Origin: an uncultured Candidatus Saccharibacteria bacterium
GTDB taxonomy: Bacteria > Patescibacteriota > Minisyncoccia > Phycocordibacterales > UBA12445
Assembly (NCBI GenBank): GCA_964649715.1
Contig: CAZYTH010000006.1
Span: forward strand, 6,341 to 70,340
Direction of reading: 5' to 3'
Length of the DNA stretch: 64,000 nucleotides
Part shown: positions 1 to 64,000 of the stretch, one piece after another
How positions within the stretch are numbered: the stretch's first letter is position 1
Layout of the letters: each line of letters starts with the position of its first letter
Translations under genes and position numbers: made by a program
Notes under the pieces: model-generated
What the model saw: only the letters and a program-made list of their open reading frames with translations
What the model was told of the DNA's origin: nothing
Database searches by the model: none

Positions 1-384
1 TACCCAATAACTTCCGTTGAACCAAATTCAATTATATTTTTTAGCGATATTAATAGTGATAAGATTACGGAAAGGTTGCGATATTTTGTTGAAGGTGGTC
101 ACTTGAAAAGAGGGGTCGTTTTTTCGGAAGGAACCCCTCCATCATATGATATTTTTAAGGAAAGTGTTTCCATTATCGTTCGTGACATAGTTTCTGAGAA
201 TGTATTCTTTTATTTTGATACAAACTATGAGGGGACTGGAGAACAACTTACTCATCCTATAAATATTCCAATAATAAAATTAATCAAAATAAAGTTAATA
301 ATAGATCTTGATAAAGGGGAAAGAGAGGTTCCTTTTGAAATATCAAGTCAGGTTTCTATAAGAAATCTTAAAGACAACCTCTGA

Positions 385-1854
385 TTGCTTTTGAAAATGT
401 GTAAAAATAAAAATAATACAATAAATAATAAAAATAGGGGGGCTATTTTAATACAACTACTTGTGTTCAGCACCTTGTCTGCTGTTTTGATAACCGCCTT
501 GGCGAATTGGAGTGCTGTTAATTTGCGTGCGGGAAGGAAGGAATACGCTAGAGAGGTTGCCTTTCAGGTTGCGGAGGCGGGAATAGATTATTACAGATGG
601 CATTTAGCTCAAGCACCACTTGATTTTACGGATGGAACAGGGGAGTCCGGCCCCTATATTCATGACTACAAGGATAAGAACGGAAACATTATTGGAAGTT
701 TTTCTTTGGAGATATTTCCCCCTGAAATTGGAACAACAAAAGTTACCGTAACTTCGACTGGAAAGGTTTTGTCAGACCCAAACATTTTCAGAAAAATAGA
801 GGTACAGTTTGCAAAGCCGTCTCTCTCAAAATTTGCAGTTATTACCGAAAACACAATTAGGTTCGAAGAGGGGACAGAGGTTTTTGGACCAATACATTCA
901 AACGGTGGAATAAGATTTGACGGTTTCGCACACAACATAATCTCAAGTTCTCTAACTGACTATAACGATCCTGATCATTTTGGTAACAAAGAATTTGCCG
1001 TTCACACCCACGTTTCTCCTGTGGATCCTAATCCTCCGTCAAACGTACCGGTAAGAAATGATGTTTTTGGAGCAGGGAGACAATTTCCCGTTCCTGCTAT
1101 TGATTTTGGAAAATTTACAAATGATCTTTCAGAAATTAAAACGAAGGCACAAGAAGATGGTCTATATTTTTCTAGCTCTGGCAAAAGTGGTTATCATGTA
1201 ATTTTGAAAATAGACGATACTCTTGAAGTCTATAAGGTAACAGCTTTGATTTCTGTTCCTCAAAATTGTACACAACCATTGGGTCAATTTGGATGGGGAA
1301 CATGGAGTATTAAAAACGAGGAGTTTATTGGAAGTTACGATTTTCCACCAAACGGATTGTTGTTTTTGGAAGATCATGTTTGGGTTGAAGGTCAGATAGA
1401 TACTGCAAGATTAACCATAGCAGTTGGAAAATTTCCTGAAAATCAAGGGCAAGAAAGAAACATAACTGTTAATAATAATCTTCTTTACACAAATTACGAT
1501 GGAAGGGATGGTATCGGACTTATTGCTCAGGGAAATATAAACGCAGGAATGGTGAGTGCAGATGTGTTAAGAATAGACGCTGCTCTTATCGCTAAAAACG
1601 ATAGAGTCGGGAGATATTATTATTCTCCGCCTTCTGACAAAAAAGATAGATGTTCGCCTTATCACATACGAGATACTATAACTTTATATGGTTCATTGGC
1701 GACAAATAAAAATTACGGTTTTTCTTATGAAGATGGAACTGGTTATCAAAATATAAATATTATTTATGATGCTAATTTATTATGGTCTGCTCCACCAGAT
1801 TTTCCGCTAACCACAGATCAGTATCAGATAACTTCTTGGAAAGAAATAAAATAA
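385..1854 (+). CDS. Membrane-anchored hypothetical protein with an N-terminal hydrophobic helix; possibly a pilus-associated or PilX-like component
   Basis: 489-aa ORF. N-terminal 'RGAILIQLLVFSTLSAVLITALA' hydrophobic segment after a basic stretch, with no canonical G-F-T-L-I-E prepilin motif. No recognisable catalytic motifs. Confidence 0.3.
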   Translation: MLLKMCKNKNNTINNKNRGAILIQLLVFSTLSAVLITALANWSAVNLRAGRKEYAREVAFQVAEAGIDYYRWHLAQAPLDFTDGTGESGPYIHDYKDKNGNIIGSFSLEIFPPEIGTTKVTVTSTGKVLSDPNIFRKIEVQFAKPSLSKFAVITENTIRFEEGTEVFGPIHSNGGIRFDGFAHNIISSSLTDYNDPDHFGNKEFAVHTHVSPVDPNPPSNVPVRNDVFGAGRQFPVPAIDFGKFTNDLSEIKTKAQEDGLYFSSSGKSGYHVILKIDDTLEVYKVTALISVPQNCTQPLGQFGWGTWSIKNEEFIGSYDFPPNGLLFLEDHVWVEGQIDTARLTIAVGKFPENQGQERNITVNNNLLYTNYDGRDGIGLIAQGNINAGMVSADVLRIDAALIAKNDRVGRYYYSPPSDKKDRCSPYHIRDTITLYGSLATNKNYGFSYEDGTGYQNINIIYDANLLWSAPPDFPLTTDQYQITSWKEIK

Positions 1855-1945
1855 TATTTAGGTTTCACAGCGATTTTTCTGAATAGTTTTGGTGGATATT
1901 TTTTTTAGTTTAATATTTTAATTGCATTCGGTATATAATATCTTT

Positions 1946-2689
1946 ATGAAAAAAGGTAAGCTCGTTATCGTTAATTGGGGAATGTGGCCGGAAACTTTTC
2001 GCGAAGCATTTATGTTATCTAAAATTTTTTCTAAAAATGTTCTTGAATTTAAAAATATTTTTTTTGTTTTATGCCCACCCTCACCTTTCATTCATCATGT
2101 GCGTTTGAATGTTTCTCAAAATAAAAATATATCAATAGGGGCGCAGGATATTTTTTATGAAAACAAAGGAAGATACACAGGGCAAGTCTCATCCAAAATG
2201 CTTAGGTCTCTTGGCGCTAAATATGTGGTAATCGGTCATCCCGAGAAAAGAAAAACAGGAGAAACAGATGAGATTATAAATAAAAAAATAAAATTAGCGG
2301 TTAGGATGGGTCTCAAGGTTATATTATTCGTGGGAGAAAGAGAGCGAGATGTTTCAGGAAACTATTTCAAGCAGATTGGTTTTCAAATAAGAGAGGGTTT
2401 GAGAAACATTCAAAAAAAATATGTCAAAGAACTAATAATTGTTTATCGGCCACTTGTAATCGTAAAGGAAAATATTTTTTGTGAAACGGAAGAGATACCT
2501 CTTTTTATTAAAAAGGTGCTTGTTGAAATGTTTGGCAGAGATGCTGGTTTGTCCATAACAATCATATATGGAGGTTTTATTGATAAAAAAAATATAAGAA
2601 TTATTTTGGATAATGTTAATTTAGGAGGATTGTTTCTTGAAAGGGAAGATGCGGAAATTTTAAATTTTCTTAAAAACAAAAAAGAATGA
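1946..2689 (+). CDS. tpiA: Triosephosphate isomerase-like protein (TIM fold), apparently lacking catalytic Lys and Glu
   Basis: Alignable by eye to TpiA: 'IGAQDIF...YTGQVSSKML..GAKYVVIGHPEKR' against 'LGAQNV..FTGETSAAML..GAQYIIIGHSERR', and 'IIYGGFIDKKN' against 'IQYGGSVNASN'. 'NWGMW' replaces NWKMN (Lys13 to Gly) and 'VYRPLVIV' replaces AYEPVWAIGTG (Glu165 to Arg). Probable start ATG at 1946, after a TATAAT at 1933. Confidence 0.55.
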   Translation: MKKGKLVIVNWGMWPETFREAFMLSKIFSKNVLEFKNIFFVLCPPSPFIHHVRLNVSQNKNISIGAQDIFYENKGRYTGQVSSKMLRSLGAKYVVIGHPEKRKTGETDEIINKKIKLAVRMGLKVILFVGERERDVSGNYFKQIGFQIREGLRNIQKKYVKELIIVYRPLVIVKENIFCETEEIPLFIKKVLVEMFGRDAGLSITIIYGGFIDKKNIRIILDNVNLGGLFLEREDAEILNFLKNKKE

Positions 2690-2735
2690 TAACGTTTCAT
2701 TGTTTCGTGTTTAATATTTTTAATTTAGTAATTAA

Positions 2736-3848
2736 ATGAATATACCAACGGTAGCTGAGTTTGGCGATTTGAGAAAAAAGACGATTCTTTTGCGTCTTGA
2801 TTTGAATGTTCCTATAAGGGAGGGAGTCATTGAGAACAATTATAGGATAGACCGTTCTTTAAAAACAATCGATTTTTTGAAAAAATCAGGAGCCAGAACT
2901 GTGATCATTAGCCATATCGGTTCTGACAATTCTGAAAGTCTTTCTGTTGTGGCCAAGTATTTAAAAGTTCCTCTTTATCCTTTGGTAATTGATGATTATC
3001 TGAAGGGGGTGGTTAGGGGGATGGGTGATGGTGAGGTTATTATGTTAGAAAATTTAAGAAAAAATGACGGGGAAAAAAATAACGATGATGATTTTGCAAA
3101 AAAACTTTCTGGATTAGCTGACATTTATGTGAACGAGGCTTTTTCTGTTTCTCATAGAGAGCATGCATCAATTGTTGGCTTACCGAAATACCTTCCTTCT
3201 TTTTTTGGTTTTTTGTTTAAAGAAGAGATAGAAAATTTATCTCTGGCTCTTGAGCCAGAGCATCCTTTTGTTTTGGTTTTGGGTGGTGCGAAATTTAGTA
3301 CGAAATTACCACTTATTAAAAAATTTTTGAAAATTGCTGACAAGATATTTATAGGAGGTGCTCTTGCAAATAGTTTTTTAAAAGAGATGGGATATGAAAC
3401 AGGAAAATCTTCTGTTGACGAAAAGGAATTTGGGTTAAAGAATCTTATGGAACAAAAAAATATTTTTATACCGCAAGACGTTGTTGTAGACACTCTTGGT
3501 AGTGTTCGTGTAAAAGATATCGATTTGATAGATAAGGAAGATATCATAATGGATATCGGACCTGGATTCTCTAAAAAAATAGAGGATGCCGTCATTGGTT
3601 CTAGATTTATTTTATGGAATGGACCTCTCGGTTTTTTTGAAAAAGGTTTTTGCGAATCGACCAAGGGTCTTGCTATTGCAATTTCCAAAAATGAAATAAA
3701 GAGCATTATTGGAGGAGGAGACACAATATCGGCCGTGCAACAACTTAAGATATCTGATAGATTTACTTTTATATCTTCGGGTGGTGGGGCGATGATACAA
3801 TTTCTTGCAAACGGAAGTCTTCCTGGGATAGATGCTATCGTGGGATGA
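2736..3848 (+). CDS. pgk: Phosphoglycerate kinase
   Basis: 370 aa. N-terminal 'KKTILLRLDLNVP...NNYRIDRSLKTIDFL..GARTVIISHIG' matches the PGK substrate-binding signature. Overall two-domain length is typical. Confidence 0.85.
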   Translation: MNIPTVAEFGDLRKKTILLRLDLNVPIREGVIENNYRIDRSLKTIDFLKKSGARTVIISHIGSDNSESLSVVAKYLKVPLYPLVIDDYLKGVVRGMGDGEVIMLENLRKNDGEKNNDDDFAKKLSGLADIYVNEAFSVSHREHASIVGLPKYLPSFFGFLFKEEIENLSLALEPEHPFVLVLGGAKFSTKLPLIKKFLKIADKIFIGGALANSFLKEMGYETGKSSVDEKEFGLKNLMEQKNIFIPQDVVVDTLGSVRVKDIDLIDKEDIIMDIGPGFSKKIEDAVIGSRFILWNGPLGFFEKGFCESTKGLAIAISKNEIKSIIGGGDTISAVQQLKISDRFTFISSGGGAMIQFLANGSLPGIDAIVG

Positions 3849-4040
3849 TTATTGAGACATCGTGTCTGTTGTATAATTTTAAATTTACAATTTTGCAATT
3901 TTCAATCAATAGTTAATTTACAAGTAGCCAATTTTCAAACAATTTTTACGTAAGAAAATTAATTTTTTTGTAGATTATAAATTGAAACATTGAAAATTTA
4001 ATTAAAATTAGAAATTGATAATTTAAAATTTTTTATTGTA

Positions 4041-4817
4041 ATGTCCAAAATACAAAATACCCGCCCGCACCGAACAGAATATTCGGGCGAGGCAAAATAC
4101 AAAATAAGAGTTATATATGAAGACAAAGATATTTTGGTTATAGATAAGCCAAGCGGTTTGTCTGTTCACGGCGATGGCAAGAGCGATGTTTACACTCTCT
4201 CCGATTGGATATTGGAGAATTATCCAGGTATTAAAGATGTTGGAGAGCCGATGATATCATCAGAAGGAAAAAAGATTGTTCGACCAGGGATAGTTCATCG
4301 TTTAGATAAGGATACTAGTGGGGTTTTGATCGTGGCAAAAAAAGATGAATCTTTTAAGTTCCTGAAAAGGCAATTCAAAGAAAGAGAGATGGGAAAAATA
4401 TATTTAGCAATTGTTGAGGGTAGGTTCAAGGATGAGAGTGGCATTATTGATAAACCAATTGGTAGAAGTGAAAACGATTTTAGAGCAAAGACAACCGGGG
4501 CTTCGGCCAGAGGAGAAGTTAGAAGCGCTATTACTTATTATAAGGTTATTGAACAATGTAACGGTTATTCGTTTCTCGAAATAAGACCCAAGACAGGAAG
4601 GACACACCAGATAAGGGTTCACTTAAAATCTATAAGTAAGCCTATTGTTTGCGACCAAATATACGGTAAAAATAAAATTTGTCCTAAATGGTTGGGGCGC
4701 CTAGCTCTGCATGCGTTTTCTCTTGAAATAAGGGTGCCAGGAGGCGAGAGAAAGTTGTTTGTTTCGCCCCTGCCTGTGGATTTGAAAAGGGCTCTTGATA
4801 AAATAAGAAGTTTATGA
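4041..4817 (+). CDS. RluA-family 23S rRNA pseudouridine synthase (RluD-like)
   Basis: 'HRLDKDTSGVLIVAKK' catalytic-Asp motif, which is characteristic of the RluA family. 258 aa. Confidence 0.8.
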   Translation: MSKIQNTRPHRTEYSGEAKYKIRVIYEDKDILVIDKPSGLSVHGDGKSDVYTLSDWILENYPGIKDVGEPMISSEGKKIVRPGIVHRLDKDTSGVLIVAKKDESFKFLKRQFKEREMGKIYLAIVEGRFKDESGIIDKPIGRSENDFRAKTTGASARGEVRSAITYYKVIEQCNGYSFLEIRPKTGRTHQIRVHLKSISKPIVCDQIYGKNKICPKWLGRLALHAFSLEIRVPGGERKLFVSPLPVDLKRALDKIRSL

Positions 4818-4844
4818 TAGATTTCAACTACTTAAAATAGTCAA

Positions 4845-5258
4845 ATGAAAACATCAAATATAAAATTTTCGCCAATAGATGTTGAGGAGAGAAAACAATT
4901 CTCCGCTCGTTCGGGTGATACTGTTAGGGTTTCGGTAAAAATAAAAGAGGGAAACAAGACTCGTCTTCAGGATTTTGAAGGAATTATAATTGCCAGAAAA
5001 CATGGTACAGAGCCAGGTGCTACTTTTACAGTTAGAAAGATGGCTAGTGGTGTTGGTGTGGAAAGGATTTTTCCTTTATTCTCTCCAAGTATTGAAAAAA
5101 TAGTAATAAAGAAAAAGGGTACCAAGGCGAGGAAGTCTAAACTTTATTATATAAGAGAAAAGGCTCAGAGAGATGTAAGGAGGAAACTCAAGAGCGAAGT
5201 TGTGAACGAGCCAAGAGATAATAAAGAGGAACTAAAAGAAGAGTCAAAAACAGAATAA
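4845..5258 (+). CDS. rplS: 50S ribosomal protein L19
   Basis: '[30 protein letters not shown]...[21 protein letters not shown]' matches the L19 signature. Has a Lys-rich C-terminal tail. Confidence 0.85.
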
Positions 5259-5336
5259 AATTAAAAAGAGCGGTTAGACCGCTCTTTTAGTTGAAATTTT
5301 ATTTTTATTTTTGCATAATTATGAAAATTGGAATAT

Positions 5337-5420
5337 GCGCAGATGGCGAAATTGGTAGACGCACTACCTTGAGGTGGTAGCGCCCGCAAGGGCATGGAGG
5401 TTCAAATCCTCTTCTGCGCA
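5337..5420 (+). tRNA. tRNA-Leu (anticodon GAG), with a long variable arm
   Basis: Cloverleaf can be read: acceptor GCGCAGA/TCTGCGC, anticodon stem CTACC/GGTAG with loop TTGAGGT, long variable arm, T-arm GGAGGTTCAAATCCTC. No encoded CCA. Confidence 0.8.
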
Positions 5421-5421
5421 C

Positions 5422-5466
5422 AAAACAACCACCCAAAAGCGAAAGCTTTTGGGTGGTTTTGTTTTA
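5422..5466 (+). terminator. Rho-independent terminator hairpin after tRNA-Leu
   Basis: Perfect inverted repeat AAAACAACCACCCAAAAGC gaa GCTTTTGGGTGGTTTTGTTTT. Confidence 0.6.
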
Positions 5467-5468
5467 CA

Positions 5469-5486
5469 CGCAGAAGAGGATTTGAA
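5469..5486 (-). repeat. Inverted partial copy of the tRNA-Leu 3' end (T-arm/acceptor)
   Basis: CGCAGAAGAGGATTTGAA is the exact reverse complement of tRNA-Leu positions 5401-5418. A further 'CCAAATCCTCTTGAG'-like fragment at about 5562 and a repeated 'AAAGCGAAAGCTTTT' lie nearby. Confidence 0.6.
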
Positions 5487-5785
5487 GCCCGATTGAGTAT
5501 TTTTTGTAGCCTGGAAAAGGCGTACAAAAAATCCAATCGGGGTACTGGTCCCGTAAGGACCAAATCCTCTTGAGTCTATAAAAGCGAAAGCTTTTTGTTT
5601 TTTTGCTTGTAGAATAGAGACCCAAAAGACGTATCTTGTATAAAGAAAGATAGGCTGGTTGGAGTACTTAAAATTTTCAATGAAGATTAGTGCGTGATCA
5701 AAACCCCTATATTGATAGACAAAAAAGTATATTTGTTCTAGCATTTATTCAAAAGGTACATTGAACACATAAGGAGGCTTTTATT

Positions 5786-6085
5786 TTGGTTAAATTTAAA
5801 TCAGGACATTTTTCGGTTCAAGATTTTCCTAAAGATAAAATTGGTGACTATCCGATAGAGATACTATATAAGATATATCGGTACGCTTATAAATGGGCAA
5901 CGCTTATTGAGGAAAGGATGAGAATTGGTTTAAAATTAAGTTCAGTTGCGGAAGAAACTCATTATGAGTCAAACACAGAAGGTCTAACTTATATAATGAG
6001 AGAAAAGGCAATTCTTATTCTTGAAGAAGTTTGGTTTTACGGTCCTGAACTTCGTAGATGGTATGAGTTGCAAAAAGATAGGTGA
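5786..6085 (+). CDS. Hypothetical protein
   Basis: 99-aa ORF preceded by AAGGAGG (5770-5776). No recognisable motifs. Confidence 0.4.
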   Translation: MVKFKSGHFSVQDFPKDKIGDYPIEILYKIYRYAYKWATLIEERMRIGLKLSSVAEETHYESNTEGLTYIMREKAILILEEVWFYGPELRRWYELQKDR

Positions 6086-6167
6086 TTTTTATTCCAACCC
6101 TTAGTGGGTTGGTTTTTGTTGTAAAAAAATAAAATATTTGGTACTGTTTTTGATAGCTAGCAAATAT

Positions 6168-6241
6168 GGTGACTATGGTGTAGTGGTAACACAACGGTCT
6201 GTGGATCCGTTATCGCCGGTTCGAATCCGGCTAGTCACCCA
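6168..6241 (+). tRNA. tRNA-His (anticodon GTG) with an extra 5' G(-1)
   Basis: GGTGACTATGGTGTAGTGGTAACAC...CTGTGGA anticodon loop...GGTTCGAATCCGGCTAGTCACC. Closely resembles bacterial tRNA-His architecture, including G-1. Confidence 0.8.
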
Positions 6242-6244
6242 CGA

Positions 6245-6272
6245 AAAAACCGCTTAAAGCGGTTTTTTATTT
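6245..6272. terminator. Hairpin terminator after tRNA-His, converging with the end of the minus-strand gene
   Basis: AAAAAACCGCTTAAAGCGGTTTTTTATTTT. Confidence 0.6.
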
Positions 6273-6856
6273 TCCTCAGCTTTTTTTATAAGTTCTTCGT
6301 ATATACTACTGCCTTTTAACGCAATGTTAGAAGCCCGCTTTAAATCATGGCTAGAAACATCTTTTAGATTAATTATTCTTTTTAGCGCTAAGTCTCTAAT
6401 TTTTGCATTATCAAGTTGATCGTATTTATTTGCCAAAGAAAGAAGGGTTTCACAATCCCCAGTTAAATTTATCAGTTTTTTCAATGCTATCTCCCTTGCG
6501 TCACTTATTAATTTTAATCCTAAGAATTCATTTAATTCTTTTTCTGTATTTGTTATGTCTCTTGCGATCTTTAATTCGATCCTTGCTTGTATTCTGCCAT
6601 TTTCCCTACCGAAAGATAAATCATTTTTTTGTCCGTCTTCCGAGAGAGATATCAAGTATTTTCCTGTTTCAAAATCATTAATTGAATTAATTTGTTCGCT
6701 TAACCATGAACGTATTGCTGCTCTTATTTCGTCTTCATTTTCATCGTTTATTTTTCTTTTGAAACCGTTAAAAGTTTCTTTTAATTCATTAATACTTTGG
6801 GTAACGTTTTCTTGAACCATATTTGCTTCTTGTTTTTGAAGATTTTTCATTTCCAT
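6254..6856 (-). CDS. Hypothetical coiled-coil protein
   Basis: 200-aa charged, helical-looking ORF. No motifs. Confidence 0.45.
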   Translation of the reverse strand: MEMKNLQKQEANMVQENVTQSINELKETFNGFKRKINDENEDEIRAAIRSWLSEQINSINDFETGKYLISLSEDGQKNDLSFGRENGRIQARIELKIARDITNTEKELNEFLGLKLISDAREIALKKLINLTGDCETLLSLANKYDQLDNAKIRDLALKRIINLKDVSSHDLKRASNIALKGSSIYEELIKKAEENKKPL

Positions 6857-6929
6857 AAAAATAATTCTATATTTGTATTACAAAAAAAGCAATATTTTTT
6901 ATTTTTCTTACTATGTTATAATTTTTGGA

Positions 6930-7621
6930 TGGAAAATTTACCAAATAATAAAAATCCAAACACAACAGAATATCATACTTCTGTTATTAAAAAGATAGAA
7001 AAAGCTATGACTGATATGGTTCTTTCTCTAAGGGAGAGAATAGACAGCGGGGAATATTCGTTGATAATAAGCGATGAGACAAGCGCGAGAATACCGACCT
7101 TAATACTAAGAAAAATAATCAACGAAAGGAATAAAGAAAATAATAAAGACAAAACAGACAAAGAGAATGAAACAAAAACCTCTTTTTTGACTTTTCGTTC
7201 CAATCACTCTGAGGATTTGTTGACTGAAGAGCTTTTTAGGGATAATAAAAATGAAAAACCGAAACGCGTTTTGGTTGTTACTGAATTTGTTCAGTCTGGA
7301 AAGGGTCTTTCTACAATAGCCAAAAAGTTAAAAGAATATAATATAGATTTTGATTTTGCGATAATGAGAATTGCTCTTGGAGAGGATTACGTTAAGAAAA
7401 ATAACGAAGAAATTAAAGACGTTGATTTCTTCGTTGGTGAAGATTATCCGCTACCTCCAGCTGTTTGGCAGACAGAATACTTAACAGGAGTAACAAAAAA
7501 AAATAACGAAGTTCATTCGAAATTGCTTGAAAAAACACCTTATTCTCAAGAATATATTAATTTAGCAAGAAAAGATATTAATATTATGGCCGAAAAAATA
7601 TTAGAAAAAGTTTGGGGTTAA
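6930..7621 (+). CDS. Hypothetical protein with a phosphoribosyltransferase-like (type I PRTase) segment
   Basis: 'KPKRVLVVTEFVQSGKGLSTIAKKL' resembles the PRPP-binding motif (VLVVDDvxxTGgT). Start set at the ATG at 6930, after TATAAT at 6917. Confidence 0.4.
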
Positions 7622-7727
7622 TTCTCGTTGCTGGCTTATGTAACCTATTGAGTTTTTGGCTTGTTCCAGTAGTATGACAGAAGATATAGTTTCTTTGAAA
7701 ACAAAAAATAAGAAAAGGGAGGAAAAA

Positions 7728-8696
7728 ATGTCAAAAATAAGGGAATCGATTGTTCTTGTTGGTGGTGGAGGTGGTGTTTACCGTGTTGCTAAATTTTTAA
7801 AGTACATACGCCCCAACATCACTACAATTCAAACTACTTTTGATCATGGTGGTCATTCAGGATCTTTGAGGGACGAAAGAGGTATTTTGCCACCCGGAGA
7901 CATAAGACAAGCGATTCTTGCTCTTTCTGACGATCGTATTGCTCCAAGTTTACGTGCGCTTCTTTCTTATCGTTTCGTTCCCAAGAATGGCTCTAGTCTA
8001 GATTCTGCGACAGTCGGTAATATCTTGCTTACTGCTTTAGCTGAAATAAACGGCGGAAATATGGTTATTGCTATAAATACTCTTTGCGAGTGGTTTCGTG
8101 TGAAAGGCAAGGTTCTTCCTGTTAGTCTTAACAATGCAGAGCTTTGCGTTAAACTTTCAAATGGGTTAATCGTTAGAGGAGAGGGTTTGATAGACAAAAG
8201 AGAGGCTTCTGATGATAGTTTCATTGTTTCGGCTTTTTTGGAGCCAGAAGCACATCTTTACTCTGAAGCTTACTCTTCGATTGTCGATGCTGACAAAATA
8301 GTTTTTTGTCCAGGTGATCTTTTTACTTCAATTATCCCGAATACGCTTGTTTGTGGTTTCAAGGAAGCCATAAAAGAGAGCAAGGCAAAGATAATCTTTG
8401 TTACAAATATAATGACCAAAAGATCAGAAACTAATAATTTTACCGCTTCAAGGTTTTGCAAGACACTGCTTCAGCATATAGGACGAGATTTTTTTGATGT
8501 CGTTGTTTGTAATAATGGTAAGATAAGCGATTTTTTGAGAGATTCTTATAAAAAAGAATTTGCTCGAATGGTTAAGGTTGATCACGATTCTCTCCTTAAA
8601 TATACAAAGCAAATCATTGCAACTTCTTTGGTTGATGAAACTGGAGGAATTGTTCGGCACAGCGAGAGGATTGCCTCTGTTGTCGCAAGCCTATAA
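7728..8696 (+). CDS. YvcK/CofD family protein (UPF0052; gluconeogenesis factor or 2-phospho-L-lactate transferase-like)
   Basis: 'IVLVGGGGGVYRVAKFL...TTFDHGGHSGSLRDERGILPPGDIRQAILALSDD' matches the family signature. RBS GGGAGG before the ATG at 7728. Confidence 0.7.
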   Translation: MSKIRESIVLVGGGGGVYRVAKFLKYIRPNITTIQTTFDHGGHSGSLRDERGILPPGDIRQAILALSDDRIAPSLRALLSYRFVPKNGSSLDSATVGNILLTALAEINGGNMVIAINTLCEWFRVKGKVLPVSLNNAELCVKLSNGLIVRGEGLIDKREASDDSFIVSAFLEPEAHLYSEAYSSIVDADKIVFCPGDLFTSIIPNTLVCGFKEAIKESKAKIIFVTNIMTKRSETNNFTASRFCKTLLQHIGRDFFDVVVCNNGKISDFLRDSYKKEFARMVKVDHDSLLKYTKQIIATSLVDETGGIVRHSERIASVVASL

Positions 8697-8870
8697 GACG
8701 CTTATTTTGGGCGTCTTTTTTGTTTTTTGTAATTTATCAATGTTTTAGTTTTATATTTCGGGGTGTTTCCAAGCTATTGAACCATAACGGCTTTTTTGAC
8801 TTTAATTTTACTGTATGTTATAATTAAAAGAGATTCAGTACATTAAATTTTTAAAAATAGGGGGGGAAAC

Positions 8871-9296
8871 ATGTTTCTTTTTGTGTTGATGTTTGTTCTC
8901 AATATTTTATTTTTGGTCCTGTCGGTGGTTATTCACGAGGCATCGCATCTGATTGCGATGTACCTTTTGGGGATAAAACCTCAAAAACCAGACATTAAGT
9001 TATTTTGCATCCCAAAGGACTTTGATAGTCCAATGGGATATATCGACTCAATAAACCATGTTTGGACCGGTCCAGACGTTTCTGAATCAGAAATGAAAAA
9101 AAAGATTTTTATTTTTGGTTTTTCTGGAGGCTTTGGTCTATTTATCGTTTTTTTCCTTTTTTCTTTGTTTTTATTTTATTTTTCATCAATATTTTTTATT
9201 TTTCTTGGATTGCCTCTCTTAACAAACGCTATTGTTCAGCTTTGTTATGGTTTTTATGAGGGGTGGTATCTCCAAGATCAGTTGAATTTTAAATAG
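8871..9296 (+). CDS. Small polytopic membrane protein with an HExxH motif (possible membrane metalloprotease-like)
   Basis: 141 aa, very hydrophobic. 'VIHEASHLIAM' HExxH lies in the first TM segment. GGGGG RBS upstream. Confidence 0.35.
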   Translation: MFLFVLMFVLNILFLVLSVVIHEASHLIAMYLLGIKPQKPDIKLFCIPKDFDSPMGYIDSINHVWTGPDVSESEMKKKIFIFGFSGGFGLFIVFFLFSLFLFYFSSIFFIFLGLPLLTNAIVQLCYGFYEGWYLQDQLNFK

Positions 9297-9378
9297 ACCC
9301 TATTTTGGGGTCTATTTTTTTAATTACAAGGTGGCGATTGTAAAAAATAAATGTATAATTGTTGTAAAGATAATTAAT

Positions 9379-11427
9379 ATGGGAGAAAAATTCAAATCTG
9401 AAAACAATATCGTGACAAAAACCTCAATTGATCGAGGTGAATTTACCGCAGACAACAAAGAAACAAAATTAAACACACCAGAGGATGGTGGCAGTTTAGA
9501 TGAGATAACAAGAATAAACAATGAGGAAAATAGAACCGAGAGAATAAAACAATTAAAAAATGAATTGTTGGTAGACAGTTCGGACGTAGATGGTAACGAT
9601 AAAGTCAGAGAACATTTTAAGAAATTTGTAGGAGAGCTTTCAAAAAAAGAGGCAATTAAGACTGAAGAAGAAATAGGTGGGGTCGCTGAAAAATTTAGGA
9701 CAGAGCTTCTCTCGAAGGGTGCAGAATATGCTTTTGGAAACATACCCCAAAAATATAGGAATTTTCCCATTATAAAAGATGTCTTGAAAGAAGAAATAAA
9801 TAAACTAAAAGATCAAGGATATGATCGTTTCTGTTATTCTGTTTTAAAAATGACCGACTGCAAAGAAGCGTTGGAGATTGCTTTGAGCGAACCCAATTTT
9901 TTGTTTGCCGCGGAAGGCAATATAAAGGCTTCCTTTTCTTCTCGATATATGGAAACTATTGAAAGCGCCTTGGAATTGTCTGAAAGATTGAATTTTCCTC
10001 ATGAATTTTTTTCTGATCCTGAAATTCAAAAGTTGGCGAATGATATCCTTGAGATATCGATGAGGAGCGGGAAAGTGGAAAAGGGTATGTATATAATGAA
10101 ACTTTTTAACATTGAATCTGAAAAAATGTTAGAAATGGCTGAGGGTAATTTGGAGAAAATTTTTTCTTTGGGTGGTTTTGATAAACAACCCAGAGAAGTT
10201 TATGAAATAGCTGAGAAGTTGGGAATTTCTTCAAAATTTTTAAAATCTAATGATTTTATTGATGTTGTTGAAGAGAGATTTTTAGAAATGTTGCCCATTG
10301 AACCAGATTTGTCTTTTTTAATAATGGAAGCTTTTGATTTATCAAAAGAAAAAAAAGAAGAATTAGTTAGGCGGGGTTTTTTGAGAATGCTTAGTTTGGG
10401 AAGGATGGATACCCACTGGATGAGAAGAATTGGGATTGATCAGGAGACTCAAAATATAATACCAGAGAAGGTTACAGAGCAAATGCTTTCTGATGATTCT
10501 AATCAAGAATATTCTCTTAGAATGGCCGTTAAAATAAGTTCTGAATTCGATATCTCTGAAGATTTATTAAATAGAATAAAAAAACAGGTGGGTGTTTCTG
10601 AATCGGCTAAAGAGGAAGCTTCGTCCGCTATTTTTTTTGATGATGTAGACCGAGCAGGTGACATAATAAATAAATTTAATTTATCGCCAGAGCTTCTTGG
10701 CACAAGAAGATTTTTATCTGAAAAAGAAAGGGATTTAGCAGAAAGGGAAGTAGATAAAAACGAGGAACTTAACGGTGGCTGTAATAAGTCTTCCTTTGTT
10801 CATTTAAACGGAAATGGTTCCGGGTTGTACAAACCCGTAAAAGGAGAAGCGCCTCTTAGAGAAAAAATAGAAAAGGGAACTTATTACAGAAGAGAGAGGG
10901 CATCTTATGTTGTTGATAAATTTTTGGGATTTGACTTGGTCCCACCGACGATAATTAAGAAAATAAACGGAGAAATTGGTAGTGTGCAAGCTTTTATTCC
11001 AGATGCAGATGTTGGCTCTATGGTTTCAAAAGAAAAAAAAGAAGAAAATGTAATAAAGGAACAACTTAAGTCCTTGTGGGTTTTTGATCTTTTGGTTTAC
11101 AATTCCGATCGCCATAATAAAAACTGGATGATATCAGGGGAGAGAATAATCGCTATTGATAACGGTTTGTGTTTTGGTGAGTCAGAGTTGTCTTCTGAAA
11201 ATCAGTTTTTTGATGAAGAGGTACCTGCGGAAACGATAGAAAAATTAGAAAAATTATCAGTTGATACGGAAAGACAGGAAAATTTAAGGGAGATGCTTTT
11301 GGAATTGCTTCCAAAGAAAGAAGTCGATGCTTTCTTTAATAGATTTTTCCGACTAGTTAAAATAATTAGAGAATATAACGGTAAAATTCCTGATTCCGAC
11401 GACAATAAAGTAATTAAGTTTGTTTAA
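9379..11427 (+). CDS. Large protein with a C-terminal PI3K/PI4K-like (atypical, HipA/PI-kinase-type) kinase domain
   Basis: C-terminus carries a 'GSGLYKPVKGE' Gly-rich loop, 'VFDLLVYNSDRHNKNWM' (DRHxxN catalytic loop) and 'IAIDNGLCFG' (DFG-like). The N-terminal ~450 aa is helical and acidic with no motifs. Confidence 0.5.
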   Translation: MGEKFKSENNIVTKTSIDRGEFTADNKETKLNTPEDGGSLDEITRINNEENRTERIKQLKNELLVDSSDVDGNDKVREHFKKFVGELSKKEAIKTEEEIGGVAEKFRTELLSKGAEYAFGNIPQKYRNFPIIKDVLKEEINKLKDQGYDRFCYSVLKMTDCKEALEIALSEPNFLFAAEGNIKASFSSRYMETIESALELSERLNFPHEFFSDPEIQKLANDILEISMRSGKVEKGMYIMKLFNIESEKMLEMAEGNLEKIFSLGGFDKQPREVYEIAEKLGISSKFLKSNDFIDVVEERFLEMLPIEPDLSFLIMEAFDLSKEKKEELVRRGFLRMLSLGRMDTHWMRRIGIDQETQNIIPEKVTEQMLSDDSNQEYSLRMAVKISSEFDISEDLLNRIKKQVGVSESAKEEASSAIFFDDVDRAGDIINKFNLSPELLGTRRFLSEKERDLAEREVDKNEELNGGCNKSSFVHLNGNGSGLYKPVKGEAPLREKIEKGTYYRRERASYVVDKFLGFDLVPPTIIKKINGEIGSVQAFIPDADVGSMVSKEKKEENVIKEQLKSLWVFDLLVYNSDRHNKNWMISGERIIAIDNGLCFGESELSSENQFFDEEVPAETIEKLEKLSVDTERQENLREMLLELLPKKEVDAFFNRFFRLVKIIREYNGKIPDSDDNKVIKFV

Positions 11428-11430
11428 TTT

Positions 11431-11685
11431 ATGAAATTTGTAGAAATATATAAAATAGATAATGAAGGTGCTCAGTCTCTTGTAGCTGTTTGCACGTTGT
11501 CGTCTGACGGTGTCCAAATAAAGGGTGAACAAAAACTTATTGACAGTTTGAATGAAGGTATAAATAATTATTCTGAAACGGGCCACAAAAAAGTTTATCC
11601 GAGTGACGGGCTTTTGTTTCTGGAACAACTTAAATTTAATTTTCGTTCAGGATATTTGAATGCAACTGAAATAAAACAAGTATAA
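11431..11685 (+). CDS. Hypothetical small protein
   Basis: 84-aa ORF tightly packed between the flanking genes. Confidence 0.35.
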   Translation: MKFVEIYKIDNEGAQSLVAVCTLSSDGVQIKGEQKLIDSLNEGINNYSETGHKKVYPSDGLLFLEQLKFNFRSGYLNATEIKQV

Positions 11686-11689
11686 AAAA

Positions 11690-12436
11690 ATGAATAAACT
11701 TATATTATTGAGACACGGAGAAAGCGAATGGAATAGAGAAAATATATTTACAGGTTGGACAGACGTAGATCTTTCTCCAAGAGGGGAAGAAGAAGCCAAG
11801 GAGGCGGGTCGTTTGCTTCTTGATGCTGGTATTTTTCCAAATGTTGCTTTCACCTCAGTATTACAAAGAGCGAATAGAACATTGGATATTTTATTGGATG
11901 AAATGAAAATAAAAGATATTCCTATTCATTTTTCTTGGCGCCTTAATGAAAGGCATTACGGAGCTCTTCAAGGTTTAAATAAGACAGAAACTGTAAAAAA
12001 ATTTGGAGAAGAACAGGTTAAAATTTGGAGAAGAAGTTATGAAACAAGACCGCCATCTCTTACAGCTGGAGAAGAGAGAGATTCCGTGAATGATCCTAAG
12101 TATGCTGGATTGAAAAGGGAGGAAATACCACTTTCTGAGTCTTTGGAAGACACCACAAAAAGAGTTATGCCTTATTGGGAGGAGAAAATTTTACCGGAGA
12201 TTAAAAGCGGTAAGAACGTTTTGATAGCGGGGCACGGTTCCGGGGTTAGAAGTATCGTTAAATATCTTGATAATTTATCCTCGGAAGATGTCGTGGGTCT
12301 TGATATCCCGACAGGAGTTCCGCTTGTGTATGAATTTGATGAAAATGGTAAAAAAATCACTCATTATTATTTGGGTAGAGAGGAAGATATTAAGAAAAAA
12401 ATAGAAGAAGTTAAGAATCAGATAAAAAACAAATAA
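11690..12436 (+). CDS. gpmA: 2,3-bisphosphoglycerate-dependent phosphoglycerate mutase
   Basis: 'LILLRHGESEWNRENIFTGWTDVDLSPRGEEEA' RHG catalytic motif, plus 'GHGSGVRSIVKYL' and a C-terminal Lys-rich tail. 248 aa. Confidence 0.85.
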   Translation: MNKLILLRHGESEWNRENIFTGWTDVDLSPRGEEEAKEAGRLLLDAGIFPNVAFTSVLQRANRTLDILLDEMKIKDIPIHFSWRLNERHYGALQGLNKTETVKKFGEEQVKIWRRSYETRPPSLTAGEERDSVNDPKYAGLKREEIPLSESLEDTTKRVMPYWEEKILPEIKSGKNVLIAGHGSGVRSIVKYLDNLSSEDVVGLDIPTGVPLVYEFDENGKKITHYYLGREEDIKKKIEEVKNQIKNK

Positions 12437-12535
12437 ATTAAAAATTTTTGAAAAAGCAAATTATGTTGAAAATTTGCTTTTTTTTGTTTAGTATCTTCTT
12501 TAAATAATAGAACATTGAAAAAAGGAGTTTAAATC

Positions 12536-13240
12536 GTGGTCAAAACAAAACCCCTGAGAATTGTTTTTATTAGACATGGACAGTCTCTTAGAAATCAACT
12601 TTGTCATTTGCCATATCTTCCCGATGATGATGAGATATTTAAAGTTATTGGACATATTTCTGACAGGGATACACCGCTTTCAGAAGATGGTTACAGACAG
12701 GCAGAAACAACAGGTGTTTATTTGCGGGATATCTTCGGGATTCCTAATTATATTTTTCATTCTGGGTATTTGAGGACAATCCAAACGGTAGAAGGAATAT
12801 TGTATTCTTTTGAGGAAAGAGAAAAGAAAAAGATAATTATTTTGAAAGACGATCTCATAAGAGAGAGAGCTGTTGGTTATGTTTACAATATGAAGGAGAA
12901 AGATGCGAGAAGATCTTTCCCATGGGTAAAAAGATACGCAGAATTATTTTCTGATTTCGATTTTTGTCCACCCGGCGGAGAAAGTTTGGTTCAAGTTATA
13001 GATAGAACAAGGATTTTTGTTGATAGGGTTTTGTCTGTAATTGAACAAGGTAAAACTGTCTTCATCGTTAGTCATGGTCGTGCGATACAGTGTCTTATGT
13101 ATAATCTGCTTGGTAGGGATTTTAAATCCATATTTGAACACAAAGAGGGTTCTATAAAAAATTGTAGTATTACGTTATTCGAGTCACACAAAAAAGGTTT
13201 ATTTATATTAAAACAATATAATAAGATTTTTTGGAAATGA
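12536..13240 (+). CDS. Histidine phosphatase family protein (phosphoglycerate mutase-like paralog)
   Basis: 'IVFIRHGQS' RHG motif and 'SHGRAIQCL'. GTG start after AAGGAG. Confidence 0.65.
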   Translation: MVKTKPLRIVFIRHGQSLRNQLCHLPYLPDDDEIFKVIGHISDRDTPLSEDGYRQAETTGVYLRDIFGIPNYIFHSGYLRTIQTVEGILYSFEEREKKKIIILKDDLIRERAVGYVYNMKEKDARRSFPWVKRYAELFSDFDFCPPGGESLVQVIDRTRIFVDRVLSVIEQGKTVFIVSHGRAIQCLMYNLLGRDFKSIFEHKEGSIKNCSITLFESHKKGLFILKQYNKIFWK

Positions 13241-13370
13241 GTTAAATCCGCACAAAAAGTGCGGGTTTTTTATATTGTTTTTAATATGGTAGGATAAGAG
13301 CATAAAGAAAATGTTTAGTTTTCTAGTAGTGTTATTTTTGTCTTATAATTTTAAAAATTTTTTATAAAAA

Positions 13371-13772
13371 ATGAAAGGATACACAACAAACATAGAAAAA
13401 GATACTTTAGACAATGAGGATTTTAGAAGAGTTCTTTACACATCTTCTCATAGTCAGCTTGTTTTGATGGCCATAGAGCCTAAGGATGATATTGGTGAAG
13501 AGGCTCACGACAAAGTTGACCAATTTTTCAGAGTAGAAAAGGGGGAGGGGGTCGCTATTTTAGAAGGGGAAGAAACGAAGCTTTATGATGGTAGCGTAAT
13601 AATTGTTCCTGCGGGGACAAGACATAATATTATAAACACCTCAGAAACAGAAAAATTGAAGCTATATACAATCTATTCTCCAGCAAACCATATAGATGGA
13701 AGGGTCCATGAGACCAAAGCTGATGCCGTGGCGGATACAGAAGACGAAGATTTTGGTCATGGTGTAAAATAG
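13371..13772 (+). CDS. Cupin domain protein
   Basis: 'FRVEKGEGVAILEGEE..LYDGSVIIVPAGTRHNIINT' matches cupin motifs G(X)5HXH...PXGXXHXXXN. Confidence 0.6.
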   Translation: MKGYTTNIEKDTLDNEDFRRVLYTSSHSQLVLMAIEPKDDIGEEAHDKVDQFFRVEKGEGVAILEGEETKLYDGSVIIVPAGTRHNIINTSETEKLKLYTIYSPANHIDGRVHETKADAVADTEDEDFGHGVK

Positions 13773-13792
13773 AAATTTTTAAATAAGAGACA

Positions 13793-13824
13793 AAAATAAA
13801 CCATCGATAAGATGGTTTATTTTT
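13793..13824. terminator. Bidirectional hairpin terminator between the cupin gene and recG
   Basis: AAATAAACCATC gataa GATGGTTTATTTTTTT. Confidence 0.6.
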
Positions 13825-15999
13825 TTATTCAAAATGAGTTTCTGCGCTCCTTTCTTTTGTTATTTTTTTCAAAGTTGGATATTTCACCATCTCTGGGTCG
13901 AACTCCAGTATATTTTTTGCCTCATTTCTGGCTGCCTCAACCATTTTTATGTTTTTTATCGCTTCCATCCCAATATCTGAAATTCCCCATTGTTTTTTTC
14001 CGGAAAGTTCTCCAAAACCACGCAGTTGAAGGTCTAACTCAGCAAGTTCAAAGCCGTTTTTTGCAGTTTTTATCGCTTTTAGTCGATTGTGTGTTTTTTC
14101 GCTTTTTGATTCGCTAAAAATATAACAAAAAGCTTGATGGTTGCTCCTTATGACCCTTCCCCTTAACTGGTGAAGCTGAGAAAGACCAAACCTTTCTCCT
14201 CCTTCTATTATTATTACTGTGGCATTCGGAACATTTACGCCCACCTCTACGACAGAAGTCGCCGTAAGGATATTTATTTTTCCATCTGAAAATTTACCCA
14301 TTACATCATCCTTTTCTTTTGTGGTCATCTTGCTGTGAAGTATTCCAAATTCATATTCAGGAAATACATCTTTTTTTAATCTTTTGGCCTCTGCTTTAAC
14401 TGATTTTGCGTTAAGTGCGAGTTCTTTGTCGGGATCAGGCTCATCTATCCTTGGGCAGATTATATAGGCCTGCCTTCCGCTCCCCAATTCTTTTCTAATT
14501 TTTTCGTAAACTTCTTTTCTTCCGGCAGGGGCGACAATCTCTGTAATTATATTTTTTCTGCCGACGGGCATTTCGTCCAAAAGCGTTAGGTCTAAGTCTC
14601 CATAGATTGTGAGAGCCAGAGTTCTGGGAATCGGTGTCGCTGTCATTGAGAGAAGGTGTGGAACCTGTATTTTTTTTCCCTCTTCAAAATCGCTTGTCTT
14701 TCTAGCTATTTTAAGCCTCTGTGCCACTCCGAAGCGGTGCTGTTCATCTATTATGACGAGGCCCAAATGTCTAAAATTAACAGTTTTTTGTATTAGAGCG
14801 TGTGTTCCAATCAATATTGGTATTTCGCCATTCGCGACCCATTTTAAAAGCTGAGTTCTTGAAATAGTTGTCCACTTTTTAGGATCTGTCTTTGAGGGGA
14901 ATTTTTTACAACCGCTTCCTGTTATTAGCCCGACATTTATTCCTGTGTATTCAAAATATTTTATAAAAGATTCGAAGTGTTGTCCGGCAAGTATCTCAGT
15001 TGGCGCCATATAGGCAACTTGTAAATTGCCAAAATCTTTCCCATAAGGGCTTGTACTTATTACACTATAAGCTGCCGTTGCCGCGACAGCTGTCTTGCCT
15101 GAGCCGACATCACCTTCTAGGAGTCTCGTCATCGGTTTATCGGAGAGAAGATCTTTATTTATCTCATTCATCGATTTTTTTTGTGCGTTAGTCATCGGAA
15201 AACCAAACCTTTTCACAAAATCCGCGATGTCCTCTTTTTTCGTTGTTATCCTAAAAGAGGGGTTACTCTCATATTCCCTTTTTTCTTTTTGTCGAGAAAG
15301 TTGTATATAGAAGACTTCTTCAAAAGAAAATCTTTTTCTTGCAGATATGGCATCATTGTCTTTTTTTGGAGAGTGTATCCAGACAAGTGCAGTTGCAAGA
15401 GAAGGTAGGTGATATTTTTCGAGTATTTCTTTTGGTATCGGGTCCTCTAATCTTTCGTGAAGCTTATTTTTTAACAGTCGATCTATCGCGTGTCTTAGCC
15501 AAAGAGATGTTACGCCTCTGGTCTCGGGGTAAACGGGAGAAGATACCAGATTATCTTCGGAAAAAAGGCTTCCATGATGGGCCATTTCAAGAGTGTCGGT
15601 CTCTTCAAGCTCTGGGTTTACGATACTCCTTTGGCCCTTCTTTTCATTTATTTGTCCTTTTAGTTTAACAAAACCACCCTCAGGGACTTTTTTTGCCATA
15701 TATGGCTGATGAAACCATATTGCTTTTATTTTTCCTGTATCATCTTCAATTATCATTTCTCCCATAGGGACACCTGAGTGGAAGGATTTTAGGGTTTTTG
15801 AGGAGACAACCCTTCCGCACACTTCGGCAAATTCACCATTTTTTGTTTCTATAATATGTTTTAAGAGTGCCTTTTCTCCGTATCTTGAAGGCAAATAGAA
15901 CAAGAGGTCTTTTAGTGTTTTTATGCGAAGTTTTTTTAATCCTTCTTTTTGGTGAGGATTTAGGCGAAAGGTTGATTCTATATTATCGTTTGGATCCAT
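13825..15999 (-). CDS. recG: ATP-dependent DNA helicase RecG
   Basis: 724 aa. Walker A 'GDVGSGKT', 'IIDEQHRFGV' DEQH box and an N-terminal wedge/OB region. Length is typical. Confidence 0.9.
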   Translation of the reverse strand: MDPNDNIESTFRLNPHQKEGLKKLRIKTLKDLLFYLPSRYGEKALLKHIIETKNGEFAEVCGRVVSSKTLKSFHSGVPMGEMIIEDDTGKIKAIWFHQPYMAKKVPEGGFVKLKGQINEKKGQRSIVNPELEETDTLEMAHHGSLFSEDNLVSSPVYPETRGVTSLWLRHAIDRLLKNKLHERLEDPIPKEILEKYHLPSLATALVWIHSPKKDNDAISARKRFSFEEVFYIQLSRQKEKREYESNPSFRITTKKEDIADFVKRFGFPMTNAQKKSMNEINKDLLSDKPMTRLLEGDVGSGKTAVAATAAYSVISTSPYGKDFGNLQVAYMAPTEILAGQHFESFIKYFEYTGINVGLITGSGCKKFPSKTDPKKWTTISRTQLLKWVANGEIPILIGTHALIQKTVNFRHLGLVIIDEQHRFGVAQRLKIARKTSDFEEGKKIQVPHLLSMTATPIPRTLALTIYGDLDLTLLDEMPVGRKNIITEIVAPAGRKEVYEKIRKELGSGRQAYIICPRIDEPDPDKELALNAKSVKAEAKRLKKDVFPEYEFGILHSKMTTKEKDDVMGKFSDGKINILTATSVVEVGVNVPNATVIIIEGGERFGLSQLHQLRGRVIRSNHQAFCYIFSESKSEKTHNRLKAIKTAKNGFELAELDLQLRGFGELSGKKQWGISDIGMEAIKNIKMVEAARNEAKNILEFDPEMVKYPTLKKITKERSAETHFE

Positions 16000-16069
16000 A
16001 GGATATTCAGTATATTTTAAAGAAAGACTTAAATCAAAAGTTCGCCAATTGCTTTGGCGAACTTTTGAT

Positions 16070-17170
16070 TTATTTTTTTATCTTATCATATAGCTTTTTG
16101 ATTGTATTTATTTCGTTGCTATTTTTTATGTCCAGATAGGTCTGGAGATCGTTTTCTGAAAGTTGTTTTTTGAACTCTAAAAATTCTGGATCCGGTGGTG
16201 TTAATCTTGTATATAGTTTATACAAACTATTTTCTTCTGGAAGTTCGCTTTCCTTGAGTTTTCTTTTTGTTTCTTCTTTGTGTCGCATCGCCTTCCTGTC
16301 GGCTGTCCCGATCATATTGCCTCTTATTTTTCTTACTCTTGTGAAAAAGTCATCGTTTTCATTAAATTCAGCGTCTTGAAGGGCGTCCCATATTGTTGCC
16401 ATACCGACACTCGTGCCAAGCTTGAATTTGAAATCTTTTGGTATGTCGAGTTCTTTGTCTTTTAACCTTTCTTGGACGAGCCCGCTTTCAAAATCTATAA
16501 GCCCTGTTGCTTCTTTGTTGCTTTTAACTTCCTCAAAAAAACGTCTTTCTACCTCATTTCTAATCTCATTGAGATTTTTTTCATCTGAAGATAGAAGTGC
16601 TCCAAATTCATCTCCACCTTGGGTAAAGGGTATCGAATCAACCCCATTTTCTTTTAACCATTTTATTGTTTCACCATTCTGTAAAATTTCAGCAAGAATA
16701 CCAAGTCCTCTATCTCCGCTTGTATGACCGCCGAGATCGTTGAGAGCTTTTAGCCCGTTTAGGTCAAAGTTAATAATGGCAATTTTTTCCAGATCTGGTT
16801 TAGATAATTCTTTTTTTTCAAAAGCACTGCCCACTTTTTTTGCTAGTTCAAATTCTATATATTTTCGGTTGAAAAGGGGTTCTTTGAAGCATGGTCTTCT
16901 GTCTTGGTATGAGAGTTTTATAAGATTTACATCGTTTTTTACAAATTCAACAATTTCTTCTGGGGAGAATCCTTTTTCTTTCAAGAGAAGAACCCTGTTT
17001 TTCTCTTCAGTTCTAAGATTTATATCAGAACCTTCAGGCTCAGGAATAAGACTTAAAAGTTTTTCTATTTTGCTTTCGGCTTCTTCTTTTTTTCGTTTCT
17101 CTGTCTCTTCTCTTGAGGACGCCGTCTTTATTGCCTTATTTAAAATGTCGTTATCGTTATTATTTATCAT
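16070..17170 (-). CDS. GGDEF-domain diguanylate cyclase
   Basis: 'INFDLNGLKALNDLGGHTSGDRGLGILAEIL' and an exact 'FTQGGDEFGALL' GGDEF active-site motif. N-terminal charged, coiled region. Confidence 0.75.
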   Translation of the reverse strand: MINNNDNDILNKAIKTASSREETEKRKKEEAESKIEKLLSLIPEPEGSDINLRTEEKNRVLLLKEKGFSPEEIVEFVKNDVNLIKLSYQDRRPCFKEPLFNRKYIEFELAKKVGSAFEKKELSKPDLEKIAIINFDLNGLKALNDLGGHTSGDRGLGILAEILQNGETIKWLKENGVDSIPFTQGGDEFGALLSSDEKNLNEIRNEVERRFFEEVKSNKEATGLIDFESGLVQERLKDKELDIPKDFKFKLGTSVGMATIWDALQDAEFNENDDFFTRVRKIRGNMIGTADRKAMRHKEETKRKLKESELPEENSLYKLYTRLTPPDPEFLEFKKQLSENDLQTYLDIKNSNEINTIKKLYDKIKK

Positions 17171-17705
17171 GATTGTTATATTAATAAAAAAACAACTTAA
17201 TTGAAAGTTTTTTAAAATTATAGTGTTAGGGAATTTTTTAATTAAAAATCTCCTTATCTTCTTTTGTTTTTAAGAGAGACTGTGGCATTTGTTAAAAGCA
17301 ACTGTGCTATCTCCAAATATTGAACTGAAAAGACAACCCAAATCTAATTGTTCGATGAATTTGTGTCCTTGTCAGAAAACACTACCAATCGTTTAGAATA
17401 GCTTTTTTGGTCTTTGTTCCAAATACCTTCGCAAGTAATAAGATTTAGATGTGATTTGCCGCAAATACAAAAGTGTTTCCACCTCCAAAAATTACAGAAA
17501 AAAAGATTGATAAAATTACTAAAAATTTATTAACTGTTTTCATCTATTTTTTTATATTAACTATTGAAAAAACTCCTTACAGTTTACTCTTCTATTGTTG
17601 GAATGCATAATTGTCGTTTATTTTAGAGGATAAATATAAAATATGGGAAAAAATCGTGGAGAGTATAAATTTTTTATTTTCTTACTATCGTGCTAAAATA
17701 CAATA

Positions 17706-18065
17706 ATGAAAAAGAAAATAAATAAAAAAATAAAGCCAGTCGCCAATAGCGCGAATAAAAAAGCAATCAAAAAAATAAAATCGGTTGCCAAACTAACGGT
17801 AGAAAAAACAAAAGTATTCATGGAAAATACTGGTAAAAAGGTTGGCAAAGAAGCGGGAAAAATGGCAAAGGCACTTCAAAAAAGATGGGATAAAGCTGAA
17901 CCAGGAAGAGAGAAATATAAAAAAGAGGTAAAGATCGCAGCCAAAAAAGCTGGTGCAAGAGGCATGGAGTTACTAAAAAGTGGACTTAAAAATAGCATGA
18001 AAATAGGTGGCGATATCGTTGACGTTATCAAAAAAGATGTCAAAGAAATGAGTAACGAAAAATAG
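17706..18065 (+). CDS. Lysine-rich small hypothetical protein
   Basis: 119 aa, about 30% Lys. Followed by a terminator hairpin. Confidence 0.4.
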   Translation: MKKKINKKIKPVANSANKKAIKKIKSVAKLTVEKTKVFMENTGKKVGKEAGKMAKALQKRWDKAEPGREKYKKEVKIAAKKAGARGMELLKSGLKNSMKIGGDIVDVIKKDVKEMSNEK

Positions 18066-18107
18066 AGGAAATTAAATACCATTCATAATCTGATATAATA
18101 TAAGATT

Positions 18108-18136
18108 AAATCCGCTCTATAATGAGCGGATTTTTT
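18108..18136 (+). terminator. Rho-independent terminator
   Basis: AAATCCGCTCTATAATGAGCGGATTTTTTG. Confidence 0.6.
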
Positions 18137-18313
18137 GTTGTAAATAAGGCTGTAATGGTTTAATACTCATTGTTTTCTTATGAAAGAATTTCTATTTTTA
18201 GGTCATTTTTTAAGATAATAATAAAGTCCTCAGATTGTGGATAACTTAGCTTTGTTTTTCGGCTTCCTTTCGGTTATAATCAAATTGTAGCGTAAATAGA
18301 CTTTAATATATAG

Positions 18314-19891
18314 ATGTCAAATCTCACAAAAAAACAAAAACAAGTCTTTGACTTTGTAAATAATTATATTTCCGAAAACGGCATATCTCCGACCATTGAG
18401 GAGATACGAAAAAAACTAAAACTCAAAGCCGTTTCCACAATTCATGAACATATCAATTCCCTCAAAGCAAAGGGGTATCTTTCAAAGTCTGAAAATTCGG
18501 CTAGAAGTCTATTACTGAGAAAAGAAATCAAATCTATCATAGAAATTCCGATTTTAGGTAGAATCGCTGCGGGATATCCCATAGAAGCAATAGAAAATAT
18601 AGAGGATACTATCTCCATAGTTAATCCGAGCATTAAAACATCAGAAGGATATTATGCCTTGCGTGTAGTAGGAGAAAGTATGATTGATGAAGGAATTTTT
18701 GACGGAGATATTGTTGTAATAAAAAAGCAGTCTGTTGCAGAGAATGGGCAGACGGTTGTTGCTATTATTGATGACAACGAAGCAACACTCAAAAAATTAT
18801 ACCGAGAGAAAACACGGTACCGACTTGAACCAAGAAATCAAAATCTACTTCCTCTTTATCGCAAAGAGGTTGAGGTAAGAGGTGTTGTTGTTCAAATTAT
18901 AAGCAATATAGCAGACAGGCCAGAAAAAATATTCTCAAAAAAGACAAAACACGGATTTAAGACAATTGATCTTTTTGCTGGGGTTGGTGGAATACGATTA
19001 GGTTTTGAAAATGCCGGATTTAAAACAGTTTTCGCAAATGATTTTGAGCCTCAATGTAAAGATACCTATGATCTAAACTTTAGAGATTCGAAATTGGTTG
19101 TTGAGGATATTAGAAAGATTGGGATTGATGATTTACCTAAATTTGATTTTCTTCTGGGCGGTTTCCCTTGCCAGGCTTTTTCTATCGCAGGATATAGACA
19201 AGGATTTGATGACGAGAAAGGTAGAGGAAATTTATTTTTTGATATTGCAAGGATTCTTGACGCACGAAAGCCCGAAGGCTTTCTGCTTGAGAATGTAAAA
19301 AACTTAAAAAGTCACGATGGGGGTAAGACTTTCAGAATTATTCAAGAGACACTAGAAAATCTTGGCTATTATTTGAAAACAAAAGTTTTAAACAGTATGG
19401 AATACGGTAATATTCCACAAAACAGAGAACGAGTTTATGTGGTTGGTTTTAGAAATAAAGACTACTCCGATAAGTTTGAGTTTCCTAACCCAGTAAAATT
19501 AACTGTGAAAATTACTGACTTACTAGAGAAAAATGTACCCGATAAATACTACTACAACGGCAAGCCGTTGTTTGAAAAACTGAAAGATTTTATAAAAGAA
19601 GAAGGAAAAGTTTATCAATGGCGTAGGCAATATGTCCGAGAAAATAAGAGTGGTGTTTGTCCAACATTAACGGCAAATATGGGGACAGGTGGACACAATG
19701 TGCCAATTATTAAAGACAAGAAAGGTATCAGGAAATTAACTCCGCTAGAATGTGCTCGTATTCAAGGTTTTCCTACTGATTACAAAATACCAAAACTAGC
19801 CGATTCTGCTTTATATAAACAATTTGGAAATTCTGTCAGTGTTCCAGTTATTGAGGCTGTGGGAAGACAAATGATGAAAGCGATGGAATAA
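18314..19891 (+). CDS. Fusion protein: full-length LexA repressor (wHTH plus S24 peptidase) fused to a DNA (cytosine-5)-methyltransferase
   Basis: The N-terminal ~195 aa align throughout to E. coli LexA: 'KKQKQVFDFV..ISENGISPTIEEI' HTH, 'IPILGRIAAGYPIEA' Ala-Gly cleavage site, 'LRVVGESMIDEGIFDGD' Ser nucleophile, 'ATLKKL' Lys. The C-terminal ~320 aa carry C5-MTase motifs: I 'DLFAGVGGIRLGF', IV 'GGFPCQAFSIAGYRQG', VI 'ENVKNL', X 'QFGNSVSVPVIEAV'. Confidence 0.85.
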   Translation: MSNLTKKQKQVFDFVNNYISENGISPTIEEIRKKLKLKAVSTIHEHINSLKAKGYLSKSENSARSLLLRKEIKSIIEIPILGRIAAGYPIEAIENIEDTISIVNPSIKTSEGYYALRVVGESMIDEGIFDGDIVVIKKQSVAENGQTVVAIIDDNEATLKKLYREKTRYRLEPRNQNLLPLYRKEVEVRGVVVQIISNIADRPEKIFSKKTKHGFKTIDLFAGVGGIRLGFENAGFKTVFANDFEPQCKDTYDLNFRDSKLVVEDIRKIGIDDLPKFDFLLGGFPCQAFSIAGYRQGFDDEKGRGNLFFDIARILDARKPEGFLLENVKNLKSHDGGKTFRIIQETLENLGYYLKTKVLNSMEYGNIPQNRERVYVVGFRNKDYSDKFEFPNPVKLTVKITDLLEKNVPDKYYYNGKPLFEKLKDFIKEEGKVYQWRRQYVRENKSGVCPTLTANMGTGGHNVPIIKDKKGIRKLTPLECARIQGFPTDYKIPKLADSALYKQFGNSVSVPVIEAVGRQMMKAME

Positions 19892-19895
19892 ATAA

Positions 19896-20759
19896 TTATT
19901 CCATAAATTCAACAGCAATATTTTTGAGATCTTCAATGCGTGTCTTGAGATATTCTACACCAACATTTTCTTCTCTTAAATTAACATGTTTTGCAATAAA
20001 TGAAGTTGTTATCTTAAGCGCCGAGTTATTATCAATCCATTTTTTAGGGTGTAGTCGTAATTCAAGTCTTTTCTTGGCTTTATAGATTTTTGTATTTCCA
20101 TATTCATTATCAATAAAATCATCTAGAAAAACAGATTTATTAGTAGTTCTTTTTTTGTTAACCCTAACATTATTTAAGTTTTTTAAATTAAGCACTGCAC
20201 CTGTGAAATAGAAATCGGCACCCTCTATTTGAGTACCGGGTCTCAGTATAAAAAAGTAATATATCTTTTTTATCTTATAGGTCTTGTTTAATGATTCATA
20301 TTTTTCACTATAAAGTTTTATCCAACTATTCTTTATCTCTACATATTTTCCGTTTGCAAACATTGCATCCAAATGAATGCCTGGTCCTTCAAATTTTTGA
20401 CCCAGAGAAGCCTCTCCACTATCACTATTTGATACCTGTCCAGAGTTATTTAATTTAATATTGAGCATTTTGATATCAGCTCCCCATTTATCACGTTCAT
20501 TATATATATCAATTGGATAAGAACCAGCACCAACAGGCTTAACATCAAGTGATTGAGTAAACCACTGCTCTATATGCTCTTTTGGAATTTGAATAGGCAA
20601 TTGTCTTTGTCCAATTTTAGGCTCAGGTTGAGCAAATAATGACTTAATAATAAAATACTTAATTATATTTTTTGATTTATCATCTAGAAAATCCAATAAC
20701 TCCTTGCTGGACAAAGGATTAATTACATATTTATTATATTTTGGAGATACTTTTTTCAT
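19896..20759 (-). CDS. Putative restriction endonuclease (PD-(D/E)xK candidate) converging on the methyltransferase
   Basis: 287 aa, tail-to-tail with a 4-bp gap to the MTase. 'GIHLDAMFANGKYVEIKNSW' fits D-x10-E-x-K. No other recognisable family. Confidence 0.4.
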   Translation of the reverse strand: MKKVSPKYNKYVINPLSSKELLDFLDDKSKNIIKYFIIKSLFAQPEPKIGQRQLPIQIPKEHIEQWFTQSLDVKPVGAGSYPIDIYNERDKWGADIKMLNIKLNNSGQVSNSDSGEASLGQKFEGPGIHLDAMFANGKYVEIKNSWIKLYSEKYESLNKTYKIKKIYYFFILRPGTQIEGADFYFTGAVLNLKNLNNVRVNKKRTTNKSVFLDDFIDNEYGNTKIYKAKKRLELRLHPKKWIDNNSALKITTSFIAKHVNLREENVGVEYLKTRIEDLKNIAVEFME

Positions 20760-20784
20760 AAAGTATGTCTAATTATGACACAAT

Positions 20785-21085
20785 TCTCAATTTTGGCGGT
20801 GTTTTTTGGACGAAGTTCGAACGTTACACGTTCGGTAGAGGTTTCCCATCCGCCTCGGGCGGACAAGGGAGAACCTTTTCTCATCCCTCACAGAAGCCAC
20901 GCAGTTGGCTTCTGATTCCGATTTCCAATTTTGGCGGAGAGGGAGGGATTCGAACATTACATGTTCAGTACACCTTTTGGATCTTTTGTTTCGCTTCGCT
21001 CACAAAATATGCTCAAAAGGTTTTCGAACCCTCCCCGCAATGCATTTGGTATGCATTGCTTCTCCTATGCTCAAAAACTTCGTTT
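20785..21085 (+). repeat. Cluster of degenerate tRNA-Ser 3'-end fragments (att-site-like scars)
   Basis: 'CAATTTTGGCGG' occurs at 20785 and 20928. 20931-20954 'TGGCGGAGAGGGAGGGATTCGAAC' is identical to the 3' end of tRNA-Ser at 21927. After a ~68-bp interruption, 'TTCGAACCCTCCCCGCAATGCATTTGGTATGCATTGC' gives a T-arm plus variable-arm-like hairpin. 'ATGCTCAAAA' is repeated twice. Confidence 0.5.
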
Positions 21086-21328
21086 TTATCGCTACAGTGG
21101 TGATTGGCGGAACTTTGAACCAGTCGGTAGGGTGAGTTTCGCCAAACTTGATAAAAGTATACAGAAATTGAGGATAATTTACAGAGAAAAGCCCGAATGG
21201 TTTGAAATTCCTGATTTTACTCAAAAAACCTACTAAACATCAAAATGTTTGATGGAACTACTAATTTTTCGAACTTCCATCGCACAAAGTGATTTACGAC
21301 TATAATCCGCTACAATCGGCCACATGCA

Positions 21329-21829
21329 TTATAGCTGTATTTTTCTAAGTCCCTCAGCTAGCTTTTGAAGTTTTTCGGGATCAGCCTTTGGGCCACTCCC
21401 AGAAGAAATCCATCCTTCATATTTTTCAAACCAAAATTGTTTTCCAGATAGAAATTGTTGCCACTCCCCACGTTTTAAATTCTCAGTACCATGCAGTGGC
21501 ACAAGTTTTATGTGGGCGTGATCAATACCGGTTCCCTCCATCATTAAACCCACCCGACCAGCATCATCAAAATACTTCTCAAGAATCTGAGCCACTGTTT
21601 TTGAAGCAAGAATAAATTGCTGTAAAATATCATCTGGCATTTTTAGTACATCGCTTCCAAAATGTTTCTTTGGAATTACGCATGAGAAACCTTCGGAGTT
21701 TGGATCAATCGCCAGAAACGCCATAAACTTATCATTCTCCCAAAATATTCCCGGCGTCTTTAATCTACCTTCTGCAATTTCACAGAATGGACATTTGTTG
21801 TCTTTAGTTTTTGCTTCGTATGTTGCCAT
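21329..21829 (-). CDS. HIT (histidine triad) family hydrolase
   Basis: N-terminal 'CPFCEI', and a histidine triad 'GIDHAHIKLVPLHG'. Confidence 0.8.
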   Translation of the reverse strand: MATYEAKTKDNKCPFCEIAEGRLKTPGIFWENDKFMAFLAIDPNSEGFSCVIPKKHFGSDVLKMPDDILQQFILASKTVAQILEKYFDDAGRVGLMMEGTGIDHAHIKLVPLHGTENLKRGEWQQFLSGKQFWFEKYEGWISSGSGPKADPEKLQKLAEGLRKIQL

Positions 21830-21926
21830 AAGTTCGAATCCCTTTAGGGTTCACTCATTTTATCATTTTCTAGTCTTGAAATGTAGCGCAAAATAAGGAT
21901 ATTTCATCGCTATTTTTAAAAACCAC

Positions 21927-22016
21927 TGGCGGAGAGGGAGGGATTCGAACCCTCGGACCCCGTTAAGGGTCAGCACATTAGCAGTGTGCTGCTTTCGACC
22001 GCTCAGCCACCTCTCC
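21927..22016 (-). tRNA. tRNA-Ser (anticodon GCT), long variable arm, CCA encoded
   Basis: Reverse complement reads GGAGAGGTGGCTGAGCGG...anticodon loop CTGCTAA...long variable arm...GGTTCGAATCCCTCCCTCTCCGCCA. Confidence 0.85.
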
Positions 22017-22168
22017 ATATTATTTTATTTTAATCCCTCTAAAATTGTGGGATTCAGTTACAAACTTTTTAAGAGTATAGACTAAACTGATAACAATAAC
22101 AAGATATTTGATTTATTCTATATATATGTTATAATTAAAAAAGATTTAAAATTTAATTAACGGAGGTT

Positions 22169-22468
22169 GTGTCAATGGTTGTGCCAATCAAAAACGTTTC
22201 TGAGAAATTGCCTCGCGTTAGATTGGAAGCTTACTTTATCGTTGGTGGAACGTTTCTGAAAAAGGAGATAATGATAAATCGCCCAAATATATCAAGGCAA
22301 AATATCCTGGCGTGCCTAGAAGAAGAAAGTCAGAATATTCAACTTGACATGGAGATTGAAACTGATCAGGTGGTTCCTGTCTCCTACACAAAGGCCGTTA
22401 TTATGGAGGCCTTTCTAAGTCCGGACCTTCGGGCGGGTGATGAGGTTTTTAATCAAATCGTTAATTGA
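22169..22468 (+). CDS. Hypothetical protein
   Basis: 99-aa ORF with a GGAGG RBS. Followed by hairpin GGGGCAGGtgaaaaaCCTGTCCC (22484-22508). Confidence 0.35.
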   Translation: MSMVVPIKNVSEKLPRVRLEAYFIVGGTFLKKEIMINRPNISRQNILACLEEESQNIQLDMEIETDQVVPVSYTKAVIMEAFLSPDLRAGDEVFNQIVN

Positions 22469-22546
22469 ACAGAAGGGGTGTCGGGGCAGGTGAAAAACCT
22501 GTCCCTTTTGTGTTATAATTTTCCAATTATTAGTTTATTTTAGAAA

Positions 22547-23530
22547 ATGCTTTTATATATATATTTGATAGTTGGTTTCTTTCTTTTAATAAAAGGTGCA
22601 GATCTTCTTGTGGACGGAGCTTCTTCCCTTGCTAGAAGATTTGGTATTTCTCCACTTGTGGTTGGTTTAACTATTGTGTCTTTTGGAACATCTGCTCCAG
22701 AGCTTATTGTAAATCTCGTTGCTAGCGTTAATGGCAATGGAGACATTGCGATTGGAAACGTTATTGGAAGTAATACGGCTAACATACTTCTTATCCTTGG
22801 TTGCTCTTCCGTTGTTTATCCTTTAGCCGTTAAGTTTAGTACTGTATGGAAAGAAATACCGTTGGCGCTTCTGGCTTCTCTTCTTGTTGGTGTTATGGCA
22901 AGCGATGCACTTCTAAATTCCCCAGTTGTCTCTTCTTTGAATGGCGATATTTTTTCGGGTCTCTCTAGGATAGATGGGGTTGTTTTTCTCTCTTTCTTTA
23001 TCATCTTTATGTATTACACATTTGGTATCAGTAAAACAGAGGCGTCAGACGACGAGGAGACTACACAGGAAATATATCCCACTAAAACTAGCTTGTTTAT
23101 GATAGTGGCTGGTCTCTTTGCTCTTGTTTTGGGTGGAGATTGGGTAGTGGGCGGTGCCACAGATATTGCTAGAGATTTTGGAATAAGTGAGGCTCTTATT
23201 GGTTTGACGATGGTTGCGCTTGGTACATCTCTACCCGAGCTCGCGACTTCGGTTGTCGCTGCTTACAAAAAAGATGTTGATATTGCGGTAGGAAATGTTG
23301 TCGGATCAAATATATTCAACGTCTTTCTTGTCTTGGGAACAAGCTCTCTGGTGTCTCCTCTTAGATTTTCAGATGCGCTTCTTTGGGATACCGTCTTTTC
23401 TATGTTTGCGACACTCCTCTTGTTTTCTTTTATTTTTATAGGGAAGAAAGGGGTTATTGAGAGGAGGCAGGGCGTATTTTTTGTTTTAATATACTTTTTA
23501 TATATTGCAATCCTGTTTGTTCGAGGTTAG
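22547..23530 (+). CDS. Ca2+/Na+ antiporter (CaCA family, YrbG-like)
   Basis: Two alpha-repeat signatures, 'GTSAPEL' and 'GTSLPEL'. About 10 TM segments. 327 aa. Confidence 0.8.
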   Translation: MLLYIYLIVGFFLLIKGADLLVDGASSLARRFGISPLVVGLTIVSFGTSAPELIVNLVASVNGNGDIAIGNVIGSNTANILLILGCSSVVYPLAVKFSTVWKEIPLALLASLLVGVMASDALLNSPVVSSLNGDIFSGLSRIDGVVFLSFFIIFMYYTFGISKTEASDDEETTQEIYPTKTSLFMIVAGLFALVLGGDWVVGGATDIARDFGISEALIGLTMVALGTSLPELATSVVAAYKKDVDIAVGNVVGSNIFNVFLVLGTSSLVSPLRFSDALLWDTVFSMFATLLLFSFIFIGKKGVIERRQGVFFVLIYFLYIAILFVRG

Positions 23531-23536
23531 ACAAAT

Positions 23537-24223
23537 TTAGTGTGCCAAAGATAAAGCAAGAACCCTTTTTGCCCCTTCTTTTTTGAGAGTTTTTCTGCAT
23601 TCTTCAATTGTGGCACCTGTTGTAATGACATCGTCTATAAGAATAATAGTTTTTCCAAAAATATTTTGCGGTTCGTTCACACAAAAGGCATCATTTAGGT
23701 TTTTCAATCTTTTTTCTCTATTCATCACACTTACCTGACTATCAGTTTCTTTTATTCTTTTTAAAGCATTGCTTTTAAGGCAAAAATTATCTTCTCCACA
23801 AAGACTAAAGAAGGAAACAGCAATCTCCTCTGACTGATTGAACCCTCTTTTTGCTAGTTTCTTGTCGTGTATCGGTACTGGAATTATTATTATTTTTTGG
23901 TTTTCAATATCATTTTCCATTAGTTCCTCTATGGAAATTTCTTCTAAGACTGTGTCATAGAGGTATCTTCCGAGCATTTCCGCCAGATTTTTCCTTCCCT
24001 TGTATTTTAAAGAATGAATTATATCTTTTGTGAGTTTGTTTTTGTAAGAAAAAACAGCAAAATTATCATTTCCTACATATTCTGTGCATCTCGGTAAAGA
24101 TGTTATGCAATTTTCGCACAAAATTTCACCTTCTTTCTTGCACCCGATACATTTTTGGGGAAGAAGTATATCAAGTACCGCATTTATAAATTTTTTGAAC
24201 ATTATTTTTGTAAACAACCACAA
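23537..24223 (-). CDS. comFC: ComF family (ComFC) phosphoribosyltransferase-like competence protein
   Basis: N-terminal 4-Cys zinc-finger 'CIGCKKEGEILCENC' and a C-terminal PRTase motif 'ILIDDVITTGATIEE'. Confidence 0.75.
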   Translation of the reverse strand: MWLFTKIMFKKFINAVLDILLPQKCIGCKKEGEILCENCITSLPRCTEYVGNDNFAVFSYKNKLTKDIIHSLKYKGRKNLAEMLGRYLYDTVLEEISIEELMENDIENQKIIIIPVPIHDKKLAKRGFNQSEEIAVSFFSLCGEDNFCLKSNALKRIKETDSQVSVMNREKRLKNLNDAFCVNEPQNIFGKTIILIDDVITTGATIEECRKTLKKEGAKRVLALSLAH

Positions 24224-24380
24224 ATATAGAGATTAAAAGAATCATTCATCTCAGTAAAATAGCAAAAGGAGGGGCAAAGAAGGTTCATATTTTTTGGGTG
24301 TGGATAAGTTCCCAACATTTTATTTTATTTTTATTATCAAGATATGCTATAATAACTAATGAAGACTGTCTATTAAGAAA

Positions 24381-25499
24381 ATGAATATAAACAATTTTTT
24401 AAAAAATATCGGAATTGGAAAACAAAACAGTGTCGTTGGAGTGGACATCGGTTCTTCGTCTATTAAAGTCGTTCAATTAAAAAAAGAAAAGGGCATTGCC
24501 AAGCTAGAGACTTATGGAGAGATTGCGTTGGGTCCTTTTGGCGGAATGGCAGTCGGACAAGCGGTCTCCCTCCCTCCTGAAAAGTTGACCGAAGCGATAA
24601 AACAAGTTTTTAAAGAAGTGAATATCACTGCAACAGACGCTGTTTTTTCAGTACCCCTGCGTTCAAGTTTATTGAAATTGGTTGGGATACCCAAAGTAGA
24701 TAATGCCAGTATGGAACAAGTTATTCAGCTTGAGGCCAGAAAATACATTCCTGTTCCGATAAACGAAGTTATGCTTGATTGGATGATCATTCCGCCTCGA
24801 GAGTTTGAAACTCCTGGCGTGGCAACAGAAAAGATAGATGACGGTGACTTAAAAAAGGTTGAGAAAACTGAAGTCATTATCGTTGCGATACACAAGGCAA
24901 TAATTTCCGCTTACGATGAAATAATAAAAAAGGTTGGACTGTCAGCACAGCCTCTTGAGATTGAAACTTTCAGTGCTTCAAGGGCAGTTGTTGGAAATGA
25001 GATAAGTGCTTTGGCCATATTGGATATTGGTGCATCAACAACGAGGCTTTTGGTTTTGGATTATGGCATTGCTCGTTTATCAAGCGTTATAAATAAGGGT
25101 TCCCAAGACATTACTATTGCTCTTGAGAAATCTCTCGGACTTACTTTCGCAGAAGCAGAAGATGCAAAGAGGCGACTTGGTGCTATTGGGGCTACCGAGG
25201 GAGGCGACTTGCATACAGTTGTAAACCCTACACTTGAATACATCTTTTACGAAACGCAAAAGATGTTATTAAACTATCAGAAAAAATATTCTAGACCGAT
25301 ATCAAAAGTGATTTTAACAGGAGGTGGTTCTCTGCTTAAGGGTATTGTCGGGATAGCTAAAGAAAATCTAGAGATTGAAGTTGAATTGGGAAATGCTTTC
25401 AAAAAGATACAAGTTCCTGCGATTATGGAAAAAATACTTGCCGACAATGGTTCAGGTTTTGCGATTGCCACAGGTCTAGCCCTAAGAGGTCTTCAATAA
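24381..25499 (+). CDS. pilM: Type IV pilus assembly protein PilM (actin-like ATPase)
   Basis: 'VVGVDIGSSSIKVVQLKKEKG' phosphate-1 motif. 372 aa. First gene of the pilMNO...BTC cluster. Confidence 0.8.
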   Translation: MNINNFLKNIGIGKQNSVVGVDIGSSSIKVVQLKKEKGIAKLETYGEIALGPFGGMAVGQAVSLPPEKLTEAIKQVFKEVNITATDAVFSVPLRSSLLKLVGIPKVDNASMEQVIQLEARKYIPVPINEVMLDWMIIPPREFETPGVATEKIDDGDLKKVEKTEVIIVAIHKAIISAYDEIIKKVGLSAQPLEIETFSASRAVVGNEISALAILDIGASTTRLLVLDYGIARLSSVINKGSQDITIALEKSLGLTFAEAEDAKRRLGAIGATEGGDLHTVVNPTLEYIFYETQKMLLNYQKKYSRPISKVILTGGGSLLKGIVGIAKENLEIEVELGNAFKKIQVPAIMEKILADNGSGFAIATGLALRGLQ

Positions 25500-25544
25500 A
25501 ATTTAAAATAGTTATTAAAAATTTAGGAATATTAATATTAAATT

Positions 25545-26180
25545 ATGATAGGAGATATACAAAGAGGAGGTATTCAGACTTCTTTCATTCCAAAGAAGCC
25601 ACTCACTTCATATGGGGGTGGGGAGAAAACTGGAATAATGGGTATTATAAATTTCATAGCGATTATCATTTTTGTTATCGCCTTGTCTGTATATGGCGGT
25701 GGTTATGCTTATAAGACGTTTTTGAAAGGTCAGATAGCAAGCGTTAGTGAACAGATAGAAAAAGTCAAAAAAGATTTGGAAAATAAAGATACTTTAATGA
25801 AAGAGATGATTCGATTTGATACAAAACTCATTACCGCTAGAGAACTTTTAGACAAACATATTTCGCTAAGAAGAGTTTTTGAGGTTTTGGAGCAAGATAC
25901 GATGCAAAATCTTCGCTATAATGATTTTAATTACACAAACAAGAACAACGAAAAGATTGAACTCAAAATGAGCGGAGAAGCTTCTGGATATTCCACAATA
26001 GCATGGCAGGCCCAAAAGTTTTATGAATCAAAGAAGACGGGAGATAGGGATTTTACAGATGTTGTGTTTTCTGGTTTGAATCCTGGAGTAACAGGCAGTG
26101 TCGTGTTTCAAATGGTCGCCACAGTAAGACCCGATCTTATTCTTTATTCAAATTTAGATAATATTTTAGGAGGTTACTAA
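25545..26180 (+). CDS. PilN-like pilus assembly protein (single N-terminal TM)
   Basis: 211 aa. A single TM helix after a short cytoplasmic N-terminus that could bind PilM. Placed immediately after pilM. No diagnostic motif. Confidence 0.45.
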   Translation: MIGDIQRGGIQTSFIPKKPLTSYGGGEKTGIMGIINFIAIIIFVIALSVYGGGYAYKTFLKGQIASVSEQIEKVKKDLENKDTLMKEMIRFDTKLITARELLDKHISLRRVFEVLEQDTMQNLRYNDFNYTNKNNEKIELKMSGEASGYSTIAWQAQKFYESKKTGDRDFTDVVFSGLNPGVTGSVVFQMVATVRPDLILYSNLDNILGGY

Positions 26181-26204
26181 TTTTAATAAATTTGTTGGAA
26201 TAAA

Positions 26205-26747
26205 ATGAAAAATCTAATATCAATTATTTTCTTTTCTATCGCACTCTTTCTTTCGGTGGTATATACGCGACCTCTTTTCGCTGAAATAGATATCCTCAGC
26301 GAAGAAAAAGCATCACTAAATAAATCTCTTGAGGAGAGTAAAGGCTTGCGAACAGTAATGGCAGAAAAGGAAAGTTTTTACAACAGCCTTGATACAGAAA
26401 TGAGGGATAAACTAAACAAACTTCTCCCTGATAGCAATGATAACGTAAAACTTATCATCGATATGGACAACATTGCATCAACACACGGTCTTAAAATAAG
26501 AAACATAGATATAAAAGTAAGCAGACAAGGAGACACGAGCATTGAAGATGCTGGTAAAGCTTATGGTACTGCAACCTTTCGATTTTCTGTTTCCGCGACT
26601 TACGACAGCTTTAAATTTTTCATGAAAGATCTTGAAGATAGCTTAAGGATAGTTGATATTACTTCACTTTCATTCAGCTCGGGTGATAAAGATATAAACG
26701 AATACAATGTAGAACTAAAGACTTATTGGCTAAAAGATACGATATAG
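26205..26747 (+). CDS. PilO-like pilus assembly protein
   Basis: 180 aa. N-terminal TM, then a coiled coil followed by an alpha/beta region. Synteny after the pilN-like gene. Confidence 0.4.
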   Translation: MKNLISIIFFSIALFLSVVYTRPLFAEIDILSEEKASLNKSLEESKGLRTVMAEKESFYNSLDTEMRDKLNKLLPDSNDNVKLIIDMDNIASTHGLKIRNIDIKVSRQGDTSIEDAGKAYGTATFRFSVSATYDSFKFFMKDLEDSLRIVDITSLSFSSGDKDINEYNVELKTYWLKDTI

Positions 26748-26799
26748 ATATTTTGTTAGTTAATTTTTTATTTAAAAATTAAGGAAAGTAAACATATAT

Positions 26800-27228
26800 A
26801 TGGAATCATCAAAAAACACTAATATTTTTATCGGAATATTTGTAGTTGTTGTTATTGTGGTTGTGTTCATCGCTGTCTCGGGGGGTAGCAGTGGAACAGT
26901 TTCCAGTGGTCTTGTCGTTGGTTCGTCTGGGAGTTCTTCTGCAACTGTTTCCGCATTCTTAAGAAAAGTTTCCGCGATTCGTTCTGTCAAATTTGATACT
27001 GCTGTTTTTGAACATCCTGTTTTAAAACTTGGATTAAAAGATCAAAGCAAGCCATTGTTTGAAGAGGGTAGCGGAAGAACAAATCCTTTTTCTCCGTTTA
27101 GCGGACAACGAGTCGTTGTTAGAACATCTTCAAGCTCAGTTGGAGACAGTCAGTCATCACAATCATCGCAGGACATCATTGAGGCCTTGGTAGAAACCCC
27201 AAAGCCAACAAAAATTTTGTCGGATTAA
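26800..27228 (+). CDS. Membrane-anchored Ser/Gly-rich protein (possible PilP-like)
   Basis: 142 aa. TM helix, then a GGSSGTVSSG low-complexity linker. Sits within the pilus operon. Confidence 0.3.
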   Translation: MESSKNTNIFIGIFVVVVIVVVFIAVSGGSSGTVSSGLVVGSSGSSSATVSAFLRKVSAIRSVKFDTAVFEHPVLKLGLKDQSKPLFEEGSGRTNPFSPFSGQRVVVRTSSSSVGDSQSSQSSQDIIEALVETPKPTKILSD

Positions 27229-27263
27229 TAAAATTTTTCAAAATAATTTTAAAAAGATAAAAA

Positions 27264-28847
27264 ATGTCGCCGTACAAAGAAACTCAGATACCGAGAAGAG
27301 AGCTGGAGGGAAAATTAGAGAATCCCGATATTTTGAAGTATGTTCCTGAAGAATCGGCGACCTTTTATAAGTTTGTTCCCATCTCTTTTAAGGATGGTGT
27401 TTTAGAGTTTGGCATAACAGATCCTGACGACACAGATGCAAGAGATGCGATAAGCTTCACAGCGAATAAATACAACTTACCTTTTAAGATATTTATAATT
27501 TCTGAGGAGGATTTTAGATCTGTTTTAAAGATATACAAGGAGATGTCGGGGGAAGTTCACGAAGCTCTACAGGAGTTTGCGACAACTCAGGGCAGGCCCG
27601 AGGCCGCTGACTCTGTTACGACAGAGTTAATGAAGGATATTACTGCAAAAAAGACTGAAATATCCACAGAAGACGCCCCAATGGCAAAGATTGTTTCAGT
27701 TATTATTCAAAATGCGGTTGAAGGAAATGCTTCAGATATCCATATCGAGCCGACTTTGGATAAGGTTATGGTTAGGTTTCGAATGGATGGTGTACTTCAC
27801 CCAAGTTTGACTCTTCCGATAAACATAAGCGATGCTATTGTTGCAAGAATAAAAATACTCACGAATATGAAGTTGGACGAAAAGAGGGTTCCTCAGGATG
27901 GAAGATTTTCTGCAAGAATAGGCGGAAGACAAATAGATTTTCGTGTTTCCACTTTCCCGACATATTTTGGAGAAAAGGTGGTTATGCGTATTCTTGATTT
28001 TGAAAAAGGAGTCAAAAAAATAGATCAGCTTGGATTTACCGATTCCCACATGGGTGCAATAAGGGAAGCGCTAGATAAGCCATATGGACTTGTACTCATA
28101 ACAGGCCCTACAGGTTCAGGTAAGACGACAACCCTCTATTCTATGCTTGGCGAAGTAGACAAAGAAGAAAATAACGTTGTTAGTTTGGAAGACCCGATAG
28201 AATACAACATCAAGGGAGTTGCGCAGTCGCAGGTTCGTCCCGAAATAAAATACACCTTTGCCTCAGGTCTTCGTTCTATATTGAGACAAGACCCAGACAT
28301 CATAATGGTGGGAGAAATAAGAGATGCAATCACCGCAAGACTTGCCATTCAGGCCGCGCTTACAGGGCATCTTGTTTTTTCTACTCTTCATACAAACAAT
28401 TCCATCGCCGCTATTCCTAGGCTCATAGATATGGGTATTGAGCCATATCTTATCGCTCCTACTCTTGTGTTGGTCATCGCCCAAAGGCTTGTGGGGACTC
28501 TTTGTCCAGAATCAAGAGAGTCAATACCAATCACTCCCGATATGAGGAAGATGTTTGAAAATCAATTTGCCGATCTTCCTGAAGAATATAAAAAAGACAT
28601 TAAAATTCCCGATTCAGTATATTCTGCTAAACCTTCATCTTCATGCACTACGGGGACGAGGGGCAGAACCCCAGTTCTTGAAGTTATGACTGTTGATAGA
28701 GAAATGCAGGCGCTCATTTTCAAGAATCCATCAGAGGGAGATGTAAGGAAGTTGGCACGAAGCAAGGGTATGATGACAATGAAAGAAGATGCCTTATTGA
28801 AGGCTTTTAATGGAATTGTCGGTATAGAAGAAATAAGCAAGTTATAG
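27264..28847 (+). CDS. pilB: Type IV pilus assembly ATPase PilB (GspE family)
   Basis: Walker A 'LITGPTGSGKTTTLYS', 'GEIRDAITARLA', and a tetracysteine-like 'CPESRE..CTTGTRG' region. 527 aa with an N-terminal GSPII_E_N-like domain. Confidence 0.9.
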   Translation: MSPYKETQIPRRELEGKLENPDILKYVPEESATFYKFVPISFKDGVLEFGITDPDDTDARDAISFTANKYNLPFKIFIISEEDFRSVLKIYKEMSGEVHEALQEFATTQGRPEAADSVTTELMKDITAKKTEISTEDAPMAKIVSVIIQNAVEGNASDIHIEPTLDKVMVRFRMDGVLHPSLTLPINISDAIVARIKILTNMKLDEKRVPQDGRFSARIGGRQIDFRVSTFPTYFGEKVVMRILDFEKGVKKIDQLGFTDSHMGAIREALDKPYGLVLITGPTGSGKTTTLYSMLGEVDKEENNVVSLEDPIEYNIKGVAQSQVRPEIKYTFASGLRSILRQDPDIIMVGEIRDAITARLAIQAALTGHLVFSTLHTNNSIAAIPRLIDMGIEPYLIAPTLVLVIAQRLVGTLCPESRESIPITPDMRKMFENQFADLPEEYKKDIKIPDSVYSAKPSSSCTTGTRGRTPVLEVMTVDREMQALIFKNPSEGDVRKLARSKGMMTMKEDALLKAFNGIVGIEEISKL

Positions 28848-28902
28848 TTTTTGTTTTGAATATTTTTGTATCTTTTATAATTTTAAAAATTAAGCGAATA
28901 TT

Positions 28903-29964
28903 ATGGATTTCAAAAAAGAAATAGAAGAATTGGTCGGTATCGCTCTCAAAGAGGGAGCTTCTGACCTTCATATTACAGCGGGTAGAAAGCCAACCATTAG
29001 AGTTTCTGGAGAATTGATACCCCTTATATCGAAATCCGTGCTTACTCCTGATGAGACGTTAAATTTATCTTTAGAGCTTCTTTCTGAGGCGAATAAAAAG
29101 ATTTTTCTTGAAACAAAAGACGTTGATTTCGCATACGATTCTCCTTTCGGAGTTAGATTTAGAGGAAACGCATTTTTCCAAAAAGGTACTGTTGGTTGCG
29201 CTCTCCGTGTTATTCCAAAAAAGATCAAGACTGTAGAGGAGCTAAACTTACCAAGTGTTCTCTCGGAGTTTGCCTTCAAAGAGCAGGGATTTTTCCTCGT
29301 TGTTGGTCCTGTTGGTCAGGGTAAATCGACGACACTCGCCGCTATGATAGATTTGATAAACAGAGAAAGGGCTGAACATATTTTGACGATAGAGGATCCA
29401 GTAGAATATATTTTTGAAAGTAATAAATCCATTATAGACCAAAGAGAGGTAAAATTTGACACAGAGAGCTTTCAGACCGCGCTTAAATCAATGTTTCGTC
29501 AAGATATAAATGTTGCGATGGTGGGAGAAATGAGGACAGCTGAAACCATAGGCATCGCGGTTACCGCCGCAGAAACAGGACACCTTATTTTATCTACACT
29601 TCACACAAATAATGCTTCTCAGACAATAGATCGTATTATTGATTCTTTCCCTGGTGATCAACAAAATCAAATAAGGATACAACTTTCATCATCTCTTCTT
29701 GGTGTTTTCTCACAGAGACTTATCCCGAGAATTTCAGGCGGTCTTATTCCTGCTTACGAACTTCTTATAAACAATAGCGCAGTTTCAAATTTGATAAGAG
29801 AAGGGAGGACTGCTGAGATAAACGTTGTTATCGAAACAGGCACAGAAAGTGGTATGATAGATTTGAACCATTCACTTGCGGAACTGGTCAGGAGGGGAGA
29901 GATAACAGTTGATAATGCGGTAAGATATTCCCTTAATCCGCACAGCTTAGAAAGACTACTTTAG
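28903..29964 (+). CDS. pilT: Twitching motility / pilus retraction ATPase PilT
   Basis: 353 aa. Walker A 'VGPVGQGKSTTLAAM', 'VGEMRTAETI'. Typical PilT length. Confidence 0.9.
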   Translation: MDFKKEIEELVGIALKEGASDLHITAGRKPTIRVSGELIPLISKSVLTPDETLNLSLELLSEANKKIFLETKDVDFAYDSPFGVRFRGNAFFQKGTVGCALRVIPKKIKTVEELNLPSVLSEFAFKEQGFFLVVGPVGQGKSTTLAAMIDLINRERAEHILTIEDPVEYIFESNKSIIDQREVKFDTESFQTALKSMFRQDINVAMVGEMRTAETIGIAVTAAETGHLILSTLHTNNASQTIDRIIDSFPGDQQNQIRIQLSSSLLGVFSQRLIPRISGGLIPAYELLINNSAVSNLIREGRTAEINVVIETGTESGMIDLNHSLAELVRRGEITVDNAVRYSLNPHSLERLL

Positions 29965-30038
29965 AATAATTATAAAATTACGAATTACGAATTAAAAAAA
30001 TTCATAATTCATAAATCGTAAATCATAACTAATCAAAC

Positions 30039-31244
30039 ATGTTATTCAATTATAGAGCCGTAAATGAGAACAATGAACCCAAAGAAGGGGTTTTTGATGC
30101 CGTTACGATGGATGTCGCAATTTCCTCTCTCCAAAAGAAAGGTCTTGTTATTGTTTCCATAAACCCAGTTGGAGAAAAGATTGGTTTTGCAAAATTCTTT
30201 GAACAATTTGAGGGAGTGAAGATGAAGGATATCGTTATAATGTCTAGGCAAATAGCGACTCTTTTTGAAGCAAAGGTCTCGGCTCTTGAAGCATTCAAAC
30301 TTCTCGCAGGAGAATCCGATAGTGCAATGCTGAGAAAGGTTATGACGGGTATCGTCGATGACCTCCAGAGCGGTCTTCCTATATCTTCCGCAATGGCAAA
30401 ATACCCCGAAGTTTTTACACCATTCTTCGTTTCAATGATACGTTCAGGAGAAGAGTCCGGAAAATTAACCGAATCTTTCAACTTCCTCGCCGACTATATG
30501 GAAAGATCTTACGAGCTCACCTCAAAAGCGAAAAACGCTCTTATTTACCCTGCTTTCGTTATCGCTTCCTTTGTTATTGTTCTTATACTGATGCTTATTT
30601 TCGTCATTCCAAAACTTTCCGAAATTCTTCTTGATATTGGTGGCGAGATTCCTCTTTCCACTAAGATTGTTCTCGGGGCGAGTCAGTTTCTTTTAGATTA
30701 TGGCATTTTCTTGCTTGCCTTGATTGCCGTTGGTTCTGTTTTTCTATACAGATATTTCAAAACAGAAGAGGGTTCTTCAGTTCTTGCTGATATAAAGATG
30801 AAGACTCCATACATCGGTCATCTTTATAAAATGTTTTATCTTTCAAGGATTTCAGACAATATGCAGACCCTGATTTCTTCAGGAGTCGCTATGGTTCGTT
30901 CCGTCGAAATAACCGCCGATGTTGTTGGTTCTGAACAATATAAAAAAATGCTCACAGACGCTTCTACCCAAGTAAAGGCGGGTATTGCACTCTCAAAGGC
31001 ACTCGGCCGTTATGAAGAAATGCCAAGAATATTCATTCAAATGCTGAAGATCGGGGAAGAAACAGGAAATATCGGTTTCGTTTTGAAGACAATGTCCCGA
31101 TTCTACAAGAGGGAAGTGGACACCGCCGTTGATACCCTTGTGGGACTCATCGAGCCGTTCATGATACTTGTCCTTGGCCTCGCAGTTGGTATTCTATTAG
31201 TCTCGGTTCTCGGCCCTATCTACAACATCACCACGGGAATCTAG
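30039..31244 (+). CDS. pilC: Type IV pilus inner-membrane platform protein PilC (GspF family)
   Basis: 401 aa with two GspF-type repeats and 3 TM regions. Synteny after pilB and pilT. Confidence 0.85.
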   Translation: MLFNYRAVNENNEPKEGVFDAVTMDVAISSLQKKGLVIVSINPVGEKIGFAKFFEQFEGVKMKDIVIMSRQIATLFEAKVSALEAFKLLAGESDSAMLRKVMTGIVDDLQSGLPISSAMAKYPEVFTPFFVSMIRSGEESGKLTESFNFLADYMERSYELTSKAKNALIYPAFVIASFVIVLILMLIFVIPKLSEILLDIGGEIPLSTKIVLGASQFLLDYGIFLLALIAVGSVFLYRYFKTEEGSSVLADIKMKTPYIGHLYKMFYLSRISDNMQTLISSGVAMVRSVEITADVVGSEQYKKMLTDASTQVKAGIALSKALGRYEEMPRIFIQMLKIGEETGNIGFVLKTMSRFYKREVDTAVDTLVGLIEPFMILVLGLAVGILLVSVLGPIYNITTGI

Positions 31245-31273
31245 CTTGCGCTGTCGGGTATTTGGAACATGAA

Positions 31274-31358
31274 CGAAACCGGGTTTATGGTTGTGAAATA
31301 AGGATAATCAAAGCCGATAGCTTGTTATCCCTCACTCCTCTAAACCCGGTTTCTTGGT
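31274..31358 (+). repeat. Structured ~85-nt repeat element, copy 1 (terminal inverted repeat GAAACCGGGTTT...AAACCCGGTTTC)
   Basis: About 80% identical to copy 2 at 33048-33133. The ends are reverse complements and could form a 12-bp closing stem. Confidence 0.55.
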
Positions 31359-31364
31359 GTAATT

Positions 31365-31600
31365 GTAATTTCTCTTCGTCATTGCGATCCGCCTCTGGCG
31401 GAGAAGCCCGCCCGAACGACCTCTGTTCTGGTCGGGCGAGGCAATCCAGATTTAGTTTTATATTTCTGTCTGGATCGCCACGGTCGCTCTGCTCCCTCGC
31501 GATGACGATTACCATTAAAGTCTTTACATTTCCCCATCTTTTTTTGTTTTTGTCATTCCCGCGAAGGCGGGAATCCATGTAGTGGAATCTATGTATCTTG
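31365..31600. other. GC-rich, hairpin-dense non-coding island (candidate structured RNA or foreign DNA remnant)
   Basis: Local GC is far above the genome background. Hairpins include TTCCCGC-GAAG-GCGGGAA, ATCCAGA...TCTGGAT, and long-range pairing of TCGTCATTGCGA with TCGCGATGACGA. Both ORFs predicted here are low-complexity Arg-rich artefacts. Confidence 0.35.
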
Positions 31601-31748
31601 CCACCATTCATTTCGGACTGGTTGGAAATTTGGATTTGGAAATTACTTTCTCCTTTATCCACAGCCTCTGTTTTGCTTTTAATGTCCTCCGAGAGTATAA
31701 TTTATTATGCAAGGGAATGTTTCCTCGCTTTTGATTTATTTCGGTCGA

Positions 31749-31763
31749 TGGCGACAACATTGC
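31749..31763 (+). promoter_or_regulatory. Candidate sigma-54-type promoter upstream of pilA1
   Basis: TGGCGACAACATTGC against the consensus TGGCAC-N5-TTGC, with the GG and GC dinucleotides correctly spaced. About 100 bp upstream of the pilA1 ATG. A 7-bp-stem hairpin ATCCGCAaacTGCGGAT (31838-31854) sits just before the start. Confidence 0.25.
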
Positions 31764-31863
31764 CTGCGAGAAGTTTGTATAAAAACAGAACTTCCTTTTA
31801 CCACTTAATTTTTTAAAAGAGTATTAAAAATTAATTTATCCGCAAACTGCGGATTCACAATAA

Positions 31864-32409
31864 ATGAACAAAAAAATTGACACGATAGTGTCATCCCCGT
31901 GCAGACGGGGATCCATGGGTTTTACGTTAATCGAACTCCTCGTCGTCATCGCCATCATCGGTATGCTCGCCTCCACCGTCCTCGTATCTTTGGGTGGTGC
32001 CAGACAAAAGGGAAGAGATGCAAAAAGAATTTCCGACCTCGCAAACATAAGAACAGCTCTTGAGCTTTATTATGATTCCACAGGAACGATGCCAGATGAC
32101 ATATATACTGGATTGCCTTCTGAATTTATCAGCAAGGTGCCAAAGGATTCTGATGATTCACCTTATAAGTATTATGCTTACAAAAGAGCAGGTGCCACAA
32201 ATTGCACCTACTACCACCTCGGTGCCATTCTGGAGGCTGATTCCAATGTCTTAAGAGAGGATTCAAATATAAATTCCGGAGCAGACCCTATTTCAGACAC
32301 CACTAAATATACAAGTTGTGGGGGGACGGCTTTTAACGGAAAAGGCACAAATTGTGCGGGTGATGATGTCTCGCCTAATTCCAATTGTTATGATATTGGA
32401 AACAATTAA
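31864..32409 (+). CDS. pilA: Type IV pilin (major pilin candidate) with a long leader peptide
   Basis: '...RGSMG|FTLIELLVVIAIIGMLASTVLVSL' prepilin peptidase site (G|F, Glu+5). 181 aa. C-terminal Cys pair. Confidence 0.85.
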   Translation: MNKKIDTIVSSPCRRGSMGFTLIELLVVIAIIGMLASTVLVSLGGARQKGRDAKRISDLANIRTALELYYDSTGTMPDDIYTGLPSEFISKVPKDSDDSPYKYYAYKRAGATNCTYYHLGAILEADSNVLREDSNINSGADPISDTTKYTSCGGTAFNGKGTNCAGDDVSPNSNCYDIGNN

Positions 32410-32414
32410 ACAAA

Positions 32415-32999
32415 ATGACTATGAACAACAAAATTAACACAACAGTGTCATCCCCGTGCAAACGGGGATCCAGAGGATTCACCCTCATCGAACTCCTCGT
32501 CGTCATCGCCATCATCGGTATGCTCGCCTCCACCGTCCTCGTATCTTTGGGTGGTGCCAGACAAAAGGGTAGGGACGCAAAGAGAATTTCCGACCTTGCA
32601 AATATAAGGACAGCTCTTGAGCTTTATTATGATTCTAAGGGTGAGATGCCCAAAAGTCTTTATGGCAGTGCTGCGGGTTTGGCTCCTGATTTCATTTCAA
32701 AAGTTCCCACAGACCCAGATGGAAGAAATTATTTTTATTGGCCAATGAAAAGAAGTTCAAGCACGGGAACTAAATGTACTTATTACCATCTTGGTGCTAT
32801 TCTAGAGGCTGATTCAAACGTTTTGGCGGAAGATATGGATAGAAATACCCTTACCTTACCGACAGGAATGGCTGCTTGTGACGGAGACTCTTCTGTGTTG
32901 AACACCGCAGGCTTCCCAGGCAGAAGTGTTGCTTGTGCAACGACTCAGTTGGGTGATGATGATAACAAAAAAGACAGATGTTACGACATAGGAAACTAG
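32415..32999 (+). CDS. pilA: Type IV pilin paralog (tandem duplicate with divergent C-terminal half)
   Basis: N-terminal ~70 aa nearly identical to pilA1, and the DNA includes an ~83-bp 100% identical stretch. 'CTYYHLGAILEADSNVL' is shared. The C-terminus diverges. Confidence 0.85.
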   Translation: MTMNNKINTTVSSPCKRGSRGFTLIELLVVIAIIGMLASTVLVSLGGARQKGRDAKRISDLANIRTALELYYDSKGEMPKSLYGSAAGLAPDFISKVPTDPDGRNYFYWPMKRSSSTGTKCTYYHLGAILEADSNVLAEDMDRNTLTLPTGMAACDGDSSVLNTAGFPGRSVACATTQLGDDDNKKDRCYDIGN

Positions 33000-33047
33000 T
33001 TTCCTCAAACCACCAAACCAGAATCCGAGTCAATGATTTACCACAGC

Positions 33048-33133
33048 CGAAACCGGGTTTATGAGCGTGAAATAAAGACAACCGAAGCCGATAATTTACC
33101 TTCCTTTTACCTCTCTAAACTCGGTTTCTTGGT
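33048..33133 (+). repeat. Structured ~85-nt repeat element, copy 2
   Basis: CGAAACCGGGTTTATGAGCGTGAAATAAAGACAACCGAAGCCGATAAT...CTCTAAACTCGGTTTCTTGG, homologous to copy 1. Confidence 0.55.
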
Positions 33134-33244
33134 TCGTCTTTGATCAAAAGTTCCCCCTATTTGTAATTTGTATACGAATCGTGGTATAATTAGAAGATAA
33201 GTTATTAATTAGTAGTTTAATAGAAGTTATAAGTCGAAAAAAAT

Positions 33245-33703
33245 ATGAAAAAGAAAGGTTTTACGTTGATAGAACTTCTCGTGGTCATTGCGATCATCGG
33301 TATCCTATCATCAGTTGTAGTTGTGTCGTTGAATAGCGCAAGAGCAAAAGCTCGTGATGCAAAGAGAGTTGCAGATTTAGGAGAAGTAAAAAAGGCTTTA
33401 ACATTGTATTTCGATACAAATCAAAATTATCCCGACACTCTATCTGGTCTTATTCCTGTTTATTTACAAACATTGCCAGTTCCGCCAACTGGGACAGAAG
33501 TTTATAATTACACCCCATCAGCAGACAGTCTTAGTTATCACTTAGGAGCTACTTTGGAACAAGTCCTCCCGAATTCAGGAGTTCTCGCTTCAGACAGAGA
33601 TTGTACTTCTGTAGAAGGTGCGACCGCAAATCTTTGCTTTGATGCTGGAGTTGCTGGAGGATTCGATGGAACTCTCGACCTCGTATATGATGTCACTCCG
33701 TAG
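33245..33703 (+). CDS. Type IV pilin (third pilin, short leader)
   Basis: 'MKKKG|FTLIELLVVIAIIGILSSVVVVSL'. An extended -10 TGGTATAAT at about 33182. Terminator hairpin at 33737-33772. Confidence 0.8.
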   Translation: MKKKGFTLIELLVVIAIIGILSSVVVVSLNSARAKARDAKRVADLGEVKKALTLYFDTNQNYPDTLSGLIPVYLQTLPVPPTGTEVYNYTPSADSLSYHLGATLEQVLPNSGVLASDRDCTSVEGATANLCFDAGVAGGFDGTLDLVYDVTP

Positions 33704-33820
33704 TTAAGAGTGTGGCGTTGATTGAATTTAAGAAAAAAACCCCGCAGGGCATCTCGTCCCGCGGGTTTTTCCTTTGTCCTCTCCTCTTAAAACACTTGGA
33801 CTCCCGGAGTCCAAGTGGCC

Positions 33821-34540
33821 TTATATCTCCTCGTTTATTTCTTCCTTTCTGGCAATCATATCCGGCAAATTCCCTTCTGCAAAGTCTTTGTATGCTTTCT
33901 TGTCCTTAAATTGTCCCAAAATAATATCTTTTTCACACTGAATAAGCGGTTCACCGTTTAACTCTTCGGAATACTGTTTCCAGCTAGACCTCACAAACTT
34001 GGACTCCGGGAGTCCAAGTGTTATCTTGTGTACAAGAAAATTTAGATTTATGTAAGAGCTTAAATGAAGCAGATAGGCATCATTTTTTATGTGTTTTGCC
34101 TTGAATCTACCGCCAAATAAGGCACCTTTTCTTCCATATTTTTCGTTAAAATATTTTGAATAGCCCAAAGACATTCTGTGCATAAATTTTTGCACTCCTG
34201 TCTCTTCTTTTTGCACAAGCAGAAAATGAAAATGATTTGGGTTTATGCAGTAGGCGACAATGCCGACCAGTGGTTTTTCCTCATTTTCTTTTTTATTTTT
34301 GTTAAAACTTTTTTGAAGTATACTTCCGATTAAATTAACATTATTAAATTCAAGTATTCCTTGCATGAATCTTCCAAGGTCTTTTTCGTCTTCGAATATT
34401 CGTCTTTTATCAACACCACGATTAAAAACGTGATAATATTCTCCATTTGCGAATTCTGTATTTCTTATTGGCATGTTTGGGATACTACCACTTGGACTCC
34501 GGGTTTCCAAGTACAAAAAACTTGGAAACCCGGAGTCCAA
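33821..34540 (-). CDS. IS200/IS605 family Y1 (HUH) transposase, possibly a REP-associated tyrosine transposase
   Basis: 'YHVFNRGVDKRRIF', 'VAYCINPNHFHFLLV' (HUH = HFH) and 'NEKYGRKGALFGGRFKAKHI' match the TnpA_IS200 fold order. 239 aa, with a C-terminal extension relative to canonical ~140-aa TnpA. Confidence 0.7.
   Translation of the reverse strand: MDSGFPSFLYLETRSPSGSIPNMPIRNTEFANGEYYHVFNRGVDKRRIFEDEKDLGRFMQGILEFNNVNLIGSILQKSFNKNKKENEEKPLVGIVAYCINPNHFHFLLVQKEETGVQKFMHRMSLGYSKYFNEKYGRKGALFGGRFKAKHIKNDAYLLHLSSYINLNFLVHKITLGLPESKFVRSSWKQYSEELNGEPLIQCEKDIILGQFKDKKAYKDFAEGNLPDMIARKEEINEEI
33997..34019. repeat. Palindromic element copy (ACTTGGACTCC-G-GGAGTCCAAGT) inside the transposase gene
   Basis: Perfect 11+1+11 palindrome, translated as '...LGLPESKFV...' within the TnpA reading frame. 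Confidence 0.7.
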
Positions 34541-34628
34541 GTGAAGTCAATTTTTATACAGTAGAGGGGGTGTAGGGGGTGGTGAATGTCCACAGTTTTA
34601 TTTTTATTTTTTGTGCTATAATAATCCT

Positions 34629-35435
34629 ATGGAGACAATTATTTATCTTGCAATTTTTATTCTTGGAACTATTGTCGGAAGTTTTTTGAATGTTGTTATT
34701 CTCCGATACAATACAGGCAAGAGTGTTGGCGGTAGATCTATGTGCTTCACTTGTGGAAAGACATTAAAGCCAAGCCATCTTGTTCCCTTATTTAGTTATA
34801 TTTTACTTCGCGGAAAGTGCGCATTTTGTAAAACGAGAATATCTTCACAATATCCTATAATTGAAGCACTCACGGGGCTTGCCTTCGTGCTTCTCGCATA
34901 CAGAGTCGCATTTGAGCCGATACTTTTCTTTTATCTCACCGTCTTTTCAATATTGCTTATTATCGGAGCTTATGATTATCGCCACAAGATAATTCCCGAC
35001 GGGCTCGTGTTTCTCTTCATCGGACTCTCCCTCCTTCGCGTTGTCGCCGAATATTATGAATTTGGCGGAGATATTGTAAGTGAACTTATGTCGGGTATCT
35101 TCATTTCAGGATTTTTCGCTTTTTTGTGGCTTGTGTCGGGTGGTAGGTGGATGGGTTTTGGCGACGCCAAGCTCGCCCTCGGTATCGGGTGGTTGCTCCC
35201 TTATTGTATGAACGTTAGCGCAATTGTCCTCTCTTTCTTTTTGGGCTCAATCATCGGCCTCTCGGTAATGTTTTTCCAGAAGGTCACCGCAAAGGCATTA
35301 GGCAGGCCATATCATTTTGAAAGTGAGATACCGTTTGCTCCATTTCTTATCCTTGCGACATTCATTACATTTGCCTTCAATTTTGACCTTCTAGGATTTG
35401 CTATGGGCGGTGTTTTTAGCTGTCTTCCTTTTTAG
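34629..35435 (+). CDS. pilD: Prepilin peptidase PilD (A24 family)
   Basis: N-terminal 'GSFLNVVILR', tetra-Cys 'CFTCG...CAFCK' zinc motif, and about 7 TM helices. Start taken at METIIYL. Confidence 0.85.
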   Translation: METIIYLAIFILGTIVGSFLNVVILRYNTGKSVGGRSMCFTCGKTLKPSHLVPLFSYILLRGKCAFCKTRISSQYPIIEALTGLAFVLLAYRVAFEPILFFYLTVFSILLIIGAYDYRHKIIPDGLVFLFIGLSLLRVVAEYYEFGGDIVSELMSGIFISGFFAFLWLVSGGRWMGFGDAKLALGIGWLLPYCMNVSAIVLSFFLGSIIGLSVMFFQKVTAKALGRPYHFESEIPFAPFLILATFITFAFNFDLLGFAMGGVFSCLPF

Positions 35436-35454
35436 TTTGAACAAAAAAGACGAA

Positions 35455-36306
35455 ATGCATAGAGAAAAAAAATTAAAAAACCATTACGGAAAAATTTTTG
35501 CCAAAAACAGGCCCAAATCTTATCTGGCTAGGGGATTTACTATTTTTGAATTGCTTATCGTTATGTCTATCGCGGCGGTGGTCACGGTCATAACTTTCTC
35601 CAGCTTTCCCAAGATGAACAGCACTCTTTCTCTTGACCTTCTTACTCAAGATATCGCCCTTACAATAAGACAGGCACAAGTCTATGGAACAACTGTTTTT
35701 GGTTCTGGGATGTACGACGACCAGTTTAATTCTTATGGGATAGACCTTCCTGACCCTAATCACCCAGATGTAACATCCGGTCAAGAACCATATACGATAA
35801 CCCTGTTTGCTGATATTGGTGTTGAGACAATAGACATTAACGGCAATATCTCCCTAGAACAAAATTATAAATTTGACGGTAAAGTTTCCTCGTCAAATCC
35901 TTGCGGAAATCCTCAAAAAACAATAGATACAACTTATGAAACATCTAACGAATGCGTTGAGCAGTTTAGGATCACAGGGAAGAATTTTATTAAAGCAATT
36001 TGCCCAAAATATAGTGATGGAGATTTAACAAAAGATGGTAGGATAAAAAGGTGTCTAACCGGTAGTGATGATAACTATAAAGTCGCCACTTTTAGTAGGT
36101 CAGATTATATTAAAAATACACAAGACAGACACGTAACCATCGTTTACAACAGGCCAAATCTAAATCCAGAGCTAACTATCTGGAAGAAAGACGATAATTA
36201 TGTTTGTCAGGATTGTAACAATATCGGGATAGTTATTGAATCAGAGGCGGGGCTCAGGAGGGTGGTCGTCGTGTGGTCAAACGGCCAAATAGCAGTGGAC
36301 AGATAA
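35455..36306 (+). CDS. Prepilin-type minor pilin / pseudopilin
   Basis: 'LARG|FTIFELLIVMSIAAVVTVITFSS' class III signal. Large C-terminal globular domain with 4 Cys. Confidence 0.6.
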   Translation: MHREKKLKNHYGKIFAKNRPKSYLARGFTIFELLIVMSIAAVVTVITFSSFPKMNSTLSLDLLTQDIALTIRQAQVYGTTVFGSGMYDDQFNSYGIDLPDPNHPDVTSGQEPYTITLFADIGVETIDINGNISLEQNYKFDGKVSSSNPCGNPQKTIDTTYETSNECVEQFRITGKNFIKAICPKYSDGDLTKDGRIKRCLTGSDDNYKVATFSRSDYIKNTQDRHVTIVYNRPNLNPELTIWKKDDNYVCQDCNNIGIVIESEAGLRRVVVVWSNGQIAVDR

Positions 36307-36332
36307 CATTAGTTATAAAGTTTAGAAAGTAA

Positions 36333-36992
36333 ATGTATAAAGAAAAATATAAAAAAATAAACAAGAAAGCTTTCGACTTTACAGACTTTAGACTTTACAG
36401 ACTTAGTAAAGGGTTTACTTTGATTGAAATAATGGTTGCGGTATCAATATTCGTGACCGTTATGATGATTGTTATCGGTGCGCTTCTTGCCTTAAATGAT
36501 GCAAACAAAAAAGCGCAGGCACTTCGTTCTGTTGTAGAGAATCTCAACTTTGCGATAGAGGATATCTCAAGAAAATTCAAGACGGGGAAAAATTTTAGAT
36601 GTGATGCCGAGAGTTCGATTGTTGGAACTCCATCTTGCAATAATGGAACAAATAAAGTTTATGTTGAGTTCAAGCCATCCGCAAACAGTCAATATGAACC
36701 CCACGTTTATGAGTTTGCGAATGGAAAATTAACACATAAGTATAAAAAGGTCCAAGGAGGAACAACCACTGCTGGATCTTGGATCAACGAAGGTGTAAGC
36801 ATGGTTTCCCCCGAAGTCATATTAAAAGACGTTAAGTTTTATATTTACAGCGATAGCACTACCGGCCAACAGCCGATAATTATTATGAACCTAAGCGGAG
36901 AATTTAACTTGGCTCAATTTGGAGATAATCCCAAGTTTAGAACGCCGTTTAGTATTCAAACGACGGTAAGCCAGAGAATCGGTTCATTCTAA
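36333..36992 (+). CDS. Prepilin-type minor pilin
   Basis: 'SKG|FTLIEIMVAVSIFVTVMMIVIGALLAL' N-terminal motif. Confidence 0.6.
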   Translation: MYKEKYKKINKKAFDFTDFRLYRLSKGFTLIEIMVAVSIFVTVMMIVIGALLALNDANKKAQALRSVVENLNFAIEDISRKFKTGKNFRCDAESSIVGTPSCNNGTNKVYVEFKPSANSQYEPHVYEFANGKLTHKYKKVQGGTTTAGSWINEGVSMVSPEVILKDVKFYIYSDSTTGQQPIIIMNLSGEFNLAQFGDNPKFRTPFSIQTTVSQRIGSF

Positions 36993-37040
36993 AAGCAAAG
37001 ACAATGTTTTTATTAAAGAATATTTAGAGAAAAAGACGTA

Positions 37041-37715
37041 ATGCACGTAATCACATATTTAAAAAATAATTTCAGGAAAATGCTTGCCAAGAGAGGTTAT
37101 AAATCTTGCCCAGCGAGTGGTTTTACGATCATTGAGTCTTTGGTGGCTGTTATGATACTTGTGATGTCGGTTACGGGGCCTCTGGCTCTCGCTGCGAGGG
37201 GGCTTTCATTCTCTACCTATGCGAGAGAAGAGATAACCGCTTTCTATCTTGCGAGTGAGGGGATGGAGACGATAAGAAATATAAGAGATTCAAATTTATT
37301 GAGTCCCGAAAGTGGCAAAGATTGGCTGGGGAGAGACATGGGTGGTAACGGCGGTCTTGGAAGGTGCAAAAATAACCCCTGCTATCTTGATGTTTGGAAA
37401 AGCCCGCCTGAATTAAGAAAGTCTTTTGACGATGTTAATAATGAGACAATTTCTTTGTATCCCACCGATTATTCTCTTTGGGAGTATAAGCTTGGAGATG
37501 ATGAAAATAGCGTAACTAGGTATGGTTATAATTTTGACACATCGGGTAGGACAGAAACTCCAGACCAAACCATTTATTCTCGAAAGTTAATAGTAGAGCC
37601 TATTGGAATACTTGGATCAGAGAATGAGGCGAGGGTTACTGTTATCGTCTCTTGGTATGCAAAGAACAATATCTATCGGGAGGTTATACTAAGTAACAAT
37701 ATTTTTAAACTATAG
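37041..37715 (+). CDS. Prepilin-type minor pilin
   Basis: 'PASG|FTIIESLVAVMILVMSVTGPLALAA' N-terminal motif. Confidence 0.6.
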   Translation: MHVITYLKNNFRKMLAKRGYKSCPASGFTIIESLVAVMILVMSVTGPLALAARGLSFSTYAREEITAFYLASEGMETIRNIRDSNLLSPESGKDWLGRDMGGNGGLGRCKNNPCYLDVWKSPPELRKSFDDVNNETISLYPTDYSLWEYKLGDDENSVTRYGYNFDTSGRTETPDQTIYSRKLIVEPIGILGSENEARVTVIVSWYAKNNIYREVILSNNIFKL

Positions 37716-37729
37716 TTTTAAAAAACCGA

Positions 37730-38275
37730 ATGAATTTTATGAAAAACAAACATCCATATCCCAAAAAGAATAAAGCGTTCGTCCTCCTTATATCTCTGCT
37801 CGTTTCTAGCGTTATTTTGGCCTCGGGACTAGCCGTCACAAGGATAATCGTCCGCCAGATATATCTTGCCTCTGTACAGAGAGATTCTCAACTCGCATTT
37901 TTTGCTGCCGATGCTGGCCTTGAGTGCGCAAGATTTTGGAAAGACAGCGGTGAGACGATTCCATCCCCCCCATCAAACCCCCAGTGTAACGGAGTAGATT
38001 TAAAAAATACCTCAGGTGGTGCCGTCCGTGATTTTGATAATGATTTTGAATTTTATTTTAATATCGGCGGGCAAATTTATGAAAAGCCTGGTGATTTAAA
38101 TGCGGTAGCTCCAAAACTTTGCGTAAAAGTTAAATATACTCCTGCGGGTGTGAGTGGCTCACCCAAGGCCAGAATAGAATCAAGAGGATATAATACCGAG
38201 TGTCTTTCAAATGGACAGCTTTCGGGCGGAAGGGTGGTAGAGAGGAAACTTGTCTATCAATATACAACCAATTAA
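37730..38275 (+). CDS. PilX-like minor pilin (non-canonical N-terminus)
   Basis: 'KNKAFVLLISLLVSSVILASGLAVTRIIV' hydrophobic N-terminus. Last gene of the minor pilin set. Confidence 0.4.
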   Translation: MNFMKNKHPYPKKNKAFVLLISLLVSSVILASGLAVTRIIVRQIYLASVQRDSQLAFFAADAGLECARFWKDSGETIPSPPSNPQCNGVDLKNTSGGAVRDFDNDFEFYFNIGGQIYEKPGDLNAVAPKLCVKVKYTPAGVSGSPKARIESRGYNTECLSNGQLSGGRVVERKLVYQYTTN

Positions 38276-38387
38276 TTGCGACTTAAAATCTAAGTAAAAT
38301 TTTCAAAACGGCTTTGCTTAAATTTGTTTGAGTAAAGCCGTTTTTGTATATATAATGGGGAAACTCAAGGACTTTCTTGTGGCATAA

Positions 38388-40433
<2,046 letters not shown>

Positions 40434-40472
40434 TGGTAGTATCAAGAAATAATTTTCAATATTTGAAACACA

Positions 40473-40763
40473 ATGATTAATAGAGATACAATAATCAAAT
40501 TAGCCAACCTTAGTAGGATTGAAATATCCGAAGATGAAATGGTTAAGATAGAAAAAGATCTTGGTGCTATATTGGAATATGTTTCAGAGCTCAAGAGTGC
40601 ACCTGAAAGAGAGAACGTTGTAGAAGGAACACATATAAATATTTTAAGAGAAGATGCCGAACCACATATTGCCGGCTTGTATACTGATGATATTTTGAAT
40701 TTGGCACCAAAGACAAAAGATGGATATGTGGTGGTTAAGCAGGTGATGGGAGGGAAGAAATAG
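40473..40763 (+). CDS. gatC: Glutamyl-tRNA(Gln)/aspartyl-tRNA(Asn) amidotransferase subunit C
   Basis: 96 aa. 'IIKLANLSRIEISEDEMVKIEKDLGAILEYV' is a typical GatC N-terminus. Immediately upstream of gatA. Confidence 0.8.
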   Translation: MINRDTIIKLANLSRIEISEDEMVKIEKDLGAILEYVSELKSAPERENVVEGTHINILREDAEPHIAGLYTDDILNLAPKTKDGYVVVKQVMGGKK

Positions 40764-40847
40764 GAATTAAGTACGAAGCATCAAGAATAAAAATTTTTAA
40801 TTTTTCAATAATCCAAACAAAAATCAATATTTGAAAATTATACTTTT

Positions 40848-42305
40848 GTGGATATCTCAAAACTTACAATCAAACAGGCAGTGAATGGTATTAAATCCCG
40901 GGAATTTTCTGCTACGGAAGTCACCGAATCATATTTGAAAAACATAGAAGAAAAAGACAGGGAGATTGGAGCGTATTTGGAAGTTTTTGAAGATGCAATA
41001 AGTGAGGCAAAAAAAATAGACGATAAGGTCAAAAAAGGTGAAGAATCAGGTATTTTGGCTGGTGTTCCTGTTTGTATAAAAGACAACATAATGATAAAAG
41101 GGAAACACGCATCTTCTGGATCTAAAATACTCGAAGGATATATTTCTCCTTTTGATTCAACTGTTGCCTCAAGGTTAAAAAATGAGGGTGCCGTTTTTTT
41201 GGGTCGGGCAAATATGGATGAATTTGCGATGGGTAGTTCTACTGAAAATTCCGCCTTCAAAATAACAAAAAATCCCCACGATACATCCCGTGTGCCTGGT
41301 GGTTCTTCTGGTGGTTCAGCCTCATCTGTGGCAGGGGATATGTCCCTTGTTTCTTTTGGTTCTGATACTGGTGGTTCGGTTAGACAGCCGGCATCTTTTT
41401 GCGGAATCGTGGGTCTTAAGCCTACTTATGGCGCAGTATCTAGACACGGACTTATGGCGATGGGTAGCTCTCTTGATCAAATCGGACCACTTGCGAAAAC
41501 TGTTGAAGATATTGAGATACTTTTTAATGTTATAAAAGGTGTAGATCCTCTAGATTCTACAAGTCGAGACTTGGACTCCCGGAGTCCAAGTACAAATTCA
41601 ATTGGACTCCGGGAGTCCAAGTCGGCTAATAAGCGAATTGGAGTACCGAGAAATTATATTGGAGAGGGTCTTACTGCTGAAGTGTTGAAGAATTTTGAGG
41701 ACACTTTGTCTTATCTAAGGGAAAATGGATATGAAATCGTAGATGTAGAACTTCCTAATCTCAAATATTCTCTTCCTGTTTATTACGTGGTTATGCCCGC
41801 AGAAGTATCTGCAAATCTTGCTCGCTTTGACGGAGTCAGATATGGCCTCCACAAAGACGGAGAAAATTTGCTTTCTGATTATTACAATACAAGGGGGTCT
41901 GGATTTGGTCCCGAACCAAGAAGAAGAATAATTTTGGGGACATATGTCCTTTCATCTGGTTATTATGATGCTTATTATAAAAAGGCCGAGGATGTAAGGT
42001 CTCTTATTCGCGATGATTTTAATTTTGTTTTTGAAAAAGAGGGATTTTCTGCAATCATAACACCCACTACGCCATCTCCAGCATTCAAGATAGGGGAGAA
42101 ATCAAAAGATCCTCTAACGATGTATTTGGAAGACATTTTTACTGTGCCTGCAAGTATTGTAGGGGCCCCCGCTATATCTGTTCCATCTGGGTATGCGGAA
42201 ATAGAAGGTAAAAAACTCCCACTAGGGGTTCAAATTACAGCCCCACACTTTGGCGAGGATATTTTGTTTTCTATAGGAAAAGATATAGAAAAAATGCTAA
42301 AATAA
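40848..42305 (+). CDS. gatA: Glutamyl-tRNA(Gln)/aspartyl-tRNA(Asn) amidotransferase subunit A, with an in-frame tandem palindromic-element insertion
   Basis: Amidase signature 'GGSSGGSASSVAGD', Ser-cisSer-Lys triad context. The 57-nt insertion encodes 'DLDSRSPSTNSIGLRESKS' between 'DPLDSTS' and 'NKRIGVP'. Confidence 0.9.
   Translation: MDISKLTIKQAVNGIKSREFSATEVTESYLKNIEEKDREIGAYLEVFEDAISEAKKIDDKVKKGEESGILAGVPVCIKDNIMIKGKHASSGSKILEGYISPFDSTVASRLKNEGAVFLGRANMDEFAMGSSTENSAFKITKNPHDTSRVPGGSSGGSASSVAGDMSLVSFGSDTGGSVRQPASFCGIVGLKPTYGAVSRHGLMAMGSSLDQIGPLAKTVEDIEILFNVIKGVDPLDSTSRDLDSRSPSTNSIGLRESKSANKRIGVPRNYIGEGLTAEVLKNFEDTLSYLRENGYEIVDVELPNLKYSLPVYYVVMPAEVSANLARFDGVRYGLHKDGENLLSDYYNTRGSGFGPEPRRRIILGTYVLSSGYYDAYYKKAEDVRSLIRDDFNFVFEKEGFSAIITPTTPSPAFKIGEKSKDPLTMYLEDIFTVPASIVGAPAISVPSGYAEIEGKKLPLGVQITAPHFGEDILFSIGKDIEKMLK
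41569..41622. repeat. Two tandem palindromic element copies (dimer with ACAAATTCA spacer) inserted in-frame in gatA
   Basis: ACTTGGACTCCCGGAGTCCAAGT acaaattca ATTGGACTCCGGGAGTCCAAGT. Same dimer architecture as the hairpin at 34489-34543, whose spacer is ACAAAAAA. Confidence 0.75.
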
Positions 42306-42308
42306 GTT

Positions 42309-42911
42309 ATGGTCTTTTTTGATAATATTCCATGGAATAATCTTGAGTACTGGTTCGCTCTTATTTATAAAATATTTGTAGATTTACCCAGTTATTTAAT
42401 CTACGCTTTTTATTTTTGGGTAAGTGCATTTGAAAGCTTTTGGTTGCAGGTTTTTTTGTGGGTTACCACCACGATTTTTAGTGGAATAACTTTTTATTCT
42501 TTGTATAAAATATGGGAGATAAATAATTTTGATTGGGAAAAATACAAAGCAATTTTTTTTATTGAAAACAAGGATGAAGCCGAAAAGATAATGGTCGATA
42601 AAAAATGGGTAGATATTTTAGGTCATCTAGAAAGTGACCGTCCTGCAAGTTGGACATTGGCTATAATCGAGAGCGACAAGATATTGGACGAGCTTCTTAA
42701 GGAAAAAGGTTTTGATGGTGCAAACGTGGGAGAGAGACTAAAGAGCGAAAAGGCTGGGAAGCTAAAAAATCTTCAAGATGCATGGGAGGCTCACAAAATA
42801 AGGAATAAGATTGCTCACGAGAGCGGATATATTCTAGAGAAGAGGGACGCCAGAAAGGCAATAGCACATTATGAGTCTGTGTTTCGCGAATTAGGTTTTT
42901 TAAATTCCTAG
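42309..42911 (+). CDS. Hypothetical membrane protein
   Basis: 200 aa. Two N-terminal TM helices, then a soluble domain. Followed by a 14-bp-stem hairpin. Confidence 0.4.
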   Translation: MVFFDNIPWNNLEYWFALIYKIFVDLPSYLIYAFYFWVSAFESFWLQVFLWVTTTIFSGITFYSLYKIWEINNFDWEKYKAIFFIENKDEAEKIMVDKKWVDILGHLESDRPASWTLAIIESDKILDELLKEKGFDGANVGERLKSEKAGKLKNLQDAWEAHKIRNKIAHESGYILEKRDARKAIAHYESVFRELGFLNS

Positions 42912-42917
42912 AAGCAG

Positions 42918-42962
42918 AACTTCTACGATTTTTTCAAACGCAGAAGTTCTGCTTCTAGGAAA
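42918..42962 (+). terminator. Large hairpin terminator
   Basis: GAAGCAGAACTTCT acgattttttcaaacgc AGAAGTTCTGCTTC, a perfect 14-bp stem. Confidence 0.55.
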
Positions 42963-42989
42963 TATAAATATTAATTAAAAAATAAATTT

Positions 42990-43826
42990 ATGAATAAAGA
43001 AAATTGTTGTGAGGATGGTTTGTTTAGTCCAAAAATAAAGAAATATTTGGGTTATGCGATTTTGTTTTCAATATTGATCTTGTCTTATAGTGTTTTTGTT
43101 TCTGCTGTTTCTTATTCAAATTCGGTGGAGCCAACCTCCTTTAGGAGTTTTAATGTTGCTGGTGAGGGAAAGATAACAGCTATTCCCGATGTTGCTAGAT
43201 TCTCGTTTGGACTTGTAACGGATGGTGGTAAAGATATCGCTAAGCTTCAGAAAGAGAATACAGAGAAGATGAACAAAGCGATAAGCTATATAAAAGGGGA
43301 AGGAGTTCTGGATAAAGATATAAAGACAGAGAATTATAGTTTGACACCAAAGTATCAGTATTTTGATTGCAGTCGTTCTGTGGTCTATGGAAATGAAGAC
43401 CCAAAGCCTTGTCCTCCTCCTGAGATAGTTGGATACAGTATAAATCAGAGAGTATCGGTAAAGGTTAGAGATTTTTCCAAGGTTGGCGATATTCTTTCGG
43501 GCGTTGTAAATAATGGCGCCAATAATGTTTCAGAGCTTTCGTTTGAGATAGATGACCCCTCAAGCATTATTGAGGACGCAAGAGAACTCGCGATCAAAAA
43601 GGCGATAGATAAGGCAAAAAAGGTAGCAAGGGCCGGCGGTTTCCGTGTGGGCAGACTTATCTCTATTGAGGAGGGTTACCAACCTTATCCTGTGTATAGA
43701 AATTACGCAAAAGCTGAAATGCTTTCAATGGATTCTTCTGGGGCGGGATCTCTCCCAGCACCACAGCTTGAGGCAGGTTCTCAAGAGGTTATTGTTAATA
43801 TAACCCTCAGATACGAGATAAAGTAA
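42990..43826 (+). CDS. SIMPL / DUF541 domain protein (YggE-like periplasmic protein)
   Basis: N-terminal TM or signal sequence. 'ITAIPDVARFSFGLVTDG...AKLQKENTEKMNKAISYIK' and a C-terminal 'LEAGSQEVIVNITLRYEI' pattern are typical of DUF541. Followed by the hairpin AAAAACCATATTGTCttttgACAATATGGTTTTT at 43864-43897. Confidence 0.55.
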   Translation: MNKENCCEDGLFSPKIKKYLGYAILFSILILSYSVFVSAVSYSNSVEPTSFRSFNVAGEGKITAIPDVARFSFGLVTDGGKDIAKLQKENTEKMNKAISYIKGEGVLDKDIKTENYSLTPKYQYFDCSRSVVYGNEDPKPCPPPEIVGYSINQRVSVKVRDFSKVGDILSGVVNNGANNVSELSFEIDDPSSIIEDARELAIKKAIDKAKKVARAGGFRVGRLISIEEGYQPYPVYRNYAKAEMLSMDSSGAGSLPAPQLEAGSQEVIVNITLRYEIK

Positions 43827-44052
43827 AATTTTAAGTTCCGAATAGAATACGTAAAAAATTTTAAAAACCATATTGTCTTTTGACAATATGGTTTTTAAAT
43901 TGATATCAAAATTATTTTTAGAATAACCAACTACTATTTACTAATAACTAAAAACTAATCACTGTTGTCTAAATATTGCATTTTGCGCTTGAAAATATAA
44001 TATAGAAATTGTATTGAATGGTACTTTGAAAATTGAGAAAAAGGAGTATTTT

Positions 44053-46248
44053 ATGTCCAGAGTCAATTCGACAGCAAAGATGCAAAAAGAGAAAAATACG
44101 GAGACGAAAAAAATGAAAGAAAAGAAAAAAACAGCTAAACAACTCACCAATGGAGAAAGGCTTCAAGAGATGCTTCGTCTTATCAAGAAGAAGAAGCGTG
44201 TTTCTGTGGCTTGGCTCTCCGAACATTTCGGCATTTCAAAAAGTCTCACAGTCAGTTTGGTAAAAAAACTCAGCAAAAAAGGGCACAACATCACTCTCTC
44301 TGAGGGAGAAGGCAGAAGTAAGTTTGTTCAGCTAAATCTTTCCGAAGATGGTGAATTCAGAAACGACACCATCAACATCAAGGATGCTGGTGAACATATC
44401 CGCATCGGTTTCATTGCCGAACCCCGCTTTGGTTCACTTCAGTGTCAAAACTCCCTTCTTCACTGGATTTACAAGGAAATCTTCGAACGCCACGACGTCA
44501 ATTTTGTCGTTGTTGCAGGTGGTCTCATTGCTGGTAAGCCGACACCAACCATTGCGCCCGATGTTTTTCTTAAAGAACCAGAAGAAGTCGCAGAGTACGT
44601 TTTCAAGCATTTCCCCAAGACAAGAAAATTCAAGACTTATATCGTTGCCGGCAAAAGAGATCTTTCTTTCCAGGCAAAAGACGGTTTCAATATCATGAAT
44701 GCTATTTGTGAAAGGGACGACCTAGCTCATGCTGGAGCCCTTGAAGCTATCTTTAATGTTCGTGGGGTCAAGATTAAGGTTATGTCCCCATACGACGACA
44801 ACAGCCCACAGGGGATAAGTTACGGACCCCAAAAGAATGCTGAAAAAACTAGCGATAATTTTAACATCATGGTTTTTGGTGGAACTCACGAAAGGTCTGA
44901 GATTCCTGGTTACGGTCAGGAGAACAGTCTTCTCGTTACTGTTCCTTCTCTCCACACTCAGATGAGACGTCAAGCAAGGAAAGGCCTTCGTCCCAAACTT
45001 GGTTGCACGATTATTGATTTGCACTTCAAAGAAAAGGGTGAAGGCTGGTCCATTGACCTTGATAAAGATGTCGAGGTCAGGCACTTCAATTTGGACAACT
45101 ACGCTGTTTCTAACGACTGGTCTGTGACGTCTAAAGATTTCGAATCTTGCGGTCTTTCTGAGCTTGAGTTTAAGGTTGTTAATTGGCTTATTGACGAAAG
45201 AGGGCTTTCTGGAGGCGAGATTTCGCGTCGTTTGGATATGTCCAAAAACGATGTGAAGAAGCTTATCTCTGGAATCCGCGAGAAGAATCCTGTTCTAAAT
45301 ATCACAATAAATCAAGCTTCTAAACGTTATGTTTTTCCTCCCATATTGAAGAATAAGTTTTCTCCAATTCCCATAAAATACGATGACGTTTTCATCAGCA
45401 AAACCAAAGAAGTTTCAATGGCTTGTACCCACTTCGGTTCCAAAGAAGATATGCCCGATGTTGTGGCAAAGGCCTTTGAAGATGCTGTGATAGATGGAGT
45501 TCGGGCGATTTATATCGCTGGTGATATCACCGAAGGTCCAGGCGCTTCTGGATATCGAGGACACCAATTTGATGTGAGATGTCCGACTCTTGATGAACTT
45601 GAAGACTATACGATTGCCAAATTTCCAAAAGTTAAGCTAAAGGTTGATCCTGCTCGTCCCATTGTTAAACCAGAGCTTCGCTATGATGACGAAGGCAAAC
45701 CTTATTACGAGGAAGTCATCGTAAAAGATGGCGATATGTATATCCCTGTTTATATTATTAATGGCAATCACGATGCCTGGGCAAACAATTCTGTTGGTCA
45801 CTCAATAGCAAGAACTCTTGCGATGCGTATGCCTGAGCGGGTTTGCTTCATCGGAAGCCGTGACGGATCAATTACACAGCAAGGTTCTCGGGTTGTTGAC
45901 GGAGTTTACCATAGTTTGATACACGGATCTGGTGGTATTGGCTATGCGATGTCCCAAAAGCTTCAGAAATTCGTTTCTGCTATGAGAAGGAAGAAAGAGG
46001 GTATCGGTTTCCCAAGGGTTCTTCACGCGGGCAACTGGCATCTTGCTTATCTTCTTTTCCAAGAAGAGCTTGGTTTGCTCTGTGCAAGCTTCAAGTATGG
46101 TGATGAGTTTCACGAGACGCACGGTCTTGTCTCTTGGATCGGTATGTATGTTGTTGAGATCTTTGCCGATAAGCAGGGTAATCTCACTCAAGTAGTTGCC
46201 AGCTATAAGAATTATCGGCAGTACGCCCTTTCTCTCAAGAAAAAGTAA
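44053..46248 (+). CDS. Large hypothetical protein: N-terminal winged-helix/HTH, tandem calcineurin-like metallophosphoesterase-like domains (first degenerate), and an internal second HTH
   Basis: HTH 'KKKRVSVAWLSEHFGISKSLTVSLVKKLSKKG'. First domain 'IRIGFIAEPRFG', 'VVVAGGLIAG', 'IVAGKRDL' has degenerate metal ligands. Second domain 'MACTHFGS', 'IYIAGDITEGPG', 'YIINGNHDAW', 'HSLIHGSGG' has the canonical MPE motifs. RBS AAGGAG before the ATG at 44053. Terminator at 46262-46293. Confidence 0.45.
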   Translation: MSRVNSTAKMQKEKNTETKKMKEKKKTAKQLTNGERLQEMLRLIKKKKRVSVAWLSEHFGISKSLTVSLVKKLSKKGHNITLSEGEGRSKFVQLNLSEDGEFRNDTINIKDAGEHIRIGFIAEPRFGSLQCQNSLLHWIYKEIFERHDVNFVVVAGGLIAGKPTPTIAPDVFLKEPEEVAEYVFKHFPKTRKFKTYIVAGKRDLSFQAKDGFNIMNAICERDDLAHAGALEAIFNVRGVKIKVMSPYDDNSPQGISYGPQKNAEKTSDNFNIMVFGGTHERSEIPGYGQENSLLVTVPSLHTQMRRQARKGLRPKLGCTIIDLHFKEKGEGWSIDLDKDVEVRHFNLDNYAVSNDWSVTSKDFESCGLSELEFKVVNWLIDERGLSGGEISRRLDMSKNDVKKLISGIREKNPVLNITINQASKRYVFPPILKNKFSPIPIKYDDVFISKTKEVSMACTHFGSKEDMPDVVAKAFEDAVIDGVRAIYIAGDITEGPGASGYRGHQFDVRCPTLDELEDYTIAKFPKVKLKVDPARPIVKPELRYDDEGKPYYEEVIVKDGDMYIPVYIINGNHDAWANNSVGHSIARTLAMRMPERVCFIGSRDGSITQQGSRVVDGVYHSLIHGSGGIGYAMSQKLQKFVSAMRRKKEGIGFPRVLHAGNWHLAYLLFQEELGLLCASFKYGDEFHETHGLVSWIGMYVVEIFADKQGNLTQVVASYKNYRQYALSLKKK

Positions 46249-46466
46249 AATTGTTCTTTGTGTCGCCCGCACAGCTAGTCTGTGCGGGCTTTTTTATGCA
46301 AAAAAGAAAATTATTTTTTGAGTCAAATATTAGTTATGTTGTTCATTAAATTATTGCTATTTTTGACTTTTTGAGATAGTCTTCATTCGGGTAATTTTGT
46401 TCCTTTAAATTTATTTTGTATATTTGGATGTAAAATTTTCTGAAAACGAAAAAGGGAGGGAAAAGG

Positions 46467-47537
46467 ATGTCAAAAAGAACTGTTAGTGTGATATTTATTT
46501 TTTTGTTCGTTGGTGTAAATGCAATTTGTGGTTCTGAGGCCGTTTTTTCTCGAGAAGAAAAAGAAAAGATTGCGCTTATCGCTAAGGTAAAAAAATTTGC
46601 AACGAGTATTGGTCTGAAACCAACTAATAATTTCAAGGAATATCAAGACGAACCTGGAAAATACAATCTTTTGTTTTTTAGTAAAAAAACAGACGTTCCT
46701 TATTCTTATATAGACCCTCTTTTGAACTATAAACAAAGTGATTACAACAATCTGGCATCAAGTGTTTTGGCTTACGATATTGATCTAAACACTTATGATG
46801 TTTATTTCTATACGACACTTGGTATCGCTAGCGGTTCTTATATCACGAAAAATCTTCTAAAGTGCGAAGATGCGTTAATTGCCGATGTAGTTTTGCATGA
46901 AGATATGCACGATAATACCAACTTGCCTCGTCAGATTGACGAGGGGACTGCGTTTATTGTGGGTATCGCCGGTTCGGCCATGTTTATGAAATCAGATGAA
47001 ATGGATTTCATTTGTCTGATGGAATATCTGATCGCCGAAGCGGAAAAGATAAAAAGTTTACATTTCAATATCACAGAGATGAACAAAACATACAAGAGTG
47101 GGAAGATGTCTTTTGCAACTTATCTAACGATTCGAGATTACAAAATGAGGGTTACAGGACAGGATTCAATGGCGAGTGTAGCTCAGAATCATACCTATAT
47201 GTGCTATGTTCCTTTGTTGTTGCGTTTGTTTCGTTCTATGGACTATGATATCAAAAGGTTTATTTCTTTTATGAAAGACTTTCCCTACAAAGAACCTTCA
47301 TGGGAACAGGAACATCTTTCTTATTTTAAAGAGACCCTCGCGATTGAGGTTGAAGCAAAAAAATATTTGGAAGACAAGATTTTAGAGTTTGAAGGCACTG
47401 GTATCAAGGAAAATTTTTCCTTTTTAGGATACAGAGAACATTTTTTCTCAAGTATTGATATGATATATCTTCTCAATAGTTTTGAAAGAATAAAGAATTT
47501 AACATATTTACGTCGCATGAAGTTTTTAAGGAAATAA
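46467..47537 (+). CDS. Secreted hypothetical protein with an HExxH motif (possible zinc metallopeptidase)
   Basis: Signal peptide 'MSKRTVSVIFIFLFVGVNAICGSEA'. 'VVLHEDMHDNTNLP' HExxH. RBS GGGAGGG. Terminator hairpin at 47545-47577. Confidence 0.4.
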   Translation: MSKRTVSVIFIFLFVGVNAICGSEAVFSREEKEKIALIAKVKKFATSIGLKPTNNFKEYQDEPGKYNLLFFSKKTDVPYSYIDPLLNYKQSDYNNLASSVLAYDIDLNTYDVYFYTTLGIASGSYITKNLLKCEDALIADVVLHEDMHDNTNLPRQIDEGTAFIVGIAGSAMFMKSDEMDFICLMEYLIAEAEKIKSLHFNITEMNKTYKSGKMSFATYLTIRDYKMRVTGQDSMASVAQNHTYMCYVPLLLRLFRSMDYDIKRFISFMKDFPYKEPSWEQEHLSYFKETLAIEVEAKKYLEDKILEFEGTGIKENFSFLGYREHFFSSIDMIYLLNSFERIKNLTYLRRMKFLRK

Positions 47538-47773
47538 TACCTTAATCCACCCGTCTGATTGACAGGGTGGTTTTTTTATTTATACTGTATTTGCTAACCG
47601 CAGAAAGTGGGTTTACCAAATAAGGTAATAAAAATTTTCCCATTGAGGTCGAGAAGACGGTTTTAGCCGTTCTTTTTTATTAAAGAGAACATAAAATCAG
47701 TTAAATTTAGTAAAGCGAATAAGGTTAAAATTAATTATTTTTAATTTTTTGCTTTACGTTTTACATTTTTTAG

Positions 47774-48298
47774 ATGGCAATAACAATAGAGAAGAAGAAA
47801 GAATTAGTAAAAGAGATAACGGATGGTGTAAAAAGTTCCGCATCTACTGTCATTGTTGGTTTTGATAAGCTAAGAATAGAGGACATAACTCCGCTTAGGA
47901 AAAATCTTAGGACACAGGGGATAAAGATGACCGTTGCCAAAAAAACCCTTATGAAAAGGGCCTTTGAAGAGGCTGGGGTTTCGGGTGAAGTCCCTTCTAT
48001 GGAAGGTCAGATAGCACTTGCTTTTGGTGGAGATCCTGTAATACCAGCAAAGACTGTTGCTGAGGCTTCTGGAAAATACAAAGATAAGGTCTATATTCTT
48101 GGAGGAATTTTGGACGGGAGGTTCTTAAACAAAGAAGAGATGGTCTCCCTCTCAAAGATACCAGGGAGAGAAGTTCTTCTTTCACAGCTTTTGAATGTTA
48201 TGAATGCACCTGTTCAGGGCTTTGTTGGTACATTGAATGCTGTTGTTAGAGATTTTGTTTGTACTTTGGACCAAATATCCAAAGCTGAGGCAAAGTAA
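47774..48298 (+). CDS. rplJ: 50S ribosomal protein L10
   Basis: '[37 protein letters not shown]' and typical L10 length. Followed by rplL. Confidence 0.85.
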
Positions 48299-48324
48299 AA
48301 TTAATAATATTTAAGATAATTAAA

Positions 48325-48711
48325 ATGGAAATACCGGAAAAATTTAAAGATATTGTAGAAAAAATAGAGAAAATGAGCGTTTTGGACCTTTCCGAACTCG
48401 TTCATATATTGGAGGAGAAGTTTGGAGTTAAAGCTCAGGCTGCAGGAATGATGATGGCCGCCGCCCCTGTCGCTGGAGCAGGTGAAGCAGCCGCCGAGAA
48501 AACATCTTTTGATGTAGAGCTCGCTTCTGCTGGAGACAACAAGATTGCTGTTATAAAAGTTGTTAAAGAAGCAGTTGGTTTGGGTCTTAAAGAAGCAAAA
48601 GACCTTGTAGACAAAGCTCCTGCTATGATAAAAGAGGGAATGGACAAAGCTGCCGCTGAAGCTCTCAAGAAACAAGTAGAAGATGCTGGAGGAAAAGTTA
48701 CACTCAAATAA
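48325..48711 (+). CDS. rplL: 50S ribosomal protein L7/L12
   Basis: N-terminal dimerisation helix, Ala-rich hinge, and a C-terminal '[31 protein letters not shown]...KVTLK' domain. Followed by hairpin terminator ACACAAAACACACCAAtaatTTGGTGTGTTTTGTGT at 48727-48771. Confidence 0.9.
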
Positions 48712-48815
48712 TTTTATAATTTGAGTCGCAGTACACAAAACACACCAATAATTTGGTGTGTTTTGTGTACAAGGTAACTTCCCATAAACATTTTTAAAAA
48801 CTTATCAGTTTTTTG

Positions 48816-48845
48816 TTTACATGATTTAACATAAAATGATATAAT
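48816..48845 (+). promoter_or_regulatory. Strong sigma-70-like promoter (TTTACA-N18-TATAAT), copy A of a duplicated promoter module
   Basis: Nearly identical to 51303-51331. Followed by a 16-codon truncated copy (MSKFLKIFLLLMLLN*) of the 5' end of the gene that the second promoter copy drives. Confidence 0.55.
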
Positions 48846-48908
48846 GTAAGAATGAGTAAATTTTTAAAAATATTTTTATTATTAATGTTGTTAAATTAGT
48901 TAATCAAA

Positions 48909-51182
48909 ATGAATAAAATAAAAACTCTAATCATTTTAGCCCTGATGTTCTTCTCAGGGACATCCTTTGCTGCATGGTCTCAACCGACAGCTGTTCCTCC
49001 TGGAGGCAACACAGAGGCCCCAATAAATGTGGGGACACTAAAACAAGTAAAGGGTGCTGAAATAGGTGCCACTAAGTTTTGTCTTTACCAATCCGACAGA
49101 ACAACTGTCATCGGGTGTTTGGGGGGGGCTAATACGACTAATTTTCCTTTCATCTATGATGGAACGACAAATAATATAAAAAATACGAACGAGGCAAATA
49201 GTGTTTTGATAAACAAACCGAGGATAACTGATCTATGGGGAAGTGCTTACGAAAAACTTACAGTCGGTGGCAAGGTTAAAGCAGAAGGTTTTTGTTTAGG
49301 TCAAAGTTGTATAGACATAAACACAGGTGGAGCAGGTGACACTACAAACAATTGGTCTGAGGTGATAAAAAGTTTTGTTTCAACTGTCGAAGGACCCATG
49401 GGTCCAGTCGGCCCTGCTGAAACAGATGGTGTCTCTCCAACTAATCCTGTAGGTTGTGCAGAAGGAGAAGTTCTGACATGGTTAAAAGTAGACGGCACTT
49501 ACAAATGGACATGCGGACAGGGAGGCCTTACAGGCCCCACAGGAGCCACTGGAGCGACAGGAACTGACGGTCAGAGGGGAGTACCAGGTTATGGTGTTCC
49601 CACAAATTGTGACGACGGAGAGATAGCTGTTTGGAACGATACCGCAGAAGTTTGGGAGTGTGGTACTGGCGGTGGTGTGACAATAAACAATACCACAAAT
49701 GTTTCAAATGTTGGTGAGGGAACACCGGGTAGAATAATAAAATTCATCGACAAAACATCTATTGGTGATTCTGTGATATCTGAAGTCGGAGGGAATATTG
49801 GAGTGGGGTCTGGTTCTTACTTTTACGCTAGATCATCTTCGAACGTCTATGTTCCTAAAATACCAAACCCAAACAGATGTCCTTGTGACACTACTAGCAG
49901 TGGCGATAATTCTTGTTTTTCTTCAAATCTCAATTCTCAAACAGGTTTTTATTCCGAAAGAGATTTGGGGGAATTTTGTATTGACGTGAATGGTTCCTCT
50001 GGCACATACTATCTTGCCAAAAAACACACAAGAACCAGTGCCCCACTCCCAGCAAAATTAACAGTTGGCGGAAAGATTGCCATAAAAGACGGAACACAAG
50101 GTGATAAAAAAGTATTATCATCAGATGTAAATGGGCTCGCGACATGGAAAAAAATTTCAGATTTGGTTGACTTTAATTTAACAGGCACAGCAAATGCCAT
50201 AGCTAAATATGACAGTACGGGAAAACTTTCAAGTTCTAGTATTGTTTCTGAAACAAAAGGGTTCGTGTATGAACGCATTACTAATCCCTCTGATTTTCCC
50301 CGAACAGCTAGAATTAATTGTGAATGTGACAGAGATATCAACAAAATAGAATGTCCTGATGTTTTTGCAACTTCTCTTGAAAACCAACCAACTTTTTGTG
50401 TTGATAAATATGATGATACTTATGTGCGGTTTTTTGAAAGGAAACCTTCAAACCACCTAGTAATCAAAGACGGAACGCAAGATGATAAAAAGATATTATC
50501 ATCAGATAAAGACGGTAAAGCAAGTTGGAGGTCTTTTTCAGAATTGGGAGTCAGTCTTGAAGAGAAAGATACCTTAGATTCTGTGTTGGGGAGGAAGAAC
50601 GATACTTCTAAAACAGCCAAATTTACAGGAATTTTAAGTGCAAGCAATCTTATCGTTGGTAAATTTCAATTTCCTTTTGGTGCAGGTGCGGGCAAAGTCC
50701 TCACATCTGATAAAGATGGTAACGCAAGCTGGGTGGAACTAGGATCTGGAGAGCTGGGCACTCCAGGACCAAGGGGGTGTACTGGTCCAAAAGGAGACAA
50801 GGGGGATACAGGATTGCCTGGTCCAGTCGGACCCAAAGGGGACACTGGATTAACGGGTCCTCAGGGATTACAGGGTCCAACAGGTCCTCAGGGGCCAGCA
50901 GGCCCCGCTGGGACAGCTAGTGCCATAACAAGCTACAATCAATTACCGAGCGGTTCGTTGGCTGGTTATTGTACTTTTGGAATTACTGATCCAGGGGCAA
51001 CGGGTAAGAGTAATGTTATGGCATACGAAGGTTCATTTACCGGGGATTATGCAATTCCACCAGCGACATGGAGGAACACTGGAGTAGATAATAGAAGTTG
51101 TAGTTGTGAAGCAGGGTGGTTCCCAATGATTATGGGAGCCGACATAGCCGGGTCAAAAACTTATACTTGTATGAAAAAATAA
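48909..51182 (+). CDS. Secreted surface protein with collagen-like G-X-Y triple-helix repeats
   Basis: Signal peptide '[21 protein letters not shown]'. G-X-Y tracts '[22 protein letters not shown]' and '[53 protein letters not shown]'. Cys-rich interspersed modules. 757 aa. Confidence 0.6.
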
Positions 51183-51302
51183 AATAAAATAAACCACAGA
51201 CTCAAAAACGTGCTTATTTAGGCACGTTTTTGATTTTTAATATAAAGTTTTCTGTTTTAAAATAATTTTCTAGAAACATTTATAAAAATTTAGAGCTTTT
51301 TG

Positions 51303-51331
51303 TTTACATGATTTAACATAAAAGATATAAT
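51303..51331 (+). promoter_or_regulatory. Sigma-70-like promoter (TTTACA-N17-TATAAT), copy B, ending 7 nt before the ATG (near-leaderless)
   Basis: TTGTTTACATGATTTAACATAAAAGATATAAT is shared with copy A. The ATG at 51338 follows. Confidence 0.55.
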
Positions 51332-51337
51332 ATAGAA

Positions 51338-52393
51338 ATGAGTAAATTTTTAAAAATATTTTTATTGTTTTTTGTTTGGAGTTTGTCTGCAGGAAACGCT
51401 CATGCTGTTATCGAATTTAATGATTGGAGTTTCAGGTCTTGGGATCAGAGTAATTATTCCCTTAATAAAATTAACCCTCATCCCGATGTTAGGGCATCTT
51501 TACAATTAAATAAGTACATTTATCGCCCTGGAGAGAAAATATATGTAGGGTTTGATTCTAGCCCTTGGGCGAGGATACCGGCATCTCGTTTTGGAGAAAA
51601 TACTTTTTCTGTTAAAACATATTTAGATGGTAATCCGCTCTCTGATCAAACAAGTTTTCATACCCTTCATCCGACCAATAACTTTAGTTCTTTTTGGGCT
51701 TATGGTAGAGGTCGTGTTTCCGAAGACTCTTTGCCACCATTTTTAAATGAACATGGCCTAGAATTTTCTCAAAGTGAAGTAGATTTTTTGGAAGAGAAAG
51801 GCAGTTTTATAAACACAACAGATGTTTTTTCTTTGATAGATGCCCCAAGTAGAGAAGGGGCGCACAATTTAACATTTTATGTATATTCGGCAACAGATAC
51901 TAGTAGGCTTGTAGGTTATTATCAGAAAGATGAACTATTTAAAACAATAACAATACCATTTGAAGTTGTTGTCCCAGAACAGGCTCCAAGTTCTCCCACT
52001 ATTACTTCCAACATCCCTATTGTTTCCGGTAAACCGCTTGGTGTAACAAATAAAATATATACTTTCAACATCACATCAACCGATGTTAACGTCGGTGATA
52101 CGATCATTTATTCGGCTGATTTTAATGCCTACAATACAGATGATTGGAAAAACATATCAGTAAACAGACTTCTTTCCGGGCAGACACAAGAGTTTAAGTT
52201 TTATTGGTCCACTCCTGGAGATAAGGCAATAAAATTCAAGGCAATCGACAATAAGGGGATGGAATCAACTTCCTCAACTTACTATTTTAGAATAAATGAC
52301 GACAACAATATGGAATGTAATTCTTGTATAGGAAATCCTCCTACTGAAATTGAAAATTCCTGTCCTTTGTATTTACAACCAAAAGTTTATTAA
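51338..52393 (+). CDS. Secreted hypothetical protein (Ig-like / beta-rich)
   Basis: Signal peptide 'MSKFLKIFLLFFVWSLSAGNAHA'. 351 aa, no catalytic motifs. C-terminal Cys cluster 'MECNSCIGNPPTEIENSCP'. Confidence 0.5.
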   Translation: MSKFLKIFLLFFVWSLSAGNAHAVIEFNDWSFRSWDQSNYSLNKINPHPDVRASLQLNKYIYRPGEKIYVGFDSSPWARIPASRFGENTFSVKTYLDGNPLSDQTSFHTLHPTNNFSSFWAYGRGRVSEDSLPPFLNEHGLEFSQSEVDFLEEKGSFINTTDVFSLIDAPSREGAHNLTFYVYSATDTSRLVGYYQKDELFKTITIPFEVVVPEQAPSSPTITSNIPIVSGKPLGVTNKIYTFNITSTDVNVGDTIIYSADFNAYNTDDWKNISVNRLLSGQTQEFKFYWSTPGDKAIKFKAIDNKGMESTSSTYYFRINDDNNMECNSCIGNPPTEIENSCPLYLQPKVY

Positions 52394-52423
52394 AATATTT
52401 AGTAAATTAGTATAATATTCAAA

Positions 52424-54919
52424 ATGAATAAAATAAAAACTCTAATCATCTTGGCTCTAATGTTCTTCTCGGGAGTATCCTTCGCCGCATGGACACAGCC
52501 TACAGCCAATCCACCCGCAGGGAACACACAACCGCCGATAAATGTGGGGACAAGCGACCAAATCAAGAAAGCCATGATAGGTGCGACTGAGTTTTGTATA
52601 TACAATAGCGCTGGAGCTGAAGTAAGTTGTTTGGGCGGTAGTAACCCGGACAACCCAACACCTTTTCCTTGGATATTTGAAGGCGATAACATCTATAACA
52701 CAAATACTACCAATAAAGTTTTCGTGGGTGGAAAAAACGCGGATTTTTTAGGCATATGGAAAAATCTCACAGAGTGGACAAATAATCAGATAAAACTAGC
52801 AGTCAACGGAACAATTATTGCCAAAGGCTTCTGTCTTGGGCAAAGTTGTATAGACATAAACACAGGTGGAGTAGGTGATACTATAAACAATTGGTCTGAG
52901 GTGATAAAAAGTTTTGTTTCAACTGTCGAAGGCCCCTTGGGGCCTGTCGGCCCCGCTGGAGCTACAGGTTCTTCCGCAAGCAACCCTATGAATTGCAAAC
53001 CAGGAGAAGTTCTTACTTGGACACAGTATGGTATATCTCCAACTTTACATACGAGTGGACATGTGGACAGGGTGGTCTCACGGGTCCGACAGGCCTGACC
53101 GGTCCTACTGGCACCAACGGACAAATGGGTGCACCTGGTTATGGAGTTCCCACAAATTGTACTGACAAACAAATTGCCGTCTGGAATAGTACCAAAAAAG
53201 TCTGGGAATGCGGTACCTCTGGTGGTAGTACCACAGGCACAGCAAATGCCATAGCTAAATATGACAGTACGGGAAAACTTTCAAGTTCTAGTATTGTTTC
53301 TGAAACAAAAGGGTTCGTGTATGAACGCATTACTAATCCCTCTGATTTTCCCCGAACAGCTAGAATTAATTGTGAATGTGACAGAGATATCAACAAAATA
53401 GAATGTCCTGATGTTTTTGCAACTTCTCTTGAAAACCAACCAACTTTTTGTGTTGATAAATATGATGATACTTATGTGCGGTTTTTTGAAAGGAAACCTT
53501 CAAACCACCTAGTAATCAAAGACAGAACACAAGGAGACAAAAAGATATTGTCATCAGATGCTGGAGGTAAGGCGACGTGGAAGACCTTTTCGGAATTGGG
53601 AGTCAGTCTTGAAGAGAAAGATAACTTAGATTCTGTGGTGGGGAGGGGGAATTCAACCGAACGGCTAGTTTTCTTTAAGGGGCTTGTTGGAATAAAGAAT
53701 TTAATTAGTAATAGTTTTCAATTTGTTGACGGAAAACAAGCTACCGGCAAAGTTCTCACATCTGATGCAGGCGGTAATGCAACATGGGAGAATATTTCTA
53801 GGATTCCTTCTTGTCTTCCAAATCAGTATCTACTTAATGATGGTAGGAGTTGGATTTGTAAGGAAAAAACTTTTCCAAATGTATCTGAAAATGCGCAATC
53901 TTTTAAAATTGCAGCATTTGGTTTACCTTCTATTTCTTATTATTCATACCAAGTTGAGGATCAGGTCTTTGAAAAAAGAGCTACTGATTGGACTTTAATC
54001 AATTCTCCGCTTTCTATCTCAGACGACGGAACAAAAATATGTCTAAATGGGTCCTGTATTTCTAACTGGACAGATATAAGTGGGGGGTAACATTGAAGAC
54101 TTCATGTGTCCATCTGGACAATATTTAAGGGGTTATAGTAACGGGGAGCCTGTGTGTGAAAGTATGACTTCAACAAATAGTCTTTCTTATGGTTCTCAGG
54201 AGTGGTCTGTTCCGGGAACTTATTCTTGGAGTATCCCTAGTGGTGTAACAAAAATAAAGGTAACAGCTTGTGGAGGAGGGGGTGGTGGAGGACGTTCTGT
54301 TTTTATCGTAGCCAGACAGGATTTACACACTGGAGCGGGGGGTGGGGGTGGTAGTTTGGTAAGTGGTTCCGTTTATAATGTATCTCCAGGAACAAGTTTG
54401 CCTATTGTTGTTGGTAGTGGTGGCACTTCAGGAGGTGATGGTGGTATAACCAGCATAGGTTCCCTGGTTTCTTTGGCTGGAGGCAAGAGCTCCTCTCTTC
54501 CATCAGGCGGAACTTGGCAGAATTTTCCAGGACAAGGGGAGATTATGATTGGTGGAAAAGGAGGCGTGAGCGCAGGTAATGGAGGAAATGGAGGTTTTGT
54601 TGGTAACGGATTATCGCCTATTACGACTCCTCAAAATGGATTGTCTTCTTCTTTTGCTGTTGGTGGTTCATTTGGCACAGGCCCCCTTGCTCCAGGTGGT
54701 GGAGGTGGTGGCGCTAGTTTGGGACAAGGAGGAAAAGGTGCGTCAGGCGTATCTTTTAATTATCCGCAGACAAATGATGCCGGGGCTGGTTTTAGAGGTG
54801 GTGGCGGGGGTGGTGGTGGTGTTGGGGGTGCTGATAAGACTGGTGGCTATACATCTACTGGCGGAGGTTATGGAGGAAAAGGTGGAGATGGCTATGTTAA
54901 AATAGAGTGGGGGTTTTAG
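52424..54919 (+). pseudogene. Collagen-like surface protein paralog interrupted by frameshifts, with a Gly-rich C-terminal extension
   Basis: ORF 52424-53098 has the same signal peptide and N-terminal module as 48909. The reading frame shifts at about 53030-53060, where the sequence changes from the 24 nt seen in paralog 1 to 35 nt (11 extra nt) between conserved Trp codons. It continues in ORF 52993-54090, with ~290 bp nearly identical to 50178-50470. A third frame at 54080-54919 encodes a poly-Gly 'GGGGGGGRS...GAGGGGGS' domain. Confidence 0.5.
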
Positions 54920-55069
54920 TTTATTGAAAGATTTTTTAGAATAAAAATAAAATAAACCATAGACTCAAAAACGTGCTTATTTAGGCACGTTTTTGACTTT
55001 TATTACAAATCTTTGTGTTTTAAAATATATTATTTTGAGTTAATCATTTGTTCTAGTAGAATAGACGGT

Positions 55070-55687
55070 ATGATAGATATTTTAGGTAAAATTTTTGGAA
55101 GCCCAAATAGAGTTAAAATAATGAGGTTTTTCTTATCTAACCCTGACTCTTTTTTCTCCGCAGAAGAGCTATCTTCTAAATTAAAGATGAAAAATGATGT
55201 TTTGTTGGTGGAGATAAAAATTTTGGAAAAAATAGAATTTTTAAAGAAGGAGAAGGCGACCAGAATGATAGAAGGTTCGTTAAACAAAGGAGTTCTAAAA
55301 AAGAGAACGGATACGGTTTTTCGTTTGAATAAATTATTCCCCTATGTTGTTGAGATGAACGACCTTCTCATAAAAAAGAGCTCATTTGACAAAGAAGACC
55401 TCCTAAAAAGACTTCGAGTTTCAGGAAAAATGGAAATGGTCATTATTTCAGGATTTTTTACAGACAATCTTAAGAGTCCGGCAGACATACTTATTGTCGG
55501 TGACAGGCTAGATAAGGTGGTTTTAGGAACGATAATTAAAGCGATGGAGAGAGATATGGGGAGGGATATAAAATATGCAGTTTTGGGCGTAGAAGATTTC
55601 AGATATAGATTTACTGTATATGATAAGTTTGTAAGAGATATTTTAGATTTTCCTCACGAGAAAATATTAAATAAATTGGGATTTTAA
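55070..55687 (+). CDS. Hypothetical protein with a possible N-terminal winged-helix domain
   Basis: 'NRVKIMRFFLSNPDSFFSAEELSSKLKMKNDVLLVEIKILEKIEFL' resembles a wHTH. Followed by the bidirectional terminator AAAACCGCCATTTATGGGCGGTTTT at 55690-55712. Confidence 0.4.
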   Translation: MIDILGKIFGSPNRVKIMRFFLSNPDSFFSAEELSSKLKMKNDVLLVEIKILEKIEFLKKEKATRMIEGSLNKGVLKKRTDTVFRLNKLFPYVVEMNDLLIKKSSFDKEDLLKRLRVSGKMEMVIISGFFTDNLKSPADILIVGDRLDKVVLGTIIKAMERDMGRDIKYAVLGVEDFRYRFTVYDKFVRDILDFPHEKILNKLGF

Positions 55688-55714
55688 AAACCGCCATTTA
55701 TGGGCGGTTTTGTC

Positions 55715-56125
55715 TTACCAACAAAGCCATCTTTGAGAAAGTATGGCGACTGGTTTATTGTGCCAACCCATTTCTTTTTCCATGTATTTGTTAAGCTGAG
55801 AAAGAGTTTTAAAGCATATAAGAACTTCGTTGCTCTGATACCAGACCCTCTTGGTTCCTTCATAAACAAGAGTTATCTGGTGCCTGTCATCTTTTGGGTC
55901 CAAAATTCCAATTACCATTTGTTGAGCACCATCAACATCGTGTTTTTGGAGTATTTCGACAAAAAGCTTGCTCATTGCCACACAATTACCTCTTCCTGTT
56001 TGTTTGAGCACTTCTAGTTTTGGTTGATTGCCGGAATATATCTGTCTATCCTTGTTCTTTCTCTTAAGTTTTTCTATTTCAGTAAGAAATTCTTTGGCCC
56101 ACAAAGGGAACTTTAATCTTGCCAA
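55715..56125 (-). CDS. Putative transglutaminase-like / papain-fold cysteine peptidase domain protein
   Basis: Spaced Cys-His-Asp candidates: 'GRGNCVAMSKLFVEIL...DDRHQITLVYEG'. 136 aa. Confidence 0.35.
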   Translation of the reverse strand: MARLKFPLWAKEFLTEIEKLKRKNKDRQIYSGNQPKLEVLKQTGRGNCVAMSKLFVEILQKHDVDGAQQMVIGILDPKDDRHQITLVYEGTKRVWYQSNEVLICFKTLSQLNKYMEKEMGWHNKPVAILSQRWLCW

Positions 56126-56528
56126 AGTACAATACCTCCTTTTTTATCATCTAATTACAATCGTAACTTATTTTTCCTAGAAGCTCAACGCCTACGAAAT
56201 GCGGAGTTATACTTCTAGGAAAATTAAAAATATGAGATAATAATCTTATATGAAATATTTTAATAAAGATTTTTGGAAATTTTCCGCGCAATTTGTGATA
56301 ATAATTGCGATATCTTTATTTCTTATGTCTATGATAAGTGGGTATATTGGGAGCGGAGGAGGGGAGGCAAGTTTGACCAGATAATTTTTTCTCAGTATCT
56401 CATCGCAAGGAAAAAGCTCCTTTTGGAGTACTCTTTTTATTCGCAGGGAGAAATTATTTTCCCCAACTCCCTTCTGTGTGAATCCTCTTCGCAAAAGAAA
56501 AACACCCGAAGGTGCTTTTCTTAATTGT

Positions 56529-56597
56529 TGCGGAGGCCGGATTCGCACCGGCGTCCCGAGGTTATGAGCCTCGTGAGGTACTGCTCCTCCACTCCGC
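56529..56597 (-). tRNA. tRNA-like gene with a CAT anticodon (Met/Ile2), non-canonical with a short acceptor/D region; possibly degenerate
   Basis: Reverse complement GCGGAGTGGAGGAGCAGTACCTCACGAGGCTCATAACCTCGGGACGCCGGTGCGAATCCGGCCTCCGC. The anticodon stem-loop CGAGG-CTCATAA-CCTCG and T-stem GCCGG/CCGGC are good. The T-loop TGCGAAT, the 6-bp acceptor and the total length of 69 nt are atypical. Confidence 0.4.
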
Positions 56598-56656
56598 TAT
56601 CTATATCTTAACAGTGAACCTTTTTAATGATGTTGTCAAATCATTACCGCTTTATA

Positions 56657-56790
56657 CGCGGTCGACCGGGATCGAACCGGCAACCTCTCGCGTGACAGGC
56701 GAGTGCTCCCCGCCCGAACGTACCGACGTTCGGTACGGGCGGGTAACCAGTTGAGCTCTCTCTTTTGAAGCTACAACCATGACCGCATTT
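56657..56790 (-). pseudogene. Disrupted tRNA-Asp copy carrying a 36-nt GC-rich hairpin insertion in the D-loop and a rearranged 5' end
   Basis: The 3' two-thirds are identical to tRNA-Asp 56849-56922, up to '...GAGTGCTC'. Then comes the inserted CCCGCCCGAACGTACCGACGTTCGGTACGGGCGGG (56708-56743), then 'TAACCAGTTGAGCTCTCTC...GAAGCTACAACCATGACCGC', which does not restore the acceptor stem. Confidence 0.45.
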
Positions 56791-56848
56791 TCAACTTTTC
56801 AAATACTCTTTAAGCGTGAACAACTTATTTTTTCAATGTATTTTCCTA

Positions 56849-56922
56849 CGCGGTCGACCGGGATCGAACCGGCAACCTCTCGCGTGACAGGCGAGTGCTC
56901 TAACCAGTTGAGCTACGACCGC
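56849..56922 (-). tRNA. tRNA-Asp (anticodon GTC)
   Basis: Reverse complement GCGGTCGTAGCTCAACTGGTTAGAGCACTCGCCTGTCACGCGAGAGGTTGCCGGTTCGATCCCGGTCGACCGCG. Canonical cloverleaf. Confidence 0.8.
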
Positions 56923-57148
56923 ATGCTTTTTTTATAAACCTCCCATCGGCACTCTTGAGATATATTTTTCTCTCACGAGCCTCCTTTCGGGTTTGGTATA
57001 TTTCTTTATATATAATTTTCAATTCATTCATTCGCGAAGTTGTTTTCGTCTTTCCGCGAACATGCTCACTGAAACGTCTCGCTAAATCATTGGTCTGGCC
57101 TTTATAAATTTTACCATTTTGATCTTGTAAGACGTATACAGCGTACAT
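56900..57148 (-). CDS. GIY-YIG domain endonuclease (small, homing-endonuclease-like) embedded in the tRNA-Asp locus
   Basis: 82 aa. 'MYAVYVLQDQNGKIYKGQTNDLARRFSEHVRG' contains the GIY...YIG...R...E catalytic motifs. The C-terminal 7 codons are read from tRNA-Asp 5' sequence. A duplicated tRNA 5' fragment 'AGCTACGACCGCA' plus upstream 'TTTTCAACTTTTCAAATA' recurs at 57153-57181. Confidence 0.6.
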   Translation of the reverse strand: MYAVYVLQDQNGKIYKGQTNDLARRFSEHVRGKTKTTSRMNELKIIYKEIYQTRKEARERKIYLKSADGRFIKKACGRSSTG

Positions 57149-57215
57149 ACTTTAGAGCTACGACCGCATTTTCAACTTTTCAAATATATCATATATATCT
57201 TTTTAGACAACTTTG

Positions 57216-57288
57216 TGTCGGGGGCGAGAATCGAACTCGCGACCGCAGCTTTATGAGTGCTGTGCTCTACCGACTGAGCTACCCCGAC
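57216..57288 (-). tRNA. tRNA with CAT anticodon (elongator Met or Ile-lysidine)
   Basis: Reverse complement GTCGGGGTAGCTCAGTCGGTAGAGCACAGCACTCATAAAGCTGCGGTCGCGAGTTCGATTCTCGCCCCCGACA. The paired G1-C72 argues against an initiator. Confidence 0.7.
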
Positions 57289-57432
57289 GTTTGTCAAATA
57301 AAAACATCCACGCTCGTCAGTATTTTGTACCATATGTTGTTATTTTTTTCAACACCAAGCAATCATCCTGTAAATTGGTTTGAAAAAAAAAGCTTAATAT
57401 ATTAGTATTTGGAAGTTGTTAAAAAAGTGAAA

Positions 57433-57505
57433 GCCGTTGTAGCTCAGTTGGTAGAGCACGTCATTGGTAATGACGAGGTCATCGGTTCAATCCCGATCAA
57501 CGGCT
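57433..57505 (+). tRNA. tRNA-Thr (anticodon GGT)
   Basis: GCCGTTGTAGCTCAGTTGGTAGAGCACGTCATTGGTAATGACGAGGTCATCGGTTCAATCCCGATCAACGGCT. Confidence 0.8.
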
Positions 57506-57516
57506 CATTGAATTTT

Positions 57517-57593
57517 GCCAGTGTAGCTCAGTTGGTAGAGCAATCGCATCGTAAGCGATGGGTCATCGGTTCAAGTCCGATCACTGGCTCCAT
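57517..57593 (+). tRNA. tRNA-Thr (anticodon CGT), CCA encoded
   Basis: GCCAGTGTAGCTCAGTTGGTAGAGCAATCGCATCGTAAGCGATGGGTCATCGGTTCAAGTCCGATCACTGGCTCCA. Confidence 0.8.
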
Positions 57594-57621
57594 TTATAAA
57601 GCTTTCTTGTGAAAGTTTTTT

Positions 57622-58536
57622 GTGTATAATTATAGAAATATGACTGAACAAGAAAATGCCGAAAAAATAAAGGCACTTGAAGAAGAGATGCAGAAATATG
57701 ATTTCTGGGAGAATAAAATGCGTGCCCAGGAGGTTTTGAAAGAGCTGTCTCGGCTCAAAGAAGAAGCTTTGGGTGCAAGAAAATATGATAAAGGGGATGC
57801 TATAATAACTATTTTTTCAGGTGCGGGTGGAGATGATGCCGAAGATTTTTCGTACATCCTCTATGAGATGTATTCAAAATATATATCAAAGAAGGGTTGG
57901 GGTATATATATATTGCACAAAAACGAGAATGACCATGGCGGTTATCGAAACATAACTTTCGAAATTACTGGTAGTGGATCCTATGGCACTCTCAAGAACG
58001 AGTCTGGGGTACATCGCCTTGTAAGAGTTTCTCCTTTTAATGCAAAAAAATTAAGGCACACTTCTTTTTCTATGGTTGAAGTTATCCCGAAATTTAAAAA
58101 AGGAGAGTCATTTGAGATACCTGAATCTGAGCTTCAGATTGAATTTTCGCGAGCTGGAGGTCCTGGTGGTCAAAATGTGAACAAGAGAGAGACGGCTGTA
58201 CGTGTTGTTCATATTCCTACAAATATTTCTGCCCATTCAGAAGCAGAACGATCTCAGGCGGATAATAGGGCGAAAGCCATAGATATTCTTCGCGGAAAGT
58301 TGTTTAAATATTTGGAAGAGGAGCGTATCAAAAAAGAGGAGGGTATGTATATAAGCAAGATAACATCAGCTGAGTGGGGGAGTCAAATAAGATCGTATGT
58401 ATTACATCCTTACAAAATGGTAAAAGACCACAGGACGGATGTTGAAACTAGCGATATTGAGGGTGTTTTGGATGGAGAATTAGATGAATTTATAGAAGCA
58501 GAAAGAAATCTTGAACCAAAAGGTAAGTTGGTTTAG
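57622..58536 (+). CDS. prfB: Peptide chain release factor 2 (short N-terminal domain, no programmed frameshift evident)
   Basis: 'HRLVRVSPFNA' SPF motif (RF2-specific) and 'GGPGGQNVNKRETAVRVVHIPT' GGQ motif. 304 aa. Begins immediately after tRNA-Thr. Confidence 0.85.
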   Translation: MYNYRNMTEQENAEKIKALEEEMQKYDFWENKMRAQEVLKELSRLKEEALGARKYDKGDAIITIFSGAGGDDAEDFSYILYEMYSKYISKKGWGIYILHKNENDHGGYRNITFEITGSGSYGTLKNESGVHRLVRVSPFNAKKLRHTSFSMVEVIPKFKKGESFEIPESELQIEFSRAGGPGGQNVNKRETAVRVVHIPTNISAHSEAERSQADNRAKAIDILRGKLFKYLEEERIKKEEGMYISKITSAEWGSQIRSYVLHPYKMVKDHRTDVETSDIEGVLDGELDEFIEAERNLEPKGKLV

Positions 58537-58661
58537 GTGAAGGTTTAATGTAATCTTTCTATCGTTTTGTTTTTTTAGTTTTTTTAGTATACTAACATAG
58601 TGAGTTTTTGTCTGTATTGGATTTAAATTTTTAATATTTTCTAATTATCATCCGTTAAAAA

Positions 58662-59342
58662 ATGCTTTATCTCGAAAACGTTTCAAAAAGATATTCGGAC
58701 ACGACCTTGGCCTTAGATGAGATTAATTTTGATATAGGAAGGGGTGAGTTTGTGACGGTTGTTGGTCATTCTGGTGCCGGCAAGACAACTATTTTAAAGA
58801 TGATAACAGCAGAGGAATCACCTACATATGGCAAAGTTTATTTTGAGTCTTTAGACGTTCACGGTTTAAGAAGCAGAGAGGTTCCAAAATACAGGAGGAA
58901 GATTGGCGTTGTCTTTCAGGACAATCGCTTGATACACAACAAGACAGCTTATGAAAATATTGCCTTTGCGATGGAGGCTGCCGGAAGGACTGATCATGAA
59001 ATAATAGGAGATGTTCCTGAAATACTTCGTCTTGTCGGACTTGAGGATAAAATATGGAATTTTCCACACGAGCTTTCTGGCGGAGAGAGACAAAGGGTTT
59101 CCATTGCTCGGGCAATTATAAATCAGCCTGAATTAATTATTGCAGATGAGCCAACCGGAAATTTAGATCCAGTAAACACTTTAGACATTGTTAGTCTTTT
59201 TAAAAAAATAAACGAAATGGGAACGACCGTAATCCTGACAACCCACAATAAAAATGTTGTTGATATGGTGGGGGGGAGGGTTATTACTGTAGAAAGAGGT
59301 AGGATAATTAGGGACGACAAGGAAGGGAAATATGCTATTTAG
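58662..59342 (+). CDS. ftsE: Cell division ATP-binding protein FtsE
   Basis: Walker A 'GHSGAGKTT', ABC signature 'LSGGERQRVSIARAI', Walker B 'IIADEPTGNLD'. 226 aa, followed by ftsX. Confidence 0.85.
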   Translation: MLYLENVSKRYSDTTLALDEINFDIGRGEFVTVVGHSGAGKTTILKMITAEESPTYGKVYFESLDVHGLRSREVPKYRRKIGVVFQDNRLIHNKTAYENIAFAMEAAGRTDHEIIGDVPEILRLVGLEDKIWNFPHELSGGERQRVSIARAIINQPELIIADEPTGNLDPVNTLDIVSLFKKINEMGTTVILTTHNKNVVDMVGGRVITVERGRIIRDDKEGKYAI

Positions 59343-59440
59343 TTAGAGTTTTTTATGGTTGGTTGCGTTTATAAATTATTTTTATCGCTCACCAACAATC
59401 ATAAACTAAAAGCTAATAACCAATAATTAAAAAATAGAAA

Positions 59441-60370
59441 ATGTCATCGGTTAATATAAAAAGAGTCATAAAAACAGGGTTTATAAATTTTTGGAGAAAC
59501 GCAACCGTTTCGATTGCTTCTGTTCTTGTTATGTTTGTTTCTCTTTTTGTTATAACGGCCCTTATTCTTGCAAGCGCACTCAGTACTTCAATGATTTCTA
59601 TTCTTAAGGATAAGGTAGATATAAATATATATTTCAAAACAAGCGCAATAGAAGATGACATTTTTGAATTAAAAGGAAAATTAGAGGTTTTGCCTGAAGT
59701 AAAAAGTGTTCAATATGTTAGCAAAGAGGAAGCCCTTGCTAATTTTAAAGAGAGACACAAGGATAATTCTCTGATATTGAGCTCTTTAGATGAGCTTAGC
59801 GATAATCCTCTCGGCGCGATGGTGAGCGTAAAGGCCAAAGAGCCTTCTCAGTACGAGGGAATAGCTAATTTTCTGGAGGGGGGTGATATTGGAGTAACTA
59901 CCGACGGTGCTAGTATTATAGATAAGGTTAATTTTTATCAAAACAAGTTGATAATAGATAGACTAACAAAGATAATAGAATCAACAGAAAAAATAGGTTT
60001 TTCTTTGTTTGCCATATTCGCTATCCTTGCTATATTTGTGTCACTTAATACGATAAGACTCGCGATATACACCTCAAGAGAAGAGATATCTGTGATGAGG
60101 CTTGTGGGGGCAGGAAATTGGTACATAAGAGGGCCGTTTATTGTTTCTGGTGTCATGTCCGGGATATTTGCATCCATATTAACTGTTGCCATTTTCTACC
60201 CGATAACCATTTGGATAGGGGACAGAACAGAGAGCTTCCTTTCTGGAATAAATCTTTTTACTTATTACAAACAAAATATTGTTCAAATATCCTTAATAGT
60301 GCTTGTGGCAGGAATCTCAATAGGTTTTGTTTCTAGCTATATTTCCGTTAGGAAATATTTACATATTTAA
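59441..60370 (+). CDS. ftsX: Cell division permease FtsX
   Basis: 309 aa. N-terminal TM, large periplasmic loop, and 3 C-terminal TM helices. Synteny with ftsE. Confidence 0.8.
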   Translation: MSSVNIKRVIKTGFINFWRNATVSIASVLVMFVSLFVITALILASALSTSMISILKDKVDINIYFKTSAIEDDIFELKGKLEVLPEVKSVQYVSKEEALANFKERHKDNSLILSSLDELSDNPLGAMVSVKAKEPSQYEGIANFLEGGDIGVTTDGASIIDKVNFYQNKLIIDRLTKIIESTEKIGFSLFAIFAILAIFVSLNTIRLAIYTSREEISVMRLVGAGNWYIRGPFIVSGVMSGIFASILTVAIFYPITIWIGDRTESFLSGINLFTYYKQNIVQISLIVLVAGISIGFVSSYISVRKYLHI

Positions 60371-60433
60371 ATATTTTTTCTTTACTTTTTTTTGGATTTT
60401 ATCTATTGTATTCATAAATTGTATTTTTGTATT

Positions 60434-60502
60434 GCGGGATCGTCTAATGGTAGGACACATGCCTCTGGAGCATGTTATCTTGGTTCGAATCCAGGTCCCG
60501 CA
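60434..60502 (+). tRNA. tRNA-Gln (anticodon CTG)
   Basis: GCGGGATCGTCTAATGGTAGGACACATGCCTCTGGAGCATGTTATCTTGGTTCGAATCCAGGTCCCGCA. Architecture and T-arm match bacterial tRNA-Gln. Confidence 0.7.
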
Positions 60503-60540
60503 GTTAATAGCTTGATGTAAGCAAATGAACTGCTTCATTT

Positions 60541-60557
60541 GCGCCCTGGATTCGAAC
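60541..60557 (-). repeat. Inverted partial copy of the tRNA-Gln T-arm/3' end
   Basis: GCGCCCTGGATTCGAAC is the reverse complement of GTTCGAATCCAGGGCGC, against the tRNA's GTTCGAATCCAGGTCCCGC. Same arrangement as downstream of tRNA-Leu. Confidence 0.5.
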
Positions 60558-60742
60558 GCCGGAGCTATAATTTTATGAGCTTGCCTACCGGCAGGCAGGC
60601 ATTTGGCGAGCAAAATAGCGAGGCGGTGACCAGGCAAATTTTTTGGAAGAAAAATTTAGCCGAGGGAGAAATTCCAGGCCCCGCATTTTAAATGCAGTGA
60701 AAAACTACGGGAATAAAACAAACTTCTTTAATAAAGTATTTT

Positions 60743-61414
60743 TTAATTAGTTTCTATGTTGATTTCCTCTTTGAGTCTAGTTATCTTATCTAGTCTTTCT
60801 TTTTCTTCTTGTTCTTTTTGAATAACTCTTGAAAGTCTCTCTTTTTGTTTTTTTATATCTTCTATATCGCCTTCTGAAAGAGCGTTTCCATATTTCAAAG
60901 GAGCCTCTGTGCTTTCTATTGAATTATTCAAGGTTTCTTTTGGGCCCCATTCTGGATTTGATCTTATAAAATTAAGTGGTTGTAAATTTACCAATTGTCC
61001 AGAATCGTCTTTCATAAAAATAACACCATAACCTTTCCAAATAGCGCCTTGCCTAATTGCCACGTTGGCATGAGCATTTTCGTGTGCCAGTAAATCCTCA
61101 GCCCATTCTTTCGGTAGATTAAATTTTGTGCTCAGTTGATTTAGTAGTTCTTTAAATTCGACAATATTATAAGACATTGCGCTTGATTTTATTGTCTCTG
61201 CTAATAAAGTATCTTCTTCTAGCATTTCTTCCGCCAAAGGACACCCCCTCTCTATTGCCTTTTCGGACAAAATATTTAATTGCTTTTCTATTTCAATCAT
61301 CCTATCTATAAGAATGGGATTCTTTTCGGCATTTTCAATACTCTCTAATATTCTTTTTTTAAGCTGTTCTGTCTCAGGCGTTTCCGCTTTATTTTCTTTT
61401 ATTATGTTTTCCAT
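60743..61414 (-). CDS. Hypothetical protein with an HExxH motif
   Basis: 223 aa. 'LLAHENAHANVAI'. Glu/Lys-rich termini. Confidence 0.4.
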   Translation of the reverse strand: MENIIKENKAETPETEQLKKRILESIENAEKNPILIDRMIEIEKQLNILSEKAIERGCPLAEEMLEEDTLLAETIKSSAMSYNIVEFKELLNQLSTKFNLPKEWAEDLLAHENAHANVAIRQGAIWKGYGVIFMKDDSGQLVNLQPLNFIRSNPEWGPKETLNNSIESTEAPLKYGNALSEGDIEDIKKQKERLSRVIQKEQEEKERLDKITRLKEEINIETN

Positions 61415-61472
61415 TTCGATATTATATCAGATATGTTTTCAAACTAAATAGTCATAAAATAATTCATATTGT

Positions 61473-62414
61473 TTGAATGAAGTTAGAAAATTGCTAGAAT
61501 GTAAAGATACCAAGTTAATTTTATTTTTTATGATTAAAAGATTTTTTCTTGTTTTGTTATTTTTTATGTCGTTATCTGGAATAGCTTTTTCGGCCCAACT
61601 TTTGAATCCGGAAAAGATTAATTCTGAGGTTATTATAAAGCCTGACGGTAAAGTTTCTATTCAGAATGCAAAAATAATGCAGTTTGCTGGTTCAACTATA
61701 TATGTGAGACTACACTGGGAGGAGTCTTTCATAAGGATGACGGTAAAGACGAATACTAAAACTTCTTTGACTAGAAAATTTGGAGAAAATATCAGCGTTT
61801 CAGACATAAAGATTGGAGATCGAATAAACGTAGAAGGAAACCTTGAGCCTGGGCCAGATTCACTCACGGTTAATGCGTCCTCTGTGGTTAACTTATCCGA
61901 CGAAAGAGAGCAAAATAAATTTTCTGGAAAAATATATGAAAGGATTGGAACCCCTGGTGGGTTTTTGATGATGACGAACGATGGACAAATTATTACAATT
62001 ATTTTTGACGAAAAAATAGAAATATTAAAAGGAACAGGGGTTGTGGGTTATAGAGATGTTTCTGTGGGGGATATTGTTCAATATTCGTCCGGTGTTTTTG
62101 ACCATTCAAAAAAGACTCTATATGCTAAAATGGCTAGGATTTTCTTGGATATGAACCAATTTAAATCAAGAAATTTCCAAGGGACATTGAGGAGTATTTC
62201 GGGGACAACATTGCCAACGATCATTACCGTAAATGTTGATTCAAAAGATTATACTATAAAGTTAGGAGCTGAATGTTCTGTTATGAACACAATGAGGAAA
62301 CCCCTATCTTTGTCTAGGTTTGTGATTGGCGATACTGTGAGGTTTTATGGGGCGATAAGGGAAAGGGAGCCTGAGATAATTGATGCTATTGTTGTTAGAA
62401 ATATAAGCCTGTAG
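61473..62414 (+). CDS. Secreted hypothetical protein with internal repeated beta-rich modules
   Basis: N-terminal TM or signal 'LILFFMIKRFFLVLLFFMSLSGIAFSA'. 313 aa. No motifs. Confidence 0.4.
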   Translation: MNEVRKLLECKDTKLILFFMIKRFFLVLLFFMSLSGIAFSAQLLNPEKINSEVIIKPDGKVSIQNAKIMQFAGSTIYVRLHWEESFIRMTVKTNTKTSLTRKFGENISVSDIKIGDRINVEGNLEPGPDSLTVNASSVVNLSDEREQNKFSGKIYERIGTPGGFLMMTNDGQIITIIFDEKIEILKGTGVVGYRDVSVGDIVQYSSGVFDHSKKTLYAKMARIFLDMNQFKSRNFQGTLRSISGTTLPTIITVNVDSKDYTIKLGAECSVMNTMRKPLSLSRFVIGDTVRFYGAIREREPEIIDAIVVRNISL

Positions 62415-62546
62415 TTTTTTTATTTAAGACTTTCGTTTGGAAACTTCGCTCTCGGATGGAAAAATGAGAATAAGTCTGTGAGAAAATATCTTAATAACTG
62501 ACCCGGGAGTGAAGGGAAGGTTTCATTTATAATATCCGCACTTTCT

Positions 62547-63902
62547 TTATTTAGAAGGAATATAGGGTGTCCATCCTCTTTGAACGGGTCCCCAATATCT
62601 ACCAGCCCCATTTTTGATGGAATTATTTTTTATAACTAACGATTCATGAATGCTAATTGCCGCATCCATATTCGTGTCTGGATCTCTAAGTTGTTCCATT
62701 GTAAATGGTTTACCCCCGTTTAATTTGTAATTAACCGCATCGTTTTGAGAAAGCTGAAATAGGCCGTTTGATCCGGTTCCAAATCTTCCAATGTCCCCCG
62801 CGGCGTTGTTGTTGTAGCTTGATTCTTTCCCTGCCAATTCGGTAAAATAATTGGCCCACTCTTCTGGTGATCCGGTTGTGATTCCGTATTTAGCCCCATC
62901 TGACGGCACATATCCATTGAGTTTAGATTTCTCAAGTTTTTTTGTAATTTGTGTGCGAAGATCTTCTTTTTTAATGTAACTTGGACCACTTCCGCCTTTT
63001 TGTGGAACACCACTTTCTTTTGGAGGCGTTACGGTTCCAGTCTTCGGTGGTGTTTGGGTTGGCTGTTTTGGCGTCGTCGGCTGAGTTGGTTTTGTTGTGC
63101 CAGGTCCAGAAGGTGTGGCACCAGAAACGCTACTCATACTTCCATCATCACATCCACATTTTTTGGAATCCATATCCCAAATAGCATTTTTCGTTTTGCA
63201 TTTATAGTTTAGACAACCAGCTAGGGGGCCATCTTGAGGATTGCTTTCTTTTGGTGGGCAATATCCTCCTCCTGCTATGTGCGCAGCTGAGTCACAAAAA
63301 ATATTATTTGGTCCGCAGTCTACTACGAAATAAGAAGAATAACATATTTCATCGTCACCACATCCATAAATATAACACTTAAACCCCCCGTTACATGTTT
63401 CCGCTAATTTTAGTCCTTTTCTACCAGGAGGGCCTGAGTATTTATAACAAAGTCTATTGTTTGTGCTATAAGCGCTCCCTCCTCCACTAAAAGGTGTAGA
63501 ATATGTTGTTGGGGTTTTTGTTGTTTGTTGTGGGGGTTTTTCTGTTTTTTGGGTTTGTTGCGGTTTTTCTTGGGTTGGTTTTTGTGTTTCTTGTTTTTGT
63601 TCACATTCCTGCCTTTCCGCTTCTGTTGGTTTTAGCGCGCACAGTTCTTTTGTTTCAATGGGTTTTGTTCCTTTGCCTGAAACTTTTCCTGATTCCCAAG
63701 TAGTTTTTGTCTCTCCTTTTCCGTCGTTTCTTTCAAAAACAATCCCTTGTTTTTCTAAACTTCCAGCATTCTGTATTAATTGTTTGTCCAAGCCACTGCC
63801 ACTTGAAAATCCGGTACCTCTATCTATGGCAATATCAAATTTATCTTGTCTGCCCTGGAAGGCTTCTCCAGTGTCGTGTACATAAGCTTTAACATTGTAC
63901 AT
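62547..63902 (-). CDS. Secreted Cys-rich protein with a Pro/Thr/Gln-rich linker and a C-terminal lytic transglycosylase (SLT/lysozyme-like) domain
   Basis: C-terminal 'FTELAGKESSYNNNAAGDIGRFGTGSNGLFQLSQ' (catalytic E-S...GLFQ). Linker 'PQQTQKTEKPPQQTTKTPTT...TKPTQPTTPKQPTQTPPKTGTVTPP'. N-terminal Cys-rich region. Confidence 0.5.
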   Translation of the reverse strand: MYNVKAYVHDTGEAFQGRQDKFDIAIDRGTGFSSGSGLDKQLIQNAGSLEKQGIVFERNDGKGETKTTWESGKVSGKGTKPIETKELCALKPTEAERQECEQKQETQKPTQEKPQQTQKTEKPPQQTTKTPTTYSTPFSGGGSAYSTNNRLCYKYSGPPGRKGLKLAETCNGGFKCYIYGCGDDEICYSSYFVVDCGPNNIFCDSAAHIAGGGYCPPKESNPQDGPLAGCLNYKCKTKNAIWDMDSKKCGCDDGSMSSVSGATPSGPGTTKPTQPTTPKQPTQTPPKTGTVTPPKESGVPQKGGSGPSYIKKEDLRTQITKKLEKSKLNGYVPSDGAKYGITTGSPEEWANYFTELAGKESSYNNNAAGDIGRFGTGSNGLFQLSQNDAVNYKLNGGKPFTMEQLRDPDTNMDAAISIHESLVIKNNSIKNGAGRYWGPVQRGWTPYIPSK

Positions 63903-64000
63903 TGTATAAGTCTCACCCTTAGTGTTTGTGTAAGTGATTTTGGGGATTGTATACCACTCTTTGTAGTGTGACGGATCGGCTGCTATTGTAACATAATTAG

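Follow-up and report, generated by a model that had tools for sequence, protein, structure and literature searches.

Type II restriction–modification (R-M) systems are constantly at risk of cutting their own chromosome. In the methyltransferases of the M.SsoII/M.Ecl18kI/M.EcoRII/M.MspI type, the N-terminal region binds to an operator at the enzyme's own promoter and represses its own gene (PMC2760811, PMC3978073). How a system copes with the unmodified sites made by damage or its repair has been well worked out for Type I systems only, where, in damage-induced restriction alleviation, ClpXP degrades HsdR and the chromosome is thus spared by its own restriction enzyme (PMC12707154); no Type II equivalent is described in that review, in which LexA goes unmentioned. 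Mobile and selfish elements do sense host DNA damage, by way of phage CI-type S24 repressors or of toxin–antitoxin and colicin genes controlled by LexA (PMC3874152). A self-cleaving SOS repressor inside the methyltransferase itself would be a simple and testable answer for Type II systems.

A candidate for such an arrangement lies in the window, by which is meant the whole 64-kb stretch of DNA that was analysed. The open reading frame at 18314..19891 (forward strand) is uninterrupted and encodes a single protein of 525 aa, a fusion of LexA to a C5 DNA methyltransferase that was recognised from domain profiles, from its homologues, and from its top match in PADLOC, a Type II methyltransferase model (E 5e-127). 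The sequence-only reading had seen here a complete LexA, with intact cleavage site and catalytic Ser and Lys, running in the same frame into a Dcm-type methyltransferase, and had proposed profiling the two halves separately; both halves were confirmed in this way. The Pfam matches are LexA_DNA_bind (PF01726) over residues 1–64 (E 1.2e-16), Peptidase_S24 (PF00717) over residues 79–193 (E 1.9e-28), and DNA_methylase (PF00145) over residues 215–521 (E 1.6e-92; model positions 1–323 of 324). Residues 1–199 score 186.4 bits against the NCBIfam lexA equivalog TIGR00498 (cut-off 110.95; model positions 1–202 of 203), and the protein scores 337 bits against TIGR00675 (dcm).

The winged-helix DNA-binding domain (18314..18505, forward strand) can be aligned to that of E. 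coli LexA, and its recognition helix is AVSTIHEHINSL. The S24 peptidase and dimerisation domain follows at 18548..18892 on the same strand. Within it, the codons for Ala86-Gly87 (18569..18574, forward strand; RIAAGYP) align with the Ala84-Gly85 autocleavage site of E. coli LexA, while the nucleophile Ser122 (18677-18679) and the base Lys160 (18791-18793) align with S119 and K156. Among 81 homologues, Ala86 and Gly87 are each conserved in 80 and Ser122 and Lys160 in all; moreover, the Ala-Gly site and the Ser/Lys dyad are invariant in 51 other LexA-methyltransferase fusions. With dS saturated (>1), dN/dS is about 0.06 for the winged-helix domain and 0.09 for the S24 domain, from which the cleavage residues and the LexA half as a whole are judged to be under strong purifying selection. 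The interdomain linker, residues 196–214 (18899..18955, forward strand), is the least conserved segment, with the highest dN/dS in the fusion, 0.25. A standalone relative, L090, terminates at the linker position (...IIRNLK*), where the fusion reads through.

The methyltransferase domain (residues 215–521; 18956..19876, forward strand) carries motifs I (FAGVGG), IV (PCQ, with Cys286 at 19169-19171), VI (ENV), and X in order, together with a target-recognition domain between motifs VIII and IX. Its top relative of solved structure is M.HhaI (E 6.5e-60, 308 residues aligned). The full-length fusion gave a poor structure model (pLDDT 56). From these comparisons, the protein is a full-length, apparently self-cleaving LexA joined to a C5 methyltransferase resembling M.HhaI and M.Bsp6I.

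Upstream of the fusion, the edge of the conserved cassette promoter is marked by an exact match to the DnaA-box consensus, TTATCCACA, at 18236..18244 on the reverse strand (TGTGGATAA on the forward strand), which was recognised by its recurrence across loci: of 77 loci, 53 have the exact 9-mer in the 150 bp before the fusion, where the background rate would give 0.0046 per 150 bp. This site stays constant where the operator type switches, and its extended motif, CTGTGGATAACTT, is also present in other intergenic regions of fusion-bearing genomes; it is probably a site for a host factor. Two promoter elements can be read from the sequence on the forward strand, a -10 hexamer TATAAT (18275..18280), conserved as GGTTATAAT in most loci, and, 17 nt upstream, a -35-like hexamer TTGTTT (18252..18257), which corresponds to a GCTTTG block conserved across loci and was not called in the consensus scan because only three of its six positions match. 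The 17-nt spacer between them is occupied exactly by a putative operator found by motif scans and helix co-variation, the direct repeat TTCGG-N6-TTCGG (TTCGGCTTCCTTTCGGT; 18258..18274, forward strand), which has a period of 11 bp. It is the sole exact match within the window, and a relaxed form of the pattern picks out 62 cassette promoters (plus one inverted) against three chance sites, all within ORFs, in related loci totalling about 800 kb. Between the promoter and the ATG lies a 5' leader (18281..18313, forward strand; consensus TGTAGCGnAAATAGATTTTnAAnGCAAT), conserved in upstream alignments despite the saturation of synonymous sites in the gene (dS >1).

The operator changes with the protein that would read it. 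Loci with a recognition helix of the form xx[IV]H[EQ]H have TTCGG repeats in 63 cases and TTTCTA in none, those with xxA[HY]xx have TTTCTA/TAGAAA repeats in five cases and TTCGG in none, and the counts come from few, phylogenetically non-independent clades; a third helix, PSTAHEH, pairs with CTCGGG repeats. A LexA-Eco57I/N6 methyltransferase fusion has a promoter of the same grammar. The position of the repeat, its near-exclusive occurrence, and its co-variation with the LexA recognition helix indicate, on comparative grounds, that the fusion probably represses its own promoter. Auto-repression through LexA boxes had been suggested from the window alone; the comparative data favour the auto-repression and also the suggested coupling to the SOS signal, while the putative operator is a direct repeat and not a palindrome. 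Characterised LexA proteins bind to palindromes, so the geometry of binding is uncertain.

Convergent with the fusion, on the reverse strand, is a restriction endonuclease candidate of 287 aa (19896..20759), which models confidently as a PD-(D/E)xK enzyme with a restriction-endonuclease-like alpha/beta core (P82-x-D84...D95-x-K97, Glu116). The nuclease fold expected by the sequence-only reading is therefore predicted with confidence, but the motif is D-x10-D-x-K rather than the D-x10-E-x-K that had been noted. Where the two genes meet there is an AT-rich hairpin, TGGAATAA-ATAA-TTATTCCA (19884..19903, read from the sequence), which arises because both end in ...ME-stop. No G+C-rich terminator was found between them; a terminator scan called none on the forward strand after the methyltransferase gene, and the closest hairpin on the nuclease strand (19571-19554) falls within the methyltransferase gene. 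For the nuclease gene of the window, neither a recognisable operator nor a controller gene was found.

In most of the 80 loci compared, a convergent gene lies 2–11 bp beyond the fusion's stop codon, and the flanking genes vary in every one. These partners fall into eight families mutually without BLAST similarity, including RE_Bsp6I (E 1.6e-17), RE_NgoFVII_C (3e-15), and PDDEXK_5; the nuclease family of the window is still linked to the fusion at 47% identity. The target-recognition core of the methyltransferase, VYQWRRQYVRENKSGVCPTLTANMGTGGHNVPIIKDKKGI, is invariant and identical across all eight partner families. GCNGC, the recognition sequence of M.Bsp6I (PMC2790894), is depleted more strongly than any other palindrome in 592 kb of flanks (824 observed, 1299 expected, z -13), and its ratio in the window, 0.44, is the lowest there. 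Partner families and palindrome depletion together make GCNGC the most likely target of the methyltransferase, and the cassettes would offer eight candidate endonuclease families, probably directed at GCNGC-type sites. The varying flanks, the constantly abutting convergent gene drawn from eight families, and the depletion of GCNGC all argue that 18236-20759 behaves as a mobile two-gene Type II R-M cassette of a Patescibacteria (Parcubacteria/Paceibacteria) genome, in keeping with the R-M module that had first been proposed.

Our preferred explanation, to which we give a probability of roughly 60%, is that this mobile cassette consists of a nuclease and a GCNGC C5 methyltransferase fused to an autorepressing LexA, whose cleavage, triggered by damage, derepresses the methyltransferase. 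The LexA part would dimerise through its S24 domain, and its winged helix would bind to TTCGG-N6-TTCGG in the spacer of its own promoter, so that, as the comparative data suggest, the methyltransferase would repress its own synthesis. A naive host contains no repressor, and methylation would consequently be established first, after which the level of methyltransferase would be held constant. The S24 domain would cut between Ala86 and Gly87 on the appearance of single-stranded DNA and RecA filaments, which external damage could bring about, as could recombinational repair that makes unmodified sites or the cutting of under-methylated DNA by the cell's own endonuclease. Cleavage would remove the DNA-binding domain, derepress the promoter, and raise methyltransferase activity, and transcription running into the convergent nuclease gene may reduce restriction. 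Such a response would be the Type II counterpart of the restriction alleviation that damage induces, or a feedback loop against autoimmunity. DNA damage would thus probably switch methylation up via the LexA part; we infer the DNA binding, the dependence on RecA, and which way methylation and restriction would change.

That direction depends on the fate of the cleavage products. The fragments of E. coli LexA are unstable after cleavage, and by analogy the S24-methyltransferase fragment could be unstable too, which would reverse the predicted outcome. In the corresponding alternative, which we consider unlikely, RecA-stimulated cleavage destabilises or inactivates the methyltransferase, so that during SOS (phage infection, prophage induction, or loss of the cassette) restriction outruns modification, the cell's own DNA is cut, and the cassette acts as a switch for abortive infection or post-segregational killing. 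The architecture and the conserved cleavage residues fit this alternative as well as they fit the protective one, and cleavage would leave an N-terminal fragment with ...RIAA as its last residues, similar to the ...VAA terminus by which the LexA fragment of E. coli is directed to ClpXP. One sister LexA-methyltransferase fusion sits in an island with HicA and AbiEii, and R-M systems are known both as addiction modules and as SOS inducers (PMC3874152). However, with the DNA-binding domain of the repressor lost on cleavage, transcription of the methyltransferase should rise, and between the cut and the methyltransferase domain there would be 128 residues, including a separately folded S24 domain and a variable linker, with no sign that catalysis depends on the N-terminus. 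Moreover, a system that killed upon any DNA damage would be costly, and 80 or more species genomes encode this one.

Another explanation is that the LexA part is a plain autoregulator without coupling to SOS, a dimeric DNA-binding module comparable to the N-terminal HTH of M.SsoII or M.EcoRII, in which S24 serves for dimerisation and cleavage would be slow or constitutive, or would answer to a trigger other than RecA. The evidence for the operator needs DNA binding alone, recA was found neither in the window nor in the related loci, and a host SOS box was likewise not found in the vicinity of the cassette; recA itself is presumably present in fusion-bearing genomes. Autoregulators borne on methyltransferases are, moreover, well known (PMC2760811, PMC3978073). 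This explanation is nevertheless improbable. Dimerisation has no need of the Ala-Gly site or of the Ser/Lys dyad, yet each of the four residues is changed in at most one of the 81 homologues, down to 63% identity, and the same four are invariant in the 51 fusions to unrelated methyltransferases. The low dN/dS of the S24 domain also speaks against it.

Could the fusion instead be the master SOS repressor of the cell, the lexA of a reduced genome merged with a methyltransferase, which runs the damage regulon or brings methylation to SOS operators? The label given by the NCBI pipeline ('transcriptional repressor LexA'), the score above the lexA equivalog cut-off, and the failure to find another lexA within the 64-kb window point in this direction. 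Against this, neither a palindromic SOS box nor a DNA-damage regulon for this LexA was found in the 64 kb or in the ~800 kb of related loci, where the putative operator is confined to the cassette's own promoter; nor is GAAC-N4-GTTC enriched in the 64-kb window. The suggestion in the sequence-only reading that the methyltransferase might be targeted to host LexA operators is accordingly left unsupported. In addition, the gene neighbourhood differs from genome to genome, the partner nuclease is swapped, the fusion is 85–95% identical between distant Patescibacteria lineages, which indicates horizontal transfer, and one contig carries two copies (L018, L029). Locus L041 encodes a second LexA, of 192 aa and 29% identical to that of the fusion, with a canonical GAAC-N4-GTTC box in the promoter upstream of its gene, and on sequence comparison the fusion's LexA forms a clade separate from the host-type LexA. 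Such a master role is very improbable. Since genome pipelines label such genes 'LexA' or 'methyltransferase' at random, reconstructions of SOS regulons are distorted.

That a frameshift or an assembly join near the junction merged separate lexA and dcm genes, a case that the sequence-only reading had considered, is hardly credible and was rejected: although in one relative (L095) a 222-aa LexA ORF and a separate N6_N4 methyltransferase ORF share 13 bp, so that split versions or sequencing frameshifts do exist, the linker is itself under selection, the in-frame junction recurs in hundreds of independent assemblies (NCBI, JGI, ENA, Logan), and the search for the same domain architecture that had been called for recovered all three domains, at a length of about 525 aa, in each of the best 120 clusters at 90% identity and at 63–96% identity in the 80 or more Patescibacteria species genomes, mostly over residues 1–525, with a few matches lost to contig ends.

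The association goes beyond C5 methyltransferases. Among the 60 closest relatives of the fusion's LexA, 49 exceed 260 aa; all 51 that were scanned contain LexA and S24, and their methyltransferase matches are N6_N4_Mtase (29), Eco57I (7), D12 (5), N6_Mtase (5), MmeI (4), and Dcm (3). The named members are Patescibacteria. By these profile matches, most of the nearest kin of this LexA are likewise fused N-terminally to a methyltransferase, be it N4/N6, Dam, gamma-class, or C5, and in Patescibacteria the LexA module is joined to every major class of DNA methyltransferase, which suggests a regulatory strategy of general use and not an isolated oddity. The fusion had been thought undescribed, and indeed no published description of a LexA-methyltransferase fusion was found in the literature; the phenomenon is, however, far wider than the one LexA::Dcm protein first noticed. 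A broader proposal, tentative and somewhat short of even odds, is that of an undescribed general module for R-M control in Patescibacteria, in which a dedicated LexA lineage with diversifying helix/operator pairs serves all methyltransferase classes, a RecA/SOS signal raises modification and convergent transcription lowers restriction upon damage or self-restriction, and the DnaA-box-like site may tie expression to the initiation of replication. If true, Type II systems would here have their first case of restriction alleviation gated by damage, or of autoimmunity feedback, and selfish or defence elements a new means of reading the damage signal of the host. The fusion is frequent in Patescibacteria, whose ultra-small cells have to maintain the methylation of the genome with a handful of protein molecules. 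The helix/operator pairs may also constitute a natural set of orthogonal, damage-inducible repressors.

Among the described systems, the cassette most likely works like the SsoII-type autoregulating methyltransferases, which are likewise Type II C5 enzymes with an extra N-terminal DNA-binding region. This is a functional resemblance and not family membership: the N-terminus there is a helix-turn-helix of about 70 residues, whereas here it is a LexA of about 200 residues with winged helix and S24 domain; the putative operator here is a direct repeat with an 11-bp period within the spacer of the promoter; the R and M genes are convergent here and divergent there; and the LexA module is also found on N4/N6, Dam, and gamma-class methyltransferases. 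With the LexA SOS repressor itself (TIGR00498; E. coli 1JHH, T. maritima 3K2Z), the fusion shares a collinear full-length match, the winged helix, the Ala-Gly site, and the Ser/Lys dyad, but it bears a C-terminal methyltransferase of 330 residues, and its putative operator is a direct repeat in its own promoter instead of a palindromic SOS box before repair genes. Sister cassettes pair this methyltransferase with the endonuclease families of the Bsp6I (GCNGC) and NgoFVII (GCSGC) systems, whereas the endonuclease of the window belongs to another, unannotated PD-(D/E)xK family; we know of no LexA domain in the classical Bsp6I and NgoFVII enzymes. In the C-protein systems (PvuII, BamHI, Esp1396I), the timing of restriction relative to modification is set by a small transcription factor dedicated to that task, and in many sister cassettes a small HTH controller gene of this kind lies immediately upstream of the nuclease gene; the cassette of the window has no C gene, and the LexA module on its methyltransferase adds a putative proteolytic, signal-responsive switch. 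The diversifying helix/operator pairs of the LexA fusions would in turn be analogous to the incompatibility groups of C-proteins. The closest functional analogue of the favoured model is the restriction alleviation of Type I systems, where it is a host protease that acts on the restriction subunit. Finally, in the CI-type and LexA-controlled elements that sense host damage, the repressor is a separate protein, whereas here it and the 'antitoxin' enzyme of an R-M pair form a single polypeptide.

The ORF at 18314-19891 (+) runs through 525 codons without interruption, and Pfam divides its product into LexA_DNA_bind (residues 1-64), Peptidase_S24 (residues 79-193) and DNA_methylase (residues 215-521). 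The lexA equivalog of NCBIfam matches the protein end to end (186 bits vs a 111-bit cut-off), and the dcm model scores 337 bits; the nearest solved structures are the T. maritima and E. coli LexA proteins for the N-terminal half and M.HhaI for the C-terminal half (E 6.5e-60). Alignment with E. coli LexA places the scissile bond at Ala86-Gly87, the nucleophile at Ser122 and the general base at Lys160. The sequence-only reading, which proposed a LexA joined to a Dcm-type methyltransferase and named an Ala-Gly site and a catalytic Ser and Lys, is thus borne out by domain models, structure matches and proper alignment alike. Of the 81 homologues compared, 80 keep Ala-Gly and all keep Ser and Lys. 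Rough Nei-Gojobori estimates of dN/dS, for which synonymous sites were saturated (dS > 1), were lowest in the winged helix (~0.06) and S24 (~0.09), higher in the methyltransferase (0.18) and highest in the interdomain linker (0.25), so that the LexA half is constrained at least as much as the enzyme half; the cleavage machinery has been kept intact by selection. An AlphaFold model of the full-length fusion was unusable (pLDDT 56) because the alignment was shallow.

The fusion is set in a mobile Type II R-M cassette. When flanking ORFs were clustered for the window and 80 related loci, the flanks of the fusion had almost nothing in common, and the directly downstream gene was almost always convergent with it, 2-11 bp past the stop codon in most loci. 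These convergent partners form eight families that lack BLAST similarity to one another. Pfam recognizes three of them, as RE_Bsp6I (C1, ~187 aa, 28 loci, E 1.6e-17), RE_NgoFVII_C (C3, ~385 aa, 9 loci, E 3.2e-15) and PDDEXK_5 (C11, ~150 aa, 6 loci, E 2.6e-7), and gives no match for C2 (~360 aa, 13 loci), C8, to which the partner in the window belongs (~281 aa, 7 loci), C13 (~279 aa, 6 loci), C16 (~320 aa, 4 loci) or C17 (~350 aa, 4 loci); NCBIfam matched none of the partner families.

In the window, the partner is a 287-aa protein encoded at 19896-20759 (-), and the 4-bp gap between the two genes is confirmed. It has no match in Pfam, NCBIfam or PADLOC, and its family comprises 545 clusters, every one of which is named hypothetical. 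AlphaFold, run on the family alignment, gave a confident model (pLDDT 88.9, pTM 0.86), and P82, D84, D95, K97 and E116 are invariant in 36 diverse members. Of the D-x10-E-x-K nuclease core first proposed, the D-x10 spacing stands and the E-x-K does not, the actual motif being D84-x10-D95-x-K97. A homologue with just 47% identity is likewise convergent with a LexA-S24-Dcm fusion. The 287-aa protein is taken to be the predicted restriction endonuclease of the cassette.

Many sister cassettes have a small HTH_3 gene immediately before the nuclease gene, in the order M-> <-R<-C that is classical for controller proteins; the cassette in the window has no such gene. These XRE-type genes lie 5-10 bp upstream of nuclease genes from families C1, C2, C11 and C3 (loci L003, L005, L009, L012, L025, L028, L045, L048, L069, L075 and others), and their products share a conserved C-terminus, ...SKIESGQRRFDVLQLKEFAKLYKKSLDFFVK. 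The HTH_3 gene looks like a portable controller (C) protein gene that travels with the swapped nuclease slot.

The fusion is 85-95% identical across distant lineages and in differing neighbourhoods, and one contig (CAIRHC010000009.1) carries two LexA-Dcm copies (L018 and L029), which together indicate horizontal mobility of the cassette. Two further copies (L011 and L020) come from one MAG, and in both double-copy genomes the copies have different nuclease families (C1 and C13) and the same target-recognition core. More generally, the core of the target-recognition domain is essentially identical with every partner family, and methyltransferase identity within and between partner families is 0.82 vs 0.82. 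Within the cassette, the methyltransferase stays constant and the nuclease slot is exchanged. The target of NgoFVII is GCSGC (Pfam family description). That of M.Bsp6I is GCNGC (PMC2790894). Among all palindromes of 4, 5 or 6 bp, none is as depleted as GCNGC in 592 kb of flanks (824 observed vs 1299 expected, z -13.2), and in the window GCNGC has the lowest observed/expected ratio (0.44). Two results speak against the GCGC specificity of HhaI: the alignment to M.HhaI is poor in the recognition-domain region, and the depletion of GCGC is weaker than that of GCNGC.

Upstream of the fusion, most loci share a common grammar, (C)TGTGGATAAC - GCTTTG - TTTCGGnnTnnnTTCGG - TTATAAT - a conserved 33-nt leader - ATG, which persists despite the saturation of synonymous sites in the gene. 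In the window, the -35 TTGTTT (18252-18257) and the -10 TATAAT (18275-18280) are separated by a 17-nt spacer, TTCGGCTTCCTTTCGGT, which contains two TTCGG units one helical turn apart. This exact direct repeat occurs only once in the 64 kb of the window. In ~800 kb, a relaxed pattern was found in 62 cassette promoters, in one further case as an inverted copy, and otherwise at only three sites, all in ORFs. The type of repeat co-varies with the LexA recognition helix: promoters of fusions with the helix xx[IV]H[EQ]H carry the TTCGG type in 63 cases, TTTCTA/TAGAAA in none and neither in two, and those with xxA[HY][HYF][HY] carry TTTCTA/TAGAAA in five, TTCGG in none and neither in two. The TTTCTA/TAGAAA repeats keep the same 11-bp period, and a relative with the helix PSTAHEH has a CTCGGG-N5-CTCGGG repeat. 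Because of the position of the repeat, its near-exclusive occurrence and this co-variation, the LexA domain of the fusion probably represses its own promoter, for which we would give odds of about three in four on comparative data from few clades.

CGAAC is the half-site of Gram-positive LexA boxes. The half-site of the candidate operator, read on the other strand (CCGAAA), resembles it, and differs in that the arrangement here is direct rather than inverted. Canonical LexA boxes were not found near the cassette, and the palindromes for which a scan had been suggested are not enriched: the window has two copies of GAAC-N4-GTTC, no more than chance would give, and both fall in listed ORFs. No operator was found upstream of the nuclease genes. 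Inverted CGAAC motifs that precede the nuclease gene in the window, considered as LexA boxes, proved to be part of a degenerate tRNA fragment.

A mechanism may be proposed on this basis. A dimeric LexA part would bind the spacer repeat and occlude RNA polymerase, giving negative autoregulation. In a new host, methyltransferase synthesis would start early, free of repression. Later, RecA filaments would promote cleavage at Ala86-Gly87, which would release the DNA-binding domain and derepress the gene, so that the capacity for methylation would rise after cleavage. Possible signals are damage from outside, unmodified sites left by repair and self-restriction at low methyltransferase levels. Stronger transcription of the methyltransferase gene might also hinder the nuclease gene, an interference that is possible because there is no + strand terminator between the convergent genes. 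The single terminator-like hairpin downstream of the nuclease gene (19554-19571, -) lies antisense within the methyltransferase coding region, a weak AT-rich hairpin at the junction (19884-19903) arises as both genes end in ...ME-stop, and convergent read-through in both directions seems likely. Another possibility is that cleavage works as a suicide switch by destabilising the methyltransferase; this would draw on the same Ala-Gly, Ser and Lys residues as derepression, and we consider it improbable. An S24 domain that serves as a dimeriser only is similarly doubtful, given a cleavage machinery under selection.

That the fusion is the SOS repressor of its host is a reading to which the completeness of the LexA half might lend itself, and the window has no second lexA. 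A check of the window and the loci for signature motifs of recA found none. In locus L041, a related genome with the fusion, a separate 192-aa LexA only 29% identical to the LexA half of the fusion is encoded two genes away (region 2793-3810, - strand), with GAAC-N4-GTTC between the TTGACA and TATACT of its upstream promoter. This separate LexA with its canonical box argues that, at least in L041, the fusion is a dedicated regulator and not the master SOS repressor, a role that must be rated very unlikely. A TTATCCACA box lies just upstream of the L041 lexA promoter, and a small ORF separates that promoter from lexA.

A search of a collection of 5.8 billion proteins, in 90%-identity clusters, answered the question of whether the architecture recurs: the best 120 clusters, from NCBI, JGI, ENA and Logan assemblies, all have the same three domains, ~525 residues and 82-96% identity to the fusion, and annotation pipelines call some of them 'transcriptional repressor LexA' and others 'DNA (cytosine-5)-methyltransferase'. 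With each species represented by a single genome, a scan confirmed 500 related stretches, of which the best 80 loci were analysed; these are 63-95% identical, mostly across all 525 residues, with a few cut by contig ends. Most are labelled Patescibacteria (Paceibacteria, Nomura-, Giovannoni-, Falkow-, Moran-, Uhr-, Staskawicz-, Kaiser-, Nealson- and Shapirobacteria), and a few MAG labels give other phyla. An assembly join or frameshift is excluded by the identical in-frame junction in hundreds of assemblies, so the chance of an artefact is negligible. Nor is a phage origin upheld, since IMG/VR contains no full-length fusion. Eight phage-classified IMG/VR contigs (L081-L088) encode the methyltransferase domain only (residues ~215-525, 50-67% identity, without LexA), and two others (L089, L090) encode a 199-aa LexA only, with 54% identity and the same recognition helix, whose C-terminal end is where the linker of the fusion starts.

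The LexA half alone (residues 1-200) was then compared by phmmer with 1.84 billion representatives of 50%-identity clusters. Among the best 60 matches, 49 exceed 260 residues (270-841 aa) with LexA N-terminal; past about rank 66, the matches are ordinary LexA proteins of ~200 aa with at most 46% identity. All 51 long proteins scanned with Pfam have LexA_DNA_bind and Peptidase_S24 and, without exception, keep the Ala-Gly, Ser and Lys residues. Their C-terminal families, some of which overlap on one protein, are N6_N4_Mtase (29/51), Eco57I (7/51), D12 class or Dam (5/51), N6_Mtase (5/51), MmeI_Mtase (4/51), C5 DNA_methylase (3/51) and TaqI_C (2/51). Since LexA and S24 precede the N6_N4, Eco57I, D12, N6, MmeI and C5 families, one specific LexA lineage serves R-M methyltransferases of every class as a portable module at the N-terminus. 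All long fusions with a source name are from Patescibacteria or Nealsonbacteria. A 615-aa LexA-Eco57I/N6 methyltransferase, found on 53 contigs (4001-6767 in L092-L094), has the same layout, with a convergent 302-aa gene without Pfam match 10 bp past its stop and the promoter CTGTGAATAAC-TTTCGG-N5-TTTCGG-...-TATAAT-...-CTGTGGAAAAC-ATG; its surroundings resemble a defence island (HicA, AbiEii, two NYN genes and an SNase gene). In another LexA-methyltransferase locus (L095, 1155-2671), a 222-aa LexA ORF and a separate 286-aa N6_N4 methyltransferase ORF share 13 bp, and the operator variant is CTCGGG-N5-CTCGGG; the locus holds either a true two-gene form of the module or a fusion broken by a frameshift.

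A structured RNA search of 17000-23000 found only tRNA-Ser(GCT), at 21927-22016 (-). Its 3' end recurs as an exact 24-nt copy (TGGCGGAGAGGGAGGGATTCGAAC) at 20932-20955, with only a HIT-family gene (21329-21829) between this copy and the tRNA, and a degenerate copy (20788-20822) adjoins the start of the nuclease gene; these copies look like att-type repeats from integrations at tRNA-Ser. Elsewhere, a tRNA-Ser 3' fragment adjoins the TGTGGATAAC box (L036, ~5920-6000), an entire tRNA-Ser adjoins the start of the nuclease gene (L057, ~8630-8720), and the 3' part of a tRNA lies upstream of it (L008). This adjacency suggests that the cassettes insert preferentially in such a context or that they hitch-hike on elements that target tRNAs. 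Two genes closely precede the cassette in the window: one encodes a 366-aa protein (16070-17170, -) in which Pfam finds a weak GGDEF domain (E 1.4e-7), the other a 119-aa lysine-rich protein without family match (17706-18065, +). A strong bidirectional terminator (18108-18133) sets both apart from the cassette.

The promoter of the fusion also contains, at 18236-18244, TGTGGATAA, which on the opposite strand reads exactly as the DnaA-box consensus TTATCCACA. In 53 of 77 loci, the 150 bp before the fusion include the exact 9-mer (background 0.0046 per 150 bp). The site remains constant across the change of operator class and, in divergent cassettes, is found in either orientation and at times twice. 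The other two exact TTATCCACA 9-mers in the window (24299-24307 and 31655-31663) each lie ~40 bp upstream of a TATAAT, one of them preceding an ftsA-like gene at 24381, and an extended form, CTGTGGATAACTT, recurs in further intergenic regions of the loci. TGTGGATAAC was ruled out as the operator of the LexA domain or as a cassette terminus, as it lacks co-variation with the helix and occurs at unrelated host promoters. As a lead, the DnaA-box-like site could be that of a host factor, most simply DnaA, and the TTATCCACA motif may be a promoter-proximal element of general use in this organism, recognized by DnaA or by some other global factor. If DnaA binds the box, methyltransferase expression would be tied to replication.

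Fusion proteins of this kind are already in public databases, and we did not find them described as a system: a LexA-fused methyltransferase is undescribed in the literature searched, with a mention possible in Sanchez-Osuna et al. 2017 (Environ Microbiol), reportedly on the Patescibacteria SOS network. Such an R-M system is unexpected to specialists in both R-M and SOS, widespread and open to standard assays. A 2025 review of R-M systems treats damage-induced restriction alleviation for Type I only and never mentions LexA (PMC12707154), and a 2013 review of R-M regulation mentions LexA only in the context of toxin-antitoxin systems (PMC3874152). Negative autoregulation by the methyltransferase would itself be as in M.SsoII and M.Ecl18kI; what appears to be new, compared with these known methyltransferase-borne autoregulators, is that the regulator is a complete LexA, predicted to be cleavable on a signal.

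Follow-up and report, generated by a model that had tools for sequence, protein, structure and literature searches.

Tandem repeats downstream of a tRNA gene have been described in Escherichia coli, where the 178-bp trailer repeats of tyrT make up the RtT family (RF00391). In each RtT repeat, a complementary arm comes first and closes a structured interior, and the tRNA 3' end (the 3' half of the T-stem, the acceptor strand and CCA) is copied last; RtT is, to our knowledge, confined to tyrT of enterobacteria. RtT itself is reported to be a processed product of the tyrT transcript, and its mode of action is unknown (bioRxiv 10.1101/2024.07.17.603846). We report here that a region close to a tRNA-Ser(GCT) gene, within a window of 64,000 nt (the whole stretch of DNA that was analyzed), consists of two tandem copies, units 1 and 2, of a multi-copy, non-coding, structured repeat of about 110-135 nt that follows tRNA and tmRNA genes, in their orientation, and is specific to Patescibacteria/Paceibacteria. 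This conclusion is well supported. By alignment and folding, unit 2 has the RtT architecture. The match of RtT to its sequence reaches 21.9 bits (E 0.25), below the gathering score of 45, and is limited to unit 2, with no match at E<=1 among nine other copies. The Patescibacteria element also differs from RtT in following more than 30 tRNA types as well as tmRNA, and in having a Y-shaped core of its own, an extra acceptor-like strand and hairpin, and a terminator ahead of the unit.

The attL and attR sites left by tyrosine integrases likewise put a directly repeated tRNA 3' end behind a tRNA or tmRNA gene that stays intact, and they share with the element junctions in the T-loop and anticodon loop, gain and loss between relatives, and decay of the distal copy. 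Those two loops are said to be the classical crossover positions of tRNA-targeting integrases. In contrast to such sites, the Patescibacteria element is only about 110-190 nt long, carries no integrase, contains an inverted copy of its target together with a covarying core, and occurs in tandem arrays, and its repeat often takes in trailer and terminator sequence of the locus. Fragments of tRNA genes have been treated more generally elsewhere (PMC9897764).

Integron attC sites and the attP(+) site of CTX phage offer a likeness of another kind. By analogy, the element would share with them a design of inverted segments forming a stem, bulged hairpins and a variable or branched tip, as well as a fold kept over stem sequence, Watson-Crick pairing on both strands, a non-autonomous existence and, in some cases, the bracketing of small gene cassettes. 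In the folds obtained, the inverted and direct arms do form a stem with a bulged hairpin and a branched tip. The stem of the Patescibacteria element, however, takes its sequence from a tRNA gene, not from core sites or dif, its tip (the core) is conserved in sequence, and most copies are without cargo. Neither IntI nor a Xer-type recombinase was found in the neighborhood within the window or near the copies inspected. REP, BIME and REPIN sequences, which are mobilized by RAYT, are likewise short, multi-copy, intergenic, hairpin-forming and often placed at gene 3' ends, with a short conserved motif beside a hairpin (GTAG in REP, GTACTG by P4 in the Patescibacteria element); here, by contrast, the arms are tRNA-specific and enclose a three-way junction, and no RAYT was identified. 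As with MITE and REP-like elements, copies are multiple and non-coding and have inverted arms, and are present in one locus and absent from another (L083 vs L196).

Results

Two tandem units near tRNA-Ser(GCT)

A preliminary description of this DNA had reported an intact tRNA-Ser(GCT), several fragments of its 3' part in the same orientation between 20785 and 21085, and a short recurring motif, all taken to be scars at an integration site. ARAGORN and Rfam both recover the tRNA gene where it had been placed, on the minus strand (Table 1). Its last 24 nt including CCA, which read TGGCGGAGAGGGAGGGATTCGAAC on the plus strand, have a single exact recurrence, at 20932-20955 and in the same orientation; no match was obtained in 100 shuffles with up to three mismatches permitted, and none is expected by chance. 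While this copy is as described, the other fragments are of a different nature. The segment at 20794-20820, whose longest exact match to the tRNA-Ser end is 7 nt, is the decayed 3' arm of unit 1 and no copy of that end, the T-arm fragment (21018-21036) is inverted relative to the tRNA and pairs with the 24-mer at 20932-20955, and the TGGCGGAAC stretch at 21106 lies inside a 61-aa ORF. The motif, CAATTTTGGCGG, does occur twice, at 20788 and 20926, but is weak on its own (0.46 matches expected with one mismatch; two or more in 7 of 100 shuffles), and it recurs because the two units, of ~135 nt each, are tandem duplicates.

Table 1. Coordinates of the tRNA-Ser(GCT) locus, its two units and the related copies elsewhere in the window.
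Feature	Position	Strand	Evidence
tRNA-Ser(GCT), intact, encoded CCA	21927-22016	minus	ARAGORN; Rfam tRNA 61.2 bits
12-nt inverted copy of tRNA-Ser T-loop and T-stem 3' half, AGGGATTCGAAC on the tRNA strand	21832-21843	minus	repeat search
HIT-family gene, between tRNA-Ser and unit 2	21329-21829	minus	Pfam HIT
Small conserved ORF, 61 aa, convergent with HIT	21051-21236	plus	
Unit 2, structured element copy	20932-21065	minus	model R1 96.6 bits, E 3e-27; fold; exact repeat
Unit 2, acceptor-like strand GGAGAAG	21065-21059	minus	
Unit 2, hairpin	21059-21037	minus	
Unit 2, inverted arm GGGGAGGGTTCGAA	21036-21023	minus	
Unit 2, P2/P3	21022-20972	minus	
Unit 2, GTACTG	20971-20966	minus	
Unit 2, P4	20965-20953	minus	
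Unit 2, direct 24-nt copy of tRNA-Ser 3' end	20955-20932	minus	
Unit 1, diverged tandem copy	20794-20914	minus	model R1 61.8 bits, E 3e-16
Unit 1, hairpin	20914-20891	minus	
Unit 1, 5' arm GGGATGAG	20887-20880	minus	
Unit 1, CTACCG	20838-20833	minus	
Unit 1, P4	20832-20820	minus	
Unit 1, decayed 3' arm ending CCGCCA	20799-20794	minus	
Third type-1 copy	5469-5582	plus	nhmmer; sequence reading; model R1 87.5 bits
Related type-2 element, after tRNA-Gln(CTG) (60432-60504)	60519-60687	plus	

Unit 2 takes its arm sequences from tRNA-Ser(GCT), and since it is built on this gene, its last 24 nt are those of the tRNA end. The distal arm of unit 2 is perfect and its inverted arms carry one mismatch and one deletion, the opposite of the trend in the family. 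Unit 1, which is an older, decayed duplicate, has a GC-rich P2/P3 and a P4 that differs from that of unit 2 by compensatory change, and it stops ~35 nt short of the orf287 start codon. The region, of ~350 nt and with GGGG... and ...CCGCCA at its ends, folds strongly, with z about -7 on both strands. The 12-nt inverted copy near the tRNA gene (100% complementary to 21939-21950 and to 20944-20955) lies 84 nt past tRNA-Ser, directly abutting the HIT start codon, and is kept in locus L001.

Elsewhere in the window, the third type-1 copy lies 48 nt past tRNA-Leu(GAG) (5337-5421), behind a terminator and followed by a second one, and both its inverted arm, GCAGAAGAGGATTTGAA (5470-5486), and its direct arm, CAAATCCTCTT (5561-5571), match tRNA-Leu. 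The type-2 element has the conserved hairpin of type 1 and inverted and direct arms derived from tRNA-Gln, with a different core that is common to loci L012 and L074.

Architecture and covariation of the element family

In a full unit, the tRNA gene is followed by a terminator hairpin and then by an inverted copy of the acceptor 3' strand, a conserved 9-bp hairpin, and an inverted copy of the T-stem 3' half and T-loop. A core in the form of a Y-shaped three-way junction comes next (a long hairpin P2/P3, the junction GTACTG and a short P4 with a GTA loop), and the unit closes with a direct copy of the tRNA 3' end. RNAalifold, applied to nine copies from loci retrieved through the HIT protein, a search in which the element was not used, gives compensatory changes in 21 of 24 pairs. 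Across 136 distinct copies, 91.2% of cells are paired, compared with 65.4% after shuffling and about 45% with partners slid, and double-change cells number 730 versus 218; the outer P1 is paired in only 76%. The covariance model R1 returned 10 strong matches (>60 bits) in the window and 4 of the 80 HIT loci, and at least 139 matches in 100 metagenome loci plus 31 more, so that the element counts at least about 170 copies across Patescibacteria contigs, usually without cargo.

Three core types (1-3) are found on one tRNA-like scaffold, and the likeness of cores ignores the identity of the tRNA: the core behind tRNA-Leu in L037 is nearest to the window's Ser unit and not to its Leu unit. Copies reduced to the core occur in the sense orientation in a 16S rRNA leader and upstream of dus; the genes beside core-only copies have housekeeping roles. 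As far as comparative sequence evidence goes, the case that the core is under selection is already strong.

The element is absent from Rfam 15, and no prior description was found in the literature searched. Rfam searches at E<=1-10, covering unit 2, nine strong copies, 11 core-only loci and three type-2/3 loci, returned only tRNA and chance matches, and a known ribozyme, intron or riboswitch was rejected on these grounds. A tmRNA, including two-piece or permuted forms, was likewise rejected: ARAGORN found none in the window, Rfam none at E<=10, and no tag-like ORF was seen by eye. Nor does a particular protein gene appear to be linked to the element, the first downstream ORFs of 69 elements looking diverse when their translations were read by eye. 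No recombinase or transposase was linked to it in the neighborhood within the window or at the copies inspected, and a motif regex, which is a crude test, picked up no tyrosine recombinase near copies. A pattern scan of viral contigs gave 0 matches to the element, and a phage-borne attP was rejected accordingly.

Arms that follow the neighboring tRNA

Among the 148 matches listed, 81 start 0-100 nt past a tRNA or tmRNA gene on the same strand, with more than 30 anticodons represented; the tmRNAs of L113 and L118, each followed by the element, are normal according to ARAGORN. The arms match their own tRNA with a median longest exact match of 9.5 nt (direct) and 11 nt (inverted), against 5 nt for other tRNAs. 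In the set retrieved through the HIT protein, about 17 of 64 tRNAs are accompanied, within 200 nt, by a copy 12 nt or longer, where we estimate that about 0.6 would be expected. Of 39 positions at which tRNA and distal arm disagree, the inverted arm agrees with the tRNA at 32 and with the distal arm at 4, and 33 of 81 distal arms have decayed below 10/13 matches.

The duplicated segment, a long one of 13-60 nt, is tRNA-specific, and in many cases the direct repeat extends past the tRNA end into trailer and terminator sequence particular to the locus (10 of 45 above the 95th percentile of the control), which fits local tandem duplication at least as well as the import of a foreign tRNA end. The end of a partial tRNA copy in the family lies at the T-loop or, in a mirror variant (L136 and L146), at the anticodon loop, with a repeated 5' half of the tRNA joined there to the family's core. 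At one orthologous pair of loci, tRNA-Lys is followed directly by the next gene in L196, and ~230 nt of units are inserted at this point in L083; the comparison shows that units come and go at tRNA 3' ends. A tRNA and its matching element are separated by genes at only about four loci (the window, L109, L098 and L046). No excised or circular form was seen.

In L053, L083 and W_Leu, perfect palindromes run from the acceptor 3' strand via the trailer to the inverted copy and are centered on the loop of the terminator. Such palindromes are what one would look for if the units were a functionless mutational by-product of replication template switching at the tRNA terminator hairpin and T-arm palindromes (fold-back, DUP-INV-DUP), with the core merely inherited, and the inverted arm tracking the tRNA and the direct repeats extending into trailer and terminator can be counted on the same side. 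We nonetheless consider this explanation highly unlikely: it does not account for a core whose sequence and structure are conserved, with compensatory changes, across tRNAs, genomes and samples, nor for the conserved hairpin between the two inverted segments, nor for a similarity of cores that is independent of tRNA identity.

Neighboring genes and the supposed island

The preliminary description had further held that only a HIT-family gene lies between the tRNA and the repeats, and that 18.3-21.9 kb, with a LexA-methyltransferase/nuclease pair, is a probable genomic island. The interval in fact holds the 61-aa ORF in addition to HIT. This ORF differs from its counterpart in L001 by 6/6/17 changes at the three codon positions and has homologs of 57 aa (P0121, P0122); being part of it, the TGGCGGAAC fragment was rejected as a relic of an integrase gene. 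The HIT gene is a conserved Paceibacteria gene, with 72-89% identity among its best 120 homologs. Gene order around it is generally fluid.

Both units (20794-21065) lie between the tRNA and the R-M-like genes (18314-20759), which are thus outside the interval set by tRNA-Ser and its copies, and no further copy of the element was found at 15.9-18.4 kb. Since the R-M genes are outside the repeats, the island is unsupported, and since the fragments are built from inverted and direct copies of the neighboring tRNA 3' end, they are not scars that bound one. Pfam searches of ten ORFs covering most of 13.8-25.5 kb identified RecG, GGDEF, LexA-Dcm, HIT, a Na/Ca exchanger, a PRTase and PilM, with no integrase or recombinase among them, and NCBIfam and PADLOC gave no matches. 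GC content is flat across the region, and GC3 of the LexA-Dcm gene lies within 1 sd of the window mean (-0.9 sd), with orf287 low at -1.9 sd (0.212 vs 0.315 +/- 0.053). For orf287, no match was obtained in Pfam, NCBIfam, PADLOC or PDB sequences, so that it is at most a putative nuclease.

The stretch at 16.0-21.3 kb is variable in comparison with one relative, L055, the only locus in which HIT is followed directly by RecG, and the R-M genes are absent from all 80 HIT loci; the tRNA-derived repeats do not delimit this variable stretch. In L096 the order is RecG ... tRNA-Ser plus element ... PRT-PilM, and its tRNA-Ser is not orthologous to that of the window, so that L096 does not serve as evidence for an entry of HIT between tRNA-Ser and its element.

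We therefore regard as most improbable the view that the repeats are attR-type scars of tyrosine-integrase insertions into tRNA-Ser marking an island that includes the R-M pair, even though the exact 24-nt direct repeat, the stretch missing from L055 and the AT-rich third codon positions of orf287 all speak for it. After integration, the inserted element is normally bounded by a complete tRNA copy at one end and a partial copy at the other (PMC9897764), and this too was counted in its favor. The geometry of the repeats already contradicts it, however, with the R-M genes beyond the last repeat and no integrase among the ORFs searched. Its supposed scars have a covarying core and inverted arms and stand behind dozens of other tRNAs at only 50-100 nt, GC is flat, and HIT, inside the interval, is a conserved core gene that also directly follows tRNA-Ser(GCT) in L007 and L009. 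In the spirit of the original view, the repeat of the tRNA end is real and non-random, partial copies in the family end in tRNA loops, and L196 presents an empty site relative to L083; what is not supported is the reading as scars, given a conserved, covarying element behind more than 30 kinds of tRNA. A conserved regulatory leader in relatives had been named as evidence against integration, and here the fragments are conserved in other genomes, as parts of the element rather than of a demonstrated regulatory leader.

Discussion

The best reading of these results is, we suggest with some reserve, that of a non-autonomous element that acts as folded DNA and duplicates or inserts at tRNA 3' ends. 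That the action is as DNA rather than RNA we infer with at most moderate confidence. Under this proposal, when the strand is single or extruded, the inverted arms would fold back on the tRNA-end sequence, so that the resulting stem would reproduce the duplex sequence of the 3' end of the tRNA gene, and the Y-shaped core capping the stem would likely serve as a protein-binding platform. Either strand exchange or template switching, located in the T-loop (for the mirror variant, in the anticodon loop), would add, remove and multiply units at tRNA 3' ends. The outcome would be a duplicated T-loop-to-terminator segment beside an intact tRNA gene, with the displaced copy left distally and free to decay. 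The enzyme would be encoded elsewhere in the genome, which is why the proposal has the element non-autonomous, in a manner that may resemble REPIN, attC or CTX-attP sites. Genes could end up between a tRNA and its element, as HIT and the 61-aa ORF may have done here.

Several DNA-level clues may be read from the sequences: the scarcity of G-U pairs, the triloops, the terminator, and an inverted arm that tracks the tRNA. In the core helices, G-U pairs make up 1.2% and A-C 0.8%, a ratio of 1.5:1, in copies that are related sequences and were fetched with a pattern fixing parts of P4, whereas 203 tRNAs of these loci have, in their acceptor and T stems, 5.0% and 0.5%, a ratio of 9:1 (Fisher p values 2e-14 and 2e-5). 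The loops of the element are GAA or GTA triloops, including GCGAAGC.

The main rival to the folded-DNA reading is a processed RNA of the RtT kind, which we judge rather unlikely. On this account, a tRNA-scaffolded small RNA would be transcribed with or after the tRNA and would adopt a pseudo-tRNA fold in which the Y-core replaces the T-loop; RNase P, RNase Z and the CCA-adding enzyme would excise and stabilize it, the core would be the functional module that binds a protein or ligand, and the arms would match the neighboring tRNA because units arise by local duplication. All ten full units examined do fold as cloverleaf-like pseudo-tRNAs, covariation is strong with conserved junction nucleotides, and different cores share one scaffold. 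Without exception the element lies on the strand of its tRNA, and several of the inspected copies are followed by a terminator of their own. The design of E. coli RtT, with a 5' arm complementary to the T-stem 3' half and then a tRNA 3' tail, is shared, RtT being the sole Rfam match, and the core-only copies in the 16S leader and 5' of dus add to this side of the argument. A strong intrinsic terminator, on the other hand, stands between tRNA and unit, with no space there for a promoter of the unit's own. G-U pairs occur four times less often than in the tRNA stems of the same loci and are nearly symmetric with A-C. Pairing between the 5' arm and the unit's own 3' arm is not maintained, as seen in the outer P1 and in a 5' arm that tracks the tRNA instead, and many distal arms have decayed.

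The folded-DNA reading has difficulties of its own. Conserved unpaired nucleotides and a fixed orientation would also suit an RNA; no linked recombinase or transposase was found at the copies inspected, no viral copy in the contigs scanned and no circular form; core-only copies exist in the 16S leader and by dus; and the reading leaves unexplained how an element gains arms that match a new tRNA. A bolder version, which we hold to be unlikely, would have the Patescibacteria possess an undescribed, integron-like system of single-stranded DNA recombination, in which small, non-autonomous modules that mimic the 3' end of a tRNA or tmRNA gene and bear a predicted protein-binding core insert at the T-loop or anticodon loop, regenerate the gene, seed arrays and sometimes carry or trap cassettes such as HIT. 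If true, these reduced genomes would have their principal shuffling hotspots at tRNA 3' ends.

We note that duplications of tRNA ends, a signature customarily taken for that of islands and prophages, here come from a small, highly structured, multi-copy element, which stands behind about one in four tRNA genes at the loci retrieved via the HIT protein, and that tools which find islands by direct repeats of tRNA sequence will call too many of them in these genomes. If the element is an RNA, it represents a large new class of tRNA-scaffolded small RNAs and the first broad relative, by design, of the enigmatic RtT of E. coli. Action as folded DNA would point to an undescribed machinery for recombination or mobilization in candidate-phyla bacteria, and would explain the fluid gene order next to their tRNA genes, that around HIT included.

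Structured repeats behind tRNA genes

The fragments near tRNA-Ser do exist, but as parts of structured repeats that are linked to tRNA genes and make up a new and widespread family. By ARAGORN and Rfam, tRNA-Ser(GCT) is intact and sits where the preliminary description had it, and its 3' 24 nt, CCA included, are present exactly once more in the window in the same orientation, as had been claimed (shuffled sequence yields 0 matches to this 24-mer, even at 3 mismatches). The reported motif CAATTTTGGCGG also recurs, at 20788 and 20926, because two ~135-nt units are tandem duplicates. The other supposed fragments fared less well. That at 20794-20820 has a longest contiguous identity to the tRNA end of just 7 nt, TGGCGGAAC at 21106 falls within a small ORF, and the stretch at 21018-21036 is T-arm-like, as stated, but is no same-orientation copy, since it is inverted rather than direct. 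Given that small ORF, the interval from tRNA to copy does not hold HIT alone.

Folding of 20780-21160 is far more stable than that of shuffles on both strands (z ~ -6.9). Read 5' to 3' on the minus strand, unit 2 opens with an acceptor-like strand GGAGAAG (6/7 positions complementary to tRNA-Ser CCTCTCC) and a hairpin of 9 bp. Next come GGGGAGGGTTCGAA, which is the T-loop and 3' T-stem half of tRNA-Ser in reverse complement, one base short, and the long P2/P3 hairpin. GTACTG occupies the junction, P4 is a short hairpin whose loop is GTA, and the 24-nt tRNA-Ser end copy closes the unit. Unit 1 follows the same plan with a decayed 3' arm, and P4 shows compensatory changes between the two units (GAACAT/ATGTTC vs GAACGT/ACGTTC). 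Rfam returned no tmRNA, ribozyme or other family for the unit region, the sole weak match being RtT (21.9 bits, where the gathering score is 45).

Coordinates of the features discussed (window positions unless a locus is named; L001-L080 are HIT loci of relatives, higher numbers other loci fetched for comparison)
Feature	Position	Strand	Remark
tRNA-Ser(GCT)	21927-22016	-	
12-nt inverted tRNA-Ser copy	21832-21843		touches HIT start codon
HIT-family gene	21329-21829	-	
Small ORF	21051-21236	+	
Unit 2	20932-21065	-	
24-nt tRNA-Ser end copy	20932-20955	-	in unit 2
Unit 1	20794-20914	-	
orf287	19896-20759	-	convergent with methyltransferase
LexA-S24-Dcm	18314-19891	+	525 aa
Unit 2-like interior	5469-5582		behind tRNA-Leu(GAG)
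Type 2	~60519-60687		behind tRNA-Gln
Type 2	L012 ~510-640		
Type 2	L074 ~1720-1830	-	
Type 3	L026 ~2030-2180, ~2310-2490		
Mirror variant	L136 3500-3711		tRNA 5' half Pro-TGG
Mirror variant	L146 152-400	-	tRNA 5' half Thr-CGT
Core-only copy	L127 4758-4973		between ftsQ-like gene and dus
Core-only copy	L089 797-853	-	~280 nt upstream of 16S rRNA
Core-only copy	L145		~280 nt upstream of 16S rRNA
Mixed-module element	L120 ~2960-3160	-	
tmRNA gene	L113 216-1041		tag ANKVAKVKSPYFGMNSFAFAFA
tmRNA gene	L118 3400-4054		tag ANKVASVKSPYFGNFALAFA
tRNA, 8-nt anticodon loop ('tata')	L075 7399-7473		ARAGORN

HIT homologues place the organism within Patescibacteria/Paceibacteria, and 80 HIT loci were taken from GTDB genomes. 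In BLAST and nhmmer searches the unit 2 interior turned up in further genomes, beside tRNA-Leu (L037), tRNA-Arg (L053) and tRNA-Tyr plus tRNA-Trp (L046) and as a tandem pair upstream of HIT (L055), as well as elsewhere in the window. At each of these sites the arms are inverted and direct copies of the local tRNA 3' end, not of tRNA-Ser; likeness between cores is independent of tRNA identity, the L037 tRNA-Leu core being nearest to the window Ser unit. An RNAalifold consensus of 9 copies has compensatory changes at 21 of 24 pairs, and from these copies a covariance model, R1, was built. A degenerate pattern from the core matched in at least 120 metagenome contigs, with 0 matches in viral contigs, and R1 identified at least 139 + 31 copies at the pattern-matched metagenome loci. 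Across 136 distinct copies, 91.2% of cells are paired, vs 65.4% when shuffled and ~45% with partners slid, and double-change cells number 730 vs 218. Rfam at E<=1 contains no family for the elements, including the type 2 and type 3 forms described below, and a literature search found no description of the element.

A same-strand tRNA lies upstream within the locus for 105 of 148 copies, 81 of these 105 starting 0-100 nt past the tRNA 3' end, and among the upstream genes are two tmRNAs and tRNAs of over 30 anticodons. The direct arm has a median longest exact match of 9.5 nt to its own tRNA and 5 nt to other tRNAs (controls reach 10 nt or more in 0.6%); for the inverted arm the values are 11 and 5 nt (5%). 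Within the window and the HIT loci, a set retrieved via the HIT protein, ~17 of 64 tRNAs have a copy of their own end of at least 12 nt within 200 nt. An element stands behind each tmRNA gene; the L113 arm clearly comes from the tmRNA 3' end (12/13 nt), and the L118 match is just 6-7 nt. ARAGORN also reported several tRNA-Ser with the unusual anticodon ACT (A34), in L070, L074, L096 and L170.

Other cores occur on the same scaffold. Types 2 and 3, counted among the ~17 tRNA-end copies, share with type 1 (the core of units 1 and 2) the conserved hairpin GCAAnnnAACTGCTTnnnTTGC and the two arms taken from the tRNA, one inverted and one direct, and differ in the structured core. In a mirror-image variant, the type-1 core (as GGGTGAG-hairpin-core) is fused to a duplicated tRNA 5' half that stops within the anticodon loop, and the intact tRNA comes next. 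Integrases that target tRNAs reportedly cross over, classically, in the T-loop or the anticodon loop (Williams 2002, as cited in PMC9897764). Core-only copies, each closed by a stem of its own, lie in housekeeping intergenic regions; the L127, L120, L089 and L145 elements are ~200 nt long, with a covarying ~20-bp closing stem of their own and type-1 and type-2 modules mixed.

The R-M-like genes and the HIT gene

That 18.3-21.9 kb is a genomic island carrying the R-M-like genes, as the preliminary description proposed, is not supported and seems to us highly improbable. Units 1 and 2 both lie between tRNA-Ser and these genes, and the repeats therefore do not bracket them; no integrase is present among ten scanned ORFs spanning most of 13.8-25.5 kb, and GC content is flat. 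GC3 is ordinary in LexA-S24-Dcm, and orf287 departs from the window mean by 1.9 sd towards AT. HIT is directly followed by RecG in L055, so that 16.0-21.3 kb is variable relative to that genome; this variability is unrelated to the repeats. In L007 and L009, too, tRNA-Ser(GCT) is directly followed by HIT, a conserved gene.

In the LexA-S24-Dcm ORF a complete LexA, made up of DNA-binding domain and self-cleaving S24 peptidase, is fused with a cytosine-5 DNA methyltransferase that PADLOC and NCBIfam assign to type II (m5C); the product would be an SOS-type repressor covalently linked to an R-M methylase. The neighbouring orf287, of 287 aa, has no match in Pfam, NCBIfam, PADLOC or PDB sequences. 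Its GC3 of 0.212 is the lowest of ten genes tabulated around the finding, and its 5' leader contains units 1 and 2, which share its strand.

HIT shares 72-89% identity among the 120 best homologues listed, from diverse Patescibacteria. A same-strand tRNA of varying identity (Ser, Val, His, Ala, Asn, Leu, Trp, Gln) lies within 260 nt upstream of HIT in 17 of 79 loci, against a rough background of a T-loop-like motif in ~2% of random 260-nt windows, and an element separates tRNA and HIT in L001, L004, L012, L026, L046 and L055. The inverted 12-nt copy before HIT, which matches the T-loop and T-stem of tRNA-Ser perfectly, stands at precisely the point where an element core would start and is kept in L001; in both the window and L001, homology 5' of HIT begins directly after a ...CCGCCA tRNA-type end. 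The small ORF is likewise kept in L001, the closest relative, with differences by codon position of 6/6/17, mostly third, and 57-aa homologues occur elsewhere. Its C-terminus (57-61 aa forms) reads ...KLDKSIQKLRxIYREKPEWFEIPDFxQKxY, and it adjoins tRNA-Ser genes in three of five other contigs inspected (L201, L202 and L205, of L201-L205).

Folded DNA or RNA

Gain or loss of units shows at one orthologous site: in L196 the next gene directly follows tRNA-Lys, and in the orthologous L083 ~230 nt (1.5 units), terminating in a degenerate tRNA-end copy, are inserted at that place. Distal arms are identical in 27 of 81 cases and badly decayed in 33, and the direct repeat frequently runs on into trailer and terminator. 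No copy examined is linked to a recombinase.

The unit shares its design with E. coli RtT, and a complete unit is predicted to fold as a pseudo-tRNA, both of which speak for an RNA; an RtT-like, tRNA-scaffolded RNA is the main rival explanation. Four results speak against an RNA. The core helices are poor in G-U pairs: P2-P4 contain 1.2% G-U and 0.8% A-C (1.5:1), vs 5.0% and 0.5% (9:1) in the acceptor and T stems from 203 tRNAs of the same loci (Fisher p = 2e-14 for G-U fraction and 2e-5 for the ratio, from related sequences in which the retrieval pattern had fixed part of P4). Between tRNA and unit there is also a strong intrinsic terminator, often bidirectional, on which a perfect palindrome is centred that extends from the tRNA acceptor strand to its inverted copy. 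Where the distal arm has diverged from the tRNA (39 positions in 21 informative units), the inverted arm agrees with the real tRNA at 32 of them and with the distal arm at 4; the inverted arm tracks the real tRNA, and hence pseudo-tRNA pairing is not the thing maintained, and outer P1 is paired in just 76%. Finally, the loops take the form of GAA or GTA triloops, GCGAAGC among them, which are classic stable DNA mini-hairpins. We regard the RNA reading as unlikely. A pure mutational by-product of template switching would leave the conserved core unexplained and is very doubtful. The best explanation, which we offer tentatively, is that the repeats may be a non-autonomous element that works in the form of folded DNA and is duplicated or inserted where tRNA genes have their 3' ends.

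Follow-up and report, generated by a model that had tools for sequence, protein, structure and literature searches.

The locus raises the question of whether a Y1 transposase gene that sits between the pilin genes and pilD, with palindromes on either side, is an insertion sequence (IS) or a resident enzyme with short repeats of its own. The first-pass annotation of the window, i.e. the whole 64-kb stretch of DNA that was analysed, had proposed an IS200/RAYT-kind Y1 HUH transposase, inserted so as to split the pilA-pilD region. The assignment to this kind of enzyme is borne out by the Pfam Y1_Tnp profile (PF01797), which gives the 217-aa protein 37 bits (cutoff 23; E 4.3e-9). The gene had been described as a 239-aa minus-strand ORF, and such a frame does run from a TTG at 34540, but this TTG sits within the 5' hairpin; the ATG at 34474 gives a 217-aa product that agrees with the N-termini of all homologues, and the sole database protein 100% identical to it (P0001) is also 217 aa long. 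The HFH motif is found as claimed, at residues 81-83. H81, H83, Y141 and N145 are invariant across 116 homologous sequences, 13/13 family-invariant residues are found in the protein of the window, and its tyrosine motif reads Y141-I-N-L-N145, i.e. Y-x3-N, the P of the 'NP' that can follow not being conserved among family members. In the AF2 model (pLDDT 87.4), residues 82-88 form a strand and residues 132-143 a helix, and the protein carries a conserved ~70-aa helical tail. The top Foldseek match of the model is 4ER8 (E 7.8e-6), the E. coli TnpA_REP bound to a REP hairpin, with IS608 TnpA next; 2A6O, 2VJV and 2XM3 are also matched, and IS608 and ISDra2 TnpA are significant hits, the structural-alignment identity to characterised relatives being ~12%. 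Profile, motif and fold all agree with membership of the Y1 HUH superfamily. The best NCBIfam match is REP_Tyr_transpos (NF047646), yet its 27.8 bits lie below the equivalog cutoff of 80. The region matching the family's 'FQG' motif touches DNA in E. coli TnpA_REP, and its near-invariant Q is G in the protein of the window (FGG) and S in the closest relatives. The enzyme looks catalytically intact.

The palindromes that accompany the gene are collected in Table 1 with the other features of the locus. The flanking palindrome announced on the 3' side exists, but it had been placed at 33783-33807, which is 10 nt too low, and the longer hairpin at the 5' end is likewise present, with 24-nt arms in place of the 23-bp stem described. 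The latter consists of two degenerate palindrome units, each with one ACTCC-type and one AAACC-type arm. The further copy seen inside the gene is also there, and it proves to be a conserved feature of the family, not an accident of the locus. In general, the hairpin form can be written ACTTGGACTCC-S-GGAGTCCAAGT (centre C/G), and the unit of 23-25 bp contains no stop codon in any of its six frames.

Table 1. Positions in the 64-kb window of the Y1 gene, the spacer ahead of its ATG and the palindromes.
Feature	Position	Strand	Description
Y1 HUH (RAYT/TnpA_REP-like) gene	33821..34474	minus	217 aa; HFH81-83, Y141, N145
3'-flanking palindrome	33793..33817		CACTTGGACTCC-C-GGAGTCCAAGTG (12-1-12); begins 3 nt past the Y1 stop codon
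In-gene palindrome, site 2	33996..34020		in frame; residues T152-K159 (TLGLPESK); loop after the catalytic helix
Spacer between hairpin and ATG	34475..34488	minus	-10-like TAGTAT at 34482-34487, 7 nt ahead of the ATG
5'-flanking inverted doublet	34489..34543		24-nt arms, 7-nt loop, 100% complementary
Dispersed unit in ligA (38400..40433)	40181..40205		in frame; HhH-BRCT linker; peptide STWTPGVQ
Dispersed inverted doublet in gatA (40848..42305)	41568..41623		in frame; 22-nt arms, 100% complementary; peptides LDSRSPS, IGLRESKS

The palindromes are far more numerous than chance would produce: in the 64-kb window, 12 occurrences of the 12-nt half-site (<=1 mismatch) compare with 0.13 expected (0/100 shuffles), and for the generic CTTGG-N-CCAAG the count is 6 where 0.29 would be expected. 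Outside the Y1 gene there are three units in 63 kb of the window, every one intragenic; they are the copies in ligA and gatA, 6-7 kb from the Y1 gene, and those of the gatA doublet occupy 41568-41592 and 41599-41623. Compared with three syntenic relatives, GatA shows a net gain of 9-10 aa at the doublet. The hairpin in LigA does not amount to a clean net insertion, as the linker exceeds that of the closest relative by only 3 aa, and the ligA of one relative (L091) holds a decayed palindrome at the same codon. When LigA and GatA are set against solved structures, the hairpins fall in variable regions, and the insertion is visible only against close relatives. A scan for TTGGACTCCSGGAGTCCAA in 185,579 species genomes, which do not include the source genome, returned 2 unrelated single matches, in Actinomycetota and Verrucomicrobia, and Rfam gave no family match for the hairpins, only sub-threshold look-alikes of miRNA hairpins.

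The presence of such an enzyme had been considered notable for a Patescibacteria genome, an impression that does not hold, the family being common there (862 matches; 185 clusters at 50% identity, E<=1e-30). When the layout was compared over ~80 Patescibacteria homologues of 45-57% identity, a recurring arrangement emerged, in which one hairpin lies just before the ATG and another ~4 nt past the stop, while two fixed loops of the protein may hold further hairpins in frame. At least one hairpin is found in 74/75 complete homologous loci; the upstream hairpin is present in 67 of the 75, the downstream one in 56 (beginning at a median of 4 nt past the stop), that at site 2 in 54 and that at site 1 in 43. 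Site 1 corresponds to residues ~57-69, before the HuH motif, and site 2 to residues ~150-160, after the Y helix; in the AF2 model both lie in loops, that of site 2 being of low confidence. The palindromes had also been looked at as possible terminators unique to the locus, which they are not: they recur in LigA, in GatA and in the ~80 loci of the family, and a T-rich tail follows only 8/58 downstream hairpins.

The inner stems vary by lineage and usually agree among the copies of one locus. One conserved site carries three inner stems in three relatives (GGACTCC, TTTGGAAACC and GGAGGTT); strictly identical 5-nt inner arms are found in only 33/72 multi-hairpin loci, and L005, among others, mixes two hairpin types. 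Across 73 unselected homologues, the covariation at site 2 reaches 0.370 versus 0.178 after shuffling (0/500), with slid controls at 0.07-0.13. On the sense strand, stem mismatches comprise 39 G.T versus 46 A.C (p=0.52), and 15 versus 29 in the in-gene copies; because there is no G.U bias on the mRNA strand, we take the palindromy to act at the level of DNA, not RNA. The palindromes are almost perfectly symmetric, so there is no obvious basis for the strand discrimination of known TnpA_REP, and loop asymmetry gave no consistent pattern of orientation among the sites. At the feet, the sequence is C[AC]AC...GT[GT]G or else varies from copy to copy. The canonical REP 5' GT[AG]G foot was absent from the hairpins examined, the GTAG behind the upstream hairpin of the window being a piece of the -10 region and not a family trait. 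Copy-specific stem extensions are frequent (e.g. 17-24-bp arms in L026, L049, L067 and L091). In one relative (L093), a 5.3-kb gene missing from the others lies between two copies of the cognate hairpin in inverted orientation, both extended, with A-run and T-run flanks. Some 20 exact hairpin copies occur in 727 kb of flanks of the other loci, and neither there nor among the three units of the window is there any sign of REPIN-style proliferation. A literature search found no paper on such elements in Patescibacteria.

We propose that the upstream hairpin forms a promoter, its left arm supplying the -35 element and its right arm being followed directly by a TG-extended -10 element. A TAnnnT hexamer lies 3-16 nt ahead of the ATG in 72/82 loci, with a mode of 6 nt, and TG occupies the extended -10 position in 56; a -35-like TTGGNN is found within the left arm in 53 loci, at a 17-nt spacing in 40. 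The -10 feature is specific to upstream copies (57/79, versus 6/107 in-gene and 2/62 downstream). In the window, TTGGAA at 34505-34510 (gene strand) lies inside the 5' doublet, 17 nt from the -10. The promoter match of the window is weak (8 of 12, threshold 9), and because a generic promoter scan made no call there, the proposition rests on conservation across the family. A -10 element only ~6-7 nt ahead of the ATG implies a leaderless mRNA.

The history of the site was evaluated in six syntenic relatives. The pilin|pilD spacer holds the Y1 gene in 3/6 of them, with L091 and L093 having it at the same site and on the same strand as the window, and a fourth (L090) has a solo hairpin. The empty sites of L089 and L092 showed no gene remnants by blastn, tblastx or tblastn, and no exact junction was definable. 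The identities of the RAYT proteins (54/49/56%) rank in the same order as those of LigA (73/73/80%). The gene at the same site in relatives and the solo hairpin of L090 speak for long residence with occasional loss rather than for a recent insertion; the comparative evidence indicates that the unit is a vertically inherited occupant of the spacer, occasionally deleted. The earlier picture of an insertion splitting pilA from pilD is correct as to the position between the pilins and pilD, but the presence and absence of the gene among related genomes reflect residence and loss. The 64-kb window contains one copy of the Y1 gene, no near-identical second copy was found in ~1 Mb of loci, and five loci carry a diverged paralogue with 31-43% identity to the query, which suggests that the gene is probably single-copy. 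The homologous genes lie within long contigs, of up to 429 kb, and not at contig breaks, and no tnpB is present at the locus, where the neighbours are pilin and pilD. The pairs L003/L004, L005/L006 and L007/L008, considered as strain pairs, are identical in DNA and uninformative on mobility.

We read the locus as a RAYT-like 'REPtron' rather than a jumping IS, a system of a known kind. A RAYT-like over an IS200-like nature, which the first-pass annotation had left to be decided, follows from the Y-x3-N motif, the length of 217 aa, 4ER8 as the best fold, the lack of a near-identical copy and the conserved site and orientation in diverged relatives. It could instead be hypothesised that the flanking hairpins are the ends of an autonomous IS200/IS605-type IS and that the whole ~750-bp cassette leaves and enters the genome in single-stranded form. 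Such a view would fit the compact hairpin-ORF-hairpin arrangement, whose left end holds the promoter as it does in many ISs, the presence or absence of the cassette at one site among relatives, the significant fold matches to the TnpA of IS608 and ISDra2, and the 5.3-kb gene of L093 between inverted hairpins. We nevertheless regard it as improbable. The TnpA of IS200 is a Y-x3-Q protein of ~150 aa, whereas the present one is longer by a conserved tail; only diverged paralogues accompany it in ~1 Mb of loci, and the genes lie within long contigs. The two ends are one symmetric palindrome, not a distinct left and right, and tnpB is missing. The shared site and orientation in three relatives, a divergence that tracks the host and the solo hairpin of L090 argue for inheritance and loss.

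Another view is that the hairpins are mainly regulatory DNA of the host or the gene (promoter, insulator or terminator) whose palindromy is kept by template switching, the Y1 protein having some other role on single-stranded DNA that involves no copying. This is consistent with the place of the upstream hairpin in a conserved promoter architecture, with the copy-specific stem extensions, which are expected of the correction and extension of quasi-palindromes by template switching, and with the extended copies of L093, which bracket a gene like bidirectional terminators; moreover, the subclass 2.1 Y1 proteins, which the family resembles in its motifs, are reported without REPs. A promoter role, however, leaves the copies inside ORFs and after the stop unexplained, and these have neither -10 boxes beside them nor, in most downstream cases, a T-rich tail. 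Template switching within one hairpin cannot account for the inner stem shared by separate copies that lie up to 7 kb apart and within other genes, and the hairpin accompanies the gene at nearly every locus. This view seems about as improbable as a mobile IS. It is far less probable still that the palindromes are mRNA stem-loops controlling the stability or translation of the transposase, ligA and gatA messages. Transcription of the gene would take in the in-gene and flanking copies, REPs of other systems work as RNA elements (PMC3733652) and the covariation supports pairing, but the sense strand shows no excess of G.U-compatible mismatches, a leaderless start would leave the upstream hairpin outside the transcript, and no Rfam family is matched.

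In comparison with the REPtrons of E. coli (yafM), Pseudomonas and Stenotrophomonas (Nunvar, 2010; Bertels & Rainey, 2011; Ton-Hoang, 2012; Corneloup, 2021, PMC8266576), the locus shares a Y1 HUH enzyme whose motif is of the Y-x3-N type and whose best fold match is 4ER8, an apparently low-copy gene with its own short palindromes on both sides, including a REPIN-like inverted doublet, and a hairpin sequence that co-varies with the gene lineage under apparently vertical inheritance with losses. It differs from them in its symmetric palindromes, in which REP and inverted REP are nearly the same and the 5' GT[AG]G foot is missing, in a very low copy number outside the gene, the dispersed copies of the window all being within genes, and in a protein of 217 aa with a conserved helical tail, against ~150-165 aa, that scores below the NCBIfam RAYT cutoff. 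The high-copy, mostly extragenic cognate repeats of RAYT groups 2 and 3 were seen neither in the window nor at the other loci; Bertels groups 1 and 4 are likewise of low copy number. Subclass 2.4, or Bertels group 4, of Cyanobacteria and Bacteroidetes (Quentin et al, 2018, PMC6006769) also has in-frame REPs in peripheral loops inside tnpA_REP, low copy number and, in some cases, symmetric 'double-foot' REPs. The in-gene hairpins described here lie elsewhere, before HuH and after the Y helix; the REPs of subclass 2.4 have GT[AG]G...C[TC]AC feet, and its motifs are WQ and YIxNNP as opposed to FQG and Y[IV]NLN. The closest motifs by description, NH[YF]H, FQ, Y[IV]xLN and an SS-motif tail, belong to subclass 2.1, also Bertels group 1 or TIRYTs (Di Nocera, 2013, PMC3733652; Quentin et al, 2018), which have ~220-240 aa, low copy number and HTH-like domains in the tail. 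These are reported without REP-like hairpins and, in some, with terminal inverted repeats, whereas hairpins are nearly universal in the present family. With IS200/IS605 elements (IS200, IS608, ISDra2), the locus has in common the catalytic fold, hairpins at both ends of a ~0.7-kb unit and, presumably, single-stranded DNA substrates. None of the features of subclass 1.1 was seen here, namely Y-x3-Q in a ~150-aa core, many near-identical copies, frequent tnpB, and end hairpins that are imperfect, differ between left and right and come with tetranucleotides for guiding and cleavage. The occurrence of REPs in frame, both inside tnpA_REP and in unrelated genes, has precedents (PMC6006769; PMC3733652). 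Like the palindromic elements of Rickettsia and intragenic REPs (Di Nocera, 2013), the present units are short in-frame palindromes in tolerant loops or linkers of housekeeping proteins. Intragenic palindromic repeats hit genes of DNA replication and repair, here LigA. The units differ from the Rickettsia elements in being 23-25 bp long, in lying beside a cognate Y1 gene and in being open in six frames.

Palindromic elements were reportedly found inside Rickettsia genes in work by Ogata in 2000; they measure ~100-150 bp and are not known to have a cognate transposase. For the present locus, the explanation that we favour, and consider probable, is a REPtron-like unit composed of a probably single-copy class-2 Y1 HUH gene (RAYT/TnpA_REP-like) together with its cognate short palindromes. 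The action of the protein on the hairpins, namely their binding, cleavage and copying, is proposed by homology with the TnpA_REP of E. coli, S. maltophilia and Marinomonas and with the TnpA of IS608 and ISDra2. The Y1 protein would bind the palindrome folded as a hairpin in single-stranded DNA, would cut beside it through a 5'-phosphotyrosine link and would then rejoin the strands, a process by which hairpin units could be copied to nearby single-stranded sites. This view agrees with the earlier suggestion that the dispersed palindromes probably originate from the Y1 gene. The copying of units, together with hairpin template switching, may keep the copies alike, and the Y1 protein, when bound at the promoter hairpin, would probably throttle its own transcription. 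Copies in tolerant protein loops can survive in a gene-dense genome because the unit is stop-free in six frames. It can further be imagined that the enzyme continually rewrites a fixed set of hairpins (the promoter hairpin, its two own in-frame sites and the sites in essential genes), all copies jointly adopting a new inner stem in the course of the lineage's evolution, an extension of the REPtron-like explanation that we think rather unlikely. If it were true, the chimeric arms of the 5' doublet and the current-type LigA unit, set against the decayed one of L091, would be snapshots of the process; the hairpin would act as a module, open in six frames and able to serve in a promoter, by which protein loops are edited and, as in L093, cargo genes can be bracketed and perhaps moved.

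RAYT/REP is the best-known case of a domesticated transposase that co-evolves with short repeats, and to our knowledge such systems have been studied almost solely in Proteobacteria and Cyanobacteria. The Patescibacteria family is useful in this respect, since it offers a compact partnership, in which 750 bp hold three to five hairpins, a lineage-to-lineage change of the hairpin that is easily read, and a hairpin that appears to be part of the enzyme's own promoter. It could serve as a simple system for testing the joint change of specificity of a Y1 enzyme and its hairpin, and the restraint of the enzyme. In essential proteins (LigA, GatA) and in the enzyme itself, the repeats survive in the form of short peptides inserted in frame, and annotators and structure modellers should expect such inserts in these gene-dense genomes. 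Gene callers can be misled by the hairpins, as with the TTG start in the window and a false 100-aa extension of PilD in L090.

The Y1 gene in the spacer between the pilins and pilD probably encodes a protein of 217 aa that begins with the ATG at 34474, rather than the 239-aa product of the alternative TTG at 34540 that the first-pass annotation had read from the same minus-strand ORF, since the TTG falls within the 5' hairpin and P0001, the sole database protein 100% identical to it (217 aa), and all homologues begin at the equivalent Met. The proposed Y1 transposase identity is borne out by a Pfam Y1_Tnp match over the cutoff (4.3e-9, profile search); the best NCBIfam match is the REP-associated tyrosine transposase model, yet with 27.8 against a cutoff of 80 bits. 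Residues H81, H83, Y141 and N145 are invariant in an alignment of 116 sequences and, as judged from its sequence, the enzyme is intact. The top PDB match to the AlphaFold2 model (mean pLDDT 87.4) is 4ER8, the E. coli TnpA_REP with bound REP hairpin (E 7.8e-6), followed by the IS608, ISDra2 and IS200 transposases. Under the class definitions of Quentin et al. 2018 (PMC6006769), the Y-x3-N motif, the 217-aa length and a conserved tail that bears 'SSW' place the protein in class 2 and not among the IS200 transposases. The family motifs NH[YF]H, FQG and Y[IV]NLN appear closest to subclass 2.1 in a comparison with the published motif table only (PMC6006769); the Q of FQG, near-invariant in the family, is replaced by G in the window protein and by S in those closest to it.

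A word-indexed search returned 862 significant homologues and an exhaustive search 185 clusters at 50% identity (E<=1e-30), the named sources being Patescibacteria/Paceibacteria and the labels 'transposase' or 'RayT'. The hairpin layout of this family is fixed. The sample comprised 80 metagenomic loci and several long contigs; among the 75 loci that had 100 nt or more on each side, a hairpin stands directly upstream of the start codon in 67, downstream in 56 (median 4 nt past the stop), and in frame at site 1 (before beta-2) in 43 and at site 2 (after the catalytic helix) in 54, with at least three of the four positions filled in 55. The outer stem is mostly ACTTGG/CCAAGT, with variants including ACTTAG/CTAAGT and GTGGAC/GTCCAC, and the inner 4-5 bp are specific to each lineage (the 5-nt left arm takes 70 different forms across loci). 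Copies at one locus are near-uniform, their inner stems being usually alike and strictly uniform in only 33 of 72 multi-hairpin loci. The arms also covary: in an unselected site-2 alignment of 73 homologues, hairpin-less ones included, 78.7% of cells were paired against 64.6% in shuffles, and the covariation score of 0.370 (0.178 shuffled; slid controls 0.07-0.13) was reached by 0/500 shuffles. The in-gene sites recur across homologues, and both fall in low-confidence surface loops of the AlphaFold2 model (residues 57-69 and ~149-160), so that the further copy already noticed inside the gene represents a conserved family trait. Palindromy is maintained at the DNA level, as imperfect hairpins on the mRNA strand show no G.U-compatible preference (39 G.T vs 46 A.C mismatches, p=0.52), which places the constraint or generating process on DNA and not on the transcript. 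In five loci (L053, L058, L072, L074, L087) a diverged Y1 paralogue lies 0.3-6 kb from the first gene and shares 31-43% identity with the query, and some dispersed hairpins differ in inner stem from the local gene (e.g. L012:5467, L069:13858, L079:3650), which suggests several gene/hairpin pairs per genome.

The upstream hairpin overlaps promoter elements. When the 5' regions of 82 loci were aligned on the ATG, TAnnnT (commonest TATAAT or TAAAAT) ended 3-16 nt before it in 72, most often at 6 nt (41 loci); the extended -10 TG, present in 56, comes from the hairpin's ...CCAAGTG end, and a TTGGNN or TTAGNN hexamer lies in the left arm in 53, at 17-nt spacing in 40 of these. A -10 follows 57/79 upstream copies vs 6/107 in-gene and 2/62 downstream copies. 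This pattern identifies the upstream hairpin as the predicted promoter of the Y1 gene, and the mRNA would be leaderless given a -10 so near the ATG. The window arrangement, TTGGAA(34510-34505)-17 nt-TAGTAT(34487-34482)-CCCAAAC-ATG, is a weak consensus match that a generic scan did not call.

Features of the window and of syntenic relatives (L-numbered loci; LigA identities are to the window)
Feature	Position	Description
tRNA-Leu(GAG)	5337-5421	followed by terminator-like hairpin
Inverted partial copy of tRNA 3' end	5459-5493	35 nt, 83% complementary to 5394-5428
Gap, T2SS-F gene to first pilin	31245-31863	~600 nt; only short overlapping ORFs, both strands
Intrinsic terminator of last pilin, CCCCGCAGGG...CCCGCGGGTTTTT	33733-33772	ordinary; just ahead of 3' palindrome
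3' palindrome, CACTTGGACTCC-C-GGAGTCCAAGTG	33793-33817	begins 3 nt past Y1 stop codon
In-gene copy	33996-34020	inside Y1 gene
5' hairpin	34489-34543	arms 24 nt, 100% complementary; loop 7 nt
Conserved GTCCACAG box and TGCTATAAT promoter of pilD	34556-34628	just past 5' hairpin
Dispersed unit	40181-40205	in LigA, HhH-BRCT linker
Dispersed inverted doublet	41568-41592, 41599-41623	in GatA, variable loop
Second, unrelated long hairpin family, TTCCTAGAAGCAGAAC...GTTCTGCTTCTAGGAA	42898-42968, 56168-56227	intergenic; arms 33 nt, 85% complementary
Relative of second hairpin family	L089:4020-4070	fills 'empty' pilin-pilD spacer
Called PilD ORF, region of upstream extension	L090:3899-4245	ORF 368 aa, ~100 aa longer than orthologues; extended upstream through ~350-nt spacer with hairpin remnants 3925-3958 and 4172-4192
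Decayed palindrome CCACTTGGGCTTCGGGCCATCAAGTAG	L091:11765-11791	in ligA; peptide STWASGHQV; at codon of window LigA's perfect unit
Identical extended cognate hairpins, AAAACCACTTGGAGGTT-S-AACCTCCAAGTGGTTTT	L093:14641-14675, L093:19973-20007	35 nt, inverted; bracket 5.3-kb gene, 1687 aa (14886-19949)
L089		LigA 77%; no Y1 gene in pilin-pilD spacer
L090		LigA 73%; no Y1 gene in spacer; solo hairpin left
L091		LigA 73%; Y1 gene in spacer, minus strand
L092 (sister of L091)		LigA 71%; no Y1 gene in spacer
L093 (Nomurabacteria genome)		LigA 73%; Y1 gene in spacer, minus strand
L094		contig breaks at spacer

In the window, the 3' palindrome reported at 33783-33807 is real and lies 10 nt higher, and the longer 5' hairpin is present with 24-nt arms in place of the 23-bp stem described. 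The latter joins two degenerate units of the palindrome, one inverted relative to the other, into a chimeric doublet with one ACTCC-type and one AAACC-type arm per unit; its pairing is perfect only over the full 24-bp hairpin. The 12-nt half-site is present at 12 places in the 64-kb window (0.13 expected) and the generic form CTTGG...CCAAG 6 times (0.29 expected). As the pilin terminator and the pilD promoter adjoin its ends, the cassette sits cleanly between two host signals. The other three units of the window are all intragenic. No reading frame of the unit contains a stop codon. Its in-frame spread in the window makes use of all three frames, encoding TWTPGVQ in LigA, LDSRSPS and IGLRESKS in GatA, and LGLPESK in the Y1 enzyme. 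GatA is 9-10 aa longer precisely at the doublet than in three syntenic relatives; the linker of LigA varies and exceeds that of the closest relative by only ~3 aa. Exact dispersed copies are rare elsewhere (~20 per 727 kb), ~40% lying in ORFs at other loci. In-frame REPs have already been described within tnpA_REP genes (subclass 2.4; PMC6006769) as well as in unrelated genes, above all those for replication and repair (PMC3733652). The decayed ligA palindrome of L091, whose inner stem is unlike L091's own RAYT hairpins, is either an old insertion orthologous to that of the window or a hot spot common to both.

The relatives, recruited via LigA, share the gene order pilins-pilD-...-ligA-gatC-gatA. 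Two carry the Y1 gene and three do not; the element persists with occasional loss, and L090 retains a lone palindrome matching the L091 type (TTTGGAAACGTCGTTTCCAAA) at a distance of 15 nt from the pilD promoter region with its conserved TCCACAG, which argues for gene loss there. Y1 identities (window-L091 54%, window-L093 49%, L091-L093 56%) follow the same rank order as those of LigA (73%, 73% and 80%), and the three orthologous cassettes have three inner stems, GGACTCC, TTTGGAAACC and GGAGGTT. The syntenic presence, L090 remnant, identity ranks, stem differences, chimeric 5' doublet and decayed L091 LigA copy agree with long residence and vertical inheritance of an element whose hairpins would change in concert; a recent insertion between the pilins and pilD does not fit them.

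The main rival, a true IS, is disfavoured by the motif class of the protein (Y-x3-N, class 2), the absence of identical copies of the gene in about 1 Mb of loci, the identity of both cassette ends and the syntenic inheritance among relatives. The best classification for the locus is a RAYT-like REPtron belonging to a Y1 family found across Patescibacteria; the observation is real, and the initial interpretation was largely right. It would resemble known REPtrons in how it works, but departs from the formal RAYT definition in having no GTAG foot, a low copy number and a score below the NCBIfam cutoff. By analogy with TnpA_REP and IS608/ISDra2, from which the chemistry is drawn (PMC8266576), we propose that the enzyme binds the hairpin that forms in single-stranded DNA and cuts beside it via a phosphotyrosine, the strands being rejoined; such cutting and rejoining would copy units locally and homogenise them, and binding to the promoter hairpin may repress the enzyme's own promoter. 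In many copies the stem is extended to 17-24 bp in a manner specific to that copy, which suggests that template switching at hairpins during replication contributes as well to their staying perfect. Our literature search found no published description, for the Y1 family, of the conserved four-position layout, the promoter-in-hairpin with leaderless start or the readable concerted stem change, each of which has partial precedent elsewhere.

Several other features were observed. In L089-L092 and the window, the 200-aa ORF and the SIMPL gene have no counterpart of the 1687-aa L093 gene between them; the hairpins on either side of this gene in L093 may serve as bidirectional terminators or mark the ends of an inserted cargo bracketed by hairpins. 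For the second hairpin family, no gene could be linked to its window and L089 positions. The real PilD start of L090 is probably the MDTILF... Met near 4245. Gaps of ~370-590 nt at the T2SS-F/pilin position also occur in L089, L091, L092 and L093, and the tRNA 3'-end copy could be a relic of integration at tRNA-Leu(GAG).
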